Program-made: the position numbers and the translations under genes | The notes under the pieces: generated by a model | Databases searched by the model: none | Told to the model about the DNA's origin: nothing | What the model saw: only the letters and a program-made list of their open reading frames with translations | Part shown: piece by piece, positions 1 to 34,029 of the stretch | How positions within the stretch are numbered: position 1 is the first letter of the stretch | How the letters are laid out: every line of letters begins with the position of its first letter | DNA from: Pseudobdellovibrionaceae bacterium | Lineage (GTDB): Bacteria; Bdellovibrionota; Bdellovibrionia; Bdellovibrionales; Bdellovibrionaceae | DNA length: 34,029 nucleotides | NCBI GenBank assembly: GCA_041288045.1 | Contig: JBGGMM010000108.1 | Location: forward strand, 1-34,029 | Direction of reading: 5' to 3'

Positions 1-429
1 GCTTTTTCCATCTGTGAGAAAGTGCTCAAGCGCTACTCGAAAAAGTTTTTCGTGAAGATCGAGCAAAAGGCCATCTGTGGAGATCACATTCATTTATTGA
101 TCAGAATCTCAAAAAGATCACTCGCTCAGCATTTTCTAAGAGTTGTGGCAGGACAAATTGCTCAGGAATTTGGAAAGAGCAATCTCTTGGTGACCGATAC
201 CCCCCATCCAACCTCGGAATCTAGGCAAGTCCCCACAAAGACAGGGGAAAGGAAGACGAAGCTTTGGAAATTCAGGCCTTTCACACGAGTCGTTAAAGGC
301 TGGAAGGCTTATCTGACAGTCAGAAATTATATCAGGCTCAATGAGAAAGAGGCCAAGGGCGAGATCAAGTACTCGAAGCAAAGGCTGAGAGGACTCTCGA
401 CAGCCGACTGGCAGGTGCTTTGGAGTTAG
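1..429 (+). mobile_element. Y1/HUH tyrosine transposase (RAYT / IS200-like), 5'-truncated by window edge
   Basis: Frame is open from base 1. HUH motif (GDHIHLL), W..RPF(T/S)R motif and putative catalytic Tyr (VRNYIRLN) are typical of Y1_Tnp/RAYT proteins. Confidence 0.8.
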
Positions 430-572
430 ACACTAAGGCCAGCCAGAAAGAAAAGACCATTTCGTAAAACCTTTGAACAGCTGTCGAAGAATTTTTTCGT
501 CAGATCGAAATTTTAAAATTTCCGCAGCGACGTGAGATTTGGAATTGGCCTCTAATTTGTACTTCCTAGTCT

Positions 573-1355
573 GTGATGAAGGCCAAATTGGTGTCTCATT
601 TTGATACTTTACTCCGTCAGCTTGTCTCTCTGACAACGGCTGGATTCTTTGCTTTGGCTCCGTCGATCGCTTCAGCTTCTATACCTGCTGCTTATTTTCC
701 AAAATACAAATTTAAACTGGCTCATTCTGATTCGGGAACTGTTCAAGAGATTCCAGTGGGTCAATCTTTTTTGAGTCTGACAGCCGCAAATACCAAGAGC
801 CGTCGGCCTGCTTCGATCAACCGAGCAGCGCAGACAGTGGCGGCGCCTTCAAAGATTTTTTACGGTGAGAATGGCACTTCTATTTCTCCAGAATTGATTG
901 CCAACTACAATCACGTCAAAGCTTCCGAGAAGCCAATTGATATTTCGAGTATCATTCCACTGGATATGAAGCCGACACATGATTCCGCAGCCGTTTTTTC
1001 TCAGGTGGCCGATCAAAGTTTGACGACTCTGTTTAATTCTCCGGAACTGCGAGAAAGCTCGATTGGCCAAACCGCTACTGCTGTCGAGCAAAAGATGAAA
1101 CAAGAGGTCGTCATTGGGAGCGAAGATCCAGAGTCCACTCAGCATAAATTGAATTTCAATGTTCAAGCTTTTCAAGCCACAGCTCAAGTCCAATACACAG
1201 GACTAACAAATGCAGCTTTAAAATACAAAATCGCTAAAAATGAACTCGCAATGGAAGTCTTTGAAAAAGTAGCCTCGAATCAAGACGTGGTGCTGAGCCA
1301 CTCCATCAGTTCTGCTGACCGTGTTTCTGAAGTCAGCTTTCGCTGGTCTTTCTAA
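573..1355 (+). CDS. Hypothetical exported protein
   Basis: 260 aa ORF with a hydrophobic signal-like segment (FFALAPSIASA). The C-terminal region looks beta-rich and ends in FRWSF. Start uncertain. Confidence 0.7.
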   Translation: MMKAKLVSHFDTLLRQLVSLTTAGFFALAPSIASASIPAAYFPKYKFKLAHSDSGTVQEIPVGQSFLSLTAANTKSRRPASINRAAQTVAAPSKIFYGENGTSISPELIANYNHVKASEKPIDISSIIPLDMKPTHDSAAVFSQVADQSLTTLFNSPELRESSIGQTATAVEQKMKQEVVIGSEDPESTQHKLNFNVQAFQATAQVQYTGLTNAALKYKIAKNELAMEVFEKVASNQDVVLSHSISSADRVSEVSFRWSF

Positions 1356-1373
1356 TCCCAATCGGATTTCAAG

Positions 1374-1396
1374 AATGCTCCAAACTTTGGAGCATT
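1374..1396. repeat. Inverted repeat AATGCTCCAAA-C-TTTGGAGCATT (operator-like or terminator-like)
   Basis: Perfect 11-bp arms with a 1-nt spacer, read directly. Confidence 0.7.
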
Positions 1397-1491
1397 TTGC
1401 TTCAAATTTTTAAAATGACCATTGGAGTTTTTTAAAAACGTCGTTAATTTCATTTCTGTCGAAACCAACAACCTTCTTTAAGGAGACAGAA

Positions 1492-1767
1492 ATGAAAAAA
1501 GTTATTCTCGTTCTTTTGGCTAGTTTTGCAACTTCAGCGGCTTGGGCCCAGCCTATCAATCTCAGATCCGGAACATCCGTCGTGATCAACGGTGATGTTG
1601 TGACTTGTGAAGGCCCTAATCAAGAACTCCTCGATGCCTGTTCCATTAAACAAAACGGAAATCATTATCGACTCTACGTCGGTGACTCTGTTGTCGAAAC
1701 CTTCTATTCCTTTGACCAGGCTCTTGATGGAGCGCAAAAAATGAAAGAAGCAGGCCTCTGTCGCTAG
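1492..1767 (+). CDS. Small secreted hypothetical protein
   Basis: AGGAG RBS upstream, Sec signal peptide (MKKVILVLLASFATSAAWA), 91 aa with 3 Cys. Confidence 0.8.
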   Translation: MKKVILVLLASFATSAAWAQPINLRSGTSVVINGDVVTCEGPNQELLDACSIKQNGNHYRLYVGDSVVETFYSFDQALDGAQKMKEAGLCR

Positions 1768-1783
1768 TTGAACCTCGAATCAA

Positions 1784-1814
1784 TTCTCTTTGGAGCAGAG
1801 TGCTCCAAAGAGAA
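1784..1814. repeat. Inverted repeat TTCTCTTTGGAGCA-GAG-TGCTCCAAAGAGAA
   Basis: Perfect 14-bp arms with a 3-nt spacer. Shares the TGCTCCAAA core with the repeat at 1374-1396. Confidence 0.75.
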
Positions 1815-1849
1815 AATGTGACAAGATTCGCCATTTCAGTTAGAGGCTT

Positions 1850-2602
1850 ATGATGAATTCAGTCCAGAGGATCTTAAATCAAAAATTTATCGATCTAAAA
1901 TCGAAGAACCCTCGATTGTCGCATCGTTTTTATGCACAAAAACTAGGTATCAGCTCAGGTGCTCTGAGCGAAATCCTGAAAGGAAAACGGAAAGTTTCTC
2001 CTAAACTTGCGACAAGATTGGCAGCTCGGCTTCATTTGGATCCCAAGACCACGGCCGAATTCATAGGTCACCAGCACGCATCGGATTCTGAAGTTGATTC
2101 ACAGCTCGACTATCTTCAGTTATCAGATGATCAATTTCACTTAATTTCGGAATGGCCCCATTTTGCGATTTTGAATTTGGTTAAAAGCGAAGATTGCCAA
2201 CATCGAGCGGAATGGTTTGCTGAGCGATTAAATCTCCCGCTTCGCACGGTCCAGGATGCAGTGGATCGGCTGCTGCGTCTGGGGATGCTGACTTTCCAAA
2301 AGCGAAAATTCACTCGATCCAAAGCGCATTTTAAAACGTCCGATGAGGTTTTGAATTTATCCATTCAAAAATCTCATCTCGAAGACCTTGAAATGATTCG
2401 GGAGCACCTGACTCATTTGGAAGTTCATGAAAGGGATTTGACATCGATTACTTTTCTTTTGGATCCTGCCAAAATGCCAGATTTCAAAAAGTGGATCCGC
2501 AAAGCTCAGGATCAATTCAGCCATAAGTTTGAAACTACAAAAAGCACAACGCCTTACCGGTTGACCATGGCCTTGTATCCGCTTAAAAGAAGCAAAAAGT
2601 AG
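1850..2602 (+). CDS. TIGR02147 family protein (N-terminal HTH, C-terminal DUF4423), putative transcriptional regulator
   Basis: KNPRLS.R.YAQKLGISSGALSEILKGKR HTH, F.LISEW.HFAIL motif, ERDLTSITF and YRLTMALYPL C-terminal motifs match this family, which is expanded in Bdellovibrionota and Fibrobacter. Confidence 0.85.
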   Translation: MMNSVQRILNQKFIDLKSKNPRLSHRFYAQKLGISSGALSEILKGKRKVSPKLATRLAARLHLDPKTTAEFIGHQHASDSEVDSQLDYLQLSDDQFHLISEWPHFAILNLVKSEDCQHRAEWFAERLNLPLRTVQDAVDRLLRLGMLTFQKRKFTRSKAHFKTSDEVLNLSIQKSHLEDLEMIREHLTHLEVHERDLTSITFLLDPAKMPDFKKWIRKAQDQFSHKFETTKSTTPYRLTMALYPLKRSKK

Positions 2603-2610
2603 GAATAATT

Positions 2611-3654
2611 ATGATTTCATTTTCTCGTTTCATCCAGGCAATGACTCTTTGTTCTTTGGTTTTAGCAACTGTCTCTGGGAAAGCTGGCGACAAAGTCGGC
2701 AATGGAGGTGGTGTGTGGGTTTGTGAGGGTCCCCAGCTAGAAATTTTTGACATTCTTTTCATGGATGTTTACGAGGCCAGAAGAGAATATAAATTGAATT
2801 TGCCTGAATCAGATCTTTCGGATCTTGAAATTGTTCGAATTCAAAAGCCATGGATCGAGAAATTTCTGCTGGAACCTCGGCAATTCCTAAAACACATTGA
2901 ATATGTTGAAAAGAATGTCACATGGATCGATGACGTGATCATTCAAATCCCAGACGGGGCAAATAAAACCAGTCCTCATCCCACACTCTGTAAACAAGGG
3001 GAATGGAAAGCTGTTCAATTGGTGAACTTTACGGATGATTTTCGAATTTTGGTTCGTCGAGAACTTTTTGAATCCAGTTTCATGTCGAACCTTGAGAGAG
3101 CGGCAGTTTACCTGCACGAAGGAATCTATTCCTATCTTCGCAGTGAAGCTGGAGATTCAACTTCTGTGAGGGCCCGAGCGATTGTTGGATTTCTTCTTTC
3201 TGATCTTCCGAATCAGGAGAAGGTTGAAAGAATTCAGAAAACACTCCAGCAAAGTGGTCCGCCTGAAGATCCTCCCCCTCCGTCCCAAGGTTGGATCTGT
3301 GGTATTAAACCGCAAAAATTTTCGGCGCTTTACATAGGTGAGAATTCAGCACAGCAAAAAGCCAAAGAGAGTGCCTTGAAAGCATGTCAAGACGGCGAAA
3401 ATCACATGCCTCCTGGCTTTCCTTTTCCGGGAGAACCATTGGGAGATTGCAAAGCAGAAAAAATTCTTTGTGAAGCAATTCTTAGTGCTGAAAAATCAAA
3501 ATCTTGTAAATTAGATCTTTCACCTTTTGGTAAGATCTACGAAGGAGTGGGGCGAACTCGTCTTGAAGCTCAGAAAGAAGCTATGAATCAATGTCTTGCG
3601 GTCGAAGGTATTGAATCCAAATGTTACGATGGCGATGATTTGACTTGCAACTGA
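2611..3654 (+). CDS. Secreted hypothetical protein (GNGG motif, LHE motif, Pro linker, two Cys-rich C-terminal repeats)
   Basis: Signal peptide followed by GDKVGNGGG, AAVYLHEGIY, a PPEDPPPPS linker, and repeats GENSAQQKAKESALKAC / GVGRTRLEAQKEAMNQC. Confidence 0.8.
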   Translation: MISFSRFIQAMTLCSLVLATVSGKAGDKVGNGGGVWVCEGPQLEIFDILFMDVYEARREYKLNLPESDLSDLEIVRIQKPWIEKFLLEPRQFLKHIEYVEKNVTWIDDVIIQIPDGANKTSPHPTLCKQGEWKAVQLVNFTDDFRILVRRELFESSFMSNLERAAVYLHEGIYSYLRSEAGDSTSVRARAIVGFLLSDLPNQEKVERIQKTLQQSGPPEDPPPPSQGWICGIKPQKFSALYIGENSAQQKAKESALKACQDGENHMPPGFPFPGEPLGDCKAEKILCEAILSAEKSKSCKLDLSPFGKIYEGVGRTRLEAQKEAMNQCLAVEGIESKCYDGDDLTCN

Positions 3655-4901
3655 GCGCCGCCAATATCTGATCTTTTTTGAAGACCCATCCAATTGGCTT
3701 TGGTGGCCTGAGAGTAGGCGTTTCGAATGGCCTCTTGAAAGCTAGAACCTAAGCCAACGGCATTGAGGACCCGGCCACCTTTGGTCATCCAATGACCTTT
3801 TTGATCCTTCCCAGTTCCAGCATGAAGAAAATAACTGAACTCGGTCGAGGATTCGAGATCCCCTTCGATGGGAAGGTTTTTTTCTGGATTCATTGGGTAG
3901 CCGGGGGCTGCAAGGACCACGCAACTTGAAAAAATATTTTTGCTCTTCAGCGGCCGCAATTGACCTTGAGAAAGGTTTTTGAAAATTTCGCCAAAATCTT
4001 CATCCAGAAGTGGTAGCACCACCTGCGTCTCAGGATCGCCAAAGCGGCAGTTGTACTCGAGGACTTGAGGGCCCTGTTCTGTGACCATAATGCCAATAAA
4101 GAGGATGCCACGGTAGAGATAATTTTTTGCCGTCAATTCCGCGACTGAAGGTGCGACAATTCTATTTTCGATTTCGTTTCTCAGCTTTTCTGAGATTTTC
4201 AAGGGGGCGACAGTGCCCATGCCTCCAGTGTTCGGTCCCTGATCACCATCCTGCAAACGCTTGTGATCCTGAGCCAGTGGCAAAGTCTGCCACTCTTTAC
4301 CGTTTGTTAGAATCAAGTAGCTGAGTTCCCATCCCGGCATGAACTGTTCAAGCAAAGCCCGATTGCCAGCGGATCCTAAAATCTTTTTCTCAAACAGATC
4401 CGTCGCCGCAGTTTCAAGTTCTGCCAGAGTCTTGCAAATGAAAACACCTTTTCCAGCAGCGAGGCCATCGGCCTTTAAAACATATGGCGGAGTGAAATGC
4501 GAAGCCACTTTCCTGACCTCATCAACGGAGCTCACAATTTCAAATTTAGAAGTGGGAACTTTTGCCGAGGCCATAAATTCTTTGGCAAAAATTTTGGACC
4601 CTTCCAGCTGCGCACTTTCGGCTGAAGGTCCGACGACCAGAATTCCGCGTTCACGCAAGCGATCCGAAAGTCCATCAACCAAGGGATCCTCAGGGCCAAT
4701 CATCACAAAATCAATTTCTGTTCGCAGACAAAATTGGATCAAAGATTCTGTGTCTTTCCAATTGAGATCATGACAAACAGCTTGTCGACTCATCCCCGCT
4801 GAACCAGGCACAGCATGAATCTCCGTGACCGAAGAAGATTGTGAAAGGGCATGAACGATGGCGTGTTCTCGACCGCCTTGGCCAATCACCAAAACTTTCA
4901 T
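3624..4901 (-). CDS. purD: Phosphoribosylamine--glycine ligase
   Basis: MKVLVIGQGGREHA start with GGAGG RBS. Motifs KADGLAAGKGV, QDHKR, GPNTGGMG, EYNCRFGDPETQ and GGRVL. Confidence 0.97.
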   Translation of the reverse strand: MKVLVIGQGGREHAIVHALSQSSSVTEIHAVPGSAGMSRQAVCHDLNWKDTESLIQFCLRTEIDFVMIGPEDPLVDGLSDRLRERGILVVGPSAESAQLEGSKIFAKEFMASAKVPTSKFEIVSSVDEVRKVASHFTPPYVLKADGLAAGKGVFICKTLAELETAATDLFEKKILGSAGNRALLEQFMPGWELSYLILTNGKEWQTLPLAQDHKRLQDGDQGPNTGGMGTVAPLKISEKLRNEIENRIVAPSVAELTAKNYLYRGILFIGIMVTEQGPQVLEYNCRFGDPETQVVLPLLDEDFGEIFKNLSQGQLRPLKSKNIFSSCVVLAAPGYPMNPEKNLPIEGDLESSTEFSYFLHAGTGKDQKGHWMTKGGRVLNAVGLGSSFQEAIRNAYSQATKANWMGLQKRSDIGGAQLQVKSSPS

Positions 4902-4910
4902 TCTTCCTCC

Positions 4911-4939
4911 TTGCGAGTGAGTGGAAACCACCTTACTCT
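4911..4939 (+). promoter_or_regulatory. Putative sigma70 promoter for the thiolase operon (probably leaderless)
   Basis: TTGCGA-N17-TACTCT ends 8 nt before the ATG at 4948, with no SD sequence. Confidence 0.45.
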
Positions 4940-4947
4940 GAAAACCT

Positions 4948-6129
4948 ATGGAAAAAATAGTCTTTATATCAGGCAAAAGAACCCCTTTCGGGGCTTTCGG
5001 TGGAAGTTTAAAAGATGTTTCAGGAACAGAGCTCGGTGTCATTGCTGCCAAAGCAACATTGGAGCAGGCCAATCTGTCACCTGAGCAGATTGATCACACG
5101 ATTTTCGGCAATGTGGTGCAAAGCGGAGCCGATGCCGCTTACTTGGCTCGACATATCGGATTGAAAATTGGTGTGCCCGTGGATCGCGGTGCCTACATCG
5201 TCAATCGACTTTGCGGCAGCGGATTTCAGTCTTGGGTTTCTGGGATTCAAATGATCCGTGACGGAGAAGCCTCAGCAGTTCTCGCTGGCGGAGTGGAGCA
5301 AATGTCGCAAATCCCTTACGTTATGCGTGGCGCTCGCTTCGGAGGTCTTCGCATGGGTCATGGAGAATTGGAAGACTCGATGACTTCGGCACTCACTGAT
5401 GCCTACGCTGGAATTCCCATGGCGATCACGGCCGAAAATTTGGGCGAGAAATACGACATCACTCGCGATCAAGTGGATCAGTTTTCGATTCAATCTCAAA
5501 CTCGCTATAAAGAAGCTTTGGCTGCAGGAAAATTTGCACAAGAACTGACGCCTGTGAAATTGGAATCCAAAAAAGGCACTTTGCTTGTGGAAAAAGACGA
5601 GCATCCAAAACCAGATGCGACTTTTGATAAATTGAGGACCATGAAAGCTCTTTTCAAAAAGGATGGTCTTGTCACAGCAGCGACGGCTTCTGGGATTGTG
5701 GATGGTGCAGCTTGCTCACTTTTGATGAGTGAAAGCAAAGCGAAAGCTTTGGGAATGAAACCGATGGCTCGCATTGTCTCTTATGCTTCAGTCGGCTGCG
5801 ACCCAAAGATCATGGGCATTGGACCTGCGGGAGCTTCTCGCATGGCTTTGCAAAAAGCGGGATTGAAGCTGGAGCAAATGGACCTTGTCGAAGTGAATGA
5901 AGCTTTCGCAGCTCAATATTTGGCAGTTGAGAAAGAATTGAAATTGGATTCTAAGAAAACCAATGTGAACGGTGGCGCCATTGCAGTCGGTCATCCCTTG
6001 GGAGCTTCAGGGACCAGAATCATGAATCACTTGGTCTATGAACTGCATAGACGACAAGCCAAGTACGCTTTGGGCAGCGCCTGCATTGGCGGTGGTCAAG
6101 GCATTGCGATTATCATCGAGCGAGTTTAA
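4948..6129 (+). CDS. Acetyl-CoA C-acyltransferase (thiolase)
   Basis: RTPFG, NRLCGSG (catalytic Cys), NEAFA, GHPLGASG and CIGGGQG motifs. Confidence 0.96.
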   Translation: MEKIVFISGKRTPFGAFGGSLKDVSGTELGVIAAKATLEQANLSPEQIDHTIFGNVVQSGADAAYLARHIGLKIGVPVDRGAYIVNRLCGSGFQSWVSGIQMIRDGEASAVLAGGVEQMSQIPYVMRGARFGGLRMGHGELEDSMTSALTDAYAGIPMAITAENLGEKYDITRDQVDQFSIQSQTRYKEALAAGKFAQELTPVKLESKKGTLLVEKDEHPKPDATFDKLRTMKALFKKDGLVTAATASGIVDGAACSLLMSESKAKALGMKPMARIVSYASVGCDPKIMGIGPAGASRMALQKAGLKLEQMDLVEVNEAFAAQYLAVEKELKLDSKKTNVNGGAIAVGHPLGASGTRIMNHLVYELHRRQAKYALGSACIGGGQGIAIIIERV

Positions 6130-6132
6130 AAA

Positions 6133-6900
6133 ATGGATTTGAACCTCCGAGAAAGAACCACTGTGATCCTGGGACCCACTGGTCCCACATTGCAAAACCT
6201 TGTGGTGGCTCTCACGCAACAGGGCTCTGATGTGGCCTTGATTGATGCAGATGCCAGTAAAATGCAAAGATTTTGCAATTCGATCACAGATCAGCGCGAA
6301 GTGAATCCCAAATTTGGTAGAGCGACTGCCATTCCGCTGGATATGAGCAAGCCCGGCGCTCTCAGAGATGCGATCGGAACAGCAGCGCAGACTTTTGGTA
6401 GCATTGATATTTTCATTGATGCACTCTCGGCTTCAAAGCCAACTCCGTTTCAAATTGGCGAAGAGAACAAAGAACTCGATTCTATCATCGCTCAAAATCT
6501 CACTCTTAGTTTGAAAGCGACAGAATACGCCGCTGGATTTTTAAAAGGCCGTAAGCGAGGTCGAATCATTTATTTGCTTCAAGATGCCATGAATCGCGGA
6601 TTGATCATGGACGCAGCTGCCACCGCCGCTCGCACAGGGCTGATTGCTTTTGCCAAAACAATGGCAAGACAACTGCAAGAAGTGAATGTGACAGTCAATT
6701 GCGTGTCCCTCGGTCTCACAGAAGAATATCTTTTGGGTCATTTTCCCGACTGTGCTTCGATCAAAGAAGCACAAGAAAAAATGAAATCCGTGGATCCGCT
6801 GTTTCGAATTTCTGAACCGGAAAAGGTCGCAAATTCTTTGGTCTACCTTTGCAGTGCTTCCGGAGCCGCAGTCACAGGACAACATCTCGTTCTTTCCTAG
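6133..6900 (+). CDS. Atypical short-chain dehydrogenase/reductase (SDR)-fold protein
   Basis: FGSIDIFI, GRIIYL, VTVNCVSLG and VTGQHL motifs. The Gly-rich and YxxxK motifs are degenerate. Confidence 0.85.
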   Translation: MDLNLRERTTVILGPTGPTLQNLVVALTQQGSDVALIDADASKMQRFCNSITDQREVNPKFGRATAIPLDMSKPGALRDAIGTAAQTFGSIDIFIDALSASKPTPFQIGEENKELDSIIAQNLTLSLKATEYAAGFLKGRKRGRIIYLLQDAMNRGLIMDAAATAARTGLIAFAKTMARQLQEVNVTVNCVSLGLTEEYLLGHFPDCASIKEAQEKMKSVDPLFRISEPEKVANSLVYLCSASGAAVTGQHLVLS

Positions 6901-6909
6901 AGAGGACTT

Positions 6910-8076
6910 ATGTCAGATTTTCAATCCATCGATTTTTTCAATCTCGATCAGCACTTGAGCACTGATGAAAAATCCACCCGTGCAAAAGTCCGAGACTTCG
7001 TTACAAAAGAAGTCATGCCAATCATCGCCGATTGTTTTGAAACTCAACGATTTCCAAAAGAATTGATTCCGGGTTTTGCCAAGCTCGGAGTTTTCGGTTC
7101 CACCATTCAAGGCTATGGCTGTGCCGGCGCCAATGCGACAACCTATGGCCTAATGATGCAAGAAATTGAAAGAGCCGACAGCGGCCTTCGCAGTTTTGTG
7201 AGCGTGCAAGGCGCGCTTTGCATGTATCCCATTTCTGCTTACGCTAGCGAAGACCTCAAAAAGAAATATCTTCCAGAAATGGCGCAAGGAAAATTGATTG
7301 GCTGCTTTGGGCTCACAGAGCCTGATTTTGGATCCAACCCATCAGGCATGACCACTCATGTGCGCAAAGAGGGAAGCAAATATATCCTTAATGGCCACAA
7401 GCGCTGGCTGACCAATGGACCCCTAGCGGATCTGGCAGTTGTCTGGGCCAAGAACGAAGAGGGAAAAGTCTGCGGTTTTCTCGTTGAGCGAAATCTGCCA
7501 GGAATCGAAGTCAAAACTCTCGAGCGACGACTGAGTTTGCGAGCCAGCCTTTCTTCAGAGTACATTTTCAAAGACGTCCCAGTGCCAGCAACTCACAAAT
7601 TAGAAGTTGAAGGATTGAAGGGGCCATTCTCTTGTCTGAACAATGCAAGATTTGGAATTTCATGGGGAGTCCTGGGCGCCGCTCAAGATTGCTATCAACG
7701 AGCGCTTGAATACACCAAAGGCCGATCGCAATTTGAAAAACCTCTCGCATCCCACCAACTGATTCAAGCGAAGCTTGTTGAAATGTTCACAGAAATCACT
7801 TTAGGACAAATGCTGGCCTATCACTTGGGCCGATTAAAAGATCAAAACAAAGCTACGCCAGAGCAAATCTCAATGGCGAAAATGAACAATGTCTCCAAAG
7901 CTCTCAAAATTGCTCGCATGAGCCGAGATCTATTAGGCGCCAACGGAATTCTTGGCGATTATCACGTCGCTCGTCATATGATGAACCTTGAAAGCGTGAA
8001 CACTTATGAAGGGACCGAGGACATTCATCGTCTCGTTCTCGGCCAGCATATTACGGGGATTGCGGCTTTTCGCTAG
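6910..8076 (+). CDS. gcdH: Acyl-CoA dehydrogenase, glutaryl-CoA dehydrogenase type
   Basis: EIERADSGLRSFVSVQ, GCFGLTEPDFGSNP, CLNNARFGISWG and NLESVNTYEGTEDIH are characteristic of GCDH. Confidence 0.85.
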   Translation: MSDFQSIDFFNLDQHLSTDEKSTRAKVRDFVTKEVMPIIADCFETQRFPKELIPGFAKLGVFGSTIQGYGCAGANATTYGLMMQEIERADSGLRSFVSVQGALCMYPISAYASEDLKKKYLPEMAQGKLIGCFGLTEPDFGSNPSGMTTHVRKEGSKYILNGHKRWLTNGPLADLAVVWAKNEEGKVCGFLVERNLPGIEVKTLERRLSLRASLSSEYIFKDVPVPATHKLEVEGLKGPFSCLNNARFGISWGVLGAAQDCYQRALEYTKGRSQFEKPLASHQLIQAKLVEMFTEITLGQMLAYHLGRLKDQNKATPEQISMAKMNNVSKALKIARMSRDLLGANGILGDYHVARHMMNLESVNTYEGTEDIHRLVLGQHITGIAAFR

Positions 8077-8086
8077 AAACCATCCA

Positions 8087-9109
8087 TCAAATCTGCAATT
8101 GAGTGTGATTCAGATGCTCCCAAAGCTCGGCTTCACTATAAGCGTGAAGTTTGAGAAGTTCCTCATAGGGGTCGCCCTCAATTCCAAGGGCTTCGGCAAA
8201 AGCTGGCTCAGTTTTTAAACCTGATTTTTTCAAGTTCAAAACTTTTTTCTTTAGGTCTTTACCAAACATTTTAAGCAATCGGGCTTCGACAATCAGGTGT
8301 CGATGAGCGGATTGTTGATGAGAAGGAATTTTTTGCCAAAAAATTTCGAATGGGACTTGATCGACTTGAAAGCCAGCAATCCACGTTTCTTGTCCGAGAA
8401 CAGAAGTTTTCTGGATCTGAAAGTTTTCAAATTTGGAAAATTCGCTTTTTAAAACGTCTTCCGAGCCTTGAAAGTTTTCAGAGCTTATCAAAATATCCAC
8501 ATCCGAATTTTCAACCCCTAAACCCAATGGAAAAGTTCCTGAAACCAAAGGCGAATAAGGCTTCAGCTTTTTGAGGACTTGGGATTTTCCTAGGACATTT
8601 GCGATTTGTTGATTTTTTTCCAGCTCAATCACTTGCTCTAAAGAGTAATGATGAAATTTAACCGCGCAGTTTTGAAATTCAATTTCCAGTTCTTGGTTGA
8701 AATCTTTTTCAAGGCCGCCCAGATCCATTTTTAAGTAGGAGTATTTATTTTTCAAATCTGAAAAACTTTGACTGGTCACAACTTCGATATGCTCAAAGCC
8801 TTCCACTGTGGTTTTTCCGGGCTTTGGAGCTGGAACTTCCACGAGGTCAATGCTTCGGCCATGATACTCAATAGGTGTGTTCAGTTTGAAAGTTGAGATC
8901 ATCCGTCCTTTGACAGGGCTTTCAATGAGCAGCTGCGAAAAGTTTGTCATTTGCTGGCAGATGCTTTGATAGTGATCCAAGCTGTTGGTGCGATAACAAA
9001 GATGATCAATTTCATCATGGCCCAAATCCACTTTGTTTTCTTTCAGGATTTGAAACAACCGATCCAGGAAAGCATTTGCTTCTGCTTGAAACTGATTTTG
9101 ATCCTTCAT
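8087..9109 (-). CDS. Fusion of YecM-like VOC domain and DUF4269 (nucleotidyltransferase-like) domain
   Basis: N-half: IDHLCYRT, ES.VKGRMI, VEVPAPKPGK, GFEHIEVV, VKFHH. C-half: LVSGTFPLGL...SDVDIL, AHRHLIVEARLL, GLKTEPAFA..LGIEGDPY. The ATG at 9109 overlaps the upstream stop (ATGA). Confidence 0.85.
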   Translation of the reverse strand: MKDQNQFQAEANAFLDRLFQILKENKVDLGHDEIDHLCYRTNSLDHYQSICQQMTNFSQLLIESPVKGRMISTFKLNTPIEYHGRSIDLVEVPAPKPGKTTVEGFEHIEVVTSQSFSDLKNKYSYLKMDLGGLEKDFNQELEIEFQNCAVKFHHYSLEQVIELEKNQQIANVLGKSQVLKKLKPYSPLVSGTFPLGLGVENSDVDILISSENFQGSEDVLKSEFSKFENFQIQKTSVLGQETWIAGFQVDQVPFEIFWQKIPSHQQSAHRHLIVEARLLKMFGKDLKKKVLNLKKSGLKTEPAFAEALGIEGDPYEELLKLHAYSEAELWEHLNHTQLQI

Positions 9110-10401
9110 CGTTGATTCAGGATTTCTTGAGCTTTGCTGTAATTTTCGGGAGCGACGTAGAGGCGATCGATGATCCGGGCCGCTTCGTATTTTTGGAAGA
9201 TTTCGGTGGTTTGATCGATGGGACTGGGTTTGTCCCATTTGTCGTATTGGTCGATCACGTAAATCGGATAAGCCTTATCTTCGGGACTGGCGGCGTGATA
9301 TTTCGAAAGGCGAGCTTTCGAAGAAGCCCAAATGACGTCAATCCCTTGAGCGATCAAGCTGTCTCGCAACTTTTCTGGTCGGGTGTTTTCAGCTGTGGTG
9401 TGAAATTCAGCGAACATTTTGTAAGGCTTTTTGAGTGCCACTCGCTGAGCCCACTCATTCGGAGAGGCCGCCAAATGCTCATAAAGCCTGAAATCATTGT
9501 ACTTGGTGTACTCATCAATCGAAGCGGGGAGCTTGAAAGTGCAATCTGGAGATGTCAGATAGCGATTGAGCATCTCTTCATACACAATGCACTTGTGATG
9601 AAAATAAACCATCAAGTGAATGTGATGCCGAGAAATTAAAAAATCATCGAATGTGTAAAGAGCCCGGCGATTCAGACCAAGATAAAATTTTCCGTCCACT
9701 TGATACGGGATCAAATTGCTGATCATCCAATCACGGTCAAATTTTCCGTAATTGGTGCCCGTGTAATAAGAATCTCTCTCAAGATAATCCATGCGATCAC
9801 AATCCAGCTCACCACTGACAAGCTGTGAAAGCACAGGTCTGAAATCCAAACCCTTATCCAAGAAAAAATCATCTGGGCAGTTCAAGCTCTTATCAATCAG
9901 ACAAGCAATGTGCACAGGCTGAATATCTGAAAAGTTCTTCTTCAGAATTTCAGTCAACGGTGAATCGGTCAGGTATTTGATCGTGTAATCTTCGTGCGTA
10001 GCCCTAGCATTCGCCTTCGGCAGCGGAGTCCGATTTTTATAAACATCCACTTTCAAATCCGCTAGAGGCGGCATCACTTCTTCAGTGGTATGCGAAAGCG
10101 GGCCGTGACCCACGTCATGAAGCAAAGCTGCCAAGCGGAACACTTGGCGAAACCTTTGGCGGACAGAATGATTGGAAAAAGGAAAAACTTTGAAAAGATG
10201 ATCAAAAGTTTCCCCAGCCAAATGACAGACACCGAGCGAATGAATAAATCGGGTGTGTGTCGCTCCCGGAAAACTAATATCCGCAAATCCCAATTGTTTA
10301 ATCGCGCGAAGACGCTGAAATTCATTCGAATCCACCACCGCAGTTTCGCCGGTAGAGAGAGGAATGGTGCCATGAATGGGGTCGCGAATTTCGATTGCCA
10401 T
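9106..10401 (-). CDS. HD-domain phosphohydrolase (YwfO/SAMHD1-like dNTP triphosphohydrolase family)
   Basis: IRDPIHG, FQRLRAIKQLG, HTRFIHSLG, LLHDVGHGPLSH, DCDRMDYL.RD and VYFHH motifs. Confidence 0.92.
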   Translation of the reverse strand: MAIEIRDPIHGTIPLSTGETAVVDSNEFQRLRAIKQLGFADISFPGATHTRFIHSLGVCHLAGETFDHLFKVFPFSNHSVRQRFRQVFRLAALLHDVGHGPLSHTTEEVMPPLADLKVDVYKNRTPLPKANARATHEDYTIKYLTDSPLTEILKKNFSDIQPVHIACLIDKSLNCPDDFFLDKGLDFRPVLSQLVSGELDCDRMDYLERDSYYTGTNYGKFDRDWMISNLIPYQVDGKFYLGLNRRALYTFDDFLISRHHIHLMVYFHHKCIVYEEMLNRYLTSPDCTFKLPASIDEYTKYNDFRLYEHLAASPNEWAQRVALKKPYKMFAEFHTTAENTRPEKLRDSLIAQGIDVIWASSKARLSKYHAASPEDKAYPIYVIDQYDKWDKPSPIDQTTEIFQKYEAARIIDRLYVAPENYSKAQEILNQR

Positions 10402-10573
10402 AGGAGGCTCAGTTTTCAAGCCAATTGAATCCAGTTTCAATCTCTTTCAAGGGGTTACAGCTTCGCGTCAACCGTCTCGCTCAAGACACAGATTGTAATC
10501 GTTCAGCGGCAAAAGAAGAAATTTGAAGGCCCTTCCGGGTCAGAGTAAAATTCACTCATCACCAGGAGTTTTC

Positions 10574-11440
10574 ATGAATCTAGAGCCCTTCAATTCCACC
10601 AACTCTCATTTCCAACCCGCATCTTCTCAAGACTCAATCAATCCGATGGAAGTCTACCACCAGCTGATGCGAGATATTCTTGAAAAGGGAGCAAAGAAAG
10701 AAGATCGCACGGGAACGGGAACTTTGAGTCTTTTCGGCTATCAAATGCGCTTTGATCTGCAAAAAGGCTTTCCTTTGGTAACGACAAAAAAACTGCATTT
10801 ACGCTCCATCATTCATGAACTTTTGTGGTTTCTCAAAGGTGACACCAACATTCAGTACCTGAAAGAAAACAAAGTCGGCATTTGGGACGAGTGGGCTGAT
10901 GAAAAGGGTGATCTCGGTCCCGTTTACGGAAAACAGTGGAGAGCTTGGCAAACTCCTGATGGTCGCACCATCGATCAAATCAGCAATGTGATTGACCAGA
11001 TCAAAAAAAATCCAGATTCAAGACGGCTTCTCGTGGTGGCTTTCAACCCAGCCGATGTGGATCAAATGGCGCTTCCGCCTTGCCATGCATTTTTTCAGTT
11101 CTATGTGGCCAACGGCAAGCTCTCTTGCCAGCTCTACCAACGGAGCGCCGATGTATTTTTGGGAGTTCCCTTCAATATCGCCAGCTACGCGCTTCTCACA
11201 CACATGATTGCGCAAGAGTGCGGCCTGCAGGTCGGGGATTTCGTTCACACTTTGGGTGATGCCCATTTGTATTCGAATCACATCGAACAAGCCAAGCTGC
11301 AGCTCTAACGAGAGCACAAGCCTTTGCCACAGCTCAAACTCAATCCAAACGTGAAAAGTGTCTTCGATTTCAAATTCGAAGACATTGAAATTGTCGGTTA
11401 CGAAGCCCATCCAGCCATTAAGGCCGAAGTGGCGGTTTAA
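10574..11440 (+). pseudogene. thyA: Thymidylate synthase interrupted by an in-frame TAA at 11306-11308 (nonsense allele or sequence error)
   Basis: [51 protein letters not shown]. After the TAA the same frame continues [43 protein letters not shown] to 11440. Start 10574 has an AGGAG RBS; 10646 is the alternative. Confidence 0.9.
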
Positions 11441-11442
11441 AG

Positions 11443-11958
11443 ATGATTCTCTCTTCGATCGCCGCCATGGCAAAAAATCGAGTGATCGGTGTCGACAATG
11501 GTCTGCCTTGGGAAATTCCCGAAGACATGAAGTTCTTTCGCGACAAGACCAAAGGCCATGTGATGATCATGGGTCGAAAGACTTTTGAATCTTTTGGCGG
11601 AAAGCCTCTGCCCAATCGCTTTCATATCGTCATCACCAGGCAAGAAGACTATAGATATGAAGATCCCACCGTCGAAATCGTCCACGATCTGAAAACCGCC
11701 ATCGAACTGGCCCATATGCTCACCACTAAATATAAGACAAAGTTCGGTGATGAGGTGTTTGTGGTCGGGGGCGGGGAGATTTACAAGCAATCCATCGACA
11801 TCGTCGATCGCATTTATCTGACAGTGATTGAAAAAGACTTTCCCGGAGATGCGAAATTTCCAGAATTCAACGAGCAAGACTTTCGTCTGACACGCAACGA
11901 TCCCAGGTCCGAACCTCTGCCATATTCCTTCCGAACCTACGAGCGCTTAGAAAAGTAA
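11443..11958 (+). CDS. folA: Dihydrofolate reductase
   Basis: IAAMAKNRVIG, LPWEIPEDMKFF, IMGRKTFES, KPLPNR, VVGGGEIY and GDAKFP. Follows thyA by 2 nt. Confidence 0.97.
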   Translation: MILSSIAAMAKNRVIGVDNGLPWEIPEDMKFFRDKTKGHVMIMGRKTFESFGGKPLPNRFHIVITRQEDYRYEDPTVEIVHDLKTAIELAHMLTTKYKTKFGDEVFVVGGGEIYKQSIDIVDRIYLTVIEKDFPGDAKFPEFNEQDFRLTRNDPRSEPLPYSFRTYERLEK

Positions 11959-12008
11959 GTGCTGAACGAGCCCAAGGTCCAGATTTTCCAAAAATGAGAT
12001 CGTCTCAC

Positions 12009-12035
12009 TTTAGGAATCAGGGAACAGGCCGATCA
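12009..12035 (+). promoter_or_regulatory. Putative sigma28 (FliA) promoter of flagellin 1
   Basis: GCCGATCA at 12028-12035 matches the GCCGATAA -10 consensus. The -35 (TTTAGGAA at N11 spacing) is weak. Confidence 0.45.
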
Positions 12036-12079
12036 GGTAGGTAAGTAGAGTTGACCCATGGAACCAATTGGTTCCCCCA

Positions 12080-12096
12080 GCATCAAGGATTGATGC
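12080..12096 (+). promoter_or_regulatory. CsrA/RsmA-type site (GGA in hairpin loop) in flagellin 1 leader
   Basis: GCATCA-AGGAT-TGATGC stem-loop just upstream of the AGGAGG SD. Confidence 0.6.
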
Positions 12097-12120
12097 CGGT
12101 GATCTTTCAGGAGGATAACT

Positions 12121-12969
12121 ATGGGACTCAGGATTAATACGAATACGGCTTCGTTGAACTCGCAAAGGGTTCTATGGAATACGAAGCTCAACCTAGATAA
12201 GAGCTTGGAAAAGCTTTCATCTGGATACCGAATCAACCGTGCCGGTGACGATGCTGCGGGACTCGCGATCTCTGAGAATTTAAGAGCTCAGGTTCGAGGT
12301 CTCAAACAGGCTTCCCGAAACGCCAATGATGGTATCTCCCTCGTGCAAGTGGCGGAGGGTGCGATGAACGAAATGTCCTCAATCATGATACGATTGCGGG
12401 AACTAGCGGTTCAAGCAGCCTCAGACACGATCGGACCTGTTGAGAGACAGTTCTTGAACGTGGAATATGATCAGCTCGTTTCCGAGATTGATCGTATCGC
12501 TGATGCGACAGAGTTCAACGGAACTCAGTTGCTAGCCGGAGTGGGATCCATCATGGACTTCCAGGTTGGTATCCGCAACAACCCAGAGATCGACCGTATT
12601 TCGTTCGACTCGTCAAAAGCAGATGCGAACTCAGCTGCGCTTGGAGTGAATCTCACTTCGGTCGCTGACAAAGCTTCGGCTCAGAATGCACTGTCAGCGA
12701 TTGACACTGCAATCATGAGCATCTCTGCGATGCGAGCGGATTTCGGTGCTCTTCAAAACCGTCTGCAAACGACAGTTTCCAACATTCAAAATACTGTTGA
12801 GAATATGTCGGCTGCGAACTCTCGAATCCGAGATGTGGATGTGGCTGAAGAGACCTCTGAAATGACAAGAAATAATATTTTATTGCAAGCCGGTACCTCG
12901 GTACTCGCACAAGCGAACCAGTCAGCGAATGTGGCACTTGGACTCTTGAACAAGACATTCGGAGGCTAA
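12121..12969 (+). CDS. fliC: Flagellin (282 aa)
   Basis: MGLRINTN, LSSGYRINRAGDDAAGLAISE, QNRL, SRIRDVDVAEE and NILLQAGTSVLAQAN. Confidence 0.98.
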   Translation: MGLRINTNTASLNSQRVLWNTKLNLDKSLEKLSSGYRINRAGDDAAGLAISENLRAQVRGLKQASRNANDGISLVQVAEGAMNEMSSIMIRLRELAVQAASDTIGPVERQFLNVEYDQLVSEIDRIADATEFNGTQLLAGVGSIMDFQVGIRNNPEIDRISFDSSKADANSAALGVNLTSVADKASAQNALSAIDTAIMSISAMRADFGALQNRLQTTVSNIQNTVENMSAANSRIRDVDVAEETSEMTRNNILLQAGTSVLAQANQSANVALGLLNKTFGG

Positions 12970-13088
12970 CCGTTAGTTCCATGAATTAACGGCCTCCCGT
13001 AATGTCCTTGGCTTAGGTCTTTAACAACCCTAAACCCAAGTCGTTCAGCTTAAACACGCCTGATATTTGCTGAGTATAAGTTTTCTGT

Positions 13089-13139
13089 TTCCTGCGCCGA
13101 GGGGGATGCGCAAGCATCCCGCCTCACTTCAGACAGGAA
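13089..13139 (+). other. Stable stem-loop with GCAA (GNRA) tetraloop between the flagellins
   Basis: GAGG-GGGATGC-GCAA-GCATCCC-G-CCTC (13099-13125), enclosed by TTCCTG/CAGGAA. No U-tract follows. Confidence 0.5.
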
Positions 13140-13440
13140 TTGCAATGAACGAAGCAAGTTTAAGAACTTGCAGCTGCGAGCACAAGCTCTCAGTGATGTG
13201 ATTGAAAAAGAGAAAAGACCTTTGAATCTTGAAGAGCCATCTTCCGGATGAAGGACTTTGTCCTGAAAAAGAAAAAGAGGGAAGGCTGAGTAAAAGCCTG
13301 TGAGCGAAGACGAAAATTCTCTTCGCGATTTCGAATTTTTCGCAATGAAAAATTCAGGTGAACATCTGATGTTCACGAGTGACAAAAGCACAGAAGTGAA
13401 TCCCGAGAAGCCGCTGAATCCAAAGCTTCAAATCTAGACT

Positions 13441-13467
13441 CAAAGTGACCTGAGAAAATTCCGATCT
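13441..13467 (+). promoter_or_regulatory. Putative sigma28 (FliA) promoter of flagellin 2
   Basis: CAAAGTGA-N11-TCCGATCT matches the TAAAGTTT-N11-GCCGATAA spacing. Confidence 0.55.
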
Positions 13468-13528
13468 CATTGCTAGAGGTGTATTTGTACATCTCAAAAC
13501 AAACTAACAGTTGCATGATGCGACTTCA

Positions 13529-13560
13529 CGCCAAGGGATGGCGCGGATCAAGGAGGATTC
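13529..13560 (+). promoter_or_regulatory. CsrA/RsmA-type GGA hairpins in flagellin 2 leader
   Basis: CGCCA-AGGGA-TGGCG and GGATC-AAGGAG-GATTC stem-loops ahead of the AGGAGG SD. Confidence 0.6.
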
Positions 13561-13581
13561 AGGTATGCAAGGAGGATAGTT

Positions 13582-14415
13582 ATGGGATTACGTATTGCCA
13601 CAAACGTGGCAGCCCTCAACACCCAGAAAAATTTGATGGGCAACAAGCTGAATTTGGATCGCTCTCTGGAGCGGCTCAGTTCAGGCAACAGAATCAACAG
13701 AGCAGCAGACGATGCTGCGGGACTCGCGATCAGTGAGAACCTCAGAGCGATCATCCGCGGATATAGACAAGCGGATCGAAATGCGAATGACGGGATTTCA
13801 TTGGTGCAAGTGGCAGAAGGAAGCTTGACGGAAGTTTCAAACATGCTGATCCGTCTTCGCGAATTGGCAGTGCAAGCTTCTTCTGACACCATTGGCGACA
13901 CCGAACGAAAGTTCGTTGACGTCGAGTACCAGCAGCTCAAGTCCGAGATCCAGCGTATCACCGAGTCGACCAACTTTAATGGTTACGACTTGTTGAACGG
14001 AACGGGGGGAGTGATCGACATCCAAGTGGGTGTTCACAACAACCCTTTCCAGGACCGGATCTCATTCAATGCTTCGGCGGCGAATGCATCCTTGGAAGCT
14101 CTGGGATTGACTGTTGAATCAGTAGCAACAAAAGAATCAGCTCAAGGCAGTCTTGATGTTGTGGACAATGCGCTGACTTCTGTGAACGCCATCCGAGCGA
14201 ACTTTGGAGCACTCCAAAACCGTTTGGTCTCAACTTCACAGAACTTAAAAGTAGCTGACGAAAACATTTCAGCTGCGAACAGCCGAATCCGCGACGCCGA
14301 CATAGCGGCTGAGACGACGGAAATGACCAGAAATAACATCCTTCAACAGGCTGCAATTTCGGTCCTGACCCAGACTCAAAACAGCCAGCAACTGGCCCTG
14401 AAGCTGTTAGGATAA
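13582..14415 (+). CDS. fliC: Flagellin (277 aa), paralog
   Basis: MGLRIATN, RINRAADDAAGLAISE, QNRL, SRIRDADIA and ALKLLG. Confidence 0.98.
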   Translation: MGLRIATNVAALNTQKNLMGNKLNLDRSLERLSSGNRINRAADDAAGLAISENLRAIIRGYRQADRNANDGISLVQVAEGSLTEVSNMLIRLRELAVQASSDTIGDTERKFVDVEYQQLKSEIQRITESTNFNGYDLLNGTGGVIDIQVGVHNNPFQDRISFNASAANASLEALGLTVESVATKESAQGSLDVVDNALTSVNAIRANFGALQNRLVSTSQNLKVADENISAANSRIRDADIAAETTEMTRNNILQQAAISVLTQTQNSQQLALKLLG

Positions 14416-14421
14416 GAGGAG

Positions 14422-14502
14422 CTGAGGGTGCCTTTCTCTTTTTCCTTCACCCAGCGCAGCAAAGCTGCAGCGGGTAAAGGAAAAAGAGAAAGGCACCCTC
14501 AG
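14422..14502. repeat. Long imperfect palindrome (REP/REPIN-like element), copy 1
   Basis: Arms CTGAGGGTGCCTTTCTCTTTTTCCTT / AAGGAAAAAGAGAAAGGCACCCTCAG, with inner CACCC-AGC-GCAGC-AAA-GCTGC-AGC-GGGTA. Confidence 0.9.
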
Positions 14503-14521
14503 GCCCCCAGATTTTGAAAAT

Positions 14522-14558
14522 AAAAAAGGCCGGATTCTTGTGTGAGATCCCGGCCTTT
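14522..14558. terminator. Probable intrinsic (bidirectional) terminator between convergent genes
   Basis: AAAAAAGGCCGG...CCGGCCTTT stem. The A-tract gives a U-tail on the minus strand. Confidence 0.7.
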
Positions 14559-14583
14559 GTAGATTTTAAATTGAGATAATTGC

Positions 14584-14985
14584 TTAGAAGCGCATTTGCA
14601 GAGCCTTCATCAGGCCGGTGTTGGCAGAAGCATTTGGACCTGCTTGCAGGGTTCCCAGCTCGACCAAAGATTCATCACTGAAAACACAAAGATCAAATTT
14701 TTTATTTTCTAAATCCTCACCGCGGACAACAGATCCTTGGCTTTGACTGCATTGAAGACCGCTTTCAAATGCTTGGACAGCCAAAGTCTTCTGCGAAGAC
14801 GTGGTCACTAAAAGAAGCGAAATTGAATCCATCATAGCGCTCTCGTAGGTGCAGAATCCGAATTCATCATTCAATGCTCGAACTGCATGAAATTCACCAC
14901 CGGTGATACGGCAAGTGCGGATCTGAGGGTTGTTTGCAAAAGCGGAAAAGCCCAATAGAAAAGTTAAAAGACCAAGAAATTTCAT
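14584..14985 (-). CDS. Small secreted protein with two DUF333-like Cys repeats
   Basis: Signal peptide MKFLGLLTFLLGFSAFA, repeats C...GG....FGFC and C...QG....FDLCVFSD. Confidence 0.75.
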   Translation of the reverse strand: MKFLGLLTFLLGFSAFANNPQIRTCRITGGEFHAVRALNDEFGFCTYESAMMDSISLLLVTTSSQKTLAVQAFESGLQCSQSQGSVVRGEDLENKKFDLCVFSDESLVELGTLQAGPNASANTGLMKALQMRF

Positions 14986-15057
14986 AAGATACCCCCTAGA
15001 TGAAGGGGATTTAGGTCAAAAACAAAGGCTTGGCAAGAGAAGGTGTAAAAAGGAAAG

Positions 15058-15132
15058 AGGGTGCCTTTCTCTTTTTCCTTCACCCGCTGCGGCTTTGCCG
15101 CGCTGGGTGAAGGAAAAAGAGAAAGGCACCCT
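15058..15132. repeat. Long imperfect palindrome (REP/REPIN-like element), copy 2, inverted relative to copy 1
   Basis: AGGGTGCCTTTCTCTTTTTCCTTCACCC-GCT-GCGGC-TTT-GCCGC-GCT-GGGTGAAGGAAAAAGAGAAAGGCACCCT. Confidence 0.9.
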
Positions 15133-15138
15133 AAAGGC

Positions 15139-16065
15139 TTAGTAAGTTTCTGAGAAGTTAGAATCTGAATCGCTGACTGCCATGATGGATTGGCCAGAAG
15201 ATTTCAGAATCACAGAAGTCGCCTTTGCCGAAGTCTTCACAACTTCAACAGAGAAATTTCCTGAAGCTTTCAGACCTTTCCAAACGATTCCTGCGAAATC
15301 AACCAAAGCATCTTTAGAAGCAGAAACGATGGTGACAGACTGATCAGCAGAGAAATTCAGGATCTTGCCAGTGCTATCGACAACAAAGCTGACGAAACCC
15401 TTAGAAGCGTGGAAAACCTGACCAATCACTTCACCAGAAGATGTCAGAAGGTTTCCAGAAGCATCAATCACAGCATGACCGCTAGCTTTGCTGACGTCCC
15501 AAAGAGACTTCGCAGCTTTACCAGAAACTTGAACAGAACCAATCATGACAGTTTTAGAAGCATCCCAAACTTGAGCAGTCACTTCGCTTGTTGTTGTTGC
15601 AGAGTTTTTCACACCCTGAATAGAAACAGTCAGAAGAGACTTGCTTCCATTCAACATCGATTTAGCGCCATCCCAAGATGCATTGACCAACTGGCCAGTG
15701 CTCGTCACAACAAAGCGAGAACCTTTTGAAGTTGCATTGGAAGCAGCTTTTGAAGAGTTTCCTGCACTGTCAAAAACGATTGTTGCGGCATCACGGCTCA
15801 CGCCGACTCCGGCAACAACCAGGTTGCTACCTGTTTTTGCCAATTCAGAAACAGACTGGCTGACTTTTTCAACAGCTGCACCTGAAGCTTTGAAAGAAGT
15901 CACAGAAACTTGAGAAACTGCATTTGCAGAATTCATCGAAGTTGCTGACATGTCCTGAGACAGGTTGGCGGGAGTTCGCTGATAATCAGCTGTTTCCGGC
16001 GTGGGAGTTGAAGAGCAGGCAGCCATTGAAAGAGCGGCCGCAGCCAATAGTACATTTTTCATCAT
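15139..16065 (-). CDS. Ser/Ala/Val-rich lipoprotein with 11/18-residue helical repeats
   Basis: AGGAGG RBS, lipobox MAAC, recurrent (V/L/S)(W/F/I/V)D(A/S)S(K/G)-like units. Confidence 0.85.
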   Translation of the reverse strand: MMKNVLLAAAALSMAACSSTPTPETADYQRTPANLSQDMSATSMNSANAVSQVSVTSFKASGAAVEKVSQSVSELAKTGSNLVVAGVGVSRDAATIVFDSAGNSSKAASNATSKGSRFVVTSTGQLVNASWDGAKSMLNGSKSLLTVSIQGVKNSATTTSEVTAQVWDASKTVMIGSVQVSGKAAKSLWDVSKASGHAVIDASGNLLTSSGEVIGQVFHASKGFVSFVVDSTGKILNFSADQSVTIVSASKDALVDFAGIVWKGLKASGNFSVEVVKTSAKATSVILKSSGQSIMAVSDSDSNFSETY

Positions 16066-16115
16066 TTGATCCTCCTAAAAGATTGTGATGATTGATTGAT
16101 AACTTTCGTTCTCGT

Positions 16116-17333
16116 TTACTTTTTGTTTCCTAAATGGGAATCCAGTTCTTCTTGATCTTGCTTTGTCAGTTCCACTTCATGCTGTGACAAAAGCTTTTTA
16201 TTTTTTGCCAAGTACTCTTCTAAAGAAAGAGCCGTGATGACCTCTCCGATTCCAAATTGTCGGATTGATGGCTGAGAGTCCATACACATCGTCGGCATCA
16301 ATTTAGAAATGATTTTGGAGCCAAGGCTGTTGCCAATGGCAGAATAAAATCCAGTCGGGGTCACTTTGGTCGTCTGATAATTTGTGCGCTTGAGGACTTC
16401 CTGTGCTTGAACTCGATTTTGGATTGCTCCAGGTTCGTAAAGTGCAGCAGCTAAAACCTCAAGAACCCACTGATTTGAATTTTGCTGATTGAGATCGTTT
16501 GGAAGAGCAATGGCGTTGTAGTGTTTTTCCATCCAATTTTTGCCAATATAATTTTTGACGAGGATGGATTCGATATTATTTTGAATCTCTTGATCTGGAA
16601 TGATGATTTGGGCTCCGTAACCATGCATGTGGTCGTAAAAGAAATTTTTCAAAGTGCCTTTGAAAATATAAGAGCTATTGGCATTTTCACAGGAATAAAG
16701 AAGATGCACGATCGTCCAAAAACCATCCTCTGATCGAGTGACCACAGCTCCATCTTTATTTCGCAGCGGCATGTTCTTCAAAGCGATTCCAACATGAGAG
16801 TATTTGAGCTTGCGAGAACGATCAAAAGAGTTTCGAACGGCTTTGTACTCTAATTTTTGAGTGACCGAGGGGTATCCGGTTTTTAAGACCATTTCATTCG
16901 ACTCAGCTGTCAAAGCTGCAATGATTTGATCTTTGCTGAGTTGGTGGCCAGATGAATCCACATCTTTCAGAGGTTGAAAGTCTTCGAGATTACTACCCAT
17001 TCGAGCAATGAGGGCGACTTTGAAATCACGGCCCATCTGCTTCTCTGAATTTTCCAGTTGAACCAGCTTGTCAGCCACTAGATCGGTCAGAAATGCAGTC
17101 TTTGCCTCTTGAACTTTGTTAAGAGGTTTGCCGCTGCAGCGATCTGATTTCAAATCGCACCGATTGCTACTGGCTGCAGGAGTTCTTTGAGAACCGGGCG
17201 TCGGAGCTGGCTCTTCGGTAAATGCAACACCCTCTGGTGCGGTTGTTTTAGGTTGATTCGAATGACAAGCGCTGAGCAATGAAACAAAAAGCGCAGACAT
17301 GCTGACTGCATATATGGTGGGTCTCACATCCAT
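16116..17333 (-). CDS. DUF2145 family lipoprotein
   Basis: Lipobox LSAC. VALIARMG, LKYSHVGIA, WTIVHLL..C, YNAIA.P and QNSNQWVLEVLAAA match my recollection of DUF2145. Confidence 0.75.
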   Translation of the reverse strand: MDVRPTIYAVSMSALFVSLLSACHSNQPKTTAPEGVAFTEEPAPTPGSQRTPAASSNRCDLKSDRCSGKPLNKVQEAKTAFLTDLVADKLVQLENSEKQMGRDFKVALIARMGSNLEDFQPLKDVDSSGHQLSKDQIIAALTAESNEMVLKTGYPSVTQKLEYKAVRNSFDRSRKLKYSHVGIALKNMPLRNKDGAVVTRSEDGFWTIVHLLYSCENANSSYIFKGTLKNFFYDHMHGYGAQIIIPDQEIQNNIESILVKNYIGKNWMEKHYNAIALPNDLNQQNSNQWVLEVLAAALYEPGAIQNRVQAQEVLKRTNYQTTKVTPTGFYSAIGNSLGSKIISKLMPTMCMDSQPSIRQFGIGEVITALSLEEYLAKNKKLLSQHEVELTKQDQEELDSHLGNKK

Positions 17334-17515
17334 GGAAACTCCTGTGTCCTCCCATGAAAAACAAAATCCATGTGATTTGCAATGCTTAATCTTTTTTCAC
17401 TTTTCAGTGTGAAACAGAAAGACAGGGTCTAGGAAAATTAAGCACTGAATATCAGGTGGTAATTTTGAAACTTGAAATGAATATCTTAAATTCGCGTGGA
17501 CCTGTGTCGAAAACT

Positions 17516-18286
17516 TCAAAGGTTGAATTCGGAAATCAATGTCCACAACTTTGGACTGATCAGATCGGATCCAAATAAATTAACAGAATAATAACCTTTT
17601 CCTCGACCTCGTTTGGCATCGATCGGAAGAATGCCAGTGCCGCCAATTTGATGCAGCCAATGACTGCGAAAAGAAAGCGAATTGCTGATCAAGGTTTTCT
17701 TGCCAGGTTCCATTGATTTTTTCTCTGCTCCCGTAAATTCAAAAGGGCTGAAAATATAAATCTCTTTATTGGTCGAAATTTTTTCCATTTGTTGATAGCC
17801 GACTTCGAGCTGGTGTTTGTATTTTTGTTTGCTAGGCGGTCGGACACTGAAAATCAAATCCAGATTGCCACTTAAAAACTGCGAATCCAAATCGCGAAAA
17901 TCCAAGACATCCAAATAAACAGTCGGAATATTGATTTTATCAAAACAGTGCTGCACGAACTGAGTGGCAATGGCAGATAAACCTTCCAAGGTGCCGATGC
18001 GAAGCTCATGCACTTCGCTTTCCTGAGCCACCGATAAAATATCGGATTGCAATCGGCTGATGCCTTTGGTGAATGTCAAAGAAAGATCATGCGCCAAAGG
18101 CGTCCATCCCGATTTGCGACGAGCACTTCGATCCAAAAGAATCACACTCAGTTCACTCTCAATTTTAGCAATCAATCTTGAAAGCTGCGGTTGGCTCAGG
18201 CCAATGTGCTGGGCCGCTGCCGAAAGATTTTTGTGTTGAATCGCCTTGGATAAGACAGACAATTCGTAAGTGAGATTTTGAATCAC
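17516..18286 (-). CDS. LysR family transcriptional regulator
   Basis: NLSAAAQHIGLSQPQLSRLIAKIESELSVILLDRS HTH, LRIG motif, GTG start. Confidence 0.9.
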   Translation of the reverse strand: MIQNLTYELSVLSKAIQHKNLSAAAQHIGLSQPQLSRLIAKIESELSVILLDRSARRKSGWTPLAHDLSLTFTKGISRLQSDILSVAQESEVHELRIGTLEGLSAIATQFVQHCFDKINIPTVYLDVLDFRDLDSQFLSGNLDLIFSVRPPSKQKYKHQLEVGYQQMEKISTNKEIYIFSPFEFTGAEKKSMEPGKKTLISNSLSFRSHWLHQIGGTGILPIDAKRGRGKGYYSVNLFGSDLISPKLWTLISEFNL

Positions 18287-18297
18287 GTCGAAAATCC

Positions 18298-19974
18298 TTA
18301 CTTTTTGATATAATTGAAAAAAGCAATCACTCCTAAAAACCCAGCTGCCAAATATCCAATCAGACTTGCGGCAGGGATACTCCCCTGAACCAAATGTTGC
18401 TGATCATGCACATAAATGTATGAAGCGCTGAGCAGCAGTGAGCCCATGATGATCCCTAGGAACAGCAGATTGAACGAAGTGGTCACTGCCTTTTTTAAAT
18501 CCTGGATGTCATTCAATTTCAGTTTAAAGGTGTGCTGCGGACTGTTCACTTTGCGCAGAAGAAAATTCAACTGTCGGGGAAGACTGTTGATAAAGGATCG
18601 GGATTCGCGGGCCAGTTGATTGAGATCTTGCATGACCCGGCCTGGTTCGTACTGGGTTTTGATCAGTTCACTGGCAAACTGGAGCGAGTGCTGAAGAAAA
18701 TCAAAATCTTTTTGAATTTTGTTTCCCAATCCTTCAACCGAAACCAAAGATTTAAAATACAACATCAGTTCTGTTGGAACTTGAATGTGATGTCTTGCCG
18801 CAATTGAAGAGGATTTCAGCAAAAGCTTTCCTAGGTTGACATTTTTCATTGTCAATCCGAAATACGGAGCCACCAAATCTCTGAGCTCTCTGGCGAAAAG
18901 ATCCACATTCACGCGTTCGTCAAATGGAGCCAGGTCGATGTATTCATGTGCCAGTCGCTCGTAATCCTCGCGCGAAAGGGCAAAGAGCATATTGGCGATC
19001 GAAGATTGAGTGCGATTGTTCAATCGACCCACGACTCCGAAATCAATCAGACCAATTCGATTGTCCGGAAAAATAAAAAAATTGCCAGCGTGTAAATCTC
19101 CGTGGAAAAGGCCGTCAGAAAAAACCATTTTCAAATAGGCCTTCAATCCAAGCCGAATGATCTCTTCGCTGTCCACACCTGGCTGCTTCAATGCTGCTGA
19201 GGAGCTTAAAGGGATTCCATCGAGGGCTTCCATGGTCAGGACTCGCTCGGTGGTCAGGTCCATGTAAACCTTGGGAATCACAATTTTTGGTTCACCAGCA
19301 AAATTTTGTGAAAATCGTCTGATGTTATTGGCTTCGACAACAAAATTGGTTTCAAGATCCAAAGTTTTAAAATACTCATCAACAATTCCAACTGGATTAA
19401 AGGGAACTGTTTCTTCAACGTATTTCTCTAGAAGCTCCGCGAGAAAATAGAGAACATTCAAATCCTCATTGATTGTCTGTAAAATTCCAGGTCGCTGGAC
19501 TTTGACAACCACGGAATCGCCATTTTTAAGAACCGCTTTGTGAACTTGAGCAATACTGGCGGAACCCAATGGATTGGGATCAAAAGACTGAAATTGCTCT
19601 TCCAGTCGTGAGCCAAATTCTTCTTTCAAAACTTTTGCGATCGTCTCAAAAGGAAGTGGGTTGACCTTGTCATGCAATTTTGAAAACTCTTGGACGAAAT
19701 CGTCTGGAACCAAATCGGGTCGTGCCGCCAGCAGCTGTCCCAGTTTGACAAATGTCGGTCCCAACTCTTCAAAACTCATTCGAATCCGCTCGGCAATTGT
19801 GTACTTTTCTTCGTCAGCAGAGGGATTCAAACGCTCCAAAAGAAATTGGCCAAGCTTGATCCTCTCGGCGATGTTGTAAAATCCATGCCGAACAAAAACG
19901 CTCACAATGACTCGCAGGCGGCTGGCATTCTTCAGTGTGCGGCCGATCTGCCTGCTCGCACTGACAATTTTCAT
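18298..19974 (-). CDS. ubiB: ABC1/UbiB (AarF) family atypical kinase
   Basis: LGPTFVKLGQ, LGSASIAQVH.A, VVKVQRP, FHGDLHAGN, DFG, and two C-terminal TM helices. Family assignment is firmer than orthology. Confidence 0.88.
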   Translation of the reverse strand: MKIVSASRQIGRTLKNASRLRVIVSVFVRHGFYNIAERIKLGQFLLERLNPSADEEKYTIAERIRMSFEELGPTFVKLGQLLAARPDLVPDDFVQEFSKLHDKVNPLPFETIAKVLKEEFGSRLEEQFQSFDPNPLGSASIAQVHKAVLKNGDSVVVKVQRPGILQTINEDLNVLYFLAELLEKYVEETVPFNPVGIVDEYFKTLDLETNFVVEANNIRRFSQNFAGEPKIVIPKVYMDLTTERVLTMEALDGIPLSSSAALKQPGVDSEEIIRLGLKAYLKMVFSDGLFHGDLHAGNFFIFPDNRIGLIDFGVVGRLNNRTQSSIANMLFALSREDYERLAHEYIDLAPFDERVNVDLFARELRDLVAPYFGLTMKNVNLGKLLLKSSSIAARHHIQVPTELMLYFKSLVSVEGLGNKIQKDFDFLQHSLQFASELIKTQYEPGRVMQDLNQLARESRSFINSLPRQLNFLLRKVNSPQHTFKLKLNDIQDLKKAVTTSFNLLFLGIIMGSLLLSASYIYVHDQQHLVQGSIPAASLIGYLAAGFLGVIAFFNYIKK

Positions 19975-22337
19975 TTTCGCTTGCCCCTTTGAGCTGATGA
20001 TTTTTTGTTACTGCCTCGGTCCTTTGAACGAAATTTCTTAAAAAAGGATTTGCCCTGGGCGGGCTTGGATCTTTTTTCTTCAGATTCGTTTCGATCCTCT
20101 CGCTCTTCGCCGGATTGTGAGTGTCCACTTTTAAAGGAACTCTGACCTCGGCGGGGAGGAGGAGCCAAATCGACATTTCGCTCTTTCCATTTCTTCAAGA
20201 CTTTTTGCAAATGCTTTTCGGGATCAAATTTTTCGCCACGGCTTTCAGTTTCAGTGTTCGCCTCAGTCAGAAATTGGAAAACTTTGTCTTCAATTTGGTC
20301 CATGGCCTGAGCTTTGCGAGATTTGCGATGCTCTTTGATGGGCTCACGGTGAGGCTTGTTTTCCTGTCGACCACGGCTTGGTCTTTCCTGGCGAGATTTG
20401 CCCTTGCCGGCGGCTGATGGACGGGATCCAGCCACGCCAAAATCAATTTGGCCGGCTTCAGGGTCGGCTGCATCGACCCGCACTTTGATCAGATCACCAA
20501 TGGCGAACTGAATGCCGGATCGCTTGCCGAAAAGAACGAGGTTGTCTTCATCAAATTCCAATTTTTCTTTCGACAGATTTTCAGAGCGGACCAAGCCGTC
20601 GACTTCGAACTGGCGTAAAAGCACAAAAACTCCGAATTTCGTCACAGAGCTGATGATGCCTTCAAATTCTTCACCGATAAATTTCTGCATGAAGCGAGCT
20701 TTTTTAATGGATTGGAACTGTCGCTCTGCTTTCACCGATCTTTGCTCGCAAGCCGACAGCATGGTGGCTGCCGTCTGCAAATCCTCTTCGGGCATCAGCT
20801 TGTATTCTGAATGAGTCATGATTTGACTTTTCAACAGACGGTGCACAATCAAATCCGGATAACGGCGGATTGGAGAAGTGAAGTGAGTGTAATACTCAAA
20901 GCCCAAGCCGAAGTGTCCCAGATTGTCAGCGCTGTATTTGGCCTGGCTCATGGACCTCAGAGTGAGGATATTCAAAATCTGAGCTTCGGGGCGGCCTTCG
21001 AATTCTTGCAAAGCGCGAGTCAGTCGCTTTTGCAATTTTCCGTCGCTGATTTTCACTCGACTGCCGAAATTCATCAGGTACTTTTCGAGCATGGCAATCG
21101 CATCTTCATTTGGCGGCTCGTGGATTCGGTAAACTGCGGGAATTTCCTGTGAAGACAAAAATTTGGCCACAGCGACGTTCGCTGCGAGCATCATTTCTTC
21201 GATCAAACGATGGGCAAAAAGCCTTTCTGAGCGAATGAAATCAATCGGCATTCCGGAACTATCGATGACAATTTCTGTTTCGGGAATTTCCAAATCCAAA
21301 GAGCCTTCTTTGAATCGCTTGGCCATCAGAATTTTTGCCAGGTCGGCGGCCAAAAGGATTTCAGATTTCACATGCCGGATTTTTTCGACTTCATTGCCAT
21401 CAATGATTTCTTGCGCTTCGCCGTAAGTGACTCGGGCTTTGCTCTCAATCACAGCTTCATAAAAGTTGCTGTCGACCACTTGTCCGGTGAAATCCATTTG
21501 CATTTCAGCGACCAAAGCCAGCCTTGGAACATGTGGATTCAAAGAGCAAAGTCCGTTGCTGAGAACTTCTGGCAGCATTGGAACGACAAAATTCGGAAAG
21601 TAAACGCTCGTTCCTCTTTCGAAAGCTTCGCGATCGATGGCCCTGCCAATTTTGACGTAATGGCTGACATCGGCAATGGCGACAAAAAGTCGAAAGCCGC
21701 GACCATTGTTCTCAACCAAAACAGCATCATCGAAATCTTTCGCAGTGGCTCCGTCAATGGTGATGAAATTCAAATTGCGCAGGTTTTTTCTGCCATGCAT
21801 GTCTTTGTCGGAGACATTGTGTGAAAAAGTTCGAGCTTCCTTTTCAACGTCAGGATGAAATTCATGTGGTACGTGGTTTTGCAAAAGCACTCGCTTGATG
21901 TCCGTCAAAGGATCCAAAGCATTGCCGATCACTTCGGTCACTCGGCCACGAAATCCGTCTGGATGATCGGGGAAAGTGATGATCTCGGCCGAAACCAATT
22001 CGCCAGCTTTGGCTCCCATGGATTCATCCAAGGGAATTTTTAAATCTTCGCCCCAGCCTTTTCCTTCGTCGCGAATGAGGCCTGTCTTTGCGTTCATCGG
22101 TTGGAAAGTGCCCACCAGAGATTTCGTTCCTCGAGAGACGATTTTCAAAATCTCTCCGCGGAATCTTTGGCCACCTCTTTCGGGAAAAACATCGATCATC
22201 ACACGATCGTTTGTCATCACTCCCTTCATTGAATTGCGGGGGATGTAAACGTCGGGATGTTCGCTTTGATCGGGAATGAAAAACCCGAAGCCATCGGGGT
22301 GTCTCTTAATCATTCCTTGTAGAAATTCTTTTTTCAT
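19971..22337 (-). CDS. rnr: Ribonuclease R
   Basis: HPDGFGF, ITIDGATAKDFDDA, RGTSVYFP, GHFGL...YTHFTSPIRRYPDL, S1 domain and basic C-terminal tail. Alternative start at 22385. Confidence 0.96.
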   Translation of the reverse strand: MKKEFLQGMIKRHPDGFGFFIPDQSEHPDVYIPRNSMKGVMTNDRVMIDVFPERGGQRFRGEILKIVSRGTKSLVGTFQPMNAKTGLIRDEGKGWGEDLKIPLDESMGAKAGELVSAEIITFPDHPDGFRGRVTEVIGNALDPLTDIKRVLLQNHVPHEFHPDVEKEARTFSHNVSDKDMHGRKNLRNLNFITIDGATAKDFDDAVLVENNGRGFRLFVAIADVSHYVKIGRAIDREAFERGTSVYFPNFVVPMLPEVLSNGLCSLNPHVPRLALVAEMQMDFTGQVVDSNFYEAVIESKARVTYGEAQEIIDGNEVEKIRHVKSEILLAADLAKILMAKRFKEGSLDLEIPETEIVIDSSGMPIDFIRSERLFAHRLIEEMMLAANVAVAKFLSSQEIPAVYRIHEPPNEDAIAMLEKYLMNFGSRVKISDGKLQKRLTRALQEFEGRPEAQILNILTLRSMSQAKYSADNLGHFGLGFEYYTHFTSPIRRYPDLIVHRLLKSQIMTHSEYKLMPEEDLQTAATMLSACEQRSVKAERQFQSIKKARFMQKFIGEEFEGIISSVTKFGVFVLLRQFEVDGLVRSENLSKEKLEFDEDNLVLFGKRSGIQFAIGDLIKVRVDAADPEAGQIDFGVAGSRPSAAGKGKSRQERPSRGRQENKPHREPIKEHRKSRKAQAMDQIEDKVFQFLTEANTETESRGEKFDPEKHLQKVLKKWKERNVDLAPPPRRGQSSFKSGHSQSGEEREDRNESEEKRSKPAQGKSFFKKFRSKDRGSNKKSSAQRGKRK

Positions 22338-22808
22338 GGACGGAGTATCATCCCTCTCTTTTAAGAAAGATAATGTTGGGATCATGCTTCCAATGAATGA
22401 TGAACAATTGCTCTATTCTTGTGCTTTAACACAGGACTGAATTCTTGAATTTTTGAGTTTTCGCAGGAACTTACCGATTTTTTCCTGCCGAATAACGCCC
22501 CTGCGCCCAGACTTATGTCGGTACGCAAATTGATGTCGCAGTAGGACGTTTGTCGGAGGTCTTGTCGGAATGACCGGCGCTTCGCCGCAGCCACTCTTCA
22601 CACAAAATTCATTTCCTTAATTTCCTTGAAAGCCTGAATGGATCTCGTTTTGAAGGAAATTTCGCAGTGATTTTCCAAGTCGATCACGCTGTTACTTTTT
22701 TCTCACAATTCTGCTCAAAAAAACAAATTGAGGATTTTTCGCAACAGTTTTTCAACTCAAAAAAACCTCCACAAATCTTCGCTCCAAACTCGCCGACAGA
22801 AATTCCTA

Positions 22809-22837
22809 TTGATCTCAGATCTTCGTCTCATTACGAT
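22809..22837 (+). promoter_or_regulatory. Putative sigma70 promoter of the porin-like genes
   Basis: TTGATC-N17-TACGAT about 85 nt upstream of the ATG. Confidence 0.5.
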
Positions 22838-22921
22838 TTGAAGGGTAAAGACTAATTTAGAAAACGAAACTTTAAGTTTAGTAAAGTTAACAACATTGTT
22901 GATTCAACGAAAGGACAACAA

Positions 22922-24124
22922 ATGAAAAAGCTTCTTCTGATTGCAGCATTGGCAGCGTTGTCAAGCCCTGCATTTGCTTCAAAAGCTCGAGTGACAGCAC
23001 TTGGAAACGCTGACCACTTGGTCGACACTCAGACTGTTTTCGATAACCCAGCTCATCTGACTCTGATGGGTGACTACGTCACATTCGAGGCGGGACCAAC
23101 AACTGCGACAGCTTCAACAGTAACTCCTGGTACAACCAAGTACTCGGACCTGATGGTAGCAAACAATCCAAACGCAGAAGGTGGTTTTGTTCGTTCATCT
23201 GGTGATGCGAAGTACATGGCTTATTTAGGCCGTCGTTCTCCTTTCACTCAGACTTTCAGAACTATGTTTGGCTTCTTGCAACAGGAGAACACAATTGAAC
23301 TTCAGTACGCTATGAAAGGCGCAATCAATTGGGGTGTCGGTTTGAACTACTCATCTTCTGACAAAAAATCAGGCGACAACGCAACAACTGTTGCACAGAA
23401 ACAGCAAGCTGCTGGTGTCCGTTTGGGAGCATCTGCTGATATGTGGGAAGGCTATGCAATCATTGGTTTGATGAGCACAGCTGAGGGCGCTACAGCTGCA
23501 AACGTTCTAACAGGCGATGCTGATGGTGACGATATCGTTGATGGTGGCGAAATTGCGCCTATCGTTCTTGATGCGACTGCCAAATACAAAGGCACAACTG
23601 GATTCAAACTCGGTGGCGCTTACAAAATGGAAAATGTTCGCATTTTCGGTAAGTACTACCAAGACGGATTCAAATACGAAGGTGCTAATACTACTTACGA
23701 TGGAGCTGAGCTCACTCAGTCTCAAGCAGACGTGGGTGCTGTCGAGTACAACAAGCTCGAAGGTGGACAGTGGTTCTACGGAGCTTCTTTTCAACTTTAC
23801 AACTCAAAGTTCTCACGCACTGGCAGCGAATCTAAGACAACTGCGACTTTCCTGCCTTTCCTCGTAGGTGTTGAGTACGATGCAGCTTCTTGGTTGACTC
23901 TGCGAGCTTCTGCGACTCAGAACGTTCTTCTTGGATCATACAAAGTTGAAGATGCAGCAGCTCCAGACGAAGCAAACACTATCCAGCAGAACACAAAAGT
24001 TGCTGCGGGCTTGGGCTTGCGCTTCGGAAAATGGGTTGCTGATGGATCATGGGCTGCTCAGACCACAGGTAACGTCAATTCTACGAATTTCCTGACGAAC
24101 CTTGGCATGACTTACATGTTTTAA
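22922..24124 (+). CDS. Major outer-membrane porin-like protein (Bdellovibrio PopA/Bd0427 family), copy 1
   Basis: Signal peptide then SKARV.ALG, AEGGF, GVEYDAASWLTLRAS..QN, AAG.G.RFG, C-terminal TYMF. Confidence 0.85.
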   Translation: MKKLLLIAALAALSSPAFASKARVTALGNADHLVDTQTVFDNPAHLTLMGDYVTFEAGPTTATASTVTPGTTKYSDLMVANNPNAEGGFVRSSGDAKYMAYLGRRSPFTQTFRTMFGFLQQENTIELQYAMKGAINWGVGLNYSSSDKKSGDNATTVAQKQQAAGVRLGASADMWEGYAIIGLMSTAEGATAANVLTGDADGDDIVDGGEIAPIVLDATAKYKGTTGFKLGGAYKMENVRIFGKYYQDGFKYEGANTTYDGAELTQSQADVGAVEYNKLEGGQWFYGASFQLYNSKFSRTGSESKTTATFLPFLVGVEYDAASWLTLRASATQNVLLGSYKVEDAAAPDEANTIQQNTKVAAGLGLRFGKWVADGSWAAQTTGNVNSTNFLTNLGMTYMF

Positions 24125-24160
24125 TTTTTAGTTCAAAAGGTAATGAAAGGATAAACAACA

Positions 24161-25276
24161 ATGAAAAATACAGTATTGATCGCAGTTTTGGCTCTTGCTG
24201 CTACACCTGCGATGGCATCTAAAGCACGTCTGAGCGCTCTTAACAACGCCGCTCACATCGAAGACATCCAGGACACTTTGAAAAATCCTGCGAAAGTCAC
24301 TTTGCACGGTGATTGGTTGACCTTTGAAATGGGAACCAATGCTTACACCACAGCTGCTCAAAACCCACCTCGCGCTGAGGGTGGATTTGCTCGCGGTATG
24401 GGCGATGCTCGCTACGGTTTCTACTTGGGTCACCACGCAAACTGGGTGACAGAAACTCGAGTGGACAACACTCCAATTGATATGGATGGTGGAGCCAACA
24501 CTTATCTGACAAATGAAAATCCAGTGAATTTGTTCTACGGAGCAAAAGCTGGGGATTTGGCTTGGGGTGTGGGACTTGATTACTCAAACTCTGACAAAAA
24601 ATCGACAAAGCAAAAGCAAAGTGCAACTGGTTTGAATGCAGGTGTGACTGCGAATGACTGGGAAGCTTATTTGAATCTTGGTTTGATGAACACTTACGAA
24701 AATGACTTAACTGCTGGTTCAGAAGTTGATTTCAAAGGTAAGACAGCTATCGAATTGGGCGGCGAATACCGAATGGACACTATGACATTTGTCGCTTTGG
24801 CTCGCATGAACGGTGGTAAAGAAGAAATCGGCACAACAGAAACTGTTGATCGTACAATCAACGTTTATAACTTGGGCGTTGTGAACTCTCACAAAGCTGA
24901 AGGAACTGATTTCTTTTACGGTGCCAACTATGTCATGACTTTGGATAAGAACACTGCTGCTGGCACTGCCAACGATGACAAGATTGAAACATCAGCTTTG
25001 CCAGTTTTTGCTGGTATCGAAGCTGATGCGACTTCTTGGATGGTTCTGCGTGCATCTGTCAGACAGAACTTCATCTTGGGTTCGACGAAGACAACGACTG
25101 GTGCTGCTGATGGCGAACCAAATACAGTTGACCAGAACACATCTGTTGCAGCTGGCGCGGGTTTGAAGTTCGGAAAACTTTTGGTTGACGGAACTTTGGA
25201 AGCTGCAAACAGCAACACAGCTGCTTTGAATGGTAATGCCTTCTTAGCAAACGCTGCTGTTACTTACATGTTCTAA
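24161..25276 (+). CDS. Major outer-membrane porin-like protein (PopA/Bd0427 family), copy 2
   Basis: Same motif series (SKARL.AL, AEGGF, GIEADATSWMVLRAS.RQN, TYMF). Tandem paralog. Confidence 0.85.
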   Translation: MKNTVLIAVLALAATPAMASKARLSALNNAAHIEDIQDTLKNPAKVTLHGDWLTFEMGTNAYTTAAQNPPRAEGGFARGMGDARYGFYLGHHANWVTETRVDNTPIDMDGGANTYLTNENPVNLFYGAKAGDLAWGVGLDYSNSDKKSTKQKQSATGLNAGVTANDWEAYLNLGLMNTYENDLTAGSEVDFKGKTAIELGGEYRMDTMTFVALARMNGGKEEIGTTETVDRTINVYNLGVVNSHKAEGTDFFYGANYVMTLDKNTAAGTANDDKIETSALPVFAGIEADATSWMVLRASVRQNFILGSTKTTTGAADGEPNTVDQNTSVAAGAGLKFGKLLVDGTLEAANSNTAALNGNAFLANAAVTYMF

Positions 25277-25303
25277 TTTGAACATTGTGATTTAAGTTTT
25301 GCG

Positions 25304-25340
25304 AAAAGGCCTGGCACGAAACGCCAGGCCTTTTTATTTT
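25304..25340 (+). terminator. Rho-independent terminator
   Basis: AAAAGGCCTGGC-ACGAAAC-GCCAGGCCTTTTTATTTT. Confidence 0.85.
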
Positions 25341-25428
25341 TGGGATCCGGCAATCGGACCTTATCTTTCATTCTTTCTCTCCTTCATGCGCCATTCTTTT
25401 GCTTTCTCGCTTTGGCATGGAGGTTTTT

Positions 25429-26331
25429 ATGAAATTGATCGGATTTTTAATTCTTACTTTTTCGCTGTCGGCTTGTTTGAAAGTGACCAATGTCCCGAGC
25501 GAGGATGCTCAAGAAGACTTGGGTGGGGAAAGGGTGGCGGGGGTTCCTCAGGTTTTTCGGGTGGATATTGAGGATCTTCCCACTCCCAACCGGTATGCGG
25601 TTCGTTTGCCCATGCCTTTGGCTTCCCAGCAGGTTTTTCGCTACGAAAAAAGTGCTGGTCCGGATTCAAGGTTGGAAGTTTCTGCGCAACTGAAAGAAGG
25701 ACTTCTGTATGACGATCAGGTTCAAGCCGGGAAAGTTTATGTTTACGAGTACTCAGCCGCTGAGCCTTTAGAAAAACCGGTGGTTTTAGAAGCAACCATC
25801 CCAGTGGATTGGGTTGTGCCCGCCGGCTACAGTTTGCAACATGATGAAATTTGGGATCAATACCGGCGAATTTTTTTCAATCAAGGTGTTGTTCTCAGCC
25901 TGAACAATTTCAATTTGCAAATCAAAGCCGATCAAATCATTTCAGACCAAGCGGTGATTCGCACTTATCCGGCAGGAACTCGTGCTGCTGTTGGAGTCAA
26001 AGGTCTCAATGGAGGTCAGTTGAAAATGGTTCTTCGATCCGGCCTGGGAAATTTGCGTTTTGAATTTCGCGGTCAAGAGGGTGGGCCCGGTCATCCCCGT
26101 CGTTGGATTGAAGTTTTAGGTTCAAATCTCATGGTGGGAGGGTCTCCTGGATTTCCTGGAGGGAACTCCGGAAGTGCCAGCATTCAAATTTCCGAAACAC
26201 ACAACTTGAGCTTTGATGTCTTTCTTGAAGAGGGTCATGGAGGCACTCCAGAGCCCGGATTCCCGAAGGGCGCGGACGGAAGCAAAGAATCCATCTGCAT
26301 TGATGATTTTCGCAATCACCAATGCGCTTGA
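25429..26331 (+). CDS. Hypothetical lipoprotein with Gly-x-x-Gly repeats
   Basis: GGAGG RBS, lipobox LSAC, C-terminal GxxG runs (GVKGLNGG, GQEGGPG, GSPGFPGGNSG). Confidence 0.8.
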   Translation: MKLIGFLILTFSLSACLKVTNVPSEDAQEDLGGERVAGVPQVFRVDIEDLPTPNRYAVRLPMPLASQQVFRYEKSAGPDSRLEVSAQLKEGLLYDDQVQAGKVYVYEYSAAEPLEKPVVLEATIPVDWVVPAGYSLQHDEIWDQYRRIFFNQGVVLSLNNFNLQIKADQIISDQAVIRTYPAGTRAAVGVKGLNGGQLKMVLRSGLGNLRFEFRGQEGGPGHPRRWIEVLGSNLMVGGSPGFPGGNSGSASIQISETHNLSFDVFLEEGHGGTPEPGFPKGADGSKESICIDDFRNHQCA

Positions 26332-26335
26332 TTCA

Positions 26336-27445
26336 TTAATTGGACGTTTCTTTTTTCTCGAGAATTTTCAAATCAAAATAGTCGGGTGGAACAAAATCAG
26401 GAGTGAACGGATACTGGTAGCTCTTGTAAGACGCGAGCTTGGGCCGCCCGACTTCAATATAGGCCTCATCCCATAGTTGAGCCAACAGAGAGGCCGATCG
26501 CGCCAACTGGGTGAGGATCATCGGCGACAAAGCCTTTGCCGCTTTTTCTGGATCTTCTCTTTCAGCCGGTGTTTTGAGATTCATGCCTTTTTCATTTTTT
26601 TGAACCGAGGGTTTTTTCACTTTGTCCAAGGCATATACTTTTTTGATTTCGTTAAATGAAATGATTCCCAACGCCTTCATTTTCGCAAGAACCGTTTTTT
26701 CCGTCAGGAAAGGAACTTGCTCAAGATCGGATTTCTTTTTTGAAATGGCTTGGGCCTGCATTTTCTTGCCCTTCTCAATGATTTTTGCCACCAAGTCGCC
26801 ATCGAAATAACTGACAATCGTGTCTTCGTAAAAACCATGCAAGCCCCCGTGGCCTGACATGTAGCCATCGTAGTCTGCAGTCTGATGCAAAGGCTGACTG
26901 TTATCGCCAACGAAATGCCCCATCAGTCCCAAATTCACATAAAAATCAAAAGCCGCTTTGTTGTAGGGGAGCGAAGAATCCTGTTCCTCCTGCCGATTGG
27001 CCGGCGCTGCCGACTCTTTCCACTTTGGCCCAATTCCAACAGCTCGTCTGAAAAATTGATCAGCTCTCCACCAATTGGATCCAAAATCCAAAGGGATCGA
27101 GCGAATCACCGACCCGGTCAGACTGTTTTTTTGTCCTGTGTAAGTTTCAATAATTTTTTTGTAATCCAATGGAATCTCCGAAGCTGGAATCCCAAAAATA
27201 TCCAAATCCACATAGTGAGCAGCGCTCCCCTGCTGACTGGCTTCAGCCCCCAAATTTCGCCAATGAGTGTCCGGGATATTGCAAAGATGTCCCATGATCT
27301 GAGGTTTGTTTTGCAGGAACTCTTTGAGCCCCTTTTCTTTCACAAGAAAAACAGCGGCATCGCAGATGGAATGATGGCCCCGACCACCCCAGGCCCAGAG
27401 ATTTGCACTCGCCAACAGAATTGAAATGAGAAGAGTTTTTTTCAT
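26336..27445 (-). CDS. Secreted S1/P1 nuclease / zinc-dependent phospholipase C family protein
   Basis: Signal peptide cleaved before WGGRGH, NIPD, HYVD, GHFVGDNSQPLH and GLHGFYED zinc-ligand motifs. Confidence 0.85.
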   Translation of the reverse strand: MKKTLLISILLASANLWAWGGRGHHSICDAAVFLVKEKGLKEFLQNKPQIMGHLCNIPDTHWRNLGAEASQQGSAAHYVDLDIFGIPASEIPLDYKKIIETYTGQKNSLTGSVIRSIPLDFGSNWWRADQFFRRAVGIGPKWKESAAPANRQEEQDSSLPYNKAAFDFYVNLGLMGHFVGDNSQPLHQTADYDGYMSGHGGLHGFYEDTIVSYFDGDLVAKIIEKGKKMQAQAISKKKSDLEQVPFLTEKTVLAKMKALGIISFNEIKKVYALDKVKKPSVQKNEKGMNLKTPAEREDPEKAAKALSPMILTQLARSASLLAQLWDEAYIEVGRPKLASYKSYQYPFTPDFVPPDYFDLKILEKKETSN

Positions 27446-27707
27446 TTCACTAGAATCCTTCAACGTCTGAAAAAGACAAGCAGATTTCAAAAACTGAAAG
27501 TCTTGATCTCGATCGTCGAATTTTTGAAACACAAGTCATTTAAGCCCTCGACGGTCCGAATCAATTGGTGGTGAGAACGAAGGAGAAAGATCTCGGTTCG
27601 AATCATTCGTTTCGATTGATGTGCAGTTCGTCATATTCGATTTGATTAGATTTACATTTTGAGGGACATTAAATTCATCAAAAGTTAATCAACCTTGGAG
27701 GTGTAAG

Positions 27708-28433
27708 GTGGCAATGTCGATATTCAACCCAGAACCAGAGCCGGTAACCAATCTCACTCCGAGTGCATCCCAGCAAAATCTGATGAATATGAGATGGGAT
27801 AACCCGGTTGACGTGCTTTCACTCAAAGAAAATGAGGTGATTTATAAAGATGGGGAAACCCCTCGAGGTCTTTACTATATTCGTTCCGGTGCGGTCAAAG
27901 TGGTGGTGAACCGCAGTCTTACTCGGGGCCGAATGAGCTCACCTGAGTATGTGGCTAAGGTCGTCGGTCCTGGTGATCTGTTCGGTTACAAAGCCTTGGT
28001 CAAAGGAACGGCCCACACGGATTTTGCCAAAACTCTTCGCCCGACAGAGCTTTATGTCTACTCCAAAGAAGCAGTTCAGTCGGTGATGAATGGTCCCAAT
28101 TCAGTAAACAAAATGCTTTTCACTCAGATGGTGAAAGATTTGGATACGAAAGAGACCATCAATCAGCTTCATTACCTGGCATCCGTGCAAGAAAGAATCG
28201 CCTATCAGCTGATTCTGCTCGCTGATAAATTTGGCATTCCGACTTCGAATGGCACTTTGATCAGCCTCAAGCTCACTCGCAATGAGCTGGCCCAGTTGGC
28301 AGGTACGATCAATGAATCTCTCAGCCGGCATCTCACTGAATTCAAGAATGAAGGCATTCTCGAGCTCAATGGCAAAGAGATCATAGTGAAAGATTACAGG
28401 GCTCTGATGGAGAGATCCGGGAACTTCCGATAA
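27708..28433 (+). CDS. Crp/Fnr family transcriptional regulator
   Basis: GGAGG RBS and GTG start, LYYIRSGAVKV, GPGDLFG, ERIAYQL, LTRNELAQLAGT..ESLSR HTH. Confidence 0.92.
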   Translation: MAMSIFNPEPEPVTNLTPSASQQNLMNMRWDNPVDVLSLKENEVIYKDGETPRGLYYIRSGAVKVVVNRSLTRGRMSSPEYVAKVVGPGDLFGYKALVKGTAHTDFAKTLRPTELYVYSKEAVQSVMNGPNSVNKMLFTQMVKDLDTKETINQLHYLASVQERIAYQLILLADKFGIPTSNGTLISLKLTRNELAQLAGTINESLSRHLTEFKNEGILELNGKEIIVKDYRALMERSGNFR

Positions 28434-28447
28434 GCTGATTGACACTG

Positions 28448-28473
28448 GGAATGCCATTTCGGTACGGCATTCC
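28448..28473. other. Stem-loop between crp and trmO
   Basis: GGAATGCC-N10-GGCATTCC with no U-tract. TTGACA lies just upstream. Confidence 0.4.
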
Positions 28474-28475
28474 TA

Positions 28476-29189
28476 ATGGAAATCATCGGAACTCTTGAAT
28501 CTTGCTACAAAGACAAATTCGGCACCCCCAGGCAGCCGGGTTTGGCCCCTTCATCCTGGGCTTGTCTGCGCATTCGAAAAGAATGGCAGCCCGAAATTGC
28601 CCTTCAGGGGCTCGACGGTTTCAGTCACCTGTGGATCCTCTTTCAATTTCATCAAAATACCAATCAGGGCTATCACGCCAAAGTTCATCCGCCGAGACTC
28701 GGTGGAAAACCCATCGGAGTTTTTGCAACTCGAAGTCCGCACAGACCGAATAACCTCGGACTTTCCCTCGTGAAAATCGAAAAGATTGATGGAGACTCAA
28801 TTTTTCTCTCTGGAGTTGATTTGGTCGATGGAACTCCAGTTTTAGATATCAAACCCTATCTTCCCGAAGTTGAATCCATTCCCAATGCCAATTCCGGTTG
28901 GACTGGAGAAGCCACTCAGGCGGAAATTGAAATCAAGTGGACGGAGAGACAAAAGCAATTCGTTGAAAACTGGTCGCTGCGAATTCATCAACCTCAACTT
29001 CTGCAGTTGATCGAAGAGACGCTGAAGCTGGATCCACGGCCCTTGGTGTATCGTGGGTATGAGGGCACGGAATCCCCCTATCGGAAAATCCATGCCGTTC
29101 GTCTTTTTGACGGCGATATTCATTTTGAATTCGTGCAATCACAGGTCATTGAAATCCGTGATATTCGTGTTGCGAATAACGAGATGTAG
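28476..29189 (+). CDS. trmO: tRNA (N6-threonylcarbamoyladenosine(37)-N6)-methyltransferase TrmO/TsaA
   Basis: KFGTPRQPGL, FSHLW..F.FH, PPRLGG, GVFATRSPHRPN, DLVDGTPVLDIKPY and DPRP.Y. Confidence 0.95.
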   Translation: MEIIGTLESCYKDKFGTPRQPGLAPSSWACLRIRKEWQPEIALQGLDGFSHLWILFQFHQNTNQGYHAKVHPPRLGGKPIGVFATRSPHRPNNLGLSLVKIEKIDGDSIFLSGVDLVDGTPVLDIKPYLPEVESIPNANSGWTGEATQAEIEIKWTERQKQFVENWSLRIHQPQLLQLIEETLKLDPRPLVYRGYEGTESPYRKIHAVRLFDGDIHFEFVQSQVIEIRDIRVANNEM

Positions 29190-29306
29190 AACTTGTATAT
29201 ATACCTGAAAAAATAAGCCTTTTTAAAAATTCCAGTTGCTGAAAACAACAAAATCGAGTTTTCTGGGTGCCTAGAAATAAAGCAGGTCATCCTGGCAGGA
29301 GGTCTC

Positions 29307-30248
29307 ATGAGACAAGTTCCCACACTCAGTCTGCGCAGCTACACCGAAGGCACTGAAGCTGAACAGATGAAATTTATCGACAGCCTCTATGCGGGGCTCA
29401 AAGACTATGGCTTTATCGTTTTGAAAGACCATGATGTTCCGCAAGAACTTTTTGACCGCGCTTACCAATTGCTCGAAAAATTCTTCTCCCTGCCTGTTGA
29501 AAATAAAATGAAATACGCCAAAGTTCACGGCGGACAAAGGGGATACACTCCTTTTGGAAAAGAGCATGCCAAGGATTCTCCTGTCATGGATCTTAAAGAA
29601 TTTTGGCATGTCGGTCGGGAGGTTCCCGCCACTCACAAATTCGCCAAATACTATCCCAACAATGTTTGGCCGGAAGAAGTTCCAGAATTTAAAACCGTTT
29701 TTTCAGCTCTCTATCAATCTTTGAACCAAGCTGGAAAATCCATGCTGCAAGCTTTGACCTTTCCCCTGGATGTTCCACAAAATTATTTTGACTACATGGT
29801 TGAGGATGGAAACTCCATTTTGCGCTTGCTTCATTATCCACCGATCCCAGCTGGCACGGATCCTCGTTGCTTGCGGGCAGCCCCACATGAAGACATCAAT
29901 CTCATCACCATTTTGCCGGCGGCAACAGCCAGTGGCCTTCAATTGAAGGATCGCGATGGCACCTGGTTGAATGTGGATGGCAAACCAGGGGAGCTGATTG
30001 TCGATGCTGGGGACATGTTGGCTCGTGCCTGTAACGATGTGATCCCCTCGACCACCCACCAAGTGATCAACACTTCAGAGGCGACTTCAAAGAGCCGGTA
30101 TTCAATGCCGTTTTTCATGCATCCACATCCCGAGGCGATTTTGTCCTGCATTCCTTCTTGCCGAGGTCAGGGCGCGAAGTATCCGGACATTTCCTCGCAC
30201 GACTTTCTGATGCAGCGACTGGAAGAGATCGGCCTTCTGAAAAAGTAA
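29307..30248 (+). CDS. 2OG-Fe(II) oxygenase, isopenicillin N synthase family
   Basis: LRLLHYPP, H-E-D (AAPHEDINLIT), STTHQV and RYSMPFF motifs. Confidence 0.93.
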   Translation: MRQVPTLSLRSYTEGTEAEQMKFIDSLYAGLKDYGFIVLKDHDVPQELFDRAYQLLEKFFSLPVENKMKYAKVHGGQRGYTPFGKEHAKDSPVMDLKEFWHVGREVPATHKFAKYYPNNVWPEEVPEFKTVFSALYQSLNQAGKSMLQALTFPLDVPQNYFDYMVEDGNSILRLLHYPPIPAGTDPRCLRAAPHEDINLITILPAATASGLQLKDRDGTWLNVDGKPGELIVDAGDMLARACNDVIPSTTHQVINTSEATSKSRYSMPFFMHPHPEAILSCIPSCRGQGAKYPDISSHDFLMQRLEEIGLLKK

Positions 30249-30277
30249 TCAAGGCCAAAAGTCCAGGACCTTCAAGC

Positions 30278-30309
30278 AAAGCCGTCACCCTCTAGACGGC
30301 TTTTTTTTT
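30278..30309 (+). terminator. Rho-independent terminator
   Basis: AAAGCCGTC-ACCCTCTA-GACGGC followed by T9. Confidence 0.85.
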
Positions 30310-30327
30310 CACTGCCAGACTGGAGAA

Positions 30328-31038
30328 GTGGCCATCCGTAAGCAAAATCGTACAATTTGGGTTCTCGCTGCTGTCATTCTCTTGATGCTCGTCGTTTTCC
30401 TCATTCGCGATGGTCAGATCGCTCAAATGCTTCAAACTAATTCGCAATCTCAATCCACGGACCCCACTTCTTCAGTTGAACAATTCGGCGATCGGGTGGG
30501 TGGAAACCAAACTCAAGACCGACAAAATTTTTTTCAAAGCTTGGATTTGCTAGCCGCTTGCTTTCAGGTTTCTGGCAGCGCCCTTCCTGAAAATGCAGCA
30601 ATTGGAATCGACAGCCTCCTTCAAAAGTTCCAAGCCGATTTCGGTTCCGTCTCTCAACAATCCGATCGCTGGGTCTACTGGGGACTTCGGACTCGAGAAG
30701 GGAATGAAAGACGACTTCGTCTTGAGCTGACGGAAACTGACAGCGGAAAAATTGTCAAAGAGCTGCATTATTTTTCTGTTGATCAGAATGGTCAACAGGT
30801 CGCAATCGAATTGGATCCTCAAAAAACCAAAGACCCCAATGACGAGGTCATCAGCCAGCTGCTCAAAGATGGCGAAGTCTTCACCAAAGAAAGAGCAGCT
30901 GTCGCTTTCTTTCAAGACTTGGACCGGGTTGAATATATCGAAAAAGACGGTGAGCTTCTTGAAATTAAATTTTTTAACGATAACCACCAGTTTCAATGCG
31001 CAAACGTGAAAAATCCAAAATCTTGCCAATGTCAGTGA
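30328..31038 (+). CDS. Hypothetical membrane-anchored protein
   Basis: Single N-terminal TM helix, C-terminal C-x7-C-x-C. Confidence 0.75.
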   Translation: MAIRKQNRTIWVLAAVILLMLVVFLIRDGQIAQMLQTNSQSQSTDPTSSVEQFGDRVGGNQTQDRQNFFQSLDLLAACFQVSGSALPENAAIGIDSLLQKFQADFGSVSQQSDRWVYWGLRTREGNERRLRLELTETDSGKIVKELHYFSVDQNGQQVAIELDPQKTKDPNDEVISQLLKDGEVFTKERAAVAFFQDLDRVEYIEKDGELLEIKFFNDNHQFQCANVKNPKSCQCQ

Positions 31039-31048
31039 GAGGAGACAT

Positions 31049-31528
31049 ATGAAAAGTCTAATGACGGCAGTTTTTTTTCTGGTTTCAACAATTTGTTTTG
31101 CTCAAGTCGCAAAGGTCGACATCAAGCTTCGTCCAGCAGGATCTTTCAAGGTCGAATCGACAGAAGTGAAGGGCTTTGCAGTCCAAAAAGGGAATATGGT
31201 GGAAGCCAAAAATATTCTAGTCGGGCTTAAAAAATTGAAAACGGGAATCAATTTGCGTGACGAGCACACTCGAAAACATCTGCAAGTCGATAAATATCCA
31301 GATGCAGTTTTAGTTTCAGCAAAAGGCCAGGGGGGAAAAGGCGAGGGCCTTTTGCGCATTCGTGGAATCGAGAAAAAAATATCTGGAACTTACAAAGTGG
31401 AAGGCTCGACTTTGATGGCTGAATTTCCAATCAAGCTTTCAGATTTTGAAATCACCGGCATTAAATACATGGGTGTTGGCGTGGACGACAATGCCAAAGT
31501 CAAAGTTTCCATCCCAATCAAAAACTAA
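31049..31528 (+). CDS. YceI family lipid/polyisoprenoid-binding protein
   Basis: Signal peptide, LKTGINLRDEH, L..DKYP.A, G.L.IRGIEK and F.IKLSDF.I motifs. Confidence 0.85.
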   Translation: MKSLMTAVFFLVSTICFAQVAKVDIKLRPAGSFKVESTEVKGFAVQKGNMVEAKNILVGLKKLKTGINLRDEHTRKHLQVDKYPDAVLVSAKGQGGKGEGLLRIRGIEKKISGTYKVEGSTLMAEFPIKLSDFEITGIKYMGVGVDDNAKVKVSIPIKN

Positions 31529-32169
31529 TAGCGAAAGCCCAATCCCAGAGACCAAATGGTAGAAGCCTTGAACGCCAAAGTTCCAATCATTTGCCGAACT
31601 TCCCATTTGTCATTGAGATGCAAGCGAAGGTCAGCCATCGCTCCGATATTCAATGGAGCTCCGGATTTCACGCTGATGTTGGTGCCTTCGGAAGGCCATT
31701 CAATCTGACGGAAAAGAGCAAAAGGTCCGACGGCAAGCACTACTTGTTTAGTTGGTCGGTAAGCCAACTTGTAAGCACCGGAAGCTCCATACCAAGGCCG
31801 ATAAGCAGTTTGATAGGTGATGAAATCCTGATTGCCGCCAGCGTTGGCTTGACCAAACAAAAGCGAGAACTCGCCAATGGTTCCCCAATGATTATCAAAT
31901 TTTTCGTTTTCAAGACTCAATTGCATTCCGTAAAATTGCGCTTGAGTGCTGTCTTCAATGGCTTGAAATTCAAGGTCGACAAATTCCACCCAGCTGACAT
32001 AGGCCAAAGCCGTCGTTTTTTTCTTCGAAATTCCTAAATTTTCTTCGGGTTCTGGTTCTGCGACAGCTTCTGAGCTGGCAGCCGGTTCCGTCGGGTTTTC
32101 CTTTGGCGGCTCTTGCGCCCAAGAAAAATGTGTCAGCAGAAGAAAGAGGATCAGACTAAAGCGAAACAT
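31525..32169 (-). CDS. Hypothetical small outer-membrane beta-barrel protein
   Basis: Signal peptide, alternating amphipathic strands, C-terminal WSLGLGFRY beta-signal. Confidence 0.75.
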   Translation of the reverse strand: MFRFSLILFLLLTHFSWAQEPPKENPTEPAASSEAVAEPEPEENLGISKKKTTALAYVSWVEFVDLEFQAIEDSTQAQFYGMQLSLENEKFDNHWGTIGEFSLLFGQANAGGNQDFITYQTAYRPWYGASGAYKLAYRPTKQVVLAVGPFALFRQIEWPSEGTNISVKSGAPLNIGAMADLRLHLNDKWEVRQMIGTLAFKASTIWSLGLGFRY

Positions 32170-33316
32170 GGATTTGTCCTAGGAAAGTCCAATTGTCATC
32201 TTCAACGGTTTGGTTGGAAAAAGCGCGTCTGTTTTCAACATCAGCTCTGAGCTCCAAGCGAGGGATGGGAAAAGCCAGGATTCCCACACTCCATCGCCAC
32301 TGATCCGCCACCGAAGCTTTGAAATCCGCATTGTAGCGCTCTACTTCAGTTCTCAGGTTGTAGCCACGTGTGAAAGGCACAAGAGCTTCTAAGAGATTGT
32401 AACTGCCTCGGGTTTTTTGCTGGCCGACGTCCGCATTGTTGATAAAGCCATATTCAAAGATCATCCCAGCCCCTTTGGTAAATCCCTGTCTGTAATGAAG
32501 GGCATAGAGCTCGCGTTCATTGATTTCGCTTTTGGCGTTCTGATAGGAAGCTCCCAGGCGTTGCTTTTCGCCGACATCCCGCTCAGTCATAAATCCAGCG
32601 CCTTTGTGGCGGACTTCCGGAATGTCGTGCGGGTTTCCCCAAAAGACATTGCCAGTGAATTCCCAATTCTCAGCAATCTTTTGCACCATGACCCCTTCGG
32701 ACTGAGCATGGCCGGTGGTGCTGTTCAGATAATAATTGAATCCTTGGGGTGAGCGCTGATTGGAAGTGTGTTCGACTCGTCGGATGCCGAAAACTTTTTC
32801 CATCAGACCGACATAGAGCCACCAGGTTTCAACAATTTCGGCGCGCAAATAATATTCGCGAGCTAAATATCTTTTATTGGGTGTGCCTTCGGACCTTTCA
32901 TTGAGATTTCCGTAAGTGATGGTTGCCAAATATTTTCCCACAGAATCTGAAACTGTCAGCCCCAGATCCTGCTGCATTCGATAAAAACTTTTGATTTCAT
33001 TCGGACCACGAAAATTTCGTGTCAGATGCAATTCGCGGTACTTGAAATAGGGACGAAACCAAGTGGGAAGCTCCACGGATCCGAGAAAACCAGACTGGGC
33101 GGCGATTTCCTCATCGGTCATTGATTTCGGATAAAGAGCTCTCGAAGCAATTTCTGCCGACCAAAGTGCTCGGCCATAGTCATTCAGCGGTCCTGCTCCC
33201 TGGCCATTGATGTGACAGGTGAGGCAGGAACTGTAACCATAACCAATAAAAGTGGCATAGCCAAAGGCAAGAGGGGCAAGCAAAAGCAGGAGAGAAGAAA
33301 GAAGGACCGCTTTCAT
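32156..33316 (-). CDS. Outer-membrane beta-barrel protein with N-terminal CxxCH heme c motif
   Basis: Signal peptide then GYSSCLTCH..GAGPLNDYGR. The remainder is amphipathic beta-strands ending GQIHVSL. Confidence 0.75.
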   Translation of the reverse strand: MKAVLLSSLLLLLAPLAFGYATFIGYGYSSCLTCHINGQGAGPLNDYGRALWSAEIASRALYPKSMTDEEIAAQSGFLGSVELPTWFRPYFKYRELHLTRNFRGPNEIKSFYRMQQDLGLTVSDSVGKYLATITYGNLNERSEGTPNKRYLAREYYLRAEIVETWWLYVGLMEKVFGIRRVEHTSNQRSPQGFNYYLNSTTGHAQSEGVMVQKIAENWEFTGNVFWGNPHDIPEVRHKGAGFMTERDVGEKQRLGASYQNAKSEINERELYALHYRQGFTKGAGMIFEYGFINNADVGQQKTRGSYNLLEALVPFTRGYNLRTEVERYNADFKASVADQWRWSVGILAFPIPRLELRADVENRRAFSNQTVEDDNWTFLGQIHVSL

Positions 33317-33424
33317 GCAGCGATCTTGGCAAAAGAAGACATGTCCATCAACAAACTTTGGGCTGTGGCGCTCCGAGTTCAATCTGCACTTGAATGCCCC
33401 AAAAACCCATGATGCAATGAGCTT

Positions 33425-34029
33425 ATGACACTCAAACACATTTTGCTTTTCTCATTCTCGCTCCTGGCGATGAAAACAGCTTCGGCCACAGTGAAAGACG
33501 TTTCTGTTGAATCTGCAACTGCCTCAAATGTGATTATCGATAACGGCACTGGTGAAAATGCAGTGAAAACCTATACGATCGTGGGTGGCTATTCCGGAAG
33601 CAGCATTGGTGAATGCGCTGGCAGTCTCAGCAGCACGTCCACTTGTGATGCTTGCACTGCTTTAGCTCCCTGTGGAGGTGTTTATCAATGTGCCTCACGT
33701 AGCATTCATCCCAATTTGCTGTTGACGATTCGATTGACTCTCGAAGGCGATCTTCCCGCCAACCCAACGGCCCTCGTGATGTGGGGCAGTTCGACTCCTG
33801 CACAAATCACTTTGAGCACATCCAATTGGTCGATTGCGTCCGGCGCATTGACTGTGCAAATCCCGTGGAAAGATATCTGTTCCAAAGAAGATTTTAATAC
33901 CGGTGGGGATTGCATCCCGACAACTCCCGGCGGTTTCAAAGACGATCTGACAGTCGGAGTGGCAGAAGGATCCGCCACAACTTTCGCCACAGGTTTTTCA
34001 CAAAAATTCACTTTGAAATTTCGCTACGT
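33425..34029 (+). CDS. Secreted Cys-rich hypothetical protein, 3'-truncated by window edge (not in ORF track)
   Basis: Translated by hand: MTLKHILLFSFSLLAMKTASA-TVKDVSVES...ECAGSLSSTSTCDACTALAPCGGVYQCASRSIHP...IPWKDIC..., open to the end of the window. Confidence 0.8.
   Translation, partial: MTLKHILLFSFSLLAMKTASATVKDVSVESATASNVIIDNGTGENAVKTYTIVGGYSGSSIGECAGSLSSTSTCDACTALAPCGGVYQCASRSIHPNLLLTIRLTLEGDLPANPTALVMWGSSTPAQITLSTSNWSIASGALTVQIPWKDICSKEDFNTGGDCIPTTPGGFKDDLTVGVAEGSATTFATGFSQKFTLKFRY

Follow-up and report, generated by a model that had tools for sequence, protein, structure and literature searches.

The thymidylate synthase gene (thyA) of a Pseudobdellovibrionaceae bacterium raises the question of whether an apparently well-preserved enzyme can be cut short by a single codon. 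An in-frame TAA is found at positions 11306-11308, inside a frame that, upon translation of the window, is open from the ATG at 10574. The window, i.e., the whole stretch of DNA analysed (34,029 nucleotides), is an entire contig (C108) of a draft genome that comprises 249 contigs and 2.89 Mb and is 83% complete. A first-pass annotation had named three possible origins of the stop: a sequencing or assembly error, a very recent nonsense mutation that makes the cell a thymidine auxotroph, or stop codon readthrough. Below, we consider the gene itself, the version of it found in separately built contigs, its relatives, and the state of other genes in the same assembly.

The thyA gene and its surroundings

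The location of thyA, its internal stop and other features is given in Table 1. The first-pass description of the locus, an in-frame TAA with 43 intact codons behind it that end 2 nt before folA, is correct in every detail, as judged by translation and by the match of the downstream part to PF00303. When the stop is read through, the ThyA sequence scores 431.9 bits against PF00303 (cut-off 24.3) and covers profile positions 2-266, with the internal stop replacing a single profile position. Residues 25-288 of the read-through sequence pair 1:1 with the 264 residues of solved E. coli-type ThyA chains from the PDB (E value of ca. 1e-131), an alignment that puts the stop at the equivalent of residue 221. 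The profile match and the 1:1 alignment agree with the earlier identification of the downstream segment as the standard ThyA C-terminus. The translation also contains the stretch [13 protein letters not shown], whose letters are the same in the aligned solved enzyme; it includes the conserved P-C-H motif, with the cysteine presumably acting as the catalytic nucleophile.

Table 1. Coordinates of the features discussed in the text (positions of the window, unless another contig is named).
Feature	Location	Strand	Description
thyA upstream of the internal stop	10574..11305	plus	244 codons from ATG 10574; PF00303 2-222 of 266, E 5.5e-113
Internal TAA	11306..11308	plus	equivalent of residue 221 of the 264-residue enzyme
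thyA C-terminal part and natural stop	11309..11440	plus	43 codons (11309-11437) and TAA (11438-11440); PF00303 224-266, E 5.9e-10
folA (dihydrofolate reductase)	11443..11958	plus	ATG at 11443, 2 nt past the natural thyA stop; PF00186 DHFR_1, E 1.3e-54
Patch differing from the X1/X2 contigs	11287..11314		28 bases, with the stop codon inside
Replicative dnaE (DNA polymerase III alpha), in-frame TAG	G000:C78:5176-5178	minus	L055/L132; 742 codons, stop, 454 codons
Histidine kinase, 17-T run then TAA	G000:C234:523-545	minus	L128; between HisKA and HATPase_c

The open frame between 10574 and 10645 adds 24 codons upstream of a second ATG, at 10646, and the equivalent frame is closed by stop codons in three relatives. 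Since, in addition, the 264-residue enzyme of the E. coli type begins at the residue aligned with the Met encoded at 10646, the true start of thyA is probably ATG 10646.

The 43 codons downstream of the internal stop have a codon-usage score of 0.188 per codon by a measure trained on this genome; the median for 43-codon windows of long ORFs is 0.164, the N-terminal part of thyA scores 0.156, and off-frame sequence scores -0.48. By this measure, the downstream codons appear to be coding sequence without signs of decay. A TTG at 11324 is a possible start for a 38-residue peptide. According to the available portion of PMC6514825, the C-terminus of ThyA closes the active site and is required for catalysis, which agrees with the first-pass statement that the extreme C-terminal residue is needed for active-site closure; the truncated ThyA is expected to be inactive.

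The surroundings of the gene are as follows. A gene for a 444-residue HD-domain protein (PF01966) is located upstream of thyA-folA (9106-10440, minus strand), and a flagellin gene (PF00669 and PF00700) is located downstream (12121-12969, plus strand). In this soil Bdellovibrio-like bacterium, thyA and folA form an ordinary gene pair. The locus resembles that of E. coli-type ThyA (PDB 2tsc, 1aob) in the 1:1 alignment over 264 residues, in the coverage of PF00303 from position 2 to 266 and in the dihydrofolate reductase gene that directly follows; it differs in the TAA at the equivalent of residue 221, which is present in the deposited contig and is lacking in independent contigs.

The stop region in separately built contigs and in relatives

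Contigs that had been built separately from two public soil-metagenome runs of one study, referred to as X1 and X2, were compared with the window over positions 10500-12000. The two runs may include the source sample of the genome, and the comparison therefore provides an independent assembly, not independent biology. Of 31-letter words sampled from the window, a share of 0.94 is present in X1 and 0.54 in X2; by our own count, the X1 value is about that expected if only words spanning the patch described below and a 10-base gap are missing. One X1 contig (depth 4.19) covers 10500-11238 with zero differences, and another (depth 5.57) covers 11249-12000 with differences confined to 28 bases, 11287-11314. 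The X2 contig begins at 11258 and shows the same set of differences; its depth, 4.2, is in the range where a single contig may err, although the X1 contig of depth 5.57 gives the same letters. A further run, X3, contained only short pieces, 90-95% identical, of thyA from other organisms (11093-11151).

The differences between the window and the contigs are 11287 A>G, 11291 G>A, 11296 G>A, absence of T at 11306, 11308 A>C, insertion of an A after 11309 and 11314 G>T. As a result, the window reads GAA CAA GCC AAG CTG CAG CTC TAA CGA GAG where the contigs read GAG CAA ACC AAA CTG CAG CTC ACC AGA GAT. Length and frame are unchanged in the contig version, which encodes E-Q-T-K-L-Q-L-T-R-D, with Thr at the position of the stop; this local peptide is present in a natural homologue (P0017). 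Thus, the ThyA polypeptide is interrupted before its C-terminal segment in the deposited contig, and is uninterrupted, with an ACC codon at the site, in the contigs of X1 (from 11249 on) and X2 (from 11258 on). Downstream, the sense version continues into no fewer than 686 bases in which contig and window are identical, and it is, therefore, part of the population of this organism.

In both X1 and X2, the contigs have the sense codon and lack the nonsense codon; the comparison was made with contigs, not raw reads, and contigs drop rare variants. The first-pass annotation had proposed that reads with a sense codon at this site would turn the stop into an artefact. As far as a fixed stop is concerned, the ACC in the contigs of both runs speaks against it; since contigs were compared, the stop might still be a minor allele. 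The ends of the contigs, at 11238 and 11249 in X1 and at 11258 in X2, lie a short way upstream of the patch, where a branch or a spot of thin coverage would put them.

Besides the stop, the patch contains five codons that differ from the contigs. Three of the differences are synonymous (GAA/GAG, AAG/AAA and CGA/AGA), and the other two patch codons specify Ala and Glu, which relatives commonly have at the same positions. The patch of the window thus appears, from the letters themselves, to resemble natural allelic variation rather than random noise. Because the differences are synonymous or lead to common residues, DNA molecules with the patch allele are probably real, and they might truly carry the stop. 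Exact-pattern scans revealed no outside copy of either version of the patch: the 32-base stretch forming its left flank had no exact matches in the metagenome contigs, and the patch sequence, with the second letter of its stop codon left as N, had none in the metagenome contigs or the genome contigs.

We have also inspected the site in relatives and homologues. Matches to thyA were obtained in 37 of 40 related genomes, 34 of them without a stop. The three others (G008, G028 and G040) have one stop each, and fetching and translating these sequences placed every one of the stops upstream of the start Met, with the enzyme frame intact. In 19 of 19 aligned relatives, the codon at the site is a sense codon, for Ser (TCG, TCA, TCT, AGC, AGT), Thr (ACC, ACT) or Ala. 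The comparison with the closest relatives that the first-pass annotation had called for thus reveals a sense codon in every aligned relative and no stop within the enzyme in any of the 37 matched ones. The best 120 homologues from a large protein collection have T (56), S (47), Q (11), A (3), K (2) or E (1) at this position, and all 120 have exactly 43 residues C-terminal to it.

In the two closest homologues, the sequence is [17 protein letters not shown], which matches the window around the stop and has Ser at the site. Since they carry Ser and otherwise match the window, the TAA is most simply derived from a TCA codon by one C-to-A change; this is consistent with the earlier suggestion that one substitution, for example from TCA, accounts for the stop. 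The proteins nearest to this ThyA are named Bdellovibrio or Pseudobdellovibrionaceae by their sources; the closest full-length homologue is 90% identical, and the closest short ThyA fragment in the protein collection is 89% identical. A near-identical protein showing the allele with Ser was absent from the protein collection.

Pieces of ThyA that consist of 91-124 C-terminal residues (P0139, P0143, P0151, P0157, P0179 and P0180) are encoded on long contigs or complete genomes of up to 3.9 Mb, and some of them are named thymidylate synthase in Bacillus and Acinetobacter. These pieces from other bacteria could be broken thyA genes or result from miscalled starts.

Other interrupted genes, the genetic code and thymidylate supply

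The thyA stop is a single event to which no chance test applies; the control is provided by other genes that are cut likewise, of which there are at least two. The genome was scanned for same-frame ORF pairs that are split by one stop and coding-like on both sides. With a lenient threshold, this procedure yielded 230 pairs; a stricter one, which thyA passes easily, left 109. Most same-frame pairs are adjacent genes, with a start codon and a ribosome-binding site directly after the stop. A Pfam scan covered 29 of the 109 pairs, the 80 others having been set aside by a heuristic based on a ribosome-binding site plus start or on an obvious start Met, and the count of at least three interrupted genes (thyA, the replicative dnaE and a histidine kinase gene) is accordingly a lower bound.

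The replicative dnaE is interrupted by a TAG. The PF17657 domain spans this codon, and the NCBIfam equivalog NF004226 matches with 1380 bits in one stretch, 16-1086, that runs across the stop. At the corresponding site, 20 of 20 relatives are without a stop and have V, Q, I, E or A instead. Contig C157 encodes the second member of the DNA polymerase III alpha family, the error-prone DnaE2. No cell can survive on a replicative polymerase that ends at residue 742 of about 1197, and the dnaE TAG can almost certainly be put down to an error in the assembly or the sequence. In the histidine kinase gene, a run of 17 T is located at the expected conserved start of the ATPase domain and is followed by TAA; the run looks like a garbled assembly patch, a typical sequence artefact. 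Given the non-viable cut in dnaE and the 17-T artefact, the assembly contains local errors that create in-frame stops. The dnaE and kinase defects demonstrate such errors without proving that the thyA base is one of them.

Reassignment or suppression of the stop codon was considered and rejected. Among ORFs of at least 250 codons (n = 1621), TAA is the terminal stop of 736, TGA of 624 and TAG of 261, and no tRNA reading UAA was present among the 28 tRNAs detected, which form an incomplete set from an 83%-complete genome. Genome-wide recoding, which the first-pass annotation had held to be unlikely, is excluded by the number of long ORFs that end in TAA.

The genome was also searched for genes that could back up or bypass thyA, as had been suggested earlier. 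The 83%-complete genome yielded no second thyA, the sole copy being the one with an internal TAA, and no thyX, and a BLAST search of the whole genome with 11100-11500 returned only the locus itself. A thymidine kinase gene (tdk) is present and intact (PF00265, E 2.2e-52, no stops). A cell devoid of ThyA activity could, in principle, be viable on thymidine salvaged via this kinase.

Origin of the internal stop

The separately built contigs disagree with the deposited sequence at the site, the depth is low, all aligned relatives have a sense codon, and other essential genes are broken in the same assembly. We conclude that the internal TAA is likely to be an unsupported or minority variant that was fixed in a low-coverage assembly (depth of about 4-6), and not a part of the biology of the organism. 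Of the origins named in the first-pass annotation, a sequencing or assembly error is the one best supported, because the independent contigs have ACC and because further in-frame stops interrupt genes that a cell cannot do without, dnaE among them. The source of the patch is probably a co-occurring minor strain or close relative, a few reads of which bridged a spot of thin coverage; the consensus of the assembler would then follow, over 28 bases, a variant that is absent from the independent contigs. The patch allele itself would most likely encode Ser (TCA) at the site, with one wrong base, C to A, added to it, and we infer that the TAA base is a read or consensus error rather than a real rare allele. 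The predominant population would, accordingly to such a scheme, make normal full-length ThyA. In its depth of about 4-6, in the contig breaks beside the site, in the short discordant patch and in the presence of other cut genes, the case is similar to known consensus and strain-chimera errors of low-coverage metagenome-assembled genomes; it differs from them in that the patch is non-random and, apart from the stop, looks like a natural allele.

This last feature is also what would be expected if the stop were a real minor nonsense allele, carried by a sub-population in which the equivalent of Ser221 has become a stop, the enzyme is short by 44 residues, and the cell is an auxotroph that takes up prey nucleosides and uses its thymidine kinase. 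The presence of tdk and the failure to find thyX or a second thyA agree with such an allele, and a very recent origin would account for the lack of decay in the C-terminus. Loss-of-function alleles of thyA are, moreover, well known in other bacteria as a cause of thymine or thymidine dependence in natural clinical isolates, as described in the available portions of PMC9269972 and PMC8552798. If the TAA is real, it would resemble these alleles, found in clinical E. coli and in thymidine-dependent small-colony variants of S. aureus, in the loss of the C-terminus that closes the active site (PMC6514825, in the part available) and in the option of salvage via tdk. However, the known alleles come from isolates under antifolate selection, as far as the same portions of PMC9269972 and PMC8552798 go, whereas here there is only a metagenome consensus that is contradicted by contigs of the same runs. 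The version with the stop is absent from the X1 and X2 contigs, where the intact version has a depth of 4-6, so that it would be a minority at best, and no stop within the enzyme is seen in the 37 matched relatives or in the best 120 homologues. Since the same assembly also cuts the replicative dnaE, which no viable cell could tolerate, error alone is a sufficient explanation, and we regard a minor nonsense allele as improbable.

Far less probable still is a pseudogene fixed across the whole population, with thyA function lost throughout. It is true that the stop stands in the deposited consensus, that tdk is present and that the search of the 83%-complete genome for thyX gave nothing, but the sense codon occurs in the contigs of both runs, where it is contiguous with the identical sequence downstream, and the codons behind the stop are undecayed. 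That active ThyA is still made, either by readthrough (through a suppressor tRNA, a programmed event or recoding) or as a split enzyme, is hardly credible. The 43 C-terminal codons are intact and in frame, and the TTG at 11324 could start the second part of such an enzyme; against this, TAA is the commonest genuine stop of long ORFs in this genome, no UAA anticodon occurs in the incomplete set of 28 tRNAs, and no relative has a stop at the site. The other interrupted genes have differing contexts (a TAG in one case, a T-run followed by TAA in the other), which points to errors and not to a decoding rule. We know of no split ThyA. The emphasis that the first-pass annotation had placed on auxotrophy or readthrough is thus not supported, given the sense codon in the contigs of both runs.

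With an assembly artefact as the preferred reading, the draft genome is one with consensus defects at thinly covered, strain-variable spots, which include thyA, the replicative dnaE and the histidine kinase gene. In-frame stops of this assembly should therefore not be taken for pseudogenes, auxotrophies or recoding without the support of reads. A real thyA-null lineage, present at low frequency in the soil Bdellovibrio-like population and kept by Tdk-dependent salvage of thymidine from prey, is a doubtful proposition. If the stop is real, the predator would be abandoning de novo thymidylate synthesis and depending on the nucleotides of its prey, and such a lineage would represent the first step in the loss of the de novo dTMP pathway in a predator, before decay of the gene.
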